The notes under the pieces: model-generated | Told to the model about the DNA's origin: nothing | The model's database searches: none | Seen by the model: the letters and a program-made list of their open reading frames with translations, nothing else | Shown: piece after piece, positions 1 to 64,000 of the stretch | Layout of the letters: each line of letters begins with the position of its first letter | Numbering within the stretch: the first letter of the stretch is position 1 | From: an uncultured Nitrososphaeraceae archaeon | GTDB lineage: Archaea > Thermoproteota > Nitrososphaeria > Nitrososphaerales > Nitrososphaeraceae | NCBI GenBank assembly: GCA_963837175.1 | Contig: CAWIMJ010000034.1 | Location: forward strand, 96,001 to 160,000 | Length of the DNA stretch: 64,000 nucleotides | Direction of reading: 5' to 3' | Made by a program: the position numbers and the translations under genes

Positions 1-526
1 TATACCTCAAATTAACAAACATATGCCGAAAAGATAAACATGAGCTTCTAAGAAAATGAATATGTTAATGGCACAGCAAACTCACCGCTCTATTAAACCA
101 TCACTATTAAAAAGACTGAAATGGACTGGTTTTCAGGAAAAACTCAACTGTCCACATCTTATGAATATAAGATAAGAGTATAATAAAGAACAACCTGAAA
201 GCATTAAGTGAGTTTGAATTACCTTTAATTTTAAAGAGTGACTTGTTTCCAGAAGTAGGAAACCTTGCTATGATTAGAAACTATAACATGGACATTAATA
301 ACACTTCTTCTGATTATTCAAATTTAAGCGTAAAAGATGGAGAGACTTGGGCGGGATATGAAGACGGGAACTTGATTAATGATTCAAGCCTTGGTAGGGC
401 AAAGGTCCCGGGTTCAAATGTTACAACATCCCATGTCAATGCACCAACATCTTACATCCAATAACGAAAATAATTCTTATGCTGGAACGTTATTAGGTTT
501 CAAACAGTCTTAAATAGGCAGCAGGT

Positions 527-565
527 GAACCCTTTTACATGCAGGGACCGAATCCCACCGAACCC
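527..565 (+). repeat. att-like repeat: hairpin arm plus tRNA-3'-end-like motif (AATCCCACCGAACCC class)
   Basis: GAACCCTTTTACATGCAGGGACCGAATCCCACCGAACCC; near-copy at 7341-7378, and the 3' part recurs at 10681 and 10940. Confidence 0.6.
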
Positions 566-653
566 CTGCAAATTTTATCCCTTCACAAATAAATAGTGAC
601 ATGAGCAAGCTATAAAACAAATACTTATTATATTTCATAAATACAGAGGTATT

Positions 654-1381
654 GGCTGTGTTAAGTTAAGACTGATCACCTCAATAATCTAATCATTGTA
701 GTGAATTTGGTATATCTAATTGCAGCATTTTGCATAAACATAAACAAGCATGTCCATTTGTATACATGATATATCTTACAACCATGTATCTGCAAGGATA
801 ATAGTCATCATCAAAACATTCTATTCTGTCCTTGAAGTACTGAATAGATTTTTCAATGATGCTTTTTTTAAACGATGAATGCAATCTGTGCTCAAGACCA
901 AGAGAAGAAATGCCTCTGGGTTCCATGATCCTCCATCTGAGTATACACTATATGCTTACCATAGATTTTGACTAATGACTTCAGGAATGATTCTGCTACT
1001 ATCATATTTCTGTATCGTGAAAGGTAAACTCCTAGAATCAAACTATGAATAGTTTCAATTGCAATCCATAACCATGCGTTATTATTTCCTATTTGGATCA
1101 TGGTTTCATCTATAAGAGAAAAGCAGTAACTCTTGTTTTTCTAGAATAGGCTATTTTTGAATTGGATTGTTGTTATACCCAATTCCATACTGAAACATGA
1201 CTCCTTTTTATAATTCTTGATGATAATGCTCTAGATGCATTTCTAAATGAAAGACGTTCTAGAAAGTACAAGTATAAACCATAAGCGATATCTTCAAAAG
1301 ATGTCCTATTTCTTATACAAGATATCAAGTCAAAGAATACAATGTATTTCGCTATAGATTTTTCCTTAAGTTAACAGAGTC
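654..1381 (-). mobile_element. IS6-family element with frameshifted transposase
   Basis: ORF pieces with WLWIAIE, VAESFLKSLVKIYGKH, KSIIEKSIQYFKDRIECFDDYYPC; imperfect TIRs GGCTGTGTTAAGTTAAG (654) and CTTAAGTTAACAGAGTC (to 1381). Confidence 0.85.
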
Positions 1382-1433
1382 CCCGTTAAAATATTATAGA
1401 TGAAATGCAATTTATATTGATAGAGTAGTTTCT

Positions 1434-3362
1434 TTGTCTTTACAAGTAACAAAAATCAAAGGAATACCAATTCGCTTACATTTTACTTTAATTATAGGCT
1501 TTTTTCTAATAGCTTGGACACTTGCCGCAAGATTAATGCCTGAAATCTATCCTAGCCTAACTAGAGAAGAATATTGGATTATAGGTATTTTGGGTGCTGG
1601 TATCTTGTTTATTTCTGTACTTTTACATGAATTAGCTCATTCAATAGTGGCATTAAAGTATGGACTTAAAGTACACCAGATAATACTTTTTATTTTTGGA
1701 GGAGTATCTGATATTGAAGAACAAGGAGAATCTTCAAAGGATTTTCGCAAAGAATTTAAAACTGCTGTTGTAGGTCCTATAACAAGCTTTGTTATTGCAG
1801 GAATATTGGCATTAGCATGGTGGATATTATTAATATTATCATCATCAGCTCAAACTGGATTCACTACTACTGATGCAATAAAAAGTATTGCTGAAGCTGT
1901 ACTTAGATATGGTGCATTAACAAATACACTTCTTGGAGGGTTTAACCTTATACCAGCATTTCCATTAGATGGTGGTAGAATATTACGTTCTGCTCTAGTG
2001 AGGTGGAAAAGAGACTATGATCAATCTACAAAAATAGCAGTAAGAATTGGAATAGCCATATCTTATGGGTTTATAGCATTTGGTTTCATTACAATGTTTT
2101 CAGTCTCATTTGTTAGTGGAATGTGGATAATGTTTATAGGTTGGTTCTTAAATAGTGGTGCACAATCCTATTTATCGCAACATGAACTATCCACTACATT
2201 ATCTGGGGTACGTTTAAGAGATATCATGAATACAAGATTTATTTCGGTAAAGCCAGATATAACAGTAAATGATCTATTAAATAATTATTTTAATGCATAT
2301 AGAAAAAGTGAATTTCCAGTAGTAGATGAGAAACATGGGAGTAATTTGCTTGGTGCAGTCACAGCTAAACAAGCCATAAATGTAGTACCAGAACACGATA
2401 GAGATAGGATAAGAGTAGAGGAAATAATGATTCCTAAAAGCAAGCTTATTGTTATGAAATCCAACAGAACAGCTGACGAAGCTTTAAGAAGAGTTTTTAG
2501 AGAAAATAAGAGTAGAGTATTTGTTTATGATGATGAGGAGGAGGAAGACCATATAGAGAAAAGAGGAGGAGGACTAATAGGAGAAAAAGAAGAAGAAAAA
2601 CTAGAGGTAAAAGAACAAGAAAGACAAAGACAAAAGCTAGTCGGATTAATCAGCAAAACAGACTTACTTAATATTGTAAGAGAAAGAGAAGAATACGAGA
2701 AAGAAGTTAAGAGAGTTAGCAGTAGTAATATTGAAGAAAGGAGAACTTCTTTTTCTTCCTCTTTCTTATTATCTACCCATAAGTTTAACATAGTATCAAG
2801 ACAGCGATTGCTATTTTTAGTATTTGGTATGATTCTGTTTATAATTGCTTATTCTGTTGGTGCCATACTAGTAAAGATAAATAGCACTGAAGCAGAAATC
2901 ATGAAAAAACATTTTCAAGAGCAAATTAAAGGAATTAATAAGTACAAGATTTTTGTAAATAATTTTAGAGTCACATTAGGAATGTTTATTCCCGGATTTG
3001 GTATTGCATTAGGTATATTTTCTGCTTTTTCAACTGGATTGGTATTTAATGCTATATCACATACTTCCCCCATTATACCCCATATTTCTCCACTAATAGT
3101 TTTTCTAACACCATTTGGAATTTTAGAAATTATTGCATATGGTATTGCAATATCAAGAAGTGGCATAATATCTTATCAATTAATTAAAGATACCAATAAA
3201 AGAAAATCATGGCAAAAATATGTTATTCCCACCATTATTGAGATTGTAGTAGTATTGGTTATATTATTAATTGGAGCCATAATAGAATGGCAAATGGCAC
3301 AGCAATTTGGAATACTTGGAAAGTATAGTAGTAGAAGTAATATAGATATTAGAGGGCTTTAA
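1434..3362 (+). CDS. M50 site-2 protease with CBS domains, fused to a C-terminal SpoIIM-like membrane domain
   Basis: HELAH zinc motif, NLIPAFPLDGGR, CBS pair (VRLRDIMNT...), charged linker, then IFVNN...PFGILEIIAYGIAISRS typical of SpoIIM/DUF95. Confidence 0.85.
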   Translation: MSLQVTKIKGIPIRLHFTLIIGFFLIAWTLAARLMPEIYPSLTREEYWIIGILGAGILFISVLLHELAHSIVALKYGLKVHQIILFIFGGVSDIEEQGESSKDFRKEFKTAVVGPITSFVIAGILALAWWILLILSSSAQTGFTTTDAIKSIAEAVLRYGALTNTLLGGFNLIPAFPLDGGRILRSALVRWKRDYDQSTKIAVRIGIAISYGFIAFGFITMFSVSFVSGMWIMFIGWFLNSGAQSYLSQHELSTTLSGVRLRDIMNTRFISVKPDITVNDLLNNYFNAYRKSEFPVVDEKHGSNLLGAVTAKQAINVVPEHDRDRIRVEEIMIPKSKLIVMKSNRTADEALRRVFRENKSRVFVYDDEEEEDHIEKRGGGLIGEKEEEKLEVKEQERQRQKLVGLISKTDLLNIVREREEYEKEVKRVSSSNIEERRTSFSSSFLLSTHKFNIVSRQRLLFLVFGMILFIIAYSVGAILVKINSTEAEIMKKHFQEQIKGINKYKIFVNNFRVTLGMFIPGFGIALGIFSAFSTGLVFNAISHTSPIIPHISPLIVFLTPFGILEIIAYGIAISRSGIISYQLIKDTNKRKSWQKYVIPTIIEIVVVLVILLIGAIIEWQMAQQFGILGKYSSRSNIDIRGL

Positions 3363-3770
3363 ATATAATGATTCTAATTATAACAGATCAAATTAATTCC
3401 ATTTTCTAAGAACGTATCTATCGGATTTATTTTAAGATAAATGAATTAAAGGTTGTTATTATTATACAATGCTATAATTGGCTAATAAATTACTGCATTT
3501 AATCGTGTTTACATATAAGCAAGTATTTGCAATTGACTTATCTCCCAGTTATAATGCATCAAATCCTGTTCTTGTCTGGCAATCTTTAACTGGGCCTAAT
3601 ATGATGTCAAATTTAGTTCACATACCTCTGGTATGAACTTTCATTTTATTTGGAATCCTATCAGTTATAACTTTACATGGCTGATAGAATGTGGAAAGAA
3701 GTAAAGGTTATCTTTAACTTCTTATATTAATAATGAATATGTCGAATCCTAAAAAAGGGATTCGAACTGA

Positions 3771-3795
3771 GGGTGCAAATCCCGCCCAGTCCACT
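3771..3795 (+). repeat. tRNA-3'-end-like att motif (AATCCCGCCCAGTCCAC class)
   Basis: GGGTGCAAATCCCGCCCAGTCCACT resembles a T-arm plus acceptor 3' strand; 18 nt identical at 44782-44799 and a shorter match at 6542; no 5' tRNA half upstream. Confidence 0.6.
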
Positions 3796-3890
3796 CATCG
3801 ATCGCGATGGCGATAATCGGAGATTTGACGCATAAATTTGAACGAATTGTTACCAAAAACAATATTCATGTAATGTACAAAGATCATAAT

Positions 3891-3985
3891 TTGTTAACAA
3901 AAATGCTAACAAAAAGTTGCAAAAAGACCTTTTTATGTTAACAATTGCGATCTTGTGTTAACACAAGTAGATTTCTTGTTAACAA
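3891..3985. promoter_or_regulatory. Phased array of TGTTAACA palindromes (candidate protein-binding sites)
   Basis: Copies centred at about 3895, 3939, 3959 (perfect 16-mer CTTGTGTTAACACAAG) and 3980. Confidence 0.5.
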
Positions 3986-4059
3986 TAGTTGGCTCGATGA
4001 TCTGATTAATATTAGCGTAAAAATAATAATGTTCAGTGAAACTTTTCCTGTTTTATTCT

Positions 4060-4251
4060 TTATTTAACTTTCCAAAATAATCTGTATCTTCCTACCTTTT
4101 TCCACTTTATATTTTTCTTTGTATTTGCTAGCTCTAGCAGCGCTCCCTGAACAGTCTTCTGATTCAGATTAATTTTATCAGCAATTTCATTAGGTGTCTG
4201 TGGCTCATCCTTTAGAACATTATACACTTTCTTTAAAGTTTCTTCAGACAT
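4060..4251 (-). CDS. Small winged-HTH DNA-binding protein
   Basis: PQTPNEIADKINLNQKTVQGALLEL helix-turn-helix plus wing (KKVGRYRLFW); divergent from the integrase-like ORF. Confidence 0.75.
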   Translation of the reverse strand: MSEETLKKVYNVLKDEPQTPNEIADKINLNQKTVQGALLELANTKKNIKWKKVGRYRLFWKVK

Positions 4252-4304
4252 TATTCTAATAAGACATCCAAGGCCTTGTTATATAATACTTATCATCCAT
4301 ACTG

Positions 4305-4871
4305 ATGATCAGTAATGCTTATATTATCTACTTATGCATAGTACTGATGATGAGTATTATTAAAATAAATGAGCAAAATAATAATTTAAGCATCAAACAA
4401 ACAGAAGTAAAAAATCAGGTTATCTATTGGAAAACAGTAGGTGTTAGGATAAGGTCACAGGACCTACCTATACTTAATCAAAGACTCAGACTATATGGTT
4501 TTGAGACATTAGGTCAGTTGGTCAGCGATTTCCTAACTACTAAATTTCCACCAATTACAGAGGATAGACAAATTCAAGCAATGGATAGCAATACACAAAG
4601 TAACGGTCTAAAAACATTAGTCACTTCTGGTTCATTCGAACCAACCTTTTACAAAAATGTAACCTTGGATGATATGCTCAAATATCTTTTAACTATTCGA
4701 AAGCTTGACCACAAACATGTAAAGGACCTAGTGAGTTACTTTAGACGTTTCCGAGATCTATTCTTTGGACCTCAGCCTGAGGAGATCCTCAAATTCAACC
4801 CACCTAAAAGAGGATGGATTATACAAGCTAGCTTTAACTATAAAACATTGGAACATAACGCTAAGAAATAG
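4305..4871 (+). pseudogene. Probable N-terminal part of an archaeal tyrosine integrase (RHH-like start), truncated
   Basis: KTVGVRIR...LGQLVSDFL start, helical core-binding-like region, no catalytic R-H-R-Y domain; next to an att-like motif and an HTH gene. Confidence 0.45.
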
Positions 4872-5277
4872 AATTATGTTTAAAATTAAATCCATCTCTC
4901 TTGATGCTCTTATAGATAATAGTCTTTAGTATGATATTATTTTCATAACTAGAGAGTATTAAAGGCAATACTGTATAAACATCTGAGTTTTGCAGAATTG
5001 ATAACGACTTGATTACAATTTGTAGAAGTGGGAAAAATAAGCATTAGTCTATGGTGATTGCTAGCATTTGCCAGAACCGGCCAATTTTGTAAAAAATGTC
5101 ACATCTACCTGATGTAACAGGTTATTAGTCTTTTTCTTGCAGAAGATTCTTATTATGTTTAGTACTACTACAATATATTATAATGATACTTCATAATAGA
5201 ACAAGTGGAGTTACTAGAGTCACTCCGGCGCGACTCTGCAGCAACCATTACCAACAGTCTTTGAGAGGCGTGCAGCG

Positions 5278-6282
5278 ATGACAAAAAAATGGAACTGCCC
5301 TATCTGTGAAATATCCTCAAACAGACATTGGAACATGCAGCGTCATATTTCCAGGCTACATGGAGGAATGGGTGAACCTGTTAGACATGAGACGACGCAA
5401 TATTATACAGATATGAATCCACACAATTTTTGTTTTCCTTTTGATTATTCGCATCATGTACCCTCATCCTCTCTTCGGAAAGAGAGAACAGACAAAAAGT
5501 TCTCAGATGTGCTCGAAGACCAAATTCTACAGCCACTTCGTAAAATACTAGAATACAAGAATCTAATCAGTCAACTTTCCACTATACAGCCAAAACGACA
5601 AAGGATCGCGCCAGTTGGCGGTGTCTATACTAATATTCCATCTACGACTTTTGACAGTGATGAATCTAACAATAACTTATCGGAACATTTTAGATTTGAG
5701 GATGATGATGGTTTAGAGAAAGTTGGATATAGAGGTCATGTATGTAAAAAGTGTTCAATTATTAGCATTGATACTATATTTCACCAGAACGATGGAGAAA
5801 GTGGACAACTTGAAACGAAACATACCTGTAATTCGAAAATATTATCCGATATTCAACGACATCCTGGTAAAGACAACATAATCACTAAACAGCACGAGAA
5901 ATTACACGAGTTAATGAAGAAAAAAGTGAACTCATGGACTAATAATTCCGCTTATTTGGTAGCTGTTGAAATGCCACCAAACGCCGTTGTGAACAATAGT
6001 TTTGAGATAACTCCGACCGATGATAGCCATTGGGCCACACGAGCAATCAAGGATAAACAAACTATTCTCAATGATGAAGAGTTATCAGATTTCTTGGATA
6101 AAGCACGAGATTCTACATATGCTTCTTTTAAAGTCATTTCACCGTCTTCGCAGCAACAACAAGAATCCACAACCTGCCACTATTTAATGATAATTACTGA
6201 TAATAAAATCGATCTTTCATTTGAACTAGTATTTCAATACATAGCAGATCACAATAATGTACTATCCAATCATAAAGAGTAA
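5278..6282 (+). CDS. C2H2 zinc-finger-containing hypothetical protein (lineage-type family)
   Basis: WNCPICEISSNRHWNMQRHISRLH; second CKKC...HTC cluster; paralog at 54654-55619. Confidence 0.75.
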   Translation: MTKKWNCPICEISSNRHWNMQRHISRLHGGMGEPVRHETTQYYTDMNPHNFCFPFDYSHHVPSSSLRKERTDKKFSDVLEDQILQPLRKILEYKNLISQLSTIQPKRQRIAPVGGVYTNIPSTTFDSDESNNNLSEHFRFEDDDGLEKVGYRGHVCKKCSIISIDTIFHQNDGESGQLETKHTCNSKILSDIQRHPGKDNIITKQHEKLHELMKKKVNSWTNNSAYLVAVEMPPNAVVNNSFEITPTDDSHWATRAIKDKQTILNDEELSDFLDKARDSTYASFKVISPSSQQQQESTTCHYLMIITDNKIDLSFELVFQYIADHNNVLSNHKE

Positions 6283-6616
6283 CAACGTAATATTTGAAAT
6301 CACATTAAATTTATTCAATAAATGCAGAATCGTTTATCTTCAGATAATTTTTCAAAGCAAATAGAGAAATTACCAGATAAGGAACATTCCTAATTTATTT
6401 GCAAAATAGATATTAAAACTTGTGATAATTATGCTGATTATTATTGATAGTAGTCGATAATTTTTACTCATACTTATTCATACATATGCTAATTTAGAGA
6501 TATTTATTGTGCTCAAATATTTTCTTATTGAAATGAAAGCAGCCCAGTCCACTAACTAGACGGGTTCACATAACACAATGAATAATATACAAATGCCATT
6601 TGAGGAATTGAAATAA

Positions 6617-6935
6617 ATGCCAGTTAGATTGTCTACTACAACAGTTACTAGAATTGCTTTGTTACCTAATTCTACTAATGCAGCATTGATGACTGAATTT
6701 TATTAGATATGAAAAATAATGATACATCAGAAAGTCATACCAATAACAGTTTGAAAACAAATACGGCATTTGTTCAATTTCTTGGCCCGGATGTTACCTT
6801 TTATGATGTTAAAAGAAAAGAGCAGATTACGGCATTTTTGGATACAAAGATAAAAAGCCTAGATGAAGATCCTGATAGAAAATCGATTACGACGTGGAAT
6901 GATTATCTCAATGATATCAAGTATTTTTTCAGGTG
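6617..6935 (+). pseudogene. Tyrosine integrase N-terminal fragment
   Basis: MPVRLSTTTVTRIALLPNSTNAALMTEFY, frameshift, MKNNDTSESHTNNSLK...DPDRKSITTWNDYLNDIKYFFR; preceded by an att-like motif at 6542; paralogous stub at 20789. Confidence 0.65.
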
Positions 6936-7340
6936 CAACATGATCGTTCTTGATAACAAGATTGCTTTGGTAGTCTTGCCTAGCGATTTCAAGCTGCTTT
7001 TGTTTTTCATTCCATTTGTTAGTAGCATATGGAATGACAACACCTGAAATTGCAGCACCTATAATGGGGAGAATAAGTGGATGGGAAAGTAATTCCAGTC
7101 AAATACAAAGCATTAGGTAGTTTAGATTCATTTTATACATATTGAAGAACAACTATTAATTAGGCCTTCTAGGCAACGGATACCCCGGAGATAGATTATC
7201 ATACCCTTCTATGGTTCTTCTGGGTTGCAAAATTAGATCATATTTGATGTGCATTCCAGCTCATAGTAATCTGGTCTATCTTAGAAACTGGTTAACCCAT
7301 ACCAGATAAAAGAAAAGCTAAATAAGAACAAAACAACAGG

Positions 7341-7378
7341 ACCCTTATACATGCGGGGACCTAATCCCACCGAACCCG
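7341..7378 (+). repeat. att-like repeat (hairpin arm plus AATCCCACCGAACCCG)
   Basis: Near-identical to 527-565. Confidence 0.6.
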
Positions 7379-7549
7379 TGAATTAATTTGTATTGCCATT
7401 ACTATCCATTACTATCCTACTTCTAATCCTACATCCATCATTACCAATCATCGAAATTCCAAAAACGTACGATCAAATTGCTGCCTACAGAAAAGAAGAA
7501 CCAGAAATTAGGTAATCATTATTGTTTTATCCTTATTAATTAATTAATT

Positions 7550-8728
7550 GAGGCTTGGGCATAATTCCAGGTTCATCATTTTAACAATATCTATTGATCA
7601 TTGTCTATTTAGCTAGCCTTTGGATGTCTGATGTTCTAGTGAGAAACAACGAAACAAGTCCAAAGACTAGACTATGGTAGATCAGAATCTATCCTTATTA
7701 GCATTTTGTACCTGATAGATCGCATATCATGGCCTACTTTCAAAAGAAGGAACAGCCGTGGGAGGCCATATGTTTATTCACAGACTGTAATCATGAAGTG
7801 CTTTATAGTTAGAATATGGTTTAGACTGGATTCTAACAATGCATTACATGAATTCTTGGAAATGGATTATCCGTACAATAAGAAGATAATGAAAGCATGT
7901 GGCCTAACACAGATACCAGACAGGTGTACGTTTGACAGACGTCTAAGAACGATATCTACAGATATAAAAGAAAGAATAGTTGTCATGACAAATCATTTCA
8001 TATATGAAGGAATGATAGACCCATACATTGTTGCAATAGATAGTACTTTACTCAAGGCCAAAGGACATATCTGGCACAAATCATCTATGAAAAAAGATAT
8101 AGTACCACGTTCTGGAATTGATACTGATGCAAGATGGGGATTCAGCCATACCAAGGGTTGGATATTTGGTTACAAACTCCATTTGATATCAAGTACTGGA
8201 CCTATTATAGTACCATTAGCAGCAGATTTTACAACTGCTAATGTACAGGATAATCAATTGTATAATCCAATGACTGCCCTATCATCTTCTCTAATCACAG
8301 AAGAAACATGTTTCATGATAGGTGATTCTGGGTATGACAATCAAAAACTATATGATCTTAGCATCAATAGAGGATTTGAACTAGTGTGTCCAGTACAAAG
8401 ATATGAACATACTTCGACTAAAAGACTACACCTTATAGAATTCTATGAATCTGAATTAGGACAGGCCATTTATTCTTGGAGAAGCAAATCGATAGAACCA
8501 TTAATAGAACATCTAAAACAGGTATTTAGAATATATCCATTACTTATAAGAGGATATCACAAGGCTGCTGGACTAGTACCTCTTATCAGTACTTCTATAC
8601 CAGGTACTTGTCTATTACAATCTTAAAATGACAAGAAAACAACCAAAAGCAATCAAACATCTATTGTGTAGTTAATCTGACAATAAATGAATGATGAAAA
8701 TTATAACATCGAATTATGCCCAAGTCTC
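7550..8728 (+). mobile_element. IS5/IS982-like DDE insertion sequence; transposase (7706-8626) damaged at both ends
   Basis: TIRs GAGGCTTGGGCATAATTC and GAATTATGCCCAAGTCTC (17/18 match); 8-bp flanking repeat AATTAATT; motifs AIDSTLL, DTDARWG...GYKLH, GDSGYD, SIEPLIE. Confidence 0.9.
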
Positions 8729-8889
8729 AATTAATTAAAACATCTATCACAGCTCAATAGACTTGATATAATATAAATTTGATAAATATCGCTAAATTTT
8801 GAATATATTTATCTTTTCTCCAAAGAAAGGGAAAGTCTTGAGATTTTTCATATATGAATCTATAAGTATTAGATTAATATAATTTGTAA

Positions 8890-10533
8890 ATGTTGTTCTT
8901 CTACAAAGCTGCAGATAAGACCAAGATATTGCATCGTGCTCAAGTAATAAACGCGATAGTAGATGTTTTCTATAATGCAAAACATAGAGTAGATGTTTGT
9001 GGAAATTCTAAATTTCCGTCATTGATATTTTCATTTGAACCAATAAGGAAGGCAATTATTGCTTCTAAAAATAAAGGCATAAGACAAAGATACATAATTG
9101 AAATTACAAAAGAAAATATCAAATATTGTAAAGAGCTAATGCAATTAGTTGATGATCTTCGTCACTCAGATCAAATTGAAGCTAACTTTGGATTAAATGA
9201 GATAGAATATTTAGGGGCTGTAAGTTTGCAAGAAGAACGATTACAAGCTACTTATTGTAACATAAAGGAAGTCATAGAACAGCAACACTACATTTTTGAT
9301 AATCTTTGGAATAAATCAATAGTTGCAAACGAAAAAATAAGAGAAATTGAAGAGGGGATAGAATCAGAATTTTATGAAATTATCACTGATAATGAAAAAG
9401 CAAAGAACATATTTATTGATCTTGCAAAGTCAATAGAGAAGGAAGCTCTGTTACTCTTTGCAAATAGCCAAGCTCTAATTAGGTCAGATAAATTAGGGAT
9501 TATTAATTATCTGATAGAATCATCGGCCAAAACAGGGGCAATGAAAGGTGCAACAATCAGAATTATCTGTCCATTAACTGTAGAGAATACACATGTAATA
9601 AACCAAATAAAGGAGAATGCACCTGATATTAGAATTCTTAACAGCGAAGGTTCTCATTCGGGACTATTTATAGTAGATAGTTCAAGGTTTATGAGATTTG
9701 AGCTTAAAGAACCAAGAGCTGAAGAGTTTTCAGAAGCTATTGGATTTGTTCTATACTCAAACAGTAAAGTTGGTATAGATTCCTCCAAGGCATTTTTTGA
9801 ACTACTTTGGAATGAGCGTATTCAATATGAAAAACTAAGGGAATATGAGAGACTAAAAGAGATACAAAAGATGAAAGATGAATTTATTAATGTGGCAGCC
9901 CATGAATTACGAACTCCTATTCAGCCTATACTTGGTTTGTCTGAAGTTCTTTACGCTAAAATAAAAGATACCGAGCAACGTCAATTACTAGATACCATCA
10001 CAAGAAATGCAAAAAGACTGCAAAGGCTTACAGATGACATACTAGATGTTACAAAAATAGAAAGCCAATCACTAAAACTAAGCAAAGAAAGGTTTAATCT
10101 AAATGATTTGATATCAAATATTATAGATGGCTATAGAAATTATATTGAAAAAGACAAGGTACAGGTAAAATTATTGTATGAGCCTAATAACAAAGATAAT
10201 ATATATGTAGAAGCAGATAGAGGAAGGCTCATTCAAGTTATTTCAAACTTACTAGGTAATGCTATCAAATTTACCAAAGAAGGAACTATATGTATTATTA
10301 CAGAAGACAAAGATAATCAAGTAGTTGTTAGTGTAAAGGATACAGGTACCGGAATACATCCAGAAATACTTCCAAGACTATTCTCAAAGTTTGTTACAAA
10401 ATCTTTTCAAGGTACAGGACTAGGATTGTTTATTTGCAAAAGCATAGTAGAAGCTCATGGTGGCAAGATATGGGCTGAGAATAACTCAGATAGAAAAGGT
10501 GCGATGTTTGCATTTAGTCTACCGATCAATTAA
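8890..10533 (+). CDS. Cytoplasmic sensor histidine kinase
   Basis: H-box AAHELRTPIQP, N-box NLLGNAIKFT, G1 DTGTGI, G2 GTGLGL; duplicated N-terminal sensor module. Confidence 0.95.
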   Translation: MLFFYKAADKTKILHRAQVINAIVDVFYNAKHRVDVCGNSKFPSLIFSFEPIRKAIIASKNKGIRQRYIIEITKENIKYCKELMQLVDDLRHSDQIEANFGLNEIEYLGAVSLQEERLQATYCNIKEVIEQQHYIFDNLWNKSIVANEKIREIEEGIESEFYEIITDNEKAKNIFIDLAKSIEKEALLLFANSQALIRSDKLGIINYLIESSAKTGAMKGATIRIICPLTVENTHVINQIKENAPDIRILNSEGSHSGLFIVDSSRFMRFELKEPRAEEFSEAIGFVLYSNSKVGIDSSKAFFELLWNERIQYEKLREYERLKEIQKMKDEFINVAAHELRTPIQPILGLSEVLYAKIKDTEQRQLLDTITRNAKRLQRLTDDILDVTKIESQSLKLSKERFNLNDLISNIIDGYRNYIEKDKVQVKLLYEPNNKDNIYVEADRGRLIQVISNLLGNAIKFTKEGTICIITEDKDNQVVVSVKDTGTGIHPEILPRLFSKFVTKSFQGTGLGLFICKSIVEAHGGKIWAENNSDRKGAMFAFSLPIN

Positions 10534-10657
10534 TGAATAACAGAAATTCTCCATCATTTGTAAAATGATATAATATATATTCTGGGTATTTATTTCTCCG
10601 TCCTCCGTCTCTGTATTCTGGAAATGCATTTCTATAACTAAATGTATCCTGAGTGAT

Positions 10658-10696
10658 AAAATAAAGTCAATTCTGTACTGCATCCCACCGAACCCG
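10658..10696 (+). repeat. att-like repeat (GTCAATTCTGT...CATCCCACCGAACCCG)
   Basis: Similar to 13854-13892 and 20454-20485; 3' part matches 550-565. Confidence 0.55.
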
Positions 10697-10935
10697 TAAA
10701 TTAGGTTCTATAGTGATTATACTATAGTGATTTCATCTAAAAGTGAAGATGATTATAAATCAAAACCTCCAAAGAATAGAGGAGAAGTATACGCACAAAA
10801 ACAACAAAGAATTGCAGAAGAAATAAACAAGTAAGATTCCGCATTAGCATCAATCATTAGAATCATTCTAAGCCTTATGCTACTCTTAGACTAAACCCTT
10901 TTACATTGCGCATTTAGATTACATACACTAGTGTA

Positions 10936-11090
10936 TTGCATCTCACCGAATCCGCTAACTATACTGGTTCTTATATGCTGAGTATAGAATAATTATTGCT
11001 GGTATACTGAAGAAAGTAGTAATTAAAAGATGGCAATGAATCTGTCCACAACATTAAGTTATATTACAACTGTACCTAATTCTACAATCT
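10936..11090 (+). pseudogene. att-like motif, leader and 5' stub of an integrase (MAMNLSTTLSYITTVPN)
   Basis: About 150 bp homologous to 13873-14140; lacks the MITE present in that copy. Confidence 0.6.
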
Positions 11091-11989
11091 CTGATTTCAG
11101 CTTATAGTGATAGGAAGTAGAAAAGATTATGATGCAAAAATATTGCTTGGATTTAGATAACAGCAATATTAATTTTTAGTCATCAATATGTTACATATGC
11201 TTTTCTATTTTGTGAATAATAGGAAAAAGATATGATGCATTGCAAATAATATATTAGTTTTCTATTTTCCTAAATTGTTATTTTGGTTTTCTATATGTTA
11301 TTGAAAAAATAATCCTGCTAGAATGGAGGGCTTTAATTGTCGCTAATAGTTAGTAGATGTTTGTTTGTAATCTTCTAATAGTGTCTGCTTAATCGTTTCA
11401 ACTAAATTGCTGTTCTCTTCTTTATCAGATAATTCACTATTATTATTTTCTGTATCAATTCCAAGAGTATCCAATTCGTTTAGCCACCAGCCCTCCTTTT
11501 CAGCATGTTCTTCGTAGAAGTTATTCTCTTGCATTCAAATACTTCTTTTGCAAAGTATAAAAAAGGTTCTTTCAGGCAAGAGTATAGGTATGACCATGGA
11601 TTATCTAACCAAATCGAATATAAATAAATGCTTTTGGTAGGTTTTATACTAAAATCATAATAATAGAAAAGTTATTCTTCATTTCTTTGCAAAGTTACCT
11701 TCATTTCTGGAATTATCGAATTCTATTACATAAATGATGAAAAAATGGCAAGGAAGTCGTGGGAGTTTTACTTTTAAAAATACTAAAGAAAATATTACTA
11801 TAGAATATATAAAGCCCAACACATTAAAATATGGACTAGAGTGACTTTATAGTCCGAATTATTTCTAATCCTGAAATTGATCAATGTAATAAGCAAGCAA
11901 ACATCAAACAGAGAATATCCATTGAATTAGAAGCCTTAATAGACCATTCTCTGCTAAAATATACAAAAATAATGACATTAGTTCAGACC

Positions 11990-12123
11990 TTTCTAAATTT
12001 TACGCTATTGTTTAATAGTGAGCAGATTTCAGTTATTTTATTAATTTCTTCTGAATCATCTCCATCTGTAAGGGGCTTTTTAATAGTAGAATCTTCTTTG
12101 CTGCCACCGAAGCCAAAAGGCAT
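11990..12123 (-). pseudogene. 5' fragment paralogous to the PH/SHOCT protein at 15772-16446
   Basis: MPFGFGGSKEDS...DGDDSEEINKITEI versus MPFGFGSNKREK...DADDLDEISKITEM. Confidence 0.6.
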
Positions 12124-12400
12124 ATTGAATATAGCTTTAGGAAGGTTTATCTGATATACACCAACTCATATTGTCATAGCAAAAGGAAAAACTAAAAGTT
12201 AAGTCATCTGACCCTTCTATATACAAGGAACATAAACCAACGGATACATACCCATCTTTTCCCTGTTTTACTATCTATCATTGCCTTACTATCGACATTC
12301 TTAGGTAAAGACAATCAAAGCGATTTAGTAATAGCCTGTGATGATGAATGGACCGTTAAGGATCAATAAACCAATAAACCAATCAATCTTCCTTTCCAAC

Positions 12401-12631
12401 CTATTCAAAGAGCTTTGGCAGTAGCTTATAATGATGAAATATAATAGACATAAAAATAGTGTGTATTCTAATATATTTGGCAGAATAAGAGCATGCAGAG
12501 TTATACAAATGGGAAATAGCAAACATATCAACAAATATCTTCCTCTCTGATTTGTCAGAGTTTCTAAATGACTTCCATTCATTTTGTTCTATCCTACTAG
12601 CTATTCTAAATGATGGAATTGTTCTGCCCAT
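12401..12631 (-). CDS. Small helical MGRTIPSFR protein (arCOG07300-like, usually PolB2-associated)
   Basis: MGRTIPSFR...EW..FR...IF..MF...YNSA pattern; recalled family, not searched. Confidence 0.55.
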   Translation of the reverse strand: MGRTIPSFRIASRIEQNEWKSFRNSDKSERKIFVDMFAISHLYNSACSYSAKYIRIHTIFMSIIFHHYKLLPKLFE

Positions 12632-12829
12632 AGAAATATTATTACATTATTAGAGATTAGAGGCTAATAAAATACATGAAACAAAAATAGAGATATTTTC
12701 CCAACATTCTATATAGACCACAATAAGACCAATTAATTTTAATCAAAATCAATCCAGCTAGAAGCAGAAGAACAGTTTGAGCAACTATTGTTTAGTCGTT
12801 TGTTTCCTTATTTCTTATTTTATCTATCT

Positions 12830-13789
12830 TTATCTTTTTAGATATAGATAATTGCTATTTGTATCATATCCAATGTCTGCCATTGTCGATACCTTAAAGC
12901 CATTATCATGTAAATATTTAATTTCTTTTTCAAATAGATCTATAGTGGTAGAATAAGCATCTGCATCACCTTCTCCGCTATTCTCTATTTTATGCCATAT
13001 AACTATAGGAATTGCGTCTATTGTACCACCTGTGTTATACATAGATGCGCTATTGACTACTTCAACGAATCTATTGAACATTTCAGAATCATCATATGAA
13101 TTCTCTTTTCTATCATTGTCGTGACTCCAACCTATAATAGAGTACCTGTTTACAAAATTGAGTTTACCATCATCGGAATACGTTCTACAATCAGTTTGAC
13201 TCGATTCATCTTTAAAGCCATCACAATGTAAGTACATTAGTGGCTCAGTCCCAGTTCTAGCTATATCATAATATTTAGCAACTACATCGATTACTGACGC
13301 CTCATCAGATCCTCCATTAAAAGGATATGCAAAGCTTGTAGTATTAATGCCGTGATCAAGAAGACATTGTTTTGACTGACCAACTTCAAAGTTTACCATC
13401 TTTTCTGACAGTTGAGAAAGATCTTTATGATCCATGCTATGAGATCCTATATCATATCCTTCTTTGTATAGTGCCATTATATCTTCCCAAGTAAGATATC
13501 CATTATCTCCTACATCATTGCAGATTATATCGAAAGTAGCTTTATATCCGTACTTGTCTAGAATTGGCTTAGCATTAGTATATTGGCTCTTGGGCCCATC
13601 ATCAAAGGTTAAAATTACTGCTTTATTATTGGCATTATTAATATTACTACTGCGAACGGAAGGAAAAGACTGGCTATAGATTTTATTTGGCATTGAAATA
13701 GCAGCACTGGTTAGAAGTGTTATTAAAGCGATAGAAATAATAAATTTACATCTAAAGTTGCTTGTATTTTTTAGCACTACTATCAACAA
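12830..13789 (-). CDS. Secreted polysaccharide deacetylase (NodB/CE4)
   Basis: Signal/TM segment; LTFDDG, GSHSMDH, FAYPF motifs. Confidence 0.9.
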   Translation of the reverse strand: MLIVVLKNTSNFRCKFIISIALITLLTSAAISMPNKIYSQSFPSVRSSNINNANNKAVILTFDDGPKSQYTNAKPILDKYGYKATFDIICNDVGDNGYLTWEDIMALYKEGYDIGSHSMDHKDLSQLSEKMVNFEVGQSKQCLLDHGINTTSFAYPFNGGSDEASVIDVVAKYYDIARTGTEPLMYLHCDGFKDESSQTDCRTYSDDGKLNFVNRYSIIGWSHDNDRKENSYDDSEMFNRFVEVVNSASMYNTGGTIDAIPIVIWHKIENSGEGDADAYSTTIDLFEKEIKYLHDNGFKVSTMADIGYDTNSNYLYLKR

Positions 13790-13853
13790 AAATTTGTAGA
13801 AGTATGTATATATAATTTTATTGAATAATTGCTGTATGATAACATGAGTGGTA

Positions 13854-14262
13854 AAATAGAGTCAAATCTGTCCTGCATCCCTCAGAACCTGCTAACTATA
13901 CTGGTCCTTATACAGTAGAGAATAGAGTAATTATTGCTAGTATATTGAAGAAAGGAGTGAATAATTAAAACATGGCAATGAAATTTTCTACAACATTAAG
14001 TCATATTATACTAACTAACAAAAGTTCGTTTACAGATTTTTCTTAATATGTAAGGTTTACTATGCTTAAAAAAGCCATTTTCTTGCTTTTAAAAGATATA
14101 CGAAATTATGTTAGGCAGTATACAACTGTACCTAATCCTATCAATTCTAACATAATTACTGAATTTTATCATTATATGAAGAGTATTGGAACTTCCGAAA
14201 CTATCAGAATCAAAATCTCAAAGCAATCATTGTTTATGCAAAGTTTCTAAGGGCTGAAATAC
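13854..14262 (+). pseudogene. att-like motif plus integrase 5' fragment interrupted by a MITE
   Basis: MAMKFSTTLSHI-[MITE]-TTVPNPINSNIITEFYHYMKSIGTSE, homologous to the stubs at 11030 and 6617. Confidence 0.65.
14009..14120 (+). mobile_element. 112-bp MITE with TA target duplication (IS630/Tc1-type), copy 1
   Basis: Imperfect TIRs of about 21 bp, TACTAACTAACAAAAGTTCGT and ACGAAATTATGTTAGGCAGTA; TA on both sides; empty site seen in the paralog at about 11060. Confidence 0.9.
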
Positions 14263-14336
14263 TGAGATGAGGGAATACCCGTATATACATATATAATAAT
14301 GTATATATCTAAGCCAAGAAATTATAAGAAGCAAAA

Positions 14337-14525
14337 ATGGCAACACCAGCAGGAACGGTACAAATGGAAAGGAAGTCTATCAACTCTCCTGATGAAATAA
14401 GGACATTTGATAAAGGCAAAGTTGAATTAACAACTTTTACTAATGGTACAACGATTGGCAGAATAACGCTTGAACCAGGATGGAGTTGGGAAAAATGTGT
14501 CAAACCAAAATTGTATAATGACTAG
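14337..14525 (+). pseudogene. Cupin-domain protein, C-terminally truncated
   Basis: SPDEIRTFDKGKVEL...IGRITLEPGWSWEKCVKP, then loses the C...H motif. Confidence 0.7.
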
Positions 14526-14577
14526 AATATAATTAAGTCATCAAACTCATAAATAATTTGATATATAAAATTCTCTA

Positions 14578-15150
14578 ATGAGTTCAACTAATGATGCAAA
14601 CGTCAGAAATTCATCGCCATCGTCACATGTAAACATAAGAGAAGATTATTCAACAGAACCAAGTAATAATTATTCTATCTCTAAATCAAATATTCCTTCT
14701 TATACTAAGATTTTAGTACCGCATGATGGAAAAGAAATGTCAGATAAAGCACTTAGTCATGCAATCTATATATCAAATCTTTCTGGAGCAGAAATTGTCA
14801 TTTTGCGTATAATAGAAGATATTGACAAGTTAGGAGATACTTCTGTTAATATATCGCAAAATAAAGCAATAGACAATCAAAAGGGTTTTGAACACAATAT
14901 TCAAGGGGAATTAGTAAACACTATGGAACAAAAAATAAAAAAATGCGTAGAAGCCGGTAACAAGAATAAGATATCCTACGAAATCAAGGCAGGACGTGTG
15001 GTGGATGAGATAGTAAAGGCATGCGAAGAAAATAACTATGATTTAATAGTTATGACAACTTCACATCTTGATTCCTGGGTAAGATCTTTATTTAGTGAAA
15101 CTAGAAAAATATTAAGCAACCTAAATACACCTGTGCTTATAATACAATAA
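14578..15150 (+). CDS. Universal stress protein (UspA family)
   Basis: KILVPHDGKEMSDKALSHA...YDLIVM...PVLII. Confidence 0.9.
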   Translation: MSSTNDANVRNSSPSSHVNIREDYSTEPSNNYSISKSNIPSYTKILVPHDGKEMSDKALSHAIYISNLSGAEIVILRIIEDIDKLGDTSVNISQNKAIDNQKGFEHNIQGELVNTMEQKIKKCVEAGNKNKISYEIKAGRVVDEIVKACEENNYDLIVMTTSHLDSWVRSLFSETRKILSNLNTPVLIIQ

Positions 15151-15224
15151 TTAAAAATTGTATATAATCATAAAAAGATAATAATATTTAGTAGACATCA
15201 TTAGAAGAAGAAATAAAGGCAATA

Positions 15225-15455
15225 GTATAAAAAAAAGGAGTCATATTAGCATTTGAAGATGAAACTACAATAACACAAAAGCCATTATCATAAAATCCAT
15301 GAGCTTTGAAGGAGAACAACATAAGATAAAACACAATGGTAGCAGGAAGAAGTTCTCTGCATACATATCTATGCTATGGCCAGATCAGAAGTTAATGTAT
15401 GACTTCTACGACGTTATGAACTCTAATAACACCATAGATCATCTGGAGAATCAAC
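15225..15455 (+). pseudogene. IS630-family transposase fragment
   Basis: KKGVILAFEDETTITQKP, frameshift, MSFEGEQHKIKHNGSRKKFSAY...YDVMNSNNTIDHLE (first D of DDE, DDE_3-like). Confidence 0.55.
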
Positions 15456-15771
15456 ATGCTAATTCGTGCTATATCATCTAGACGCAGATCTTTTATGTCA
15501 TTATCTAAATCTATTAACATTTTATCTGCAACTAAAGGATTGTGTTCTCTGACTAAACGTCCATTATTTTCATTCACTAACTTTGCTCTTTTTTCAACAT
15601 CCATTAGTGATGAAGGCAATTGTTGTTGAAATAATCCTGCTGCCAATGAATAAGCAGTAAGCATATTAGAATCTGACATATCGTACTCTTAACCGCAGGA
15701 GATTATGACACTTTTCTTTTGCATTTCTCTAATACGCAGATGGCTTAAAGGTTGAGAACTATGAGTAAATA

Positions 15772-16446
15772 TCATCTATTCTTCCTAATTAGATCTTGTT
15801 TCATTTGTTTGAATTCTTCTTCTGTTAGTATTCCTTCTTCTTTTAGCTTTGCAAGTTTTCTTATTTCGTCGGCAATTGATACTGATTGATTGGGAGGTAC
15901 AGTATACTCTTTGGATTCAAGTAATTCAGAGGAGGGTTTTTGTTTTTTTGAGGGTGCTGATTTAGCGCCGCTATCTTCATGCATTCCTGAACGAATTATT
16001 TCTAACAAATCTTCTGCCTTATCCTTTGGAATAGCTTCAATTACTCCACCTTGATCATCTTCACCATCAACTATACTGTCCATCATTCCCAGTCTGGTTG
16101 AGCTCATTAATGCTGGAGCTTTGAATCTAATTGTAGAGGATAATAATCCTTTTTCTAGTTTTATACTTGTAATTATATCATATGGAATATCTATTACATT
16201 TTCTTTTATTCCAAGCATATATGGATCTCTAATAATGATTCTTCTATCTGTTGCATAGATGATATTTGGTGTGAAATGAGAACCACCTGGTTTGATCCTT
16301 GACTGTCTAGCTACAAGTAATACTCTTTCATCTGGATTTAACATTTCAGTTATTTTACTAATTTCATCCAAGTCGTCGGCATCAATTAGATGTGTATTAA
16401 AAAGCGGTTCTTTCTCTCTTTTATTGCTGCCAAAGCCAAAAGGCAT
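15772..16446 (-). CDS. Bacterial-PH domain protein with C-terminal SHOCT domain
   Basis: IYATDRRIII...DIPYDIITSI; SIADEIRKLAKLKEEGILTEEEFKQMKQDL. Confidence 0.9.
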   Translation of the reverse strand: MPFGFGSNKREKEPLFNTHLIDADDLDEISKITEMLNPDERVLLVARQSRIKPGGSHFTPNIIYATDRRIIIRDPYMLGIKENVIDIPYDIITSIKLEKGLLSSTIRFKAPALMSSTRLGMMDSIVDGEDDQGGVIEAIPKDKAEDLLEIIRSGMHEDSGAKSAPSKKQKPSSELLESKEYTVPPNQSVSIADEIRKLAKLKEEGILTEEEFKQMKQDLIRKNR

Positions 16447-16505
16447 TTAGAATTAGTTTCACAAAGCATATTTAAGAAGTATGCTGTATTGGGATAAGAT
16501 AATTA

Positions 16506-18123
16506 ATGTTAAACAGAATTTGTTTACTATTTGTATTAACATTCATTGTCTTGGTTTCACTTGGATATTTTGATACTATTTTTGCTGTGCAAGAAGATTC
16601 AGCCTTATTAAACGTAAATGCTGCGGATGTTGTTGGCATGGAGGTAAGAAATAACAATAACTGGATTTCGATCAATCATGATTTATACGGTACCAGAAGT
16701 AGTAATCAAACAATAATTGGAAAGGATAATGTGGGCACCTTGCAGCTTAAATGGAGACTGCCTAATGATTTTGAAATACAAGATCCACCAATAATCATAG
16801 ACAACAAAGGTTATGTACAAGATTATGTAGGCAATGTTTTTGCTTTTGAGACTAAAACTGGACATATGATATGGAAGATGAGTACAGGTGGTGGACCAAC
16901 AATGGGTTTGGCGTATGATTCTGGAATGATATTTGCAAGCACAGCAACTAATGCTACTATTGTATCGCTTAATGCTACAGACGGTAGGATAATATGGCGA
17001 TCAGAAGTCTTAGGTGATCCTAAAGTAGGCTATAGCATTGATGCTGCCTCCCATTGTATGGAAAGGTTATGTAATAGCAGGTTCAGGAGGCAGCGGTCTT
17101 CCTCCAGGTCCAGGATTAGTAAAAGGGAATATTACAGCACTCAATAGTACTAATGGTAAAATAATATGGAATTTGCAAACTACAACAGGAGAGTGGGTTG
17201 AACCAGGAAAGACTCCTCCAAATGGTGGAGCAACAGCTTGGTCTGGTGGTTCACTGGATTCAGACACTGGAATTATATACATACCACTTGGAAGTGCATC
17301 ACCAAACTTTAATGCAACTACAAGACAAACACCAAATTTATACTCAAATCATATGATAGCAGTAAACATCACTAATGGAAAAATTGTATGGGCTACTCCA
17401 TTTATAGCACATGGTACTGTTTTAGATGTTCAAGTTCCAGATACTCATGATTGGGATACTTCGTGGGGAAGTAGCATTACTAAAGTTACATTAGATAATG
17501 GTACACAAAAGAAAATAGTCATAGGTCATGACAAGATGGGAAATCTAATCGCAATGGATGCATTGACAGGAGAAGAGATTTGGTGGAAAACTCTGGGAAA
17601 GCAATATCGGACAGATGTAATTCCTTTGCCCAACGGTAGTGGTATGGTATGGTCCTATGGTGTGTATAATTATCACGCAGTAGATAATGATACTCTTTAC
17701 GTTTCAGCTACAAATAGAGGATTAAACTTTTTCACAGATGGAATAAGTGGTCATAGAGAGGCAGTTTCTAATAGTATTGAGCAAGGATTAGTGAATGGAA
17801 CTATAATGGCATTAGATTTAAGGACAGGGGAAATTAAGTGGCAATACCAGACAGAATTTCCACCAAGGGTCTCACCATTAGTCACTTATGATATAGTCTT
17901 TGCTGGTTATATTCCATTTGCAAAAAAATTAAAATCAGGAGTCATTTTGGCATTGGATAAAGAAACAGGAACAAAACTATGGGAATTTGATGTAAATGCA
18001 GAAATAGCACCAGTTGGGCCGTCGATAGGAGATGGAATGCTTTTTGTACCAACTGGTAAAATTCAGGGTTTGCCCAAGAAAGAAGCTATACAAGGGTCTA
18101 TAGTTGCATTTGGACTCTCTTGA
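16506..18123 (+). CDS. Secreted PQQ-binding beta-propeller protein, one frameshift near 17045
   Basis: Repeated A.D..TG...W blades; GGATAWSG, HDWDTS; two overlapping ORFs join with a single extra base. Confidence 0.85.
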
Positions 18124-18714
18124 GAAATTTTGTCCGCATATATTCAAACAGCTTTAGTATAATTTCTCAATAGCAGATATGGAAACTGGTGCTGATGATG
18201 GCTTACTCTATGTATTAACCTCTGATCCGGAAACATATGGACAAACATACTTCTTTAAGGTCTTTTATCTCCTTCATATAGATCAAATGTTTCTGACTTG
18301 TATACTACTGTTACTTTTACCTCCTCTCCTCAATATCCTTTAACACCTGCAACTGTAACAAGTACTTGAATTGTCCTTCTGCCGCAGTGTCGCTATAGTC
18401 AATTGTAGCTGATGCTATACTACCTATTAATGCTAATGCCATTGATGATACTGCTAAGAGGAACGCTATAACAATGGTTATTTTTCTGTTAATATTAAAG
18501 TTATTCTAAGGATAAGATGCCACTGACATTTATGATTGTCATATTAAAGCATTCATTTCATTCTTTTCAATGCAAATCTAGGTGTGATCAAATGAGAGTG
18601 TTTTACGAAGGTTTCTGTTTAGAAGGTATCAGATGAGATCAGATAGTGAACATGGTATCAACAAAATGTAAGTCTTATAAACATGAACCATTTAAGATGT
18701 AGGAAAAAATAACA

Positions 18715-18835
18715 TTGACCATCAGTGAAGAAAGAAAAAAGCGTGTTATCGACCTTTACTATAATCAGGGAAAGACTACACGTGAAATAGCAAAGATAGA
18801 AAGGATGTCAATTTGCGACATCCTGCTATCCTAAA
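18715..18835 (+). pseudogene. HTH protein fragment
   Basis: SEERKKRVIDLYYNQGKTTREIAKIERMS. Confidence 0.5.
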
Positions 18836-19046
18836 TGAAGAAGGTGATCCACAAGAAGATATATCAGAGGGAGTGAAGATGACTGATAAAATCTGTATAA
18901 CTAGAATTGACATAAAGGGGGATTAAGATTACTCCTAACTTCTATCTTTATCACTAATTAAAAATGATGCTTATCAAAATCGTTCTATTTATAAATCAAT
19001 TTTTTAAATATCTTAAACTGCTATTAAGAACTAGTATTAATAGGAT

Positions 19047-19391
19047 ATGAAGCAAATACAAATTATTATACCTGATAGAGGATTTATCTATGTAAATAAT
19101 ATACTCAAAGAAGCAAAGGTTGGTGGTCTAAGTCATTATAAAATAGAAGGAAGAGGTGGAGGAACACATGCAAAAGAAGTTGCTGTTGGAAGAGGTACAA
19201 TGAGATATACTCCAGAATTTATTCCAAGAACAAAGGTAGAAGTGGTAGTTAAAGATGAACAGGTTGAAGCAATTATAACTAAAATAGGAGATGAATTATC
19301 TGCTGCTAACATAGACGGAAAGATTTTTGTTATTGACGTGCCAATTGCTGTTGATATTGCGACCAAGAACAGAGGAGAGATAGTTATCTAG
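19047..19391 (+). CDS. glnB: P-II family signal transduction protein
   Basis: MKQIQIII...EGRG T-loop...FIPRTKVEVVV...DGKIFV; RG near the C-terminus. Confidence 0.9.
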   Translation: MKQIQIIIPDRGFIYVNNILKEAKVGGLSHYKIEGRGGGTHAKEVAVGRGTMRYTPEFIPRTKVEVVVKDEQVEAIITKIGDELSAANIDGKIFVIDVPIAVDIATKNRGEIVI

Positions 19392-19621
19392 TAGTGGTAA
19401 TAATCATTCCATTCATCTTTAACTTTTTCTTCTATTTTCTTGTACATTCCAATAGGACCAGTATGAATAAGCATTGGCTGTTCATCGTCAATTAAGAACT
19501 GATTGAATGTAATTCCAAATGTGCTATTATATCCAGAAATTCTGTATATTCCATCATTTATCTCTTCAATTTTAACATCAATATCCTTTGGGCTATAATT
19601 AGTCCGGCTTATATGTGGCAT
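19388..19621 (-). pseudogene. MBL-fold (FprA/ODP-like) protein 5' fragment, duplicate of 35570-35810
   Basis: GITFNQFLIDDEQPMLIHTGP; near-identical DNA. Confidence 0.8.
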
Positions 19622-19854
19622 GTATCGGATTAATGTTTGAAATGGTATTAGATAAAGATAAGTTTATTCTTGTTAATAATGTTTATACAGAGCACTGCAA
19701 TTAGACATATCAAATTCACTACAATGATTATATCAAGAAGGGCATGATCAGTGTTAAGTTAAGACAGCCGAAAGAATTAACATTAGCTTTACTGTTTACC
19801 ATCACTTCCTACTTAAAAATAAAATATTACAAAAGAAAGAAAAAAAAATATTAT

Positions 19855-20367
19855 TTATTGTATTTTTGTTGCATGTAAATATAATAAGGTAGATTGTCCA
19901 AAATACAAAGTGCCATTGGTAACCTGGTATTTATAAATAGGACTAAACAAGGCGTTTCCTCCTATGCCTATCGTGCCAGCATTAATCTGTTCAGTTCTAT
20001 TTCCTTCCTCATGCATCTCATTAACTTTTAAATCCATTCTAACATCATAAGTAGTAGATTCAGAAGTTCCATTTACATTTAACTTACCATCAACTGTATA
20101 TTCTCCGCTAATAAGATCAGGAGAAAGTTGTCCATCATCAAAAGTATAAGTACATGTATTTGAAGGACATATGCGATTATCATTTGTAGTAAAATTAAAT
20201 GTAACCATGTCATAAACTACATCATCATACAGAAATTCATTTTTTTGGCGCATAAAGTCTGCTTTCATGTCTAATTCTTGTCCAAAAGCCATATGAATAG
20301 AATAATTGAAGATAACAGGCATAGTAGAAATTAATGATACAGCTAACAACATCGCATAACTTGACAT
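19855..20367 (-). CDS. Secreted hypothetical protein
   Basis: N-terminal signal; ICPSNTC motif. Confidence 0.65.
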   Translation of the reverse strand: MSSYAMLLAVSLISTMPVIFNYSIHMAFGQELDMKADFMRQKNEFLYDDVVYDMVTFNFTTNDNRICPSNTCTYTFDDGQLSPDLISGEYTVDGKLNVNGTSESTTYDVRMDLKVNEMHEEGNRTEQINAGTIGIGGNALFSPIYKYQVTNGTLYFGQSTLLYLHATKIQ

Positions 20368-20702
20368 GTTATAATTAAAAGATAATTAATATAAATACCT
20401 ACTATCTACTGTCATCGTTCTCTATTTAATCTATGAATATAAGCTGAGCGATCAAATTGAATCAATTCTGTCCGGCATTGCACCCTTAAATGATAAATAT
20501 CTGCAATTAGTATATCTCAATTTAAAGCGGGAATATATAACTTACTCTATATAGTAAATGTTAAAGATATCGAAAATGTTACACCAGCTCATATCGATGC
20601 CGGTAAAGTGAGAAATAACCTGTAGAGATTGTATACAACAGCTCGCTTCAAACAGGATAATCTGTATTTAATAGACTATTATTATTGGTCATATCTATAG
20701 TG

Positions 20703-20880
20703 CTAATTCGTTTAGTCCACGAGGTATACGTGTTCATATAATTGCAATCAATAATACACAATCATCATTTTGGAGGAATATCAAACAAATGCCAGTTAGA
20801 TTATGAACTACTACAACAGTTAGTAAAATTTCTTCATTGCCTAACTCTACTAATGCAACTTTAATGACCGAATTTTACCG
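20703..20880 (+). pseudogene. att-like motif plus integrase 5' stub
   Basis: CTAATTCGTTTAGTCCAC (also at about 51148); ATGCCAGTTAGA... homologous to 6617. Confidence 0.65.
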
Positions 20881-21001
20881 TGTAATAAAAGATTCAGTAG
20901 CTTAATAGTATAGAATTAAATTGAATACTTGCATTACTTCATTTTTTTATCATTTTTATCATTTTTATTGACAGTGAATTTATTTATTAGGAAAGAGTCA
21001 T

Positions 21002-21463
21002 ATGGACATGACAAAAACCACAAAAAGGCTATCGTCTATGTCTAAAAGAAGAAGAACACTAGTAACTCGTGATGATATCAATATGTTATTAAAATTGGCT
21101 GAACTTTACAATACCAATTATGATTTTGAAGCTACAGAATGGTTTTGGAAAGAGTTTAAAGAAACAACAACCTTTGAAGAATTTAGAAACAAGTATTCGC
21201 AAGGAAGTAAAGGAGCTCAATTATTTGAAAGGTTTACTTCAAAATTTGAATTAGCAGGAATATTGATAGAATATGGTTTTCTTGATGAAAATCTATATTT
21301 TGATAGATATGGTGCGGTACAAACAGAATGGGAAAACACAAAGTTGGTCATTTATGACATAAGAAAAGAGTGGAATGATCCCAGGTTTAGAGAGTACTTT
21401 GAATTACTTGCAATTAGAGGAAGCAAATGGTTAGAAAGTCATCCTCCTAAAATTAAAGTATAA
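21002..21463 (+). CDS. DUF4760-like helical protein
   Basis: FELAGILIEYGFLDENLYFD...FREYFELLA pattern. Confidence 0.6.
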   Translation: MDMTKTTKRLSSMSKRRRTLVTRDDINMLLKLAELYNTNYDFEATEWFWKEFKETTTFEEFRNKYSQGSKGAQLFERFTSKFELAGILIEYGFLDENLYFDRYGAVQTEWENTKLVIYDIRKEWNDPRFREYFELLAIRGSKWLESHPPKIKV

Positions 21464-21975
21464 TGATGAGATGGAGATGTATAGGGTGTTTCATAAAAAA
21501 GCCTATTGCAATAGATTATTTGATAAAGAGAATAATGGCAGAGTTAGAGAGAGTAGTAGTAGTAGTAGTAGTAGTAGCAATAGCAATAATAATGGTTTGG
21601 AGAGGAATGGAATGCGCACCTTTTCTCATAAGGAAGTGATCTGGTTAAAGAGAACATATCCTGTATTAGATATTAGAAAGGCTAAAGCTTGGCTACAACA
21701 TTCACATATAGGAAAGGTCAATATTATTGTCGTTGATATGTCCTCGCTCTATGATTTCTGTGTGTCTTCCTTATTCTTCTTTGAGTAGTAAAGTTCATTC
21801 AATACATCACGTAAGATTTCTTTTATATTTCTAATGCTGTCACTTCTTCTTCCATCCTATATCATCATTGCCGCAGTCATCGTAATCTACATTTCCAACA
21901 CGATCGAATAAAATTGGTGCCTACAAAGTATAAGAGCCAGAACTGAATAAGATCCAATGTCTTAGAGTAATTCAC

Positions 21976-22764
21976 TTAAGAGACTACCTTAATATTCCAC
22001 TTAGCAACATCATTTTCGACAGGTTGGTTAGCTTGAAGCGGTTTTCGTATTACATGCAGTTCTATCGTATGATCTCCAACCGGCAATGGTTTGAAGAACA
22101 GATAATAATTTTCAGCCATTGATGTATTATTTCCACCAACAATAGGCGCTTTCCACTCATAAGGATTATCTGGAGGTACAATAAAATTGAATGGTTTAGA
22201 AGTAGTTTGACGGACAATATTAGATGAAACATCCTGGCCGTCAACCTTGACTTGCATCAATTTAATCCCTTCGTTTGCATCTTGTGCGCAATTTAAAAGA
22301 CCAGCAGGGGACTTTGTATCCGGATACTCGCCTTCATGAGGTTTTGATCCTGTAGAACATTCACCTGGATATACAGTCAAGTAGAGTAGTTGACTAGATG
22401 ATATTTCACATTTTTGGTTTCTTGCATTCACGTTTTGTGCTACCGCAAAGGAGGGATTTCCCAAAAAGACTACGGATTGGTTATTACCTATGACTCCACC
22501 ATCTCCTTTAATACATTGAGGCCAATTTTCATCAACAGTAATAGGGATGGTAACCTCCCAATTCCACCACTTTGCTATTAGAGGTTCAAGCGATTTAACT
22601 CCAGCTGGCGGAGAATTAGGAGAATAAAAATCAATACCAGATGGAATAGCATACAAGTTTGAAGGACTACTACTAGTAATAATAAGGATGGTTGTCATTA
22701 ATAGAGTTAATAATATTATCTTCCGAATGTCTAATCTTATGCTATGAAGAGATAATGAATGCAT
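21976..22764 (-). CDS. Secreted Cys-containing hypothetical protein (KWWNW family)
   Basis: Signal peptide; WW.W...C...VFLG...R.CEI...GECS...YLFFKPLPVGDHTI. Confidence 0.75.
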   Translation of the reverse strand: MHSLSLHSIRLDIRKIILLTLLMTTILIITSSSPSNLYAIPSGIDFYSPNSPPAGVKSLEPLIAKWWNWEVTIPITVDENWPQCIKGDGGVIGNNQSVVFLGNPSFAVAQNVNARNQKCEISSSQLLYLTVYPGECSTGSKPHEGEYPDTKSPAGLLNCAQDANEGIKLMQVKVDGQDVSSNIVRQTTSKPFNFIVPPDNPYEWKAPIVGGNNTSMAENYYLFFKPLPVGDHTIELHVIRKPLQANQPVENDVAKWNIKVVS

Positions 22765-23037
22765 CAGTTTAACACTATTGATGTTTGGAAACTAATTGAT
22801 AAGCTTTTTGTAACTAACTCTAGGACTAAATAATATGAGATATATTTGTTAATTTATTGCGGTAATTTGCCAGCATTGAAGGTTGGAGATAATTTCATTC
22901 TTAGCAGATTGATTGTAGTCACAATCATATAAGACCTGATTGAACAGAATTTTCATATGTTCCAGCTATTGAAAATATTAACTCATAGGTTGGCGTTTTA
23001 TTCGTAATGTTACTTAGAATATTTACCAAATTCAGCA

Positions 23038-24399
23038 TTATCTCTCGCCTCGTTTAATGTGTGACCCCTTTTGTATCTCATTCAATACCTCCTCTATCAT
23101 TAGTTTTACATCTTCTTTGTCAGGATCTGTATCCATACGGCTTCTCATCTCATCCGACAATTTGATTTTGTCGGCAAGTGATAGCACCTTCTTTTCTATT
23201 TGTCGTTGGGTTTCTGCCATTCCTATCTTCTTCAAGACATCAGCATCAACTTCTAAGCCTCTATAGATCTCTCGTCGTAATTCAATATCTCTAGAAACAT
23301 ATGCTGCACATCCTAGCATTCCAACAAGAAGCATATATGATGATAGTCCTAGGAACAAAAGCGTGACAAGTCCAAATGGGGGATAAACCGCATAGAATGG
23401 CATTCCTGGTTGCATTGAACAAAATAATGAGACGATACCTATAGAAGAAATTATCAAATAGTTTTTCATGCTTTTTCGTTTCATTTTTCTTCCAATACTC
23501 AAGAAGGCAATAGCGAAAAATAACCCAGATACTTGATAGCTAATTCCGAAGATGACCTGGAATTGCTGGGAGTATATAATTTGAACTAGGGTAGGATCAG
23601 TTACTAAGTTTGTATCTCTTACGATAAATGAGAAAAGTTGGTAGAGTAATGGAATGCTAACTATTAGCCAGAATCTCTTCTTGCCAATTCTGTTTGCATA
23701 GGGTTTAAGTAACAAAACTGTGAGGATCCATGAAGGTATTATCATCATAGGTAAAACATAGTTTCCCAGTCCGTAAATGAATGCAATATCACGAGACGGA
23801 GTAATTACGGCCAAAATTAGAGATGTATAATCTCTAGGGTATATCAACTGGGACTGAATAGTAAACTGTTGTGTAAGCAATGGAATCGTGAGTAAAATTA
23901 GAAATAGAATCACACTGAAAACAACTCCATAAATTAGGATTGAAAATGATGTAGCAAATCTAAACCATTGTATGAATCTTAAAGATAGAATTCCAAGTAT
24001 AATAGCTGCCCAAAAATGACTGAGAAAAACTACTAATAATGAGAATATCTTGTTATATTCATGGAAAATAAGCATTTCTGAGATCGTGATAAACAATATG
24101 AGAGATATAGTGTACTGAACTATGGATGTACCAATATAAGCAACTCTAAACAACAATGGTCTACTAGTTGTCGAATAAATATCATTTCTTTTGGCGAATA
24201 GCAGCAATATGGTATTAATTATTGAAGCAATAATAACAAATGATGCAAACAATAACAAATGCAAATTGCCAGGAGTTCTTAAATCAGTTCCATATAAAAT
24301 GTTAATAAACTGGGAGTCCACTATAGTAACAACAACCATAAGTAAAATTAGTACAAGTGCCTGCTTGCTACCACTTAATGTACTAACTATAGAGAGCAT
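23038..24399 (-). CDS. Polytopic membrane protein (possible sensor-type)
   Basis: About 10 TM helices, YPPFGLVT motif, C-terminal coiled coil. Confidence 0.8.
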   Translation of the reverse strand: MLSIVSTLSGSKQALVLILLMVVVTIVDSQFINILYGTDLRTPGNLHLLLFASFVIIASIINTILLLFAKRNDIYSTTSRPLLFRVAYIGTSIVQYTISLILFITISEMLIFHEYNKIFSLLVVFLSHFWAAIILGILSLRFIQWFRFATSFSILIYGVVFSVILFLILLTIPLLTQQFTIQSQLIYPRDYTSLILAVITPSRDIAFIYGLGNYVLPMMIIPSWILTVLLLKPYANRIGKKRFWLIVSIPLLYQLFSFIVRDTNLVTDPTLVQIIYSQQFQVIFGISYQVSGLFFAIAFLSIGRKMKRKSMKNYLIISSIGIVSLFCSMQPGMPFYAVYPPFGLVTLLFLGLSSYMLLVGMLGCAAYVSRDIELRREIYRGLEVDADVLKKIGMAETQRQIEKKVLSLADKIKLSDEMRSRMDTDPDKEDVKLMIEEVLNEIQKGSHIKRGER

Positions 24400-24889
24400 A
24401 ATCTTGGGTCACACTCTATATACTATGAATGTAGCGGAAGATAACTTCCCTAACAGCTGCAAATAAAGTATCTATAGGAGGCAATGTATATAAATCGTTA
24501 GATCATAAAATTCAGTCAGAATTTCAGGAATTATTAATGTCTGGTAATGAATGGAAGTATGCTAACCATGAGACTGATAAGCCTTACAAAGTTTACACTC
24601 AAGTAAAACTTTTTTGATTTCATTATGCTTGATTGCTTGATTTAAATCTCAAATAAGTATATATATACATATATATATCTATATGTGAAACGAAATATAT
24701 AGAAACCCTCTTAATCAGGCTTACATGTTTTTCAAATTGTTAGTGATTTATGTCATATCTCCATTAGAACTTGGGAGAAGGACGCTAGTAGACGTATTAT
24801 TAGAAAGATATCTAATGGAGTTTATCATCAAATTTTAGAAACTTTTTCATAACTATAACCTTTTTTGTTGTTTTATTATGTTTTATAAT

Positions 24890-25402
24890 TTACTTATTTG
24901 TAGACAGGTGAGCTCTTAGCATCCACGCTATTTTTTCATGCTTTTCCATTATGCCAATTAGAAAATCATTTGTTCCCATATCATGATATTCATCTTCGCA
25001 TCTATCTGCGTCTCTCCGGAGACTTCTGATTATCACCTCATGGTCAGATAATAGATTCGAAATCATTTTGAGATCATTAGGATAATCACCAGGAAATTCC
25101 TTTAGTCTGCCATGTTCTACAAACTCAGAAAGGGTACCTAAAGACATACCATTAAGCTGACGCACACGCTCTGCTACCTCATCTATAATTTCAAGCGCTT
25201 CATATTGTTCTTGGAAGAATTTATTCTTCTCACTAAAATCCTATTCAACAATATTCCAATCATAGCTTCTAATTTCGGTAAAAAGGATGTATTCGTCACA
25301 TAGTGTATTGTTAAGAATTTGTACGACTCCATGACAAGCTTCCTTTGGAAGTCCAATATCAATATCAATAGCACTTTTGCTTTCTCTTATTAATTGAGTC
25401 AT
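24890..25402 (-). pseudogene. dps: Dps ferritin-like protein, degraded
   Basis: IGL...ILNNTLCDEY...WNIV*...DEVAERVRQL...DMGTNDFL...HEKIAWML; in-frame stop, frameshift and loss of ferroxidase His residues. Confidence 0.85.
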
Positions 25403-25481
25403 GCAATAAAGTAATTGTAAATATGATGGTTATTTTGACCTAAACTATCTTTTTATATTTTATTGTGTAATTATTGTTCTC

Positions 25482-27022
25482 ATGATGAACCATAATAATG
25501 CAAGGTTCAACTTAGGATATGGTGTAATAACATTAGCGTTATTTGGACTAATACTATTATCAGTAATACCAATAATGTTTGGTAGTTCTTCTACTAAGAT
25601 TGTACAACCAGCACTGGGGCAAGGAGAAGATCCGTTCCCTGTATTTAGTAACGAGACATTAACTCCAGCTCAGCGCACCGCTCGCGAACAGCTTTTGAAA
25701 CAGGAAGGCTTCTCAGTCAATGTGATGGCGAGAAACCTCAGTGCGCCTTTCAATATTCTTTATGGTCCTGACGACACTCTCTGGATCACGGAGCGCACAG
25801 GAAAGAACATTACACGAATAGATCCGATCAATGGCACAAAGCTCAGCGAGCACACCTGTCCCCAAGGTTCACCAGTCCGCAGCTCAGGACGGCCTTTTAG
25901 GAATGACGTTTGACCCCAACTTCAATAACACGCGCCATATTTACGTTGCTTATACGTATGACGCGGCCCCCGGTGAGGAACTCGATCGCCGCACTAAAAT
26001 TACTCGATTCACGTACAGACCCGGCTACTAACACCATTAGCGAGCCCATGGACCTCATCAGCGGACTCTCGGGCAGCAGCGATCATAACTCTGGCCGCAT
26101 GACATTTGGCCCTGATGACAAGCTATACTATACTATAGGTGATCAGGGCAAAAACCAGCTCGCTTTGTTCTGTTTGAATGACCGGGCCGAGCATCTCCCA
26201 ACTGCGGAACAAGTTGCTGCCAAGAATTGGACCGAATATGAAGGTAAAGTACTCCGTATGAATCCGGATGGCTCCATCCCCGACGACAATCCAGAGATCA
26301 ACGGTGTCAAAAGCCACATCTATACATATGGTCACCGCAACGCGCAGGGAATAACTGTAGGTCTTAATGGAGATCTCTACGTAGCTGAGCATGGAGACAA
26401 TTCCGATGACGAAATTAATCGTCTCCAAGCGGGTGGAAACTATGGCTGGCCATACGTCGCAGGCTACAACGACAATAAAGCATATCAGTTCTATAACTGG
26501 TCTGCCGCAGAAAACTGTAAAGACCTGACGTATAATGATATTGCACCTGCACCTCCGGGTGTGCCTGTAAGAAATGAAAGTGAATTCAATGCATCAAACT
26601 TCGTACCTCCGCTCCACACGTTCTATACTGTCGAGAGTGAATATAACTTTACAAATCAAGCCAGGACATGTGGCGAGAGGGCCTCTGTCTGCTATCCAAC
26701 CGTCGCTCCTTCGAGTTTGCGTCTGTATACATCAAATGTTATTCCAGGCTGGGAGAACAACTTACTAATGACAACCCTGAAGGCAGGTAGGATCTTCCAA
26801 ATAGCGCTAAACGAGAATGGCACGGCACTTGCACACGAGCCCGTGGAACTTTTCCGCTCAGAGAACCGCTACCGTGACATCGCTTTTGGTCCGGACGGCC
26901 GTACTCTTTACGTGATTACTGACCCGATGGGTGTTGTGCAAGCCATGAAGGAAGACCCAATTACCCCGACCACTGCCCTGTGGAGTCCTGGCTCGCTGCT
27001 TGTGTTCAGGTATGAACGATAG
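25482..27022 (+). CDS. Secreted PQQ-dependent glucose/sorbosone dehydrogenase (GSDH), two frameshifts
   Basis: QDGLLGMTFDP, DHNSGRMTFGPDDKLY, GHRNAQG, GGNYGWP, RYRDI. Confidence 0.9.
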
Positions 27023-27134
27023 ATTGTCTAGGATAATTCTTCGTTCCAACTATCAAGTACAACAAAATCTATGAGAGCTTGAGTAGGTCTGAATATTGAT
27101 TCAATATCAATAATACAGCTTGAGCAAGAGGTTG

Positions 27135-27899
27135 TCAAGTAGTGTGGACAGGTGTTTCTCGAAATTCGCGAAAGTCTAATAAACCAAACTCATTTATGAA
27201 ATTATTTACAATTTGATTGTAACGCTGTACGTCTATATCTTTTTTCTTCCTTCTTAAGATGTTAATGTTATTAATCATTGTATTAAATCTGTCTAAATTC
27301 ATTGCTAATCCATAGTAATGGCGTACTCTTGCTAGGGTTGTCTCATAATGGCTCTTTATACCAGATGCAGTAGCGTCTGAAATTAAGATAATATCATACC
27401 CCAAATTAAAGGCATCTCTTATGGATGTTTCCACGCATATGGAAGTATCAATTCCACAGAATACTAAAACATTTATTCCAATGCTCTGTAACCACATTCT
27501 TAGTTCTGTATCCTGAAATGCTGAATCTCTTCGCTTTATGATTATATAATCGTCTTCTTTAGGTTTTATCTCATCAATTATTTGAGCGTCCCATGTTCCC
27601 CTTACAGTGATAGGTACCTTCAATCTTTCTTCTCTAGATTTAGGTAATAGAGTGTGAATTCTAGTCAAAAGATCTATCCCACTAGCTTCCCGAACTGCTT
27701 CAGTATAAAATACTGGGATATCTATCGATTTACAGAAATCAATAAGATCCTTCAACCTAGGAATAATCTCTCGATAAGGTGGCGTGTTCATTCCTAACCG
27801 ATCGTATGATCCCCGCTTAGCTACAAAACCGTTTTGCATATCAACAACAATAAGACCCATGCTAATTCTTCTAGCTTCATCGAGTTGTAATTCAAACAC
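27135..27899 (-). CDS. Isochorismatase-family cysteine hydrolase
   Basis: VVDMQNGF, KRRDSAF, GIDTSICVETSIRDA (D-K-C triad). Confidence 0.9.
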   Translation of the reverse strand: MFELQLDEARRISMGLIVVDMQNGFVAKRGSYDRLGMNTPPYREIIPRLKDLIDFCKSIDIPVFYTEAVREASGIDLLTRIHTLLPKSREERLKVPITVRGTWDAQIIDEIKPKEDDYIIIKRRDSAFQDTELRMWLQSIGINVLVFCGIDTSICVETSIRDAFNLGYDIILISDATASGIKSHYETTLARVRHYYGLAMNLDRFNTMINNINILRRKKKDIDVQRYNQIVNNFINEFGLLDFREFRETPVHTT

Positions 27900-28144
27900 G
27901 CTGCTTGATATTCATAGTGAAATAAATAAACATGTCTAACCTGTTGCTCTTGCAATAAATAATATTCCCATACTGGTCTTAGAATTACAGTTCTACCCAA
28001 CTGGTCTTTGACTATGTTGAAATAGTCAATTTCAATGGTCTTTGTTCCAATGGGCATTGGAGCATTGGTCAACATGAATGGGCGTCAAATTTTTCATCTA
28101 TCATTATCTTGTTGCATAGATCACATCTAAAAACATATTATTAC

Positions 28145-28344
28145 CGTTTAAGTTAAAAGAAAGATCATCACCTTATTGAAAGGGCTATAGAGTACGTAAA
28201 GATAGAACAGAAAATTTTGACGATTATTATCCTTGCAGAAATGAAAGAAGGTGTAAATTAATACACATTTTAAATTGGTTTAGAATGTTTATTGGTATGT
28301 ATAATAGAACTATTATCTGCTCTGTTGTTAGGTGAACACAGCCT
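28145..28344 (+). mobile_element. IS6 3' remnant with right TIR
   Basis: KDRTENFDDYYPC; ends GTTAGGTGAACACAGCC. Confidence 0.75.
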
Positions 28345-28441
28345 AAATAACCATTCAAAATCAGATACATCCAGAGGGATTTGGGCTTTGCTCGTAGGCG
28401 GGTTCATTCTATTCGGTTATTTTTGCATATTTTAGCAGCTT

Positions 28442-28870
28442 CTATCTGACTAGCATTACCGAAGATTTTGCATGATGTAGGACTTTATTTGATACACTAC
28501 CAATTATCAATTCCTTAAATTTACCCATACCACGGCTACCCATTATTATAAGATCAAATTTTCCCATATCACTATATCCAATAATTTTGGAAGCAGGATC
28601 GCCTTCTACAAGAACAGTATGAATATTAATTCCACTCCTATTAGCCATTTCTTTACATCTTTCAAGTATTTTGGTATATTCTCTTTCATAATCTGCTCGG
28701 AGTTTTTCGATAATCTTTGGTGAATAAATATAAACAGTAGGTGGATGCTCTATTATATACAAGACTGTAATTTGTGCTTCTTGGATTTTTGTTGCTAAAA
28801 AAATAGCCTCTTCTAATGCTCTAAATGAGTTTGCTGAACCATCTATTGGAACCAATATCTTTGAAAGCAT
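28442..28870 (-). CDS. Universal stress protein (UspA family)
   Basis: KILVPIDGS...GDPA...IIMGSRG...IGSVSNKV. Confidence 0.95.
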   Translation of the reverse strand: MLSKILVPIDGSANSFRALEEAIFLATKIQEAQITVLYIIEHPPTVYIYSPKIIEKLRADYEREYTKILERCKEMANRSGINIHTVLVEGDPASKIIGYSDMGKFDLIIMGSRGMGKFKELIIGSVSNKVLHHAKSSVMLVR

Positions 28871-29073
28871 AGTTAATTATTTTATTTTGTAATATAATTA
28901 ATTCTTTGTTATAATCATGAGCATTTTATAACCAAAGAGAATTACGCTAAATGGTACATAGCCAATCGTCTAGTTACATTGCACGGATACTAAGGATTTC
29001 CTACAACATTTGCACATTAGACAGTATCTATCTCCTTTGTGTACCATTATCAAAGGTAAGTTTAGTTATACTA

Positions 29074-29185
29074 TACTGCCTAACATAATTTCGTATATCT
29101 TTTAAAAGCAAGAAAATGGCTTTTTTAAGCATAGTAAACCTCACATATTAAGAAAAATATGTAAACGAACTTTTGTTAGTTAGTA
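29074..29185 (-). mobile_element. 112-bp MITE, copy 2 (inverted)
   Basis: Reverse complement of 14009-14120; TA flanks. Confidence 0.9.
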
Positions 29186-29607
29186 TAGTACCCCATCCTA
29201 CATCCCAATCATGTGTATCAGGTAATCCAACATTAAATACTGTTCCATATTCAATAAAAGATGTCGACCAATGCAATTTTTCCACTGGTTATGTTCACTG
29301 CAATTACGCTGTTTGTACAATAATTTGGTGTCAATCTACTATTTGTATTAAAATCAGGTGGATAGCAAAAGAAATAGTATCTCTTGCATAAAAAGGATGT
29401 TTGGAGAAAACATATTGGCTAGAAAATATAGTATATGGCCAAGGAAGTGCTATTGAAAGTGTCATTGTATAACATGTTGCTGGTATGAAATGACTGAAAA
29501 ACATTATTGGTATCATCTACAGGGATATCATCCATACAACAAAGCATACTACCATATGGTTGAGTAAGATATCTGGTCAGGATGTTTATACATGAAAAAC
29601 GCAGGCC

Positions 29608-29860
29608 AATCAAACCAAATCCTCCAATAACAGTTAATACTAGATACATTATTCCAAGTTTTCTATTAAGACTCTTTTTGATAATGCTTGGTATTATGGA
29701 GTAGATTAAACCCAAACCAAAAAGAACGCTTCCCATAAGTATCACCAAGTGTATATGTCCTACCACATTCAATGTATTGTGTAAATATACATTGGTACCC
29801 TACCTACCAGTTTGTATGCCAGCAAAACCTCCAAATGCCCATCCCGCAATCCCAGCCAGT
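29608..29860 (-). pseudogene. Heme-copper oxidase subunit I fragment (about TM IX-XI)
   Basis: LAGIAGWAFGGFAGIQTGR*GTNVYLHNTLNVVGHIHLVILMG; H-x-H heme ligands in an H(D/N)T...GH.H context. Confidence 0.7.
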
Positions 29861-29964
29861 CATAATAGTAAGACCTGTCTTTTGATTTCGATATTGATAT
29901 TTATTTCTGACCTGACATTCTAAAGGTGATTTTCATGCAAAAGGAGATTTTGATGTAATAGCAT

Positions 29965-31395
29965 ATGAATTACAAATGGACCGCATTAAGCAATACAATC
30001 ATTGGAACATTAATGGCAGCACTTGATAGAAATATAATTCTTATAGCATTACCTGCAATTGCATTAGATCTTCATACTTCATTTTTGACACTTATATGGA
30101 TAGTTCTTGTATATTGGCTTGTCACAGCAGCTGTACTTCTAAATTTTGGAAGACTTTCAGATATGTTTGGTAGAGTCAAATTATACAACATGGGGTTTGC
30201 ACTCTTTACAATAGGGTCGGGGTTGTGTAGCATATCTCAAACCGGAGAGCAGTTGATATTATTTAGAATAATTCAAGCTCTTGGAGCGGCATTCCTTTTT
30301 TCTAACAGTGCTGCAATAATCACCGATACATTCCCGGAAAATGAAAGAGCTAGAGCACTAGGATTAAATCAAACAGCTATTGTCATTGGCTCTGTAATAG
30401 GACTTGTGTTTGGAGGTTTTCTGACATCATATTTAGGATGGAGATCGATCTTCTGGGTTAATGTCCCCATAGGCACATTTGCTACAATTTGGTCTTACGC
30501 CAAATTAAGAGAACTAGGTGTTATAAGAAAAGAGAAGATCGATTGGCTGGGAAATATTACATTCGCAGGAGGATTGTCTATGATCTTAATCGGTGTAACT
30601 TTAGCCAATTTTAGAATTGTGACTCCAATTGAAATTTTTCTGTCAATAATAGGCGGCTTGTCGTTACTGCTGTTGTTTATCATCATAGAGAAAAGAACAC
30701 CTAAACCAATGTTTGATTTATCTTTATTTAAAATTCAGTCTTTCACAGGTGGAAATATTGCTATATTTCTTAACGCTCTTGCAAGAGGAGCCTTCATACT
30801 GATTATGTCATTTTATCTTCAGGGACCGTCAATGAGACTGAATTCGCTTGAGGCAGGTATTTATCTAATTCCAGTTTCTGCCGCTCTGGCAGTGTTTGCA
30901 CCAGTAAGCGGATGGTTATATGATAAATTTAAACTAAGAATTTTTGCATCAATAGGTTTATTGGTATCAGCAGTGGGGTTCTTTATTCTTACAAGAATAG
31001 AGGTAACAACATCTTTTTATGAAATTATAATTCCACTTGCTATGATAGGTGGCGGTATGGGTATATTTGCCTCACCAAATAGAGCGTCAATAATGACTTC
31101 TGTGCCTTCTTCTAGAAGAGGCGTGTCAGCAGGTATTAGTACTACATTTATTATGATGGGGAACTCCTTTAGTATTGGGCTAGTATTTCTAATAATGACC
31201 AACGTTATTCCACTGCACGCTGCTGAGCAGTTATTTTCAGGTTCATTTCAAGCATCAACATCTTCCATAGCCATTACCAGTTCCATAGTTAGTAAATTTT
31301 TAAGCTCGATTCATTTTGCCTTCTTTGTCTCAGCAGTTATTATGCTTATTTCAATTATTCCCTCACTAGTAATCAAATTGAATGGAAAGATGTAG
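29965..31395 (+). CDS. MFS transporter, DHA2 (EmrB/QacA-type)
   Basis: 14-TM pattern, GRLSDMFGRVK motif A, WRSIFWVNVPIG. Confidence 0.92.
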   Translation: MNYKWTALSNTIIGTLMAALDRNIILIALPAIALDLHTSFLTLIWIVLVYWLVTAAVLLNFGRLSDMFGRVKLYNMGFALFTIGSGLCSISQTGEQLILFRIIQALGAAFLFSNSAAIITDTFPENERARALGLNQTAIVIGSVIGLVFGGFLTSYLGWRSIFWVNVPIGTFATIWSYAKLRELGVIRKEKIDWLGNITFAGGLSMILIGVTLANFRIVTPIEIFLSIIGGLSLLLLFIIIEKRTPKPMFDLSLFKIQSFTGGNIAIFLNALARGAFILIMSFYLQGPSMRLNSLEAGIYLIPVSAALAVFAPVSGWLYDKFKLRIFASIGLLVSAVGFFILTRIEVTTSFYEIIIPLAMIGGGMGIFASPNRASIMTSVPSSRRGVSAGISTTFIMMGNSFSIGLVFLIMTNVIPLHAAEQLFSGSFQASTSSIAITSSIVSKFLSSIHFAFFVSAVIMLISIIPSLVIKLNGKM

Positions 31396-31556
31396 CAGTA
31401 GACCGAATAGTAAATAGAAACTGCATTTACTACACAAAACAGGCCTAAATAAATTCAAATGTTACTAAAGGGATAACTGAAAGGACTGATGCTAAAAACA
31501 AAAGAACAAAAATCTTTCTACTATTAGAGCTATTTAAAATTTTTTTGTTAACAATC

Positions 31557-32244
31557 CGCTCTGTTCACTTAACACTAAACCTATAGCTAAAGATGTTTCA
31601 CTTCTTTATTATATGGTCATATTCAAAAGAAGCAGAACACCTTCAAAATATGTTTATTACGCATTACACTTATACTTTTCAGGTCTATCACTTCGAAAAG
31701 CATCACAACATTTATCTCCATTTATTAAAAGAAATCATGTTTCCATATGGAATTGGATTCAGCGGTACAGACCAGAAAAAATATTTCAAAAGAAGCGAAT
31801 TAGAGTATCTGAATTCATTGTAGACGAAACTTTAGTTAAAGCAGGTAATGAATACATATGGCTATGGATTGCAATTGAACCAATAGATAAGATAATCCTT
31901 GGTATTCGTATTTCAATAGAAAGAAACATGCTTGTTGCAGAACAATTCCTTCAAAATTTAATTAGAAAATATGGAAAACATAGGATATCGACCGATGGTG
32001 GTACTTGGTATCCTCAAGCATGCAGATTCTTGAAGATAAAACATCATCTTCATTCTTCATATGAGAAAAGTGTTATCGAAAGGACAATTCAGTACATAAA
32101 GGATAGAACTGAATGTTTTGATGATTATTTTCCATGTATGAAACAAAAATGCAAGTTACAACATATAATGAATTGGTTTCATCTGTTCGTTAATATGCAT
32201 AACAAGGAGATTGAAAAAAAGGTGGTAGTTAAGTGAACAGAGCG
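31557..32244 (+). mobile_element. Intact IS6-family element (transposase 31613-32236)
   Basis: Perfect 17-bp TIR CGCTCTGTTCACTTAAC; 8-bp TSD TAACAATC; DET, TDGG and ERT DDE motifs. Confidence 0.97.
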
Positions 32245-32452
32245 TAACAATCATATATTTTCTACGCGTCTTTAACTTCACAATTGTATATAAGGGTTCT
32301 TATAGACAACAATTCATTATAGATGATTTCACCTATACTATTATTATTTAGGTCCTAGTTCTAATTTCTGATCTCTTTAACTGTAATATATGGTTCTCCA
32401 AAATATCCCGTAAAAGAAGGCAAATATATTAAAGGTTTTCATACTTTACAAG

Positions 32453-32570
32453 GCTCTGTTAACTTAACAATAAATCTATAGTTTTAGATACTCTTTATTT
32501 CTTGTATTGATGATACTTACCAAACGAAATAGAACGTCTGCAAATGACATTGGATATGGTTTATATCTAT
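32453..32570 (+). mobile_element. IS6 left-end remnant
   Basis: GGCTCTGTTAACTTAAC TIR followed by KRNRTS...YGLYLY start of a transposase; another lone TIR at about 33762. Confidence 0.65.
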
Positions 32571-32640
32571 ATAAAAATTCACTTAAGCATGATTTGTATT
32601 CTATTAAATTGTAAGTATTGATTATACAATAGTTGATCTT

Positions 32641-33675
32641 TTAGTTGTTATTTCTTAATACAATTTTATTTTTGTTTACTATAAGAATTACTCCAACAAT
32701 TATGACTATTGTTGCAACAATTATTCTAATATTAATATTTTCATCAAGTATTATCCATCCTAAAAAAACTGCTATAACTGGACTTACATACGCAAAGGTA
32801 TTAGCCAAGGTGGCAGTAGTGTTTCTTAGAATCCAAAAGAACCCTAACCATCCCATAGTTCCTACTATTATAAGATATAAGAGAGAAAGTATAGACGAAG
32901 TAGAAAATCTTGATACATCCAACGTATTAAATTCAATAATCATTCCAATACCAAGTAAGAATAATCCACCTACAAATAACATCATTCCAGTTGAAATTAA
33001 AATATTATTTGGTAAATCTGCTCTGTGAGAATATAATGAACCAATAGCCCAACTAATTGCAGCTATCAACAAAATAGATATACCAAGAAAGTTATTTTTA
33101 TTATTAGTATTAGTAGAGGAGTTAGTTTGAGCTCCAAACAACATATCTTCAAATGATGGATATATGAGTATAACAAGTCCTATTGATCCTGCTATTATTC
33201 CTAAAAGAGTATATTTATTTAATTTTAAATGATAATAAAACTTACCAATCAATAATACCCATATAGGAACAGTAGAGAACAATAATGCAGTAATATCAGA
33301 AGAAAGATATTGTTCACCATATGCTAATAATCCTTGTCCAGCAACTATCAGACTAATTCCAATTATTATTGCATCTTTCCATTGTTTTCTTCTTGAACTT
33401 ATTGTTTGTAATAGATTTGGATTCTTATTCTCTTTTTGTTGTTGTTGTTTTTTTGATGTCTGGATTTTTTCTGTTTTCTGTTTTCTTTTCTTATTATCAA
33501 ATCTTTCAAGTGAATATATTTTAAATATAAAAAATAGCATTAAACCTGAAATTGTGTATCGAATTCCTGACATTAGCAAAGGAGGAATTGTATCAATTGA
33601 AATTTTTATTGCAAGATATGTAGATGCTATAATAATCCATGTAAATATTAGTATTAGCCATATCTTGTGATCCAA
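32641..33675 (-). CDS. EamA/DMT-family transporter
   Basis: 10 TM; STYLAIK...PPLLMSGIR; FAYVSPVIAVFLGW. Confidence 0.92.
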   Translation of the reverse strand: MDHKIWLILIFTWIIIASTYLAIKISIDTIPPLLMSGIRYTISGLMLFFIFKIYSLERFDNKKRKQKTEKIQTSKKQQQQKENKNPNLLQTISSRRKQWKDAIIIGISLIVAGQGLLAYGEQYLSSDITALLFSTVPIWVLLIGKFYYHLKLNKYTLLGIIAGSIGLVILIYPSFEDMLFGAQTNSSTNTNNKNNFLGISILLIAAISWAIGSLYSHRADLPNNILISTGMMLFVGGLFLLGIGMIIEFNTLDVSRFSTSSILSLLYLIIVGTMGWLGFFWILRNTTATLANTFAYVSPVIAVFLGWIILDENINIRIIVATIVIIVGVILIVNKNKIVLRNNN

Positions 33676-33819
33676 TTAAATATAAAAATAGATATAGCAG
33701 GAGAACTCTGTAAACTTATCGGTTGATTCATCTTTTTCTAACTGTAATATTAGATATATTAGTGCTGTTAACTTAAGAAAAATCTATAGCTGTGAACGTT
33801 CTATTCTAACATAGATAGG

Positions 33820-34155
33820 TCTTGGTATTATAGTTATTATATTGTCGATTATAGTTCTGTCATTCCCAGTAGGAACAGCTGCGTTTTTGATAATCTTACT
33901 TACAATTGCTTTACTAATTGATGGTATTGCAAGAGTAATTCATGGTATTGCAGACAAGACAGGCCGTAGTTGGTCAAGGATGTTCAGAATTCGGCAGGTG
34001 TAATAGCTATTGTATTGGCTCTAGTGATAATCGCATCTCCTGTTATAGGAGCAGCGCTTGTAGGCATATTACTAGGAATAGCTCTGTTAATAATAGGCAT
34101 CGAAATCATAGCAAGAGGTATAGCTGGGAGAAAAATATCATTAACACAATATTAA
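33820..34155 (+). pseudogene. HdeD/DUF308 membrane protein 3' fragment
   Basis: ALLIDGIARVIHG...GIALLIIGIEIIARGIAG across a frameshift. Confidence 0.6.
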
Positions 34156-34288
34156 GTGGACAGAGACATTCCAATTTTCCTAATTCATTATGATTGTTAT
34201 CATCAAATTTTATTTTTCAAAAAGACCGCTAATTTCTTAAGAAAAATTTTCACAAAAGTTAAAGAAAAACCCTAGCTTATGCCAGATT

Positions 34289-34825
34289 GTGAGAAAGAAC
34301 ACAGTAATGTGGTTATCCATTCCATCACTCATGTTACTAATGACAGTAATTACGGTAATGACATTTCTCCCGATATTGCATATAGATGCTCAAGGGAATA
34401 CAAATACCCCAGCTCCACCCATGACTGCTGCAGAGGCATTAGCTGATACAATAAATTCTATTGCTTTATTAGTAGGAGTAGTTGCACCTCTAATTGTGTC
34501 AGGGCTTGCTTATGTGAAGTCTAAGTCCCAAGACCCACATATCAATAAAGCATTAGAGGATGCAAAGAATGTGGGTCTGACAGCCACAGCAATGGCAAAC
34601 AAGGTCCTAGAAAATAAGCAAAACATTAAGGCTTTCATAGAAACTGGACTCGAGGCTGCTCCTGAAAATATACAAAAAACAATAGAACAAAGAAAGGCAT
34701 TGATTGACAAACTCGATAAAGAAATTCAGGCGACTAACGCGCAAATAAATCGATTAGTGCCACTGATTCCAGGAGAAGCAAATGCTGACACAATTCCAGA
34801 TTTGCCGAGAGAGAAGGATTTTTAA
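34289..34825 (+). CDS. Membrane-anchored coiled-coil hypothetical protein
   Basis: Signal peptide, second TM helix, long heptad-rich C-terminus. Confidence 0.7.
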   Translation: MRKNTVMWLSIPSLMLLMTVITVMTFLPILHIDAQGNTNTPAPPMTAAEALADTINSIALLVGVVAPLIVSGLAYVKSKSQDPHINKALEDAKNVGLTATAMANKVLENKQNIKAFIETGLEAAPENIQKTIEQRKALIDKLDKEIQATNAQINRLVPLIPGEANADTIPDLPREKDF

Positions 34826-35199
34826 AACTTTCTGGAGATCCGCATGCACCAATTAGAATAGGTTGATTATCTTAGGGCAATAATTGTTGTTGATTTTGGT
34901 TTATGGATATATGGAAAGATAATGAGTAGAATGGTAAATAGTTTTTGATAAAGATGTAATATCAAGGTCATAAGCAGTGATTCGGTACAGGGCATTATTG
35001 TTGCAACCATACTTTGAAAGAAGCCTAAGATAATGAAATACCTCAATAAATCTTATTAATCAGATAAGGTTATACTATTTTTAATTGAACCACTATTCTG
35101 ATAATATTCCATTAGACCAAAGAAAATATATTGAATCCATCACCAGTGGAACTGCAACAAACTCAAGAACAATCTGTAAGGATTGTGATCAGGGAAGAC

Positions 35200-35773
35200 A
35201 TATTGAGTGTAGTACTAGGTCTAATTGTTATTGTGCGAAAAATGGACACAGGATGTTATAAGGTCGGATCAGATGGAAAAAGCGATCTACTAGTTTCTTC
35301 AAAAATCATCATACCATCCCAGTGATACATATGACGAGTCATAATGAATTTAAACTGTTTTTTACCTGTTTTCAGCGTTTCGTTATCCCAAAATGACATG
35401 ACATGTGGTCTACAGGGACATTATGCCATCCAGTCATGTTTAACTTTGAACTTAAATCACTACATACTAACTTAGCATCAGCAGATTCAAGAAATGCCAT
35501 TCCTCCCCATTCGTCACTTTCAAAATGTAGAAATGCTACAAAAGTTAGTTTTTGTAATGAAATTACTTCTTTAACTTTTTCTTCTATTTTCTTGTACATT
35601 CCAATAGGACTAGTATGAATAAGCATTGGCTGTTCATCGTCAATTAAGAACTGATTGAATGTAATTCCAAATGTGCTATTATATCCAGAAATTCTGTATA
35701 TTCCATCATTTATCTCTGCAATTTTAACATCAATATCCTTTGGGCTATAGTTAGTCTGGCTTATGTGTGGCAA
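35200..35773 (-). pseudogene. MBL-fold (FprA/ODP-like) di-iron protein, frameshifted and truncated
   Basis: HFESDEWG motif; continues FWDNETL...HWDGMMIFEETSRSLFPSDL in another frame. Confidence 0.8.
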
Positions 35774-35998
35774 GTATTAGATTTTATATTTGAAATTGTA
35801 TTAGATATAGAATTGTATTCGATCACACCAAAAGGTAAGAGACTCCTGCAATGCTGGATTAGTTTCCTATCAGCATATTCTTGAAAACAATAAGCATTCT
35901 GCAGATAAATCTTATCTATAGAATATTACATCACTTTACTGATAGAGAGAACTTTAGAATCGTGAAAATGAAATGACATCGAACCATAATGAGGTATT

Positions 35999-36400
35999 TT
36001 GATATTCGACGAAGGAAAGTCATATTTATCCGAGTTTCCTGGTGGATGGCTCAACTTCAAAAAGAATGTAAACCATTGTTTAACATATGTTTCAACAGAT
36101 GATAAGATAGATACAGAATTAAAGAAGTGGTTTGATGAAAAATTTGGTGTGCATAATAAAACCTCAGAAGATGGAATATCTATTTTAAAAAAACTTTCTC
36201 TTATCGAAAGAAAAGATACAAGGATCCAACTCACTCCTAAGGGATTAGAATGCGTCACTCTAACAAATGCTGACAAGCATGATCAGTTTCTTTTTGAAAT
36301 TCTCAACTCGACGTATGCCAGAATATCAGAATTAATCGACATTCTTAAGAAGAATGGACCTCTTGAGGTCAAGGAGATTATGAAACAGTTAGGCACCTTA
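35999..36400 (+). pseudogene. Tandem winged-helix fragment resembling N-termini of Mrr/McrB-type restriction proteins
   Basis: ILKKLSLIERKDTRIQLTPKG...ISELIDILKKNGPLEVKEI; no nuclease domain follows. Confidence 0.45.
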
Positions 36401-36960
36401 TCAAGAACGATTGTTTTTATTTTCAGGTTTGGTATTTTGAGAGGTCCTAGAGTAACAGGATTCGCATTGAAAGTCAGTTTCTGATGATAGATATGCTTGA
36501 TGAAGCGGCTGTCCCAAATGACAAAAGAGATAGAAAACCCATTAGAATGGCTTTATATTCTATAACTCCAAAAGGTAAGAGACCCATTAAACTGCTGAAT
36601 TGCTTTCCTTTCTGCATTATAGAGTAATTTTAGTCGTCAAATAACGGCCAGATAATTGTCATATTATCGTCAAATAGTAGTCAGATGCAATATATACACC
36701 GATATGACATTTGTGATTTAACCAATAGCCATAATTATCAAACCACCTAGAGTAAGAGATCACAAGAAGATGGCTGTAATTTTATAGTTTTCACCTAGCT
36801 AAAACATTATTTTATTTTTGTACGGAAAGTCGTATCAATAATTTTGTCCTGAATAATAATTGTAACCACAATAACTTTATAGACAACTTACAAAACATCT
36901 CCTCTAAGATTGTCTGCTTAGCAGCACCGAGCCTGTTTAGTATTTATCAAAATTTACTCA

Positions 36961-37857
36961 TTATCTTTGGACATTGCTTTTCAATACATTCCATGCTGCT
37001 TCAATATCTACTAATGGAGGTATAATTGATGACTTACGAGGACTATATAAAGAATTGGCTGTTCTAATAGCAAGAATTATCTCTGCTGCTGTAGCTTTTG
37101 GAAATACAGACCAAAGAAGTGCTAGAGCCCCCGTTACAAATGGAGTGCAAAGCTTGTACCACTCATCTGTATATATCCTCCACCGCCTTCGTCTGAAGAT
37201 GTACTGGTTATATTTACACCAGGGGCCATCAATCCACGATTTCCTATTGATTTACCGAAATTTGACATTGAATCAAGTTGCCCGTACTCATCACATGCTG
37301 CTACAGGAATGATCCATTGGTTGTTTATAAGAGAGATGCTGCCGATATTTCCTTGATTTCCTGATGCAGCTACTATTATTGTTCCGTGTAGACGGGCGTA
37401 ATCATAAGCTTCTTGTAGCCTAGAATATGTTATCAATGAAGATGAGGACAAGCCTAAACTTAGGTTTATAATTTTCACTTGCGCATCTACCACTTCTATA
37501 ATTGCTTCAGATAATTCTTCAGGAAGTAGGACGAGGTAGTATAATGTCTCTATTAGTTAGTGTTTGATCCATGAAAATGGGGCGTAATAGCAATGTACAT
37601 CCTGGACATATTGCAGGCGCGGATAATCCACGTTTGGCACACAATATTCCTCCTACAAACGTACCATGTCTGCAGGCTATACTGCTAGCACTTTTGCACA
37701 CTGCAAGTTGGGATTCTTTAACAGCACTTATTCTGGATCCCTGGAAAGCAGGATGGGTATAGTCGAGAGGTCCATCAATAAGACCTATACTTATGTCAGG
37801 ATTACCATTAGAAATATTCATCAGGGATTGTAATCTTATTTGGCTTAATGGATCCAT
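36961..37857 (-). CDS. PatA/PatG-like S8 subtilisin protease (about 298 aa when joined; single-base frameshifts near 37525 and 37148)
   Basis: IGLIDGP.D..HPAF (Asp), HGTFVGG (His), AASGNQG (oxyanion Asn), SGTSFA-[shift]-PFVTGALALLWS (Ser); AICPGC motif; no signal peptide. Confidence 0.88.
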
Positions 37858-37903
37858 TATCTTTACATTATCTTTACTCTTCTTTGCTTTGCTCTTATTT
37901 TAT

Positions 37904-38867
37904 TTAACGCTCAAAATACTGTTGCATAGGACTTACTAGGAATGGAAATTCTTCTGTTACATCTACTCTAACAAACCATTTCTGTATTGCTCTGTTAGTA
38001 CGATTCTCATATGAGAATATGACATCAACTATTTTACGAGTACCGCTAAGTCGTGATGGGAGAACATCTACAGCAGTAAATGAATAGTTTTCATCCTGCA
38101 TCAATTGAGTTCTATGATATATCTCATCATAACGAACTACTAAATAGTTAAGAGCACGATGCTCGTCTGTCGTACCCGCATTATCAGCAATTTGAATTAT
38201 ATGATTAAAAAGTACGTCAGTAGTTTTTCTAAATTGATCCTCACTTTCACCTTTTCGCTTAGGAATTGATTTCATAAGAGTATTTCTGTCAAAAGAGTAT
38301 ATTTGATCTACTACAACAATGGGTACCATAAGTCCATTACACTTTTCAGGTGAAGCCATTGGCCCTCTTCTTCCAATAATTACATCAATATCTACAAAGG
38401 GACCAGGAGCAGGTCGAAGTGCTTGAGCCAGTCTGTCTATATCTAAAGGATCAGTTGGAACTAGAATATATGTTTCTAAGCCTTCAATATTCATTACATA
38501 ACAAATTTGACGAGCTATATACCGGTTAACTGGATCAGTAAGAGGCAGCATGGATAATGTCTTCGCGGGTTCGACCCCTTGTCTCCTCTTCAGGCCTGCG
38601 ACCCGTAGCTTGTGCTAATTCTAGCTCCAAAGATCTAGTAGGAAAGCGATGAACAACTTTTCCTATAGCATATACATACAATGGATCAGCCATTTTACCA
38701 TCCTCAGAACCACAGGAACAACCTTCTTGTTTGCCGCATGCACAGGGTTTATCCATGGTGGTTTGTGGAGATATTTCTGTTTTATGATTGTTAGCGTTAG
38801 AGTGTCGATGTTCTGATGAAGGAATCTCGATGCTTGCTCCATTTTCTATATTTTGTTCATCTTGCAT
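37904..38867 (-). CDS. Stand-alone cyanobactin PatA/PatG C-terminal DUF protein (PatG_D plus PatG_C; frameshift near 38543)
   Basis: YVYAIGK...FPTRSLE; RYIARQICYV.NIEGLETYIL.P; CNGLMVPIVVVDQIYSFD; DNAGTTDEHRALNYL.VRY; SRLSG.R.IVDVIFS; VRVDVTEEFPFLV. Confidence 0.9.
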
Positions 38868-39726
38868 CTAACTATTGCTACAATATCAGTTATATCCTTT
38901 TCTCTAAACTTTTTAACTATTTGTTTTTAATGAATTAGTTTAAAAGATTTTTAAAATATCTGACTGAGATCTACCCACTCTCGATATTTATTAATCTAAA
39001 ATCAATTACATACTGAATAACATTAATTCGTAGACCTAAGTAGAAATTTGTAATATTACCGTGAAATCACTTTTAGAATAGTCAAACATTGCATAACGAT
39101 GGAAGAGGCTTAGTTTTAATAAAGCACCTATCTATCAATTCACTTGACTGGCTTCCCGAGGAGTTTCAAGGACTTATACAGCCAATTCAGGGTGAAGATG
39201 CGACCTAGCGATGAGACGTTCAACAGCCTGTTCAAGATACTTCATTGTGGGTGAGGGAGCGCTGGTGTTAAACCCATTTTCTTCATATGGGTAAGAGTGT
39301 TGATATCAGGAATGAATTCAGCACAAGCCATATTCCAATTTACTAAAGTCGATTTTAGCTAGGTACATTATTAATAAAAGAATACAACAATTCGATGTCG
39401 AAGTGGTTCTTACATGATATAAGAAAATTAAAGGAAATTTATAGCCGTCATCCTAATCCTCCCTGTTGGATATAAGTTTGATCATCTTACGACTAGTTTT
39501 ATTCTTGGGATAATTGATTGTTATAACCAAGCAGCATATTTAGTATAGTTGCTTTAGAGTTATTTATTCAATTTTTCACTTCTATTTTTATCTATCTGCT
39601 ATACACATTTCCTACTAACTGTTACTTTTATATTTCCCATATATAGAACATTTATGACTGTACCGTTTTAATATTTCGCAATTGAGCTGAGCCGAACTGC
39701 AATAAATCTATATGCGTTCCAGGACA

Positions 39727-40038
39727 TTAAGGACAAGTGGAGCAGGTTGGCTTACCACAACAATTTCCACCGTCTGCGCATTAGCAGCCTCCACACTCTT
39801 TATAGCACTCAAGCTTGCAAACTTGAATACAGCGCTCTCTTCGTGATCCTGACAGCCCCTCGCATTCCCCTCTATAACATCTTCCAAAACAATCGCTACA
39901 ACAGGAAGCAGGTTTTATTACTGCTGTTAAACCTGAATAACGATTCCTTAAAGAGGGGGAGGCTTCATGCCTATAGACAAACAAATTTTGAGCAGTAAAA
40001 CCTGGTAAAGACCTTTCCTTATAATCTCCTTTTACCAT
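39727..40038 (-). CDS. Cys-rich candidate precursor peptide with LPGFTA leader (internal TAA at 39781-39783)
   Basis: Leader ...SLPGFTAQ...VIKPA, core with 10 Cys to the first stop; the frame continues CADGGNCCGKPTCSTCP to a stop at 39727. Confidence 0.7.
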
Positions 40039-40172
40039 AAATAAGTCTTTAAGCTTATATTATTTAAAGAATTCTCATTTCGCCAGCATGTATCTAATTT
40101 CAGAATTACTATATAATATAATTTCTGTTTTTAACTTGTTATTGGTTATATATACATGCTCAAGGAATTCTG

Positions 40173-40330
40173 GGCTCTGTTCACTTAATTTTTCCTTTAA
40201 TAAGTATTCTATTATGCATATAAACAAACTGACTCATCATCCAATTGCTAACATGACGTTCTAGTTTACAGTTATCTCTTTTTCTACATGGAAAATAATA
40301 ATCATCAAAACATTCTGTTCTATCTTTAAA
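40173..40330 (-). mobile_element. IS6 3' remnant with TIR
   Basis: KDRTECFDDYYFPC...; GGCTCTGTTCACTTAA at 40173. Confidence 0.8.
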
Positions 40331-40626
40331 GTTGTATAGACATACCTGATGCATTTGCTGCACTTTTTAATTTCTCATCAACACTTTCTAATGCCGTCGT
40401 AACATCATCATCATCTTTATTATCACTATATCTACTGCCGGTCAGGAAGTCTTGTTACCCATCATCATCATTTCCATGATGCTTTGAGGAATCATTACTA
40501 TAGCACTTTAATCAACTGCTTTTTCTCTGCATGTTTGATTAGCTGCTTTTGCTGCTGCTGCATCTAAACCTGGTATAGTAGTAGTTGGTGGTGGTAGTAG
40601 TAGCAGGGGTTATGATACTGTAGAAA

Positions 40627-40857
40627 TTACACAGTGTTTGAAATAACATTGGTCACATAAACCAAGCCATTAGTTGGGTTAATAGCAACTCCATGTGGAT
40701 TTTGACAAACAGGTATAGTAGCAATTACAGAATATTTCTGTGCATTAGCTGTACCTATTTCGGAAGAAAATACTGTAGTAGAAATCAGGAGTGTCATAGT
40801 CAAAAGTGAAAACAATTTAAGAGAAATGGTAGTTTTCATGGGGGTTTCATAACTCAT
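40627..40857 (-). pseudogene. Secreted YVTN beta-propeller protein, truncated
   Basis: Signal peptide; VIATIPV..NPHGVAINPTNGLVYVTN..SNTV. Confidence 0.75.
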
Positions 40858-40955
40858 TATAAACCATCTTGTTATAGCAGCAGCAACTGCTAAATTCTAG
40901 CATTTATGACAAGGATATGATATATATTATTTATAGTTTTATGATGTGTTTTCTG

Positions 40956-41626
40956 GGCTCTGTTCACTTAAGGTTAAACCTATAGCTTTCAATATATTAA
41001 TTCCCTTTATGTTCAAAAGAAATAGAACATCTTCAAAGTATATCTATTATGCAAAGTTATATTTTTCAGGTCTATCACTTCGAAAAGCATCAGAATATTT
41101 GTCTGCATTTATCAAAAGAAACCATGTTTCTATTTGGAACTGGGTTCAACGATATAAGCCAAGATATCTCAAAAGAGAAAGAAGGTATCAGAATTTATTA
41201 TAGATGAAACTTTGCTTAAAGTTCGTAATGAATTTGTATGGCTGTGGATTGCAATTGAACCAATAGATAAAATAATTCTTGGTATTCATATTTCCTTTAA
41301 AAGAACAATGCTTGTTGCTGCAGAACGATTTCTACAAGAATTGGTTAGGAAATATGGAAAACATCCAGTTTCAACCAATGGAGGTACATGGTATCCACAG
41401 GCTTGTAAATTCCTGAATATGAATCATCATCATCTGCATTCCTCCTATGAGAAAAGCATGATTGAAAGAACCATACAGAGTACATCAAAAGGATAGAACC
41501 GAAAGCTTTGATCATGACTACTTTCCTTGTAGAAAAGAAAAATGTAAACTACAACATATCAGAAATTGGTTCAATTTTTTCGTTGATTATCATAATACGG
41601 AGATGATGGCTTAAGTAAACAGAGCC
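40956..41626 (+). mobile_element. IS6-family element with frameshifted transposase
   Basis: TIRs GGCTCTGTTCACTTAAG and CTTAAGTAAACAGAGCC; highly similar to 31557-32244. Confidence 0.92.
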
Positions 41627-41830
41627 GAATTCTATGAGATTTTTTCTTGTCTCTTCCAATTTTTTCTGCAAAGTGTTCTTTTCTTGACCTATTGCTTTTT
41701 CAACTAATTTTTCTATGGATATTATAGTTAGATCTGGCTGCACAGGTGTTTTCATAGCTTTTAAATTCCAATGTGTCGGATTCTCCTTTATTGATTAACT
41801 CTTCCAAAATCTCTTTATCATCAATTTCAG
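41627..41830 (-). pseudogene. AlbA_2/Schlafen-like domain fragment cut by an IS
   Basis: ILEELINKGESDTLEFKS motif. Confidence 0.6.
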
Positions 41831-42459
41831 TAGAAAGTTTTTGTTGTATGATTTTGTCAGTTGATCTGCAAGTGGTTCAATAATAATACTTCTATCAAGC
41901 ATATTTATCCGAGTTTAAATTCAAATAGTTTCACAATATTCATATTAACGCTAAGTAAACATAGAATAGAAATCCACGTACCATCAAGGTTTAGATGGCA
42001 AAAAATTAACTTACAGTTCTGTCGTTAGCATTTATAAAACATACATTATAGCCTCTATAGCAGTAACTTCGATATTTGATGTATTTTCATATTATCAACC
42101 TACAATAAAATTACCTCCGAAGCAACATCCCTTATGGGTGAATTTTTAATTTTCTGTGCTAGATCATAGATAGAACTTAAAAGTGGTTCGATGTTCTTTG
42201 TCTCATTCTTATAGAATAATATATTATCCATCTTTTCTCTTGTCTCGGTAGCGTGTTTCGCTATACTTCTTTCAAACTGTACATGAGCAAAAATAGACAA
42301 TGAACTAAGTGATTCAATCTTTGAAATGAGATCATCAAACTAATTCCTTTTGATCCTCTTTATCTAAAAACGTCATTCCCTCAGGTACTGAACCTTAAGC
42401 TTTTTACTTTATTCTAAATAGATATCGCATTATTAATTAAATTTGTATTCATATTAATA

Positions 42460-44085
42460 TTATTTCAATTTAAGTTTGGTTTGGATTTTTTTACCAGCTT
42501 CAATTAAAAGTTTAGCATCCTCAGTATTTTGGTCCTTTATTTCATTCATAAAGTTATTAAGTTGACTAGAAGCCTGTTCAACTCCTTTGGATATCTTTAG
42601 ATCTTTTACAAGAGTTTCTAAAGCATCTTCGACTCCTTGTCTTATTAACCAGTTTTTAGTGTCGGTAGAACAATCACACCATTTATTTGAAATGTCGTTA
42701 GGGTCACCGCTCCTTTCAATACGTATTAATTTAGTTATATCAAAGCGTTTCTCTAAGAGGTTTCGGTATTTTCTTTTGTCGCCTGTATGATGTTTACTTT
42801 TGCCAGTTTTATCTAAAATTTCATTTATTTCCTCGTTTGTAGCGTTCTTTCTTTTTGCTAAATCTAACAATTCTTTTGATAAATTAAGGTAATCTGATAC
42901 AATATTGGTAACCTTCTCATCGTAGGGTGTTTTATCTTGATAGGTCAATCCATTCTTTCTGTTGATTACTGAATCATAATCTGAACTAACTGGATAATTT
43001 TTTTCCTCCATCCAAGGCCACACATCAACAACATAAACTTCTAGATTAGGAATTTTTTCTGCGTCTTCTACATCTGTCCAATAGTTCTGATGTGACTGTA
43101 TTAGATCCCTTAGTGGAGTATTGCTTAATATACCACCATCCCAAAATCGTCTATGACTTACAAGGTTGCCTTGCCGCAAGTCTTCTTTTAATCTCTCTTC
43201 TCGTTCTTTATCGCCAATGTTATTATAGTCATAATGTATTGGCACATAAGTATATTCGTAATGTATTGGAACTGAAGCGCTAGCAATTATATGTTCTATC
43301 ATCAATCCTTTATCGTATTCGATTTTTTGAGTGTATTTTTTTGTTAATTCTTCATCAAATCCATATTCTGAACTTCTAGAGCCATCTTTTTTTGTATAGC
43401 TATCAAAAACTACTGTTTCACCTTCTTCTACATCAACACTAACTGTAAGTAATCTTGGTTGTTTTATTGGTTGTTTCTTATCATCATAATAACTTGTTGC
43501 TATTGGGAAGTGGACATTTCTCTTTATACTTTCCCTTAACGGTTTATTATCATACATATACCAAGTATTGCTTGGTATAGTAAAATCATCAAAGAATTTG
43601 TCATCATAGATCTCCCTTGGTCTTGAGAAGACATTTGGAGCTCCTGATAATATATACTCTTTTGCAGAAAAATACCTTCTAGCCGCTTCTCCAGTAGCGG
43701 CAGTAGGATTACTTTTGTTTCTTTGATCCCATACATTCATCCATGAGTTTTCACTCCAAGCAAAGGGGAAGTTAAACCAAAATGGCCACCAATTACTTAA
43801 ATCTGGAGTAGACGATATATCATCCCAGAATTTTAAAAGTTGTAAATGTGCACCTTCCCATGTTTTATTCTCTTGAACATAATTTACCAATATTGCGCCA
43901 TTGATTGCGCCAATAGATGTCCCCGCAACTATATCAAACATATTTTCATTGTCATTCTCATTTTGAATATCTTTTCTTAGCCAATGATATAATGCAACGA
44001 AAACACCTGCTTCATAGGCACCGATAGAACCACCGCCTTGTAATACTAGAGCTCTCTGTTTAGGGGGAATATGTTTAGAAACCAT
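42460..44085 (-). CDS. Patatin-like phospholipase
   Basis: GGGSIG, GTSIG (nucleophile Ser), DGG motifs. Confidence 0.93.
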   Translation of the reverse strand: MVSKHIPPKQRALVLQGGGSIGAYEAGVFVALYHWLRKDIQNENDNENMFDIVAGTSIGAINGAILVNYVQENKTWEGAHLQLLKFWDDISSTPDLSNWWPFWFNFPFAWSENSWMNVWDQRNKSNPTAATGEAARRYFSAKEYILSGAPNVFSRPREIYDDKFFDDFTIPSNTWYMYDNKPLRESIKRNVHFPIATSYYDDKKQPIKQPRLLTVSVDVEEGETVVFDSYTKKDGSRSSEYGFDEELTKKYTQKIEYDKGLMIEHIIASASVPIHYEYTYVPIHYDYNNIGDKEREERLKEDLRQGNLVSHRRFWDGGILSNTPLRDLIQSHQNYWTDVEDAEKIPNLEVYVVDVWPWMEEKNYPVSSDYDSVINRKNGLTYQDKTPYDEKVTNIVSDYLNLSKELLDLAKRKNATNEEINEILDKTGKSKHHTGDKRKYRNLLEKRFDITKLIRIERSGDPNDISNKWCDCSTDTKNWLIRQGVEDALETLVKDLKISKGVEQASSQLNNFMNEIKDQNTEDAKLLIEAGKKIQTKLKLK

Positions 44086-44756
44086 ATCAAACTACGCTTC
44101 TATAATTACTCTCATATAAAACTCCTACATATAGAGGAGACTCTAGACTACTACTTGTGCCAACAATGGCTGCTCATTGTTTTCCTCTTGTAGTGGATTT
44201 AGGCCCATCTAGAGAATTTGAAGCATTAGACATATTCGTAAACAAGGTCATAAAGAAATTATCTGATAATGGAAAATGAGAGAGAAAACCTTCATATGCA
44301 CCATAAATTTGGCAGAACCACAATAGCCAATATCAACCCAATAAGAAAGAAACTGAAGTCCTGAAGTTAACGTAAGATGTAACCTATTGAAAAACGTTTT
44401 AAGGATATACCAGTGTAGAATGTTTCTTTGGATCAGTCAAAACTTTATATATTTATAGCTTTATGGCCGCTCATTTGGGCAGGGATGAAATGAGGAGAAA
44501 TGAGAGCTTTCAGGACTTTTGTCGTTCTTATAGTTATTGTTAATAGTAAATCTGCTCATATGAAAGAATGGTAATAAAGGACAGATTACGATATTAAGTC
44601 TATTCTGGGAGTAACTGTAACAAAGCTCTGATGTTTAGATATGAAAATATCTGAACCCCCTCATGAATGGTTTTCTATTTGTTGTCTCGGCAAATTACCG
44701 ATAAAGCGATTAAGTATTCGAGAATATTTTTCTTTTTCCATGCCTAGTAAAAGAGT

Positions 44757-44799
44757 TGAACCCCTTTACCACAAGGGATATAATCCCGCCCAGTCCACT
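44757..44799 (+). repeat. att-like repeat: hairpin arm plus AATCCCGCCCAGTCCAC
   Basis: First 31 nt identical to 61739-61769; last 18 nt identical to 3778-3795. Confidence 0.7.
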
Positions 44800-44883
44800 A
44801 AACCATATGCCAGAAAAGTGCTCTCTTGTTTTTATATATAGATTAGTCAAAAAGTTGACCCATAACTCATTGCACCTGGGCTA

Positions 44884-45817
44884 CTATGTATATTTTTTCA
44901 AGAATGCCAATGTCTTTTGCCAAGCATCTACAGTTTCATTTGGAGCATAATTACCTCCGGAAGGATTTGCAAATGCATGTCCTAATCCTTTGTATATGTG
45001 AATTTCATTTGATATACCAGTACCATCTAGTGCTGTTTTGAATTGTTGTATCTTTGACAATGGAATAGCTTGGTCTTTATCTCCAAATATTCCAAGCACA
45101 GGCCATTTTATCTTTGAGAGTTCTTGTTTATCTGTGACCAATGGAGTTCCATAGTATAATATAGTTGCGACTAATGGATGTTGTTCGCTATGTAATGCTA
45201 GTTGCAGCGATTGTCCTCCACCAAAACACCAACCAACAGAAGCTATTTTAGAACTATCAACGAAAGGAAGGGAGCTTACGTACTTTACTGCTGCTTGTAA
45301 ATTAGAAATAGATTGTTCAGGATTATTACTGGCTGCCCTTACTAGTTGCATAGCCTGGTTCTGTTCTTTAGCTGACTGACCTTTGAATAAATCAGCTGCC
45401 AATACTACATAGCCTTGCTTAGCAAGGGTGTTGGCCATACTTCGTATATTGTCGTTTATGCCCCACCATTCATGAATCATTATTACTGCTGGAAATTTCT
45501 TGTCAGTAGTAGATGAAGGGTACACGAGGTAACCCAAACTACTGTCAAAATAATTGACTCCTGTTTTGATTTGTAAGCCTTGAGTTGTATTACTACTATT
45601 AGAGGTAATGGTATTAGCTGTAGCGCTAGACACTGTGGTATTATTTATAAAGTTGCTATCATTGTTGTTATTATTAGTTGCTAAAGCAGTCAACATAGGC
45701 AGCATTTGTTTGAGCATATGCAAATGGTATCACCCTATAGTTGGCCATGCTCATCGGCAAGACTAAAGATCCAATAATTAACGATAGAGAAAGTAAAACT
45801 TGGATAATTTTTTTCAT
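44884..45817 (-). CDS. Secreted dienelactone hydrolase family protein (5' frameshift)
   Basis: HEWWG, GWCFGG nucleophile, GDKD, HAFAN. Confidence 0.9.
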
Positions 45818-46514
45818 TAATGTATTAGTGATCGTAATTACTTTTCTATGTTATCCTTTATTGAACACCAACATACTGAAGGATGCTGGATAGTATAAAA
45901 AAATATTCTGCGATTGTTAAGAACGCAAGTCTACTGTAATCTTTGGATTTACTGCAAGAATTGTAATCATTATCCGCTTAGATATGGAAGGCAGTTAACC
46001 ACTTCACTTCTTTTTTATATAAAAGCGACTTCAGATTAACAATTATTTTTGTTATACTTGAAAATGCATACACATATTTTTTATAAAGGAGATAATGCAT
46101 AATTTGAATTCATCTGGGCATAATTTCAAGTAAAAAGAATAAGCTATCTTGTAGAGATATGTATAGTTATAGATATGTATAGGGATTCTATCTAATATTT
46201 TGTGCTGCTTACTAATATATTTGGTAATTTCTAGTTGGTACAAGTTTTATAGCTCTTAAACAATAATAGTATTGGGTAGTAAATAGACACAGAACAACAT
46301 AAGTCAGACATAAAAAGAAGATAATATAAGTCAAAAGAATCTGATTATCATCAAGATGATAAACAACTAGAAGGAGAGCAAGCCAAAGAAACTCACAAAC
46401 GAGCAATAAACCAAATTTTTGACATCAAGTATATTTTACTACATTTCTTGTGTATGAAAGTAACACAGAGCAATGGTAGATTTATAATAGATAACTTATA
46501 GTCTAATACTTATA

Positions 46515-47180
46515 TTGATACAAGCAAGAAAAAATTCTCTATCAGTTATATCAGCAGCAATGCTGGCATCAGGAATAGTCTTAATAGCTTCGTTAGATGC
46601 AATGCAATATAATGCCGTAGCATATCCGCAACAACAAGAAGGATATTCTCATTATGGTATGATGAAGCCGCCAGGAGTATACGCAGCTGGAACCATAGCA
46701 GGCTTGCAAAATGATCAGAATGGTAATCCTACATGGATAGTCTCAGGTTACTGGAAAGGCAGCTTGACAATGGATAATAAGACAGAAGGAGGAGGAGGAG
46801 GAACAGGCAATCAAACTACCATCACTACTACTGCTACTGCAAATACTAATAGTACCGCTACTACTGCTAATAACCTCACCACTGCAAGATTCAATGCTAT
46901 GTTCAATATGGTTATGACAGATGGTTCTGCTATGCACAAACATGCAATTTATAACTTCAAACTTATGAATATGTCTAACCCAAATAATACAACATCGGTA
47001 TTTAATGGAACTGCTACTATAACTATGAAAGACGGACCAGTAGATAGCGTTCCTGTTAGTATAAAGCGTATAGATGACAATGTCATAAGTATATGGGCAG
47101 ATCCGGCTAAGGTCAATAATCACTTTGGAACCACCCCAATATATGGTACAATTATGAAAAGTGTAATAGTAAAGAAATAA
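46515..47180 (+). CDS. Secreted hypothetical protein
   Basis: Signal peptide; PTWIVSGYW...DGSAMHKH...HFGTTPIYG; Thr-rich linker. Confidence 0.75.
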   Translation: MIQARKNSLSVISAAMLASGIVLIASLDAMQYNAVAYPQQQEGYSHYGMMKPPGVYAAGTIAGLQNDQNGNPTWIVSGYWKGSLTMDNKTEGGGGGTGNQTTITTTATANTNSTATTANNLTTARFNAMFNMVMTDGSAMHKHAIYNFKLMNMSNPNNTTSVFNGTATITMKDGPVDSVPVSIKRIDDNVISIWADPAKVNNHFGTTPIYGTIMKSVIVKK

Positions 47181-49143
47181 CATTAGCTGCTTAATGTTCT
47201 CAGTAGTAGAACAGCAGTATCCTGAGAACCGGTACTTCTTTCTTTATAACGTTATCTGTAACTATATCTAATGCCTTAAGTTCTCTGGACGGCTCTACGT
47301 GCACTATAAGATACTGAATACCAGGTTCTTCAAGCCAGACGGCAAAAATACAAAGCCCAGCAGCAACAAGAATGGCTATCTTCCAAAGCATACAACTCTT
47401 TTCCGAAAAGAAACTCATTAGAAGTAGCGATTGCAGTAAACCTGAGAGAGTCAGAGGCAACTAAATTCTGTAGAGGGTAAACATTTAGCTTGAAAATCTG
47501 CTGTTTACACTTGCGACGGCTTACAAGACGGTCAAACATCTTCCGACTATCAGAAAAATCCCTGATGAATTATATGGGATGGAGATCGGACTAATAATTC
47601 CACCAGAAAAATAAAATAAGACTATACGGCGTCCACTAGTTTAACTAGTGGGCTTTGCTAGAACAACATTACTATAATTTTAGTTACTGAATAATAGTAA
47701 AAAGAAGATAACTTGTCCGACTAACATTCGAAGACATGTGGCTTCCCCTGCAAGACTACTTTGATAGGCTAAGAGATAGCCCCGTGGTTTGCCCATATCA
47801 TCCTACGCTCATACTCCCCACTTTTGGAGTGGTTAACCTACTGCTTAGAATGACATACATCATTTCTGAAGCGAATGCAAGCCTTTACTTGCAAACGTGG
47901 ACCAAAATGATGTATAATCTACTCTTTCGGTCAGTCGGAGATTATACCTTTGAATAAACCTATATTTAACTATCCTTGTTAAAATTAATTTATCTAGTAA
48001 TTTGAGTCTATTCACTTTACAATAAATTTATAGCCAAAGACACTCACTTCTTTTTCTTTCTAATTGTTAGATTCAAAAAAAGAGGTATGATAGCAATATC
48101 GCTGGTGCTATTATCTTATGTTGTGAATATCATAGCTAATAACATATCAATAAATTTTACATGACAAATAAGAGAAGAGATATAGAACATTACTTGAATA
48201 TGATAATATAAAAAAAGAGTTGCAGTTATAGAATCAGTGGGTAGCAGCAGATGCTTCGAAGATTAAAATTGATCATCTTTAATTCTTAATTCTCCCTTCT
48301 ACTCAGGATATTTTTAATTTTTTCGGCTAAACTGAGAGAAACTGAGACAATATTATGCACAAGATTCTCTATTTGTTCAAGTCTTACTAAATATACAGTA
48401 ATATCTATCTTATCTAAATCCATACTTTATGTTGGCTTCATCCTTCTAAAAAGATAATAATCTGGCTTGAATAAGAAGTGAAAATACAATAATCTGATAA
48501 TATCTCTAGGATGTGAAAACCTTCACTGTATGACCGTGTGGCTCGGTAACATGCTGTAAACAAATTCTATCCCAGAGACACATAAAAATTCTTTAAAAAT
48601 AAGAAATATCTCTTTCTCTGGGTGTGGTTATATGTTTTACAATAGAAGAGGACTGAGTTACTATCAGCTATCAATTCTGCAATAAACAACATCTGATGCA
48701 TCCACTATTTTTCCAATATATTTTCCACTGCATTTGTCACTTAAAATATTAAATTTACCTCTACCTTTGTGTATTATCTTTGCCTCTATTACAGCTTCAT
48801 CAATAACTAGAAAGCACCAGCAGGAGTATTTTTCTGCTACTATACTGCTTCTAACATCATTACATGGTTCCAATATAGTCTTATTGTACTTTCCAAGCTG
48901 AATTATGGAAATAATGATCTTCTCCTTAAGAAAATTACCAATCACAGACGCATTAGCAAATTTTTTTCTTGCTAGAAGTATTGTGGTTAGCTGTATCAAT
49001 AATATGAATAATGAGTTAATAGATTTAAACATTATTCTACTTAATCTTAACGTCTGTAAAGCATTATTTGAAGGTACTTTGTAATTATAAGTTCTATACC
49101 CTATTTTAGAATCGATATTTATCAACTGTAAAAGCTATAGTTT

Positions 49144-49398
49144 TTGAAAGATTTTAAACAATGTTATAATCCTGAAAATAGACACAGAAGAAAGGAAACA
49201 GAAAGATTCAAGAGTTTTACATATGACGAACTTTTAAAAAGAGATAGAGTCAATCTTGATATTTTCTGGTTGAGAGATGAAAGCCTTGAAGAATCAGATA
49301 ATCTTTCTCCACCAAATATTATAGCACAGAAGATAGTGGAAAATCCAGAAGCGGCCGTAGAATTTTCTCAAATTGAAGAAAGCTTAACAATAAAATAA
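49144..49398 (+). pseudogene. hsdM: Type I restriction-modification methyltransferase C-terminal fragment
   Basis: DF..CYNPENR..RKETERFKSFTYDELLKRDRVNLDIFWLRDESLE..DNL. Confidence 0.8.
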
Positions 49399-49559
49399 TG
49401 TATCGATATAATATAATTAATATAATCAACTCCAAATGTCTTCTGGAACCAACAATAAAAATGATAATTCCAAACTTCATGAACTAAAAATTCAAAATGT
49501 AATTACAACTCAGACTTAAAACAACTGATAGATATTACTAAGTTCAACGAATTTCATTG

Positions 49560-50520
49560 GGGAAGGTTATGATATTACATGATGCAGGCGGAAGAATTCT
49601 GATATTGAAGAATATAAGTCATTAGATCTTTTGTCTTATCCCCCTCAAAATCCAAAGACAATAATCGGCATTTATTAGTGAATAAGGGAAATCACTGTAC
49701 TTGAGCCTGCTTGTGGAAGTGGTCATTTCTTAACATCGGCCATGAAAGAGCTATTTTGATTCATAAGATCTTTATTTTTTTCATCTAACAAGAAAATGAG
49801 TAACTATGAAATAAAGATGGACATAATTACTGGTAGTCTAGTTGGGGTCGATATAGAGAGTTCTGGAGTAGAGATTACTCAAGGTCATAGTTAAGTCTCA
49901 TTGACGATTTCGATGTTAGCAGAGAGGAAAGAGAAATAGATACACTTCCCAAGATCGATATAACGTTGAAGAAGGTGGTGCCTTACCTGGTTTTAGCTCA
50001 CTGCCTACTGCGGAGCAAATGGGAATAGATGAAGATGATACAACTATTACAACAATATTTAGAGAAATTGATGAGATAAAGAGAAGTTTTAGAATGAATC
50101 CCCATCCTCAGCACGCAAAAGAAATAAAAAAGATTATTGAAGAACTAATTAATCCTTACAATAATGCTTTAAATTGGAGGCTTATTACGAACTTTAGTTG
50201 AACATAAAATTAGATTCTCAATTGAAGAGATATCTCAATTAAATCCATTTCATTGGAGATTAAAATTCACTGAAGTGTTCAGAATGAAGGAAGGCTTTGA
50301 CGCGATTGTGGGCAATCCACCCTATGTTGAGCGTAGTAAACTAAATTATCCAACAGCATTATTCAATATCAATAGCTGTGGTAATACATATGCATACTTC
50401 TTTGAAATATTGCTCAAATCTTGAATTCTAACGGTTATTTGGGATTCATCGTGCCCGTTCTAGCATTTCTATCGATAGAACGATACCACTCCAGGAGATA
50501 CTTATGACAAAGTGTAGTCG
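49560..50520 (+). pseudogene. Type IIG (Eco57I-like) restriction-modification enzyme remnant
   Basis: Motif I EPACGSGHFL (about 49703), GVDIE, PFHW...GFDAIVGNPPY (about 50314); multiple stops and frameshifts. Confidence 0.8.
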
Positions 50521-51391
50521 AATCAATGCAGGAAATAACAGTAAAGGAAAATAGCAAATCTACATACAGCATCGATTTTATTTCTAAAATAATAAGATCT
50601 ATTGCTAATCATTCTTCATCTAATCTAGTCACACTAAAACATTCCTCAAATAAGCCTCTGAAATTATAGAACTACTCTGTCAGATGCGGTAAAATTGCAA
50701 TTCTACCTAGCACCTAGAATACAAGTTCAATTGATAACCACATACTATTGGATCCTACAATCAAAATTTAAAACATCATAATTTCAAAAATGCACAAATA
50801 TACAATAGGAAAAACTCTGGTAAGAACCTCTTTCTTTCATATACTTGATTTGGACATTTACCGACAATTCATGGTATGATAATAATTTGGTTTAGTTTCG
50901 CAACCTGTATTACATGTGTGACGTTTTCAGATTGCATTTTATTCAATACTCAATGGGTAAATTTTTCTCTGCAATATGAAACAAACTCTAAGCAATAAGA
51001 TTATCCCCGAGTAAAAAATTGTATATAATGAATATAAATAGAAATGAAGAAGAATTTTAAGCATCAGTCGATTAAGAACAGATATTGGTTGTTTATTTTT
51101 ATTGAACCCATAGAAGATTCTATTTAGAAGTGGTCGTATCCATATGGCTAATTCGTTTAGTCCACTAACGATACGGCTTTATGTATTGCATGAATAATAT
51201 CCAATTTTTACATGCGAGGGACTTATCGAAAATATTATTAAATGTATATACTACTTTTTGATAAAAGAACATAGAGTCGATTTAAAAACTCTGACAAGAC
51301 CGGTTTCCGCCAGTAATCTTAAAAGATTTTAGAAAAAAGACGGATCAAAATAGTAAAATAACAGTAAATTCGATTTGGTTGCACAATTCAC

Positions 51392-51550
51392 CTAATCTTC
51401 TTTAAAGAAAGGTCTAAACTGAATATCGAAACCAGGGGAATCATTAGCAAATTGCTTTATTGTGATCATTTCACATATTTTGTCTTGGAGCTTTGAATGT
51501 TCAGCCAATTTCTTTTTACAAACAGGACATATCATCGTTTCATGACTCAT
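51392..51550 (-). CDS. 52-aa small zinc-finger-like protein (not in the ORF track)
   Basis: MSHETMICPVCKKKLAEHSKLQDKICEMITIKQFANDSPGFDIQFRPFFKED; CxxC...H...C. Confidence 0.55.
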   Translation of the reverse strand: MSHETMICPVCKKKLAEHSKLQDKICEMITIKQFANDSPGFDIQFRPFFKED

Positions 51551-52330
51551 TATATAACAATAACAAATGATCTTAAATCACAATTATAAAGATTTAAGAA
51601 GTATAAAAGCAGATCCAAATAATAAAATGAGAAAAGAACTGAACTCACCAACTGAAAAATACTGAAGAAGAAAAAATTAAGGAATATAGTGACAATATAA
51701 AATAACATCGATCTAGCATAGCATCAAATTAATGGAATTCAATTCTAATGTTTTTGGGTATGCTACTGAAAGGTAAGGTTGATGACCATAAGTAGCGATA
51801 TCGTAAGCATTTTGATACATAGAGATTTGGCGCAACTTTATTGCTATTAGATAATTTATACATCAAAGGATTCTCGTAGTGCATTTGTCCTTTTGGAGAT
51901 TCAAACTCATACCCTTGAGAGGCTATTGGATCTGCTCTTTGTTCTTCGAATGGTCATTCATCTCCTTTGTATAATTGAAATATTTCTGATTTGCAGACTA
52001 CGGTTACTTTTATCTTATGCTACTTAGGTTCAAATGCTATAATTCCAAAATCTTAAAGTTGCTTAAATTAATTACTTTACGAAGCTTTACTACATAGAAG
52101 AAAGTAGATGGTTATAAGGAAATATTTTACTACCATTGATGAAATCAAACGGTATCAGAATCATTCCTATTTTGTCCCAGCGGCAATATTGATTCTTTGA
52201 TCCATCATGATTCATAGATTATAACATGAAGATATATTTATTGGGTTACTATTAGAATTTAGGAGCAATATATGTAACGTTTTAAAATCTATATTGTGCA
52301 CATATCGCTTTTCTTATTTTCTGTAAATTT

Positions 52331-52716
52331 TTATACCATTTCTTCTGTACCATAAAAAACACTTGATTTTAATATTAACTCATCTTTGAATTCAAATTTT
52401 TCAATTACAGACCATTTAATTTTGTTATCAGGGGTGGCATAATATTCTAATATTATAATATTTTCCTTGATTACAAGATCTATCGGTGTAAAATGTAGGC
52501 TTGAGAACTTCTTTAATCCTAAAGAAAAATATTCCTGCAAATCCTTCTTGTTGGTAATTACAGCAGTAGTTCTATCAGGATAGACTATTTTTATTTTAGG
52601 ACTACGAAACTTAATCTCTCCAGAGTAAAGAGAAAGAAGTGCTTTTAAGTATGGGTGTTCCAAGCCTTAATCCATTGATCAACATGATCTTTGGCAAAAA
52701 ATTCAGTGATTGGCAT
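52331..52716 (-). CDS. SnoaL/NTF2-like protein (5' frameshift)
   Basis: WIKAWN...LSLYSGEIKFRSP...LQEYFSLGL. Confidence 0.75.
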
Positions 52717-53286
52717 TCTCATCACCTTCGAATTATAAATCATAGTTCATCTATAATATTTTTGTGTATAATTTCTGTAATGTTCAAGTACTTGGGAGAC
52801 AAGAACCAGTGCTAAAGTAAAAAGGCATTGAAAAAGTAAATAGATAATAATAGTAACCAAGAACGAGCCAATGATAGTAAAAAATATTGAAGATTAATTA
52901 TAATATAAAAAAACATTTATTTAAATGCATACGGATAACTTCAACGCAATATTAAAGTAAGGAAATCTTTGATAAACAACAGTAAATTATCAGCAGACAA
53001 TCTCATTATGAGATAGACTTCTAGGATTATAATTGTATCGGCATGCGAATAGAAAATCTTGATTAATTGGGATAAGTCTTATTTTTATTTATTTTGATAA
53101 GCCTAATCTATTTTGGAGTATAATAAAACAAGCTAAGTATATAGAATTGCCAAACCTGTCTTGATTTATTGCCAATAGCATTTTAAATCGCATAACAGCA
53201 TAATTTAAAGTTTGAAATCTTTTATGCTACTAGTATTATATATACCGCTATAAAACAATTGCCTTCGATACAAAAAATGAAGTAAT

Positions 53287-54018
53287 ATGACAACTGTACT
53301 CGAATATAAGAAATTAGGATTAAGATTCTATAGTATTTGTCCTAAAACATCAAACACCATATCGAAGAGAGAAACGATTTTAGATCCATATGGAGTCAGC
53401 ATAGTAGGATACTTTGAAGATCAACAACAAAAGTACGATGATGTAATTAAACATCTAGAAGACTTAGGGCTTGGTTTTGTACGAGTAAAAAAATTACACT
53501 TTACTCTTCTATCCCTTTTTGACGAAAAAAGAAAACAGAATCCGTTCTATTTACGATCAACAATCACCGCAGTTAAAAAATTCTTTGAAGGATATAAAAG
53601 CGAATTGAGCGGTCCTCTGAATATTAAAATTAATCTCATTCGACCTGGTTCATGGTATAATAATGATATGAAGGAAATTCGTATGCTTAGTGATGGTACA
53701 GTAGTAGCAATGGCTGATCTAGAGGATTCTGATACTCAAAAGTTTACAAGAGTAGGTAATCTTCTTGCAAGATATCTACAAGAAGAATTACCTTATATTT
53801 TTGATTTATCATTTGGGCGCAAATTTCCTTCAGCAGTATGGTGTACTCTGGGATATTTTGATCATGATGATTTTGAAATTACTGAAAACATAAGAGATTC
53901 ATTTAATTTTATCACTAGAAACATCATAACTGTAAATATTAAAGAAGTACAGATAATAGAATTCAACAAAAGAACACTTGAAGACGTTCGACCTATCGGG
54001 ATCCCTTTTCCTTTGTGA
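53287..54018 (+). CDS. 2H-phosphoesterase-like protein
   Basis: LHFTLL first motif; degenerate second motif VWCTLGYF. Confidence 0.5.
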   Translation: MTTVLEYKKLGLRFYSICPKTSNTISKRETILDPYGVSIVGYFEDQQQKYDDVIKHLEDLGLGFVRVKKLHFTLLSLFDEKRKQNPFYLRSTITAVKKFFEGYKSELSGPLNIKINLIRPGSWYNNDMKEIRMLSDGTVVAMADLEDSDTQKFTRVGNLLARYLQEELPYIFDLSFGRKFPSAVWCTLGYFDHDDFEITENIRDSFNFITRNIITVNIKEVQIIEFNKRTLEDVRPIGIPFPL

Positions 54019-54653
54019 TCATTCTTGATTTAATATCTAAAATACAGGTTAATACATGATTTCACAATATCCTAATATGTAGATTCACAGATGAATCTAA
54101 AGAAATGAGTTTATGCTATTAGCTCCTGAGTATATCTGGATAAACAGCATATTACTAAGCTGCAAGCCTGCATTATCAAACGCACAAATCCGGCAGGCAA
54201 ACAGTTCTCACCATAACCAGCAAAAATATAATAAGAATTTTGCAAGATTGTGTTGGACGGTGATTAGATCTAAATAGATCTATAATAATCAATCCGAGAT
54301 GATTTTGAAGCGCCATAAGCAAGCAGATGATATGTGTAGTCGATCATTTTCATAATGCACAGACTATTTAAAATTAATCACTTAAAGATTCGGCTTCTCG
54401 ATTGTATCAGACAATATCGACTTCTTCGATTATTTCGCCGATGTACCTAATAAATATTGTCCTGAAATATGAGATAGACCTTGTTGCCTCCTACGAAGTG
54501 CTGAAAAATAGTTTAGTACCAGTAGAATAGTCCTCTCTATAATAAGATTTTTATGTATCTAGATTTCACTATTATTGTGAAATTTATTTTATTATATCAG
54601 AGTTACTCAGCAAACCTCCGAGGGATGCGTCGAAATACGAAAAGGAGATTATA

Positions 54654-55619
54654 ATGAGATTTCCAAATTGGGTTTGTAGCGATTGTGGAAGACCTTTTGG
54701 CAGAAGATGGAATGGACAACGTCACCTACAAATTTGTCATCATGGATTTGGAGCCTTAGTGAGCTTTATAGACTACTTGTCAGGCAGACAATCGGGCTTT
54801 TACCCTTCAAGTTCTCCTCCTTCTTATAGAAGAAAGACGACTAGCTTTTTTGATATTTACAAGGATGAATTCAATAGAGCGCTAGCAAGGGAATCGGTCA
54901 ATCGGTTTTTCCATCCACCTTAGCCAGGAATGAAGAAAAATTTTAACATTGGCAACCAGCTTGGACTTAATCGTCACCATCCAGAGGACGCAGAGAAAAT
55001 ATTTGGATTTAGAGCTAACGCATGCGAAAAATGCTTAACGACTGAATCGCTTAGGGTTTATTTTGTTGATAATCAAAAAAAGAATGTAACAAGGAGAGAG
55101 GAAAGACATATTTGTAATTCCCAATGGGTAGAGGAGGCGAAACAGCTAGGTAGCAGAGACATTTATGCCAAAGAAGCGTATGGTAAATTGCCAGAATACT
55201 TGAAAAAAACAATAAAAGGATGGACAAAAAACAAAGCTTACCTAACTGCAATAGAATTACCACGCTATCCGCCAGATAATGCTATTAAATTAATGCAAAC
55301 GATAAACCCGCAAAACTCAATCACATTACAATACTCCAATGAGAAAATTATCGAATTAGTATCACCATCAAATGAGCAAAACGATTGGGCCACTAGAGCA
55401 ATCAATAATAAACTGACCACATTAAATGATGAGGAAATAGGAGATTTCTGTCAGAAGGTCAAGGATGCAACATTTGCCTTCTTCAAGGTTAAGACAGAGG
55501 AAGAATCTACACACTTTTATCTAATGGTAATTGCAAAGAATAATAATAATGATAATAATATTCAATCAACACTTTCTTTGGATGATGAGCAACGAAATCC
55601 TAAGACATTGCCAAATTAA
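54654..55619 (+). CDS. C2H2 zinc-finger hypothetical protein, split by an in-frame TAG at 54921-54923
   Basis: WVCSDC...RRWNGQRHLQICH; CEKC...HIC; WATRAI...LNDEEI..F; collinear with 5278-6282. Confidence 0.7.
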
Positions 55620-55772
55620 CACAATATGAGAATATCGTCAATGATAGCGGTATCATAACAGAGGAATATTCTTTGATAAGTATTGCTAACAGCAATTCCT
55701 GAATTGATAAAAACGATAATAATAACATGTGAATTAGATTTTTTGTTTTGTTATTCTGTTCTTCTATTATTC

Positions 55773-56215
55773 TTAAAATACTGCATTTGGATCTCTGATT
55801 TGCCAAATTTCTTCTTGTTTTAGTTTTTCATTTTTAAGGTGATCTTCTAATGCACTTTCTAGTAATTTTTCTCTTCGGCCAATCTCTTGTTCTCTTATTC
55901 TAAGAGTCTCTTCATCACTTTGTACTTTTTTTGTATAATCTAAAAACTGTTTGTTAAAAACTTCTGAATCTATTAATTTTGATCTCATATAATAGCATTG
56001 CATTATCAGGTTCATAGACTTCATTAGTTCTTTTACCGCAATTTTTGGATTATCTATAATGAACCACAGATTTTTTCATTAGTTCCTGACACCCTCCAAG
56101 CAATTCTGTTGTTTATAATAATAACGGTAAGCAAGGTTTTTCCTTTTTGTGGCTGTACTATTCTGTTTTATAATAAAATCAATTTCTCTAGAAATAGTAG
56201 GTAGACTTAAATGTA
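55773..56215 (-). pseudogene. HTH/coiled-coil protein remnant
   Basis: LHLSLPTISREIDFI...LEG...MKSMNLIMQCY across frameshifts. Confidence 0.45.
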
Positions 56216-56929
56216 AATTATTAGATTGTCATAATAAATACTCCACATTCATAAAATATTGATCAAAACATACTTAGTTTTTACTTGAAGATGCTCTAAG
56301 CTCAAAAAGCACTATTAAAATACCTATTAGATAATAAAAAATATTGGTATTTCAGCATTTACAACAGCTTAGGTGACTTTGATGTATAGGAAACTATAAC
56401 ATGATTTGTTTCATAAATTCATTGTTAACCTTGTAGAAATTTGCATGAGCTTTTAATATCATATATTCATATAAATTGACTTTGATTTTCTCATAAAATT
56501 ATGAAAGGTCTACATACTCATCATGTAAAGGAGGATTTGCAACTACCGATGGATCTTTTGTCCTTTAGTTCCTGTTCGTCATTTGGAGACGCCCATGGTC
56601 TAATACTTAAATCTGGTGTTCTACCTTCAGCCCAAGATTGAAGATACTCCAAAAGGTCTGGATCATCTGTCGCTCTACCATAAATTTGATTTGGATCAAG
56701 TCTCCATCTGTTTTTAGGTTTAAGTTGCCAACTGGTCAAGACAAGTCAACTAAGGTTAATTTGCGTTGTAACAACAGATTGAGCCAATTGATAATGTGTT
56801 TTAAAATACACTTCTGTTTTTTACATGGAAATGATCGTCAAAACATTCTGTTCTATCGGAAGAGTATCTGGATATGAATAGATAACTGAAAAATATGCAT
56901 ATGAATCCTTATCTATCTACTGCTTCTTG

Positions 56930-57381
56930 ATGATGATTATAACGAGTAATGTTAAAGAAGAAAATATGCTACTGAAGACATTAGACGACGCATGGAATAG
57001 TCAAGATTTGGATACATTCAATAAACCTCATACCAAGGATGTCATAGTAAGGTGGCCTGGTCAATATGAGCCAACAATAGGCTAGAAACACGTAGAAATG
57101 AAGGTGTTGAAATGTTCAAGATCTTTCCTGACAACCATGCCCAAAACAATCCGTATAGGGTGCTCTTTGGTCAAGGTGAGTGGAGTTGGTCAATTGCTAT
57201 ATTCACTAGCACTCATAAAGGTCCAATGATGACTCCTGAAGGTAAAACGATTTCATCCGCGAACAAGAAATTGCAAGTCGAATTTTGCACAGTAGCCCAC
57301 TGGAAGAATGCTAAGATTGACGAAGAGAATATTTTCTATGACCAAGTGGGAATGATGAGACCACTTGGCTTAGCTCAATAA
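56930..57381 (+). pseudogene. SnoaL-like ester cyclase, frameshifted
   Basis: LKTLDDAWNSQD...WPGQ...FPDNH..NPYRVLFGQGEW...EENIFYDQVG. Confidence 0.8.
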
Positions 57382-57706
57382 CCAAAAGATCCAATATCAT
57401 ATCTCATAAACTGACAAACAACATGATATTAGAGAATTCTCTAATGGAAAAAGGAGAACAAGCATGTCTAATATATCAAGGACAAAGTTTGCACTGGTGA
57501 GTTAGAATATCTTTTTTACTTGAGATTATTGTTTGATTTTAATCTGCATTAGTGCTCTGTTGATATATTACAGTAAGTGCATATAAATAGTATAGTTACC
57601 TTCTATATACTCCCTTACCATATGTTAACTTAGTGTCTAAAACTTAACTTTTATATTTATACATGATGAACGTTATAGTTATGTAGGTGAAAAGGACAAA
57701 AGAACT

Positions 57707-58648
57707 ATGATTATTCCTGTTAATGAAGATTTAGTTATAAATGCAGTTGAGAAGGTAAGCAAGAGTGTAGTAAATATTGCCAGCGTAAGAATGGTACAAG
57801 ACCAGTTATTAAGAGTATTTCCTATTGAAGGTGTTGGTTCAGGTATCGTAGTAAATCAGAGAGGATACATACTTACGAACAATCATGTAGTTGACAAAGC
57901 ACACAACTTAAAGATTACATTAAGAGATGGAAATGTATTCAATGGAGTAGTTATAGGTACAGATAAAGTTAGCGATTTAGCCGTTGTAAGAGTAGATTCA
58001 AAAGATGCACTTCCATCTGTACAATTTGGAAATTCAGATGAATTAAGAATAGGACAAATAGTTATTGCAATAGGAAATCCGTTTGGACTCGTAGGAGGAC
58101 CAACTGTAACAGCTGGAATAGTAAGTGCATTAAACAGAAATCTAGAGTTTGAGAGTGGCATACTTGAATTGATTCAAACTGATGCTGCTATAAATCCTGG
58201 TAATTCGGGTGGTCCCTTAGCTAATACAAATGGAGAAATTATAGGAATTAATACTGCTAAAATGCCATATGCACAAGGTATTGGATTTGCAGTTCCTATA
58301 AATGCCGCTAGAACAATAATGAACGATCTAATAGAAAATGGTCGAGTTACTAATAGGCCGTGGATTGGAATTGCTACTATGAAGATAACAAGACAATTAT
58401 CACAATACTATGGGTTACCAGCAGATGAAGGTGCGCTGATTACCAAAGTAGAACTGTATAGTCCGGCAGATAATGCTGGATTGCGGAAAGGAGACATTAT
58501 TGAATCAATTGATGGAAAGAGAATAAATGATCCTTCTCAGATATCATCCAACATTCGTAAGAAAAGCGTTAATGATAGTATTGGAATAACCGTTAATAGA
58601 TATGGCAAAATCTTTGAAGTTCAGGTTAAGCTTGATGCACATCCTTAA
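57707..58648 (+). CDS. htrA: HtrA/DegP trypsin-like serine protease with PDZ domain
   Basis: TNNHVV, DLAV, GNSGGP catalytic triad; C-terminal PDZ (SPADNAGLRKGDII). Confidence 0.95.
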   Translation: MIIPVNEDLVINAVEKVSKSVVNIASVRMVQDQLLRVFPIEGVGSGIVVNQRGYILTNNHVVDKAHNLKITLRDGNVFNGVVIGTDKVSDLAVVRVDSKDALPSVQFGNSDELRIGQIVIAIGNPFGLVGGPTVTAGIVSALNRNLEFESGILELIQTDAAINPGNSGGPLANTNGEIIGINTAKMPYAQGIGFAVPINAARTIMNDLIENGRVTNRPWIGIATMKITRQLSQYYGLPADEGALITKVELYSPADNAGLRKGDIIESIDGKRINDPSQISSNIRKKSVNDSIGITVNRYGKIFEVQVKLDAHP

Positions 58649-58857
58649 TTTTTTCCTCTTTTTATAAGATATGGTGCTGAACAAATTTGATTCCCCTATA
58701 TTCTAATCAGAAAAGTAATAGTATTGGATCTGACGTCACTTCTAAATACATATAGAGTAATGATACTTGTAAGTGAACCTTTTACAGAAACTAATAGGTT
58801 CAGCATCGCATCGAAACGTCCACGTCAAAGATCAATGGGCTTAGAGGTAAAATAGAT

Positions 58858-59090
58858 ATGTTACTAATAGATAGCAATCAGATATATCTCAGATAATGTT
58901 TTTATTGCAGCTGTTAAATGCAGAAACTAAAAATGACAAAGACTCCATACAGGTTTTAAAAATCTGAACAATCTTTTAGGTGTCGATGGTATAGAGACAG
59001 GAGCAGTCACACAACTTTATGGCGCACCTGGCAGTGGGAAAACACAGGTTTGCTATACTGCATATGTGATATTGTCCTCACAGTACAAAG
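58858..59090 (+). pseudogene. RadA/RadB-like ATPase fragment
   Basis: TGFKNLNNLLGVDGIETGAVTQLYGAPGSGKTQ (Walker A). Confidence 0.75.
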
Positions 59091-59234
59091 ATATCTATCT
59101 ACATTGTTACTGAAAATACATGCTGTACCAGATGTTTACTAGCATAAACATCTAGTTTGAAAGGATGTAGTTGTGAACAAAGGAACATTTATGCAACACA
59201 GCTACTTTAAGTAATCTATTATCTATTATCCTTT

Positions 59235-60023
59235 ATGGCACCAGGGTTTGGTACTTCTCATAAGAGTAACGACTATAGCAGGTACTATTTCCTAATGTAT
59301 GAATGGCTTCATAGAAATAAATCATTACTCTTGGAACTTAATATAATCAATATAATTATGCTGTGTTTTATTCACTTTTTTATCCTCACTGTACAAATTA
59401 ATCCATCATCTACTGTCGAAAAAATTCTACAGATTATTACTATTAGTCTAACTTCTATTATAGCACTTTCTATTATATGGAGAGGGTCAATTTGTATAGC
59501 CATAGGTATCCTTGGACTTTCTCTGATATATGCAGGTATTCTTCTCCCGTCTTATGGTCTCAACATTTTGCAAGACGAAAAACAAAGTTACCCTGATGGT
59601 AAAAATGAAACATCTATGCTAACTATAGACCAGCCAATATTTGTGGCTACTCAAGGCTTCTTCTTTCTAGGAATAGCAATGGTTGTACTCAGCATGATAA
59701 TTGGGTATAGGCCAGATCTATTATATGTTAGAAATAGACCTGAGCCATTGGACACAATTTGGGATAAATATCCTATATGGTATGATTATAATAAAAAACT
59801 TGTAGGGCGTAGATATTCTGAACCTATGGTACGTCTTAAGAGTTTAATGACAGCTGAAGAAAACTATCTTGTATGGCGTTATGAGTATATTCTAGCTGAC
59901 GTCTATGATACACCACATCTAGTTAAACCAGACAGTTATCTTCCAAAAAGCTCGAAAATTTTCAGGGATAAAGAAAGTGGAAAAATGATTGGCAAGGCAA
60001 AATATATCGGATATTTTGTGTAA
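59235..60023 (+). CDS. Membrane hypothetical protein
   Basis: 3-4 TM helices and a soluble C-terminal domain. Confidence 0.65.
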   Translation: MAPGFGTSHKSNDYSRYYFLMYEWLHRNKSLLLELNIINIIMLCFIHFFILTVQINPSSTVEKILQIITISLTSIIALSIIWRGSICIAIGILGLSLIYAGILLPSYGLNILQDEKQSYPDGKNETSMLTIDQPIFVATQGFFFLGIAMVVLSMIIGYRPDLLYVRNRPEPLDTIWDKYPIWYDYNKKLVGRRYSEPMVRLKSLMTAEENYLVWRYEYILADVYDTPHLVKPDSYLPKSSKIFRDKESGKMIGKAKYIGYFV

Positions 60024-60025
60024 TA

Positions 60026-60138
60026 TACTAACTAACAAAAGTTCGTTTACAGATTTTTCTTAATATGTAAGGTTTACTATGCTTAAAAAATCCTTTTACT
60101 TGGTTTTTAAAACATATACGAAATTATGTTAGGCAGTA
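60026..60138 (+). mobile_element. MITE copy 3
   Basis: Near-identical to 14009-14120; TA flanks. Confidence 0.9.
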
Positions 60139-60659
60139 TAGTATATACACATGATACGATGATCCTAATGATATTAGTTTGTTTATTATATATCTATGAC
60201 GAAACTATTTATGTGGCCGATGGTTAGAAAAGCGTTTTGTAAAGTGTTATCATAATTTTATTGTTATTGTATAGTAGTAACAGCCTTTCACAAAATCTTT
60301 TGTTAAAGATATAATAGAGTATTTACAATCTATGTCATCATTATCCATCCACTACTGCTAAATACTGATATTACTACTAGAACTACAGCAGCTGAAATTC
60401 CAAGATAGTATATGAAAGCAGATTATGTTGAAACTTTTAGGAAAAGGAATTATTATTCAAAAAGAAAAAGAACTAAAATTACCGCTTACCTGCGCGATTA
60501 CAAATGCTTATGATGCTGTATCGAAGAAGTAAGATCAACTATTCAATATTCTTAATTTTTTTCTCATCTGTAGATAGTTGACATTATTCTAAATATATTT
60601 GCAAATTCAATAATAATCTAAATAAGCTTTGGCAGAAAAGCTTCAAACCCATAAGTGTA

Positions 60660-60973
60660 ATAGATATAACGCTACTACTATTCATGATGTATTCGTTTAG
60701 CACTTATTATCCTTTAGAAGCATTATAAAATTTCGACCAAACTTCTACGATCTTCTACTTATTGATATCAACATGCCTATGATTAATGCTTTGAATTATC
60801 TGCAAAGATATTAGATTTTGATATCAATCCTACGATATGATTTATTTCATCACGCCTAATAAATCAAGAAGCATTAAGAGAAACAATACACAACATTGAG
60901 TATAGAATGCTTTATTAGAACGCCAATTACAATAGAGTATTTGATTAAACGGGTAAAGGCAGAATTAGGTTAG
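60660..60973 (+). pseudogene. Response-regulator receiver protein remnant
   Basis: FRPNFYDLLLIDINMP...INQEALRE...FIRTPITIEYLIKRVKAEL. Confidence 0.7.
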
Positions 60974-61001
60974 GATAGAAGGAGGAGGTGGAGTAAACTT
61001 A

Positions 61002-61622
61002 TTGATTAGCTTAAATGCCAGAAAAGAATATGGTCACCTATATAGCAATATAGACTTTATAAAAAGCATGCAAATTCCCAAATTATATCTTATATTTGGT
61101 ATATTTGTCACTTTAATGTCTATATTATTATTACATCCTAATAGTCAAGCGCTTGCTCAGGAGCAATTTTTAACTTATGAAAATCCTGAATTAGGAATAA
61201 GCATACAATATCCTTCAAACTGGGAAAAGTTAGTAAATCTAGATAAATTTGTTACCTTTACAGCCCCACCTGAAACTGATACACGCATATATCCAGCAGC
61301 ACTTGGTTTAAAAGTTCAAGAATTATCATCCAAAAATATATCGTTACAGGAAATTACAAAGGTGCAAATGTCAAATTTAAAAAAAAGTAATCCAAATCTG
61401 AATGTTTTAGAATCAACATCCATTACCATTGCAGACAAACCTGCTCATAAAATAGTGTTTAGTGCTATAGACAATAAGGAAGTTGAACGTAAGGCTATGC
61501 AAGTTTGGACAGTAATTGGTAATAAAGCATTTTTGATTACATACAAGGCAGAACCTGATAAATTCTCAAGTTACTTGCCGACTATAGAAAGAATGATTGA
61601 TTCCTTTAAAGTTATAGAATAG
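61002..61622 (+). CDS. Secreted PsbP-like domain protein
   Basis: FLTYEN..LGISIQYPSNW...NKAFLITY...YLPTIERMIDSF. Confidence 0.85.
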   Translation: MISLNARKEYGHLYSNIDFIKSMQIPKLYLIFGIFVTLMSILLLHPNSQALAQEQFLTYENPELGISIQYPSNWEKLVNLDKFVTFTAPPETDTRIYPAALGLKVQELSSKNISLQEITKVQMSNLKKSNPNLNVLESTSITIADKPAHKIVFSAIDNKEVERKAMQVWTVIGNKAFLITYKAEPDKFSSYLPTIERMIDSFKVIE

Positions 61623-61738
61623 GGGAAGTGGCCGTTGGATGTGCTGCAAAAATGAAGAATAATTGGAGTAGTCTTTTCGAGGTTGGTTGATAATATTACT
61701 TATAGACTTTTATCAATTTGAAATAATATTAAAATAGC

Positions 61739-61870
61739 TGAACCCCTTTACCACAAGGGATATAATCCCCCAATCTACTCTCGTACTGTGATGTGAATAC
61801 TCGGTAATTTGAAGCATAATTTTAAAAAATTGTTAACAAAAAATATATTCATCTAATGCAAGAAGATTAT
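61739..61870 (+). repeat. att-like repeat plus about 100-bp downstream arm homologous to 3778-3890
   Basis: 31-nt identity to 44757; TCGG..ATTTGA.GCATAA...TTGTTA.CAAAAA..ATATTCAT.TAATG shared with 3817-3890. Confidence 0.65.
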
Positions 61871-61984
61871 AGCTATCCGATTTACATAAGGACTACGTTT
61901 GGTACAAATAAGAAAATGATAGTATCTTATATAACAAATATATTAAAAGCGTAAATAAAATCTTGAAAGTTAATTCTCATCATG

Positions 61985-62168
61985 GGAAAGAGGTAAAGTA
62001 ACTGACTTATCAGAACAAGCTACTTGTGAAGTATGTCGACTAACAGCTCGTACTAAAGATGAACTTAAAGTTCATATTCATAATGCACACGAGACTGCTA
62101 ATTCAAACAAAGTTTCATCAGATCAAAAAATTGATGCCTTTCCTTCAGAGTTTACTTTCTGTAAGTAA
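61985..62168 (+). pseudogene. Small C2H2 zinc-finger protein, no clear start codon
   Basis: CEVCRLTARTKDELKVHIHNAH. Confidence 0.5.
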
Positions 62169-62240
62169 GAGTTAGGACTTCAACGTTCTCTTCTAATAAC
62201 CCTACTAATTATATTAGTTGTATAGAATAAACATATAGGT

Positions 62241-64000
62241 TTGAGTTTAAGCAGGATTGCCGAAACCCCCTATACTCTTGTAGTTTGTGAAAAACCCGAT
62301 GTCGCACGAAGAATAGCACAGGCCCTGGGAATCTCAAGTTTTGAAAAAATATCAGGAGTAGAAATAGGAAGAGGAAGAAGCATACCAACTGTTTTTTCCG
62401 TAAAATCATCACCTAACAGTCGACGCTTTGTTGTATGCTCTGCATTGGGACACTTGTACGGATTAGTCGATGTTAAAGGAAACCGAAGTATGTATCCTGT
62501 ATTTGATGTTAAATGGAGACCAATTTTAAAAAAGAGAAATGGAAGCGGTCGAAAAACATCTACAAAATCTGAACAAATCATAAAGGCAATATCCTTGCTT
62601 TCCCGGAAAGCTACAAGGTTTGTTCATGCTTGTGATTATGATCAGGAAGGTGAGGTAATTGGGTACAATATTCTCGAATATGCCTGTAATAACAAATATC
62701 AAAACTCACTAAGGGCTAAATTTTCAACTCTCACAGATGAGGAAATAAGAAATTCATTTGATAATTTGTTAAAACCTAGTAAAGGATTAGCAGAAGCAGG
62801 GATATCCCGTCATATGGTCGATTTTATTTACGGAGTTAATCTCTCAAGAGCCCTTACACAATCTTTTAAGGTTAGCAATGATGGCAAAAGGTATTATAAC
62901 TTATCAATGGGCAGAGTACAAGGTCCAGCCCTTGCTTTTGTAGTGGATAGAGAAATAGATATTAGAAAACATATTCCAGAACCTTACTGGAGGATATCCG
63001 CAGAGTTTAAAAAAAATGGAAATATAATTAACGCACATTATTACCAGCAAATAGTAAACACACTATCTAAAGCCACTTCAATAGTTAATGCCTGCACAAA
63101 CAAAGAAGGTAAGATTACGGGCATTAAAGATCAAAAGGTCACACTCAGAGCTCCAACTCCTTTTAACCTAGGTGATCTACAGAAGGAAGCATATAGAGTA
63201 TTCAAATTTTCTCCCAATTATACGCTAACAATTGCAGAGAAACTATACATCCATGCACTAATTTCTTATCCAAGGACATCTAGCCAAAAGCTGCCTACTT
63301 CCATAAACTATAAGAAAATTATTTCAAGTCTTTCCAAGATTGGTTCTGGTATTGGTAGCAGTAACGAAGGTAGTAGTTGTGGTGGTCGTATCAGTAATAG
63401 TAGTAGTAGCAGTACCTATACAAACCTGACTGCAATATTGCTCTCAAGAGATTATCTTTCTCCAAACGAAGGAAGCAAAACTGATCCAGCACATCCAGCG
63501 ATCTACCCTACAGGGGAGATGCCAAAAGCTAAACTTGAGGGTGTTGAACTTAAATTATTTGATCTCATAATCAAAAGGTTTTTGGCAACTTTTGGAGATC
63601 CAGCGATAAGTAAGCACACAACAGTCACGATTCTCATTAATGATGACCACGTTTTCAAAGCTGATGAAAAGAAAATTATATCTGAAGGATGGATATTCTT
63701 TTATAAACCATATATTAATACTACTGGTCTAGGAACTCAAACTAATCTGCCAGCACTACACGACGGTGACATATTAAAAAATGTTGCTGTAACAAAGGAT
63801 GAAAGGTTTACCAAACCTACATTTCGATTCAATCAAGCTAGCTTATTAGAAGAAATGGAAAAAGAAAAGATCGGCACTAAAGCCACTAGGTCAGATGTTA
63901 TCAGCACGCTCTTTAAGAGAAATTATATTAGTAGTACTACTATTACTTACCAAAAAGAAAATAATGTAGCAAGAGAAGGAGGAATTCAGGCTACAGATAT
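62241..64000 (+). CDS. topA: DNA topoisomerase type IA (partial, runs off the window)
   Basis: VCEKP, ALGHL, ACDYDQEGE (TOPRIM), GRVQGP, ISYPRT (catalytic Tyr), DPAHPAIYPT, IGTKATR; frame checked at 62241, 63261 and 63870. Confidence 0.95.
   Translation, partial: MSLSRIAETPYTLVVCEKPDVARRIAQALGISSFEKISGVEIGRGRSIPTVFSVKSSPNSRRFVVCSALGHLYGLVDVKGNRSMYPVFDVKWRPILKKRNGSGRKTSTKSEQIIKAISLLSRKATRFVHACDYDQEGEVIGYNILEYACNNKYQNSLRAKFSTLTDEEIRNSFDNLLKPSKGLAEAGISRHMVDFIYGVNLSRALTQSFKVSNDGKRYYNLSMGRVQGPALAFVVDREIDIRKHIPEPYWRISAEFKKNGNIINAHYYQQIVNTLSKATSIVNACTNKEGKITGIKDQKVTLRAPTPFNLGDLQKEAYRVFKFSPNYTLTIAEKLYIHALISYPRTSSQKLPTSINYKKIISSLSKIGSGIGSSNEGSSCGGRISNSSSSSTYTNLTAILLSRDYLSPNEGSKTDPAHPAIYPTGEMPKAKLEGVELKLFDLIIKRFLATFGDPAISKHTTVTILINDDHVFKADEKKIISEGWIFFYKPYINTTGLGTQTNLPALHDGDILKNVAVTKDERFTKPTFRFNQASLLEEMEKEKIGTKATRSDVISTLFKRNYISSTTITYQKENNVAREGGIQATD

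Follow-up and report, generated by a model that had tools for sequence, protein, structure and literature searches.

The locus lies in a 64,000-nucleotide stretch of DNA from an uncultured Nitrososphaeraceae archaeon (the window). It is composed of three co-oriented minus-strand genes, found where the preliminary description had placed them: a Cys-rich small ORF, a stand-alone DUF gene and an S8 protease gene (Table 1). The gap of 46 bp claimed for the last two is confirmed: the DUF gene stops at 37904-37906 and the ATG of S8 is at 37857. S8 and DUF are separate, adjacent and on the same strand, one of the two features by which we define a split module.

Table 1 Features of the locus, in window positions.
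Feature	Position	Strand	Basis
Precursor ORF, 85 aa, 10 Cys	39781..40038	minus	ORF list; best genome-wide leader-profile match
Precursor leader, residues 1-44	39907-40038	minus	leader/core split
Leader box PGFTA, residues 12-16	39991..40005	minus	profile alignment
Second leader box V-I-K-P-A, residues 40-44; proposed cleavage after Ala44	39907..39921	minus	spacing 33; cleavage inferred
Precursor core, residues 45-85, 41 aa with 10 Cys	39784-39906	minus	
Precursor stop codon	39781-39783	minus	
913-bp spacer between precursor and DUF gene, without ORF >=60 aa	38868..39780		
Stand-alone DUF gene (PatG_D + PatG_C), two frames, break at 38544	37904..38867	minus	Pfam, tblastn
PatA-like S8 serine protease gene, three frames, breaks at 37524 and 37145	36961..37857	minus	Pfam, NCBIfam, tblastn
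Transposase fragments upstream of the locus	40181-40363; 40946-41203, 41212-41496, 41462-41614	minus (first); plus (others)	

The DUF gene is read in two pieces. The first (38535-38867) matches the start of PatG_D (E 1.2e-4, 23 bits), under the 27-bit Pfam cut-off. The second (37904-38551) is above the gathering scores of both PatG_D (E 1.3e-11, 45.4 bits; cut-off 27) and PatG_C (E 6e-30, 104 bits; cut-off 25.9), which places the protein in both families (PF18047, PF18065).

The S8 gene is read in three pieces. That at 37134-37493 matches Peptidase_S8 (E 4.4e-14, 52.9 bits; cut-off 21.8), that at 37519-37857 does so under the cut-off (E 0.0024), and the third, at about 36961-37155, was found by tblastn. 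An intact homologue from a related locus (L015) scores 104.5 bits against Peptidase_S8 (PF00082). The Asp/His/Ser triad columns are among the near-invariant columns of the S8 alignment and the window protein is unchanged there; the triad and the profile match together assign it to PF00082. No hydrophobic stretch is present at its N-terminus. A full triad and a lack of a signal peptide had both been proposed. The solved structures closest to the intact homologue are the PatA/PagA proteases 3zxx, 4h6v, 3zxy and 4h6w (E ~1e-30), other subtilases matching at E 1e-21 or weaker.

The small ORF carries all 10 Cys within its last 41 residues. It has no match in Pfam or NCBIfam, and its best scores in an atlas look-up (0.84-0.86) all belong to entries named 'hypothetical protein'. 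Against a leader profile built from bacterial loci only, it ranks first of all six-frame ORFs in the genome, 56,280 in total (E 0.51, 13.2 bits; runner-up E 4.6); against the profile of a mixed alignment (A3), it scores E 4.2e-4.

Among the transposase fragments, 41212-41496 matches DDE_Tnp_IS240 (E 1.3e-6), and the two C-terminal pieces look alike by eye. The surrounding 8 kb also contains ODP and NHL fragments and, when 1,704 windows are ranked by their long open frames, falls in the bottom 2.35%. The 913-bp spacer differs by several indels between strains, as seen by comparing metagenome contigs. Relics of a radical SAM gene, a tyrosinase gene or an extra precursor were sought in the window, and nothing but the known precursor was found at E <0.005. 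An Rfam scan of the whole window gave no match. The locus was found in soil and rhizosphere metagenomes of nine studies, the holder runs on record including none of RNA.

Frame changes in the DUF and protease genes

When intact relatives are aligned by tblastn, the matches stay colinear through three changes of frame, at about 38543 (DUF residues 113/114), 37524 (S8 residues 118/119) and 37146-37155 (S8 residue ~240). Relative to the window, metagenome runs X2 and X6 lack one base at 38544, X2 also lacks one at 37524, and X2, X6 and X9 have an extra base behind 37145. Every covering contig, from runs of three other studies, restores the frame at 37145, 37524 and 38544. The best holder of the locus, run X1, has no contig over 36900-38825, so it is silent on the frameshifts. 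The changes had been described as single-base indels in short runs; they are single-base, but the runs are never longer than two bases.

Judging from the contigs of the other studies, consensus errors of the assembly are the most likely source of the three frameshifts, and in the organism the DUF and S8 genes would then probably be intact. The earlier suggestion that the locus may be intact in vivo thus gains from the frame-restoring base differences at all three sites. Elsewhere in the assembly, dnaK (broken twice) and a class-I aaRS gene are also frameshifted, likewise by non-homopolymer indels.

We also considered that the window copy is a genuine recent relic with three true frameshifts, its sister strains being intact. 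This reading is unlikely, yet it draws on several observations. There are three frameshifts in ~1.9 kb here versus three in ~33 kb of sampled housekeeping genes, and the indels lie outside homopolymers. All seven substitutions relative to run X2 in the DUF and S8 genes are nonsynonymous, several departing from the family consensus in our reading of alignment A1, and the surrounding 8 kb is poor in long open frames and rich in gene fragments, as noted above. A relic is harder to reconcile with the intact state in all covering contigs of three other studies and with the breakage of dnaK and the aaRS gene by indels of the same kind. Moreover, neither gene contains an in-frame stop, and 92-94% of conserved columns are retained, which is inside the family range.

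Two further accounts are unsupported. A pseudogene marked by decay of conserved residues does not agree with the retention of 84 of 89 conserved columns in the DUF and 71 of 77 in S8, where the triad is not among the six differing columns. A high frameshift rate across the genome as the sole cause does not agree with the 11 of 13 long housekeeping frames sampled that are whole.

A split protease-DUF module in bacteria and archaea

Scanning 185,579 species genomes yielded 263 candidate stretches, 241 of which encode a DUF relative; at least 7,423 of 8,000 scored protein clusters match. Module statistics were taken from the 80 best loci, which are both bacterial and archaeal. A separate S8 gene adjoins the DUF in 73 of these, and the two are fused in none. 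At least one ORF with a PGFT-type leader lies within 3 kb of the pair in 71 of the 80. The module as defined here also calls for a neighbouring ORF whose N-terminal box reads P-x-F-(T/N/S)-(A/S), whose second box ends ~33 residues further and whose Cys-rich core has an even Cys count. Precursor candidates number 184 within 3 kb of the pair versus 10 in the far flanks (1.63 versus 0.074 per 10 kb). Three loci with full flanks available (L033, L101 and L103) have no precursor. Within Nitrososphaeraceae, 10 of 201 genomes have a PatG_C match, and these include seven of the eight with a precursor-profile match. The association of DUF/protease pairs with PGFT-leader Cys-rich ORFs, predicted beforehand, is therefore seen both within the family and among the best loci.

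Across 83 loci, the only gene clusters common to most are those of the DUF (80 loci) and S8 (72 loci). The largest genuine accessory cluster is radical SAM (five loci), and no conserved tailoring or modification enzyme, exporter or thiol oxidoreductase is found nearby in these loci.

The module is not confined to archaea. Of the 80 best loci, 75 belong to groups other than Nitrososphaeraceae (Acidobacteriota, Nitrosospira, cyanobacteria, Methylobacter and Methanoperedens among them), contrary to the proposal of a system particular to ammonia-oxidising archaea. The window DUF clusters with those of L015, L016 and L019 (SH-aLRT 100), nested among bacterial rows. The Nitrososphaeraceae copies, sitting inside a mainly bacterial radiation, were therefore probably acquired by transfer. 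Two other points of the preliminary description hold only locally. The DUF-then-protease order typifies the window and other Nitrososphaeraceae copies, but 66 of the 80 best loci have S8 first. The locus is minimal in that the window has no radical SAM gene, but the nearest Nitrososphaeraceae loci (L015, L017, L018 and L019) carry one between S8 and precursor.

The DUF family has a mean column identity of 58% across phyla; in the split module the DUF is far more conserved than a DUF usually is. The window locus is one copy of a widespread bacterial and archaeal peptide-maturation module that is apparently undescribed. In accordance with the novelty claimed for it, a search of main texts in the openly accessible literature found no paper on a split PatA-like protease/DUF, PGFTA-type leaders or cyanobactin-like loci in Nitrososphaeraceae.

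Proposed leader cleavage, DUF function and peptide product

The leader is composed of a PGFTA(E/Q) box, ~22 variable residues and a hydrophobic-x-P-(Q/A/S) box, followed by a hypervariable core. The consensus start is M(xx)PGFTAEASLY, and none of the 124 rows of the precursor alignment departs from the Pro and Phe of the PGFTA box. The second box is found in 124 of 182 precursors, its end lying, at the median, 33 residues past the PGF Pro (IQR 32-34); the pattern used here recognises none in the other 58. Cys residues are concentrated behind the second box (mean 5.85, versus 0.44 ahead of it), and their number there is even in 117 of 124 precursors. The commonest spacing is CX3C (184 instances). 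One to six precursor ORFs are present per locus, as tandem arrays of hypervariable cores, in 71 of the 80 best loci, and certain 'precursors' are 115-530 aa long. We found no Pfam or NCBIfam model for the precursor families. The window ORF has the box, the spacing (33 by hand count from the Pro of PGF to the end of the second box) and the even-Cys core, so that a leader/core architecture is shown for this locus, next to a linked protease; in a RiPP pathway, as proposed earlier, pathway enzymes would also remove the leader and modify the core. The distance from Met to its PGF box is 11 residues (0-4 in most precursors).

From this architecture, we infer leader removal by S8 with the DUF as a partner. 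S8 would cut after Pro43-Ala44 and remove the 44-residue leader of the window peptide. The putative site has a hydrophobic P4 and a Pro at P2, as in the sequence G(L/V)E(A/P)S after which PatA cleaves (PMC10885120). The protease would depend on the DUF as an obligate partner, which may dock the PGFTA box, and such docking would account for the fixed leader spacing. The freed 41-residue core with 10 Cys may fold through disulfides (CX3C pairs) or bind metal. Neither a heterocyclase nor a macrocyclase signature nor a dedicated exporter is present at the locus, and peptide release, disulfides, metal binding and any core modification beyond possible disulfides are putative. We put the probability of the whole explanation (a conserved three-part peptide-maturation module, leader removal by S8, the DUF as partner and frameshifts as errors) at about 70%.

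Several observations count against this explanation: the 58 of 182 candidates without a second box and the three loci without a precursor; the E value of 0.51 for the window leader against the bacterial profile and the position of its PGF box 11 residues in; the lack, among the 83 loci, of a conserved exporter or thiol oxidoreductase to account for disulfides and export; and the dense frameshifts and all-nonsynonymous substitutions, which also fit recent decay.

Cleavage could instead take place near the N-terminus, after E-A-S of PGFTAEAS, so that only ~10 residues are lost and the P-(Q/A/S) box serves otherwise. The consensus start does include E-A-S, which resembles the PatA site (PMC10885120). 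However, where the consensus reads E-A-S, the window and its archaeal relatives carry Q-N or E-N, the P4 residue would be Ala instead of Leu/Val, and the hydrophobic-P4/Pro-P2 pattern belongs to the second box, just past which, and not past the first, the Cys begin. We regard an N-terminal cut as rather improbable. When the P1 residue of the second box (Q versus A/S) is compared with the S8 columns, single loci mix Q, A and S. A column that we take, from subtilisin numbering, to be the floor of the S1 pocket is without Arg in seven loci, six of them non-Q, these loci being few and related.

A different product is about equally improbable: the small ORFs may be pro-forms of intracellular Cys-rich proteins for metal binding or storage (e.g. 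of copper) that the S8/DUF pair activates. The absence of an exporter and a signal peptide, the frequency of CX3C, the length of certain 'precursors' and the copper-dependent ammonia or methane oxidisers among the hosts (Nitrososphaeraceae, Nitrosospira, Nitrosovibrio, Methylobacter and Methanoperedens) are in line with such a role, but most listed hosts are Acidobacteriota and cyanobacteria. In addition, even Cys numbers in 117 of 124 precursors favour disulfide pairs over thiolate clusters, and the tandem arrays of up to six hypervariable cores are like those of diversified secreted peptides.

Returning to leader removal at the second box, a more specific version is tentative. In it, the DUF would be a leader-docking subunit that grips PGFTA, S8 would cut exactly 33 residues on, as set by a molecular ruler, and the pair would mature a large, unnamed class of disulfide-rich peptides. 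The structure of PatG-DUF was solved in 2014 and its function was given as unknown; binding of the PatE precursor was not seen by NMR (PMC4259220), which by analogy counts against a leader-docking DUF.

In the module, the PatA/PatG-type DUF stands alone as a protein, is conserved very strongly and is encoded next to a PatA-like protease and precursors with fixed-length leaders. Two small proteins and a peptide would therefore suffice to test its role directly. If the ruler reading is true, it would give the DUF of PatA/PatG its first function, and the peptide class would span many bacterial phyla and soil ammonia-oxidising archaea. The module is common and its precursors have no models or papers that we found; their hypervariable Cys-rich cores, which number in the hundreds, thus form a peptide library yet to be tapped. 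Ammonia-oxidising archaea gain a transferable peptide-producing locus.

Comparison with cyanobactin and other peptide maturation systems

The window locus is not a canonical cyanobactin pathway. Its S8 and PatA/PagA (4h6v, 3zxx, 3zxy, 4h6w; TIGR03895) are alike in being signal-less subtilisin-type domains of ~300 aa associated with a PatG_D/PatG_C domain. The proposed cleavage site, with hydrophobic P4, Pro P2 and small P1, also resembles the PatA site. Unlike those proteases, S8 has a gene of its own, distinct from that of the DUF, in each of the 80 loci. Against TIGR03895, which describes protease and DUF in one polypeptide, the window S8 scores 57.8 bits, and the L015 proteins reach 97.5 (intact S8) and 23.4 (DUF), all far under the cut-off of 421.05. 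A fused protein from L013, a true member, scores 698.3 bits.

Homology of S8 and the DUF to parts of PatA/PatG is what would speak for a cyanobactin-type pathway yielding N-to-C macrocyclic or heterocycle-containing peptides. We consider this very improbable given the sub-threshold scores, the split genes, the lack of a conserved modification enzyme nearby and the nature of the precursors, which are unrelated to PatE-type precursors and have a leader of another kind. A cyanobactin precursor carries an RSII site and a C-terminal RSIII (AYDG-like) motif; no RSIII-like motif is conserved in the 182 precursors, whose last six positions hold no conserved residue. Nor is a heterocyclase, oxidase or prenyltransferase linked. 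As stated beforehand, the window has no YcaO; the single YcaO match of the genome is on another contig (C50).

The DUF resembles PatG-DUF (4uvq), which the family profile matches over positions 13-256 (E 5.5e-8), in addition to the Pfam matches above cut-off; a stretch N.G.T...RALN(Y/F) is common to both in the printed alignment. It differs in being a free-standing protein of ~300-330 aa with a variable N-terminal region, Cys/His-rich in the aligned archaeal copies, and the Zn-ligand columns H1087, D1088 and H1090 are not retained by our mapping.

The radical SAM gene of L015, L017, L018 and L019 recalls peptide maturases of the rSAM/SPASM type, from which the window differs in having neither such a gene nor a relic of one; the rSAM is under every NCBIfam cut-off.

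Leader-guided families with many cores per locus include the Nif11/NHLP-leader peptides and the prochlorosins. The module differs from these in its leader motif, which matches no Pfam or NCBIfam model, in using S8 and not a C39 peptidase-transporter, and in having no conserved modifying enzyme, but shares with them a conserved leader, hypervariable cores and tandem paralogous precursors.

Genes of the locus and three frame changes

As the preliminary description had proposed, the locus comprises three minus-strand genes: a precursor ORF, a stand-alone gene for a PatG_D/PatG_C protein (DUF), and an S8 protease gene 46 bp beyond it. The domains are assigned by Pfam. The C-terminal piece of the DUF matches PatG_C (E 6e-30, 104 bits vs a cut-off of 25.9) and PatG_D (E 1.3e-11), and the middle piece of the protease matches Peptidase_S8 (E 4.4e-14); the weaker pieces of both genes score under the cut-offs. 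In NCBIfam, the protease piece matches the PatA/PatG family best, though far under the cut-off of that family, and the small ORF has no match in Pfam or NCBIfam. An N-terminal hydrophobic stretch is absent from all three products, consistent with the description of the protease as signal-less.

Coordinates of the locus, its surroundings, and related features
Feature	Position	Strand	Remark
Precursor ORF	window 39781-40038	minus	85 aa
Spacer	between precursor ORF and DUF gene		913 bp, without long ORFs
DUF gene	window 37904-38867	minus	PatG_D/PatG_C (Pfam)
S8 protease gene	window 36961-37857	minus
IS240/IS6-type transposase fragments	window 40181-40363	minus
	window 40946-41614	plus	spread over three frames
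Patatin-like phospholipase gene	window 42460-44085	minus
Patatin-like phospholipase homologue	L014:3267-5158		adjoins DUF gene
Precursors with recurrent core	L038:5194-5463, L043:12696-12962, L082:7316-7576, L083:4970-5248, L061:2884-3156
Larger PGFTA-leader proteins	L021:8969-9466, L021:9957-10307, L022:8558-9145, L014:196-1788		115-530 aa

The G+C content of the window is ~33%. The transposase, in several fragments, directly borders the precursor gene on its upstream side. A homologue of the patatin-like gene, 41% and 31% identical over two frames, adjoins the DUF gene of a related locus, L014, which may be a trace of a common neighbourhood. Window 48001-52000 has the lowest long-open-frame cover in the window (0.12).

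Homology to intact relatives is colinear over three frame changes (tblastn), at ~38543 in the DUF gene and at ~37524 and ~37146-37155 in the protease gene. They had been read as single-base indels in short runs; they are single-base, but the runs never exceed two bases. The stretch is contained in 20 public runs from nine studies, all soil or rhizosphere, and contigs from four runs of four studies (X1, X2, X6, and X9) were compared with the window; X1 has no cover over the DUF and S8 genes. At 37145, all covering contigs (X2, X6, and X9) have one extra base. At 37524, one base is missing in X2, and the X6 contig stops at that site. At 38544, one base is missing in X2 and X6. All three differences put back the frame required by tblastn with intact relatives; contigs of other studies thus show the frame-restoring base state at each site for which read mapping or resequencing had been proposed (~37148, 37525, and 38543). 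The X2 contigs otherwise differ from the window by two letters in 781 bases and four letters in 1,423 bases. Intact alleles at least 99% identical to the window occur in nature, whether the window copy is misassembled or a relic.

We estimate the probability that the frame changes are assembly errors at about three in four. In the same assembly, dnaK appears as three matches with stops (G000:C12:133878-135615), and a one-base, non-homopolymer frame change breaks one class-I aaRS (G000:C6:15702-17364); therefore, the assembly has indel errors in essential genes. Of the conserved alignment columns, the window pieces retain 84 of 89 in the DUF and 71 of 77 in the S8, within the family range. Two other aaRS (1,070 and 1,056 aa), rpoB (1,121 aa), rpoA (1,284 aa), four thermosome genes, and two PolB genes are unbroken, and the frameshift density at the locus is well above that of this housekeeping sample, as a recent, strain-specific relic would have it. 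All seven substitutions relative to X2 in the DUF and S8 genes are nonsynonymous, and the 8 kb around the locus, with transposase, ODP, and NHL fragments, rank among the 2.35% of the genome poorest in long open frames, which also speaks for a relic. We nevertheless regard a relic as unlikely and treat the window copy as a probably intact locus with assembly errors.

Distribution and gene order across archaea and bacteria

The system had been placed in soil ammonia-oxidising archaea; instead, the module is widespread and mainly bacterial. A search with the DUF protein of the archaeal locus L015 yields at least 7,423 proteins at E ≤0.001 (8,000 candidates scored). Among the 120 matches listed, all are 261-347 aa with PF18047 and PF18065, named, where a name is given, "hypothetical protein", "PatG C-terminal", or once "cyclic patellamide precursor peptide PatG". 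A scan of 185,579 species, one genome each, gives 241 confirmed DUF relatives, and the locus statistics refer to the best 80 of these (45-57% identity to the archaeal DUF). Only five of the 80 are from Nitrososphaeraceae; the 75 others are from Acidobacteriota, Nitrosospira, Nitrosovibrio, several cyanobacteria, Methylobacter, Brocadia, Dactylosporangium, Methanoperedens, Methanotrichaceae, and others.

In 66 of the 80 loci the DUF gene is preceded by a separate S8 gene, and in seven it is followed by one (the five archaeal loci, L081, and L089); the remaining seven lack the S8 gene, several of them being cut off at contig ends. None of the 80 loci has a DUF-S8 fusion. When ORFs of 83 loci are clustered, only the DUF (80 loci) and S8 (72 loci) are widely common. 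A third cluster (23 loci) consists of opposite-strand frames over the pair, which we take to be spurious, a radical SAM cluster covers five loci, and no conserved transporter or oxidoreductase is found near the pair.

Within Nitrososphaeraceae, 10 of 201 genomes have a PatG_C match, that of the window (G000) among them; the six other genomes of its genus have none. On the contigs examined, the DUF gene is directly followed by the S8 gene in L015, L016, L017, L018, L019, L021, and L022, with a DUF of 311-331 aa (uncut copies) and an S8 of 299-301 aa. A radical SAM gene is added in L015, L017, L018, and L019; that of the closest archaeal loci scores under all NCBIfam cut-offs. L017 and L019 have an extra ORF of 128-130 aa without family, and L017 a tyrosinase. 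The stretches concerned are L017:1639-5504, L019:799-2352, and L015:5026-6105.

A quick maximum-likelihood tree calculated from 60 DUF rows places the window DUF with L015, L016, and L019 (SH-aLRT 100) and joins L014, L020, L021, and L022 in a second Nitrososphaeraceae clade (support 97). Both clades lie among bacterial rows in a part of the tree without resolution, and the order of these bacterial rows does not match taxonomy. The tree fits horizontal spread but, being rooted on a single, very long outgroup branch, gives no direction; an alternative is that the archaeal copies had a single origin.

Precursor peptides and a proposed cleavage site

A strict pattern finds 194 candidate precursors (182 on the DUF strand; medians, 84 aa and six Cys). 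The predicted association of DUF/protease pairs with PGFT-leader ORFs is borne out: 71 of the 80 loci have at least one precursor (one in 22 loci, two in 12, three in 21, four in nine, five in five, and six in two). Within 3 kb of the pair there are 184 candidates (1.63 per 10 kb), compared with 10 (0.074 per 10 kb) in the far flanks. Six of the nine loci without a precursor stop less than 1.4 kb past the pair; the other three, L033, L101, and L103, lack one by the strict pattern despite full flanks.

The leader consensus is M-N-M-PGFTAEASLYKT...Y...V-I-P-Q. A second box, hydrophobic-x-P-(Q/A/S), is present in 124 of the 182 (PQ 72, PA 34, PS 18) and ends a median of 33 residues past the Pro of PGF (IQR 32-34). 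The mean number of Cys is 0.44 ahead of this box and 5.85 behind it, where the count is even in 117 of 124. The commonest spacing between Cys is CX3C. The precursors have no conserved C-terminal motif, and eight representatives match nothing below E 0.019 in Pfam (best 15.3 bits vs a cut-off of 25.3) or below E 0.08 in NCBIfam (all under cut-offs). A core type, I-P-x-C-x-N-C-D-x-I-L-x-x-C...R-P-R-A-x-C-x-A-C, recurs in Methanoperedens, Acidobacteriota, and Alphaproteobacteria, indicating that not every core is hypervariable.

The window ORF has the PGFTA box from residue 12 and a V-I-K-P-A box ending at residue 44, which is 33 residues after the Pro as counted on the sequence; its last 41 residues contain 10 Cys. 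Against a profile of 179 leaders, all from loci outside Nitrososphaeraceae, it ranks first among 56,280 six-frame ORFs of G000 (E 0.51, 13.2 bits; runner-up E 4.6), a score that is weak alone. However, the sole DUF gene of G000 is 0.9 kb away from this ORF, and no other Cys-rich ORF of G000 has a PGFTA-type start. Judged by these sequence features, the window ORF is a member of the precursor family. A further and more divergent leader allele, in one rhizosphere run (X9 record 26), differs at 11 of 148 bases (window 39885-40032); of six differences listed, two are synonymous and four conservative.

A six-frame motif scan finds ORFs starting M..(I/V/L)PGFTA next to the pair in L014, L015, L017, L019, L021 (three), and L022, which correspond to the PGFT leader of the preliminary description; the L015, L017, and L019 precursors have the common core CIVC(V/I)REC(F/L)LYP..RC.RCWNTCG. 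A profile of the precursor alignment matches eight of the 201 family genomes, seven of them among the 10 DUF-positive ones, a count that is partly circular for loci that supplied rows, the window included, and drawn from related, non-independent genomes. The exception, G067, has no PatG_C match; its precursor match (G067:C515:12830-13051, E 1.8e-8) has one TGA inside. Three of the larger PGFTA-leader proteins share an APYWG(D/E)F(K/R)RE...KYSSILWGA domain without a Pfam family.

PatA cleaves after G(L/V)E(A/P)S (PMC10885120). The second leader box follows the same pattern, with a hydrophobic P4, Pro at P2, and either a small residue or Gln at P1. As the Cys-rich part also begins directly behind this box, we propose that the leader would be cut at its end, which in the window peptide means after Ala44. 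That the box keeps a near-constant distance of 33 residues from the N-terminal box suggests two-point recognition. The second contact would most obviously be made by the DUF, which is always adjacent and has a mean column identity of 58% across phyla; however, PatG-DUF failed to bind PatE (PMC4259220). Both the even number of Cys and the CX3C spacing point to disulfide-stapled folds, although the cores might instead bind metal. Four nearly invariant Cys around the catalytic His of the aligned S8 proteins (L015 C59, C67, C89, and C92) suggest a structural metal site or disulfides.

Relation to cyanobactin proteases

The nearest solved structures of an intact S8 homologue are the PatA/PagA protease domains (E ~1e-30), and the DUF profile matches PatG-DUF (4uvq, E 5.5e-8). 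Membership of the curated PatA/PatG family fails, at 57.8 bits (window S8), 97.5 bits (intact L015 S8), and 23.4 bits (L015 DUF) against a cut-off of 421. Another Nitrososphaeraceae genome (G137:C85) encodes a 677-aa fused S8, PatG_D, and PatG_C protein (L013:374-2407) that scores 698 bits against the same cut-off; no PGFTA-type ORF is found on this 8.9-kb contig.

The preliminary reading of the locus is supported, with the corrections made here. It noted no YcaO in the window, and the only YcaO of G000 lies elsewhere in the genome. The split module is without a name in the profile libraries and literature searched; it is common and gives a direct test of the function of the cyanobactin DUF. 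In contrast to cyanobactin proteases, S8 and DUF are separate genes here, and the precursors, unlike those of cyanobactins, lack an RSIII-like motif. What the locus encodes is related to the cyanobactin proteases but used in a different system.
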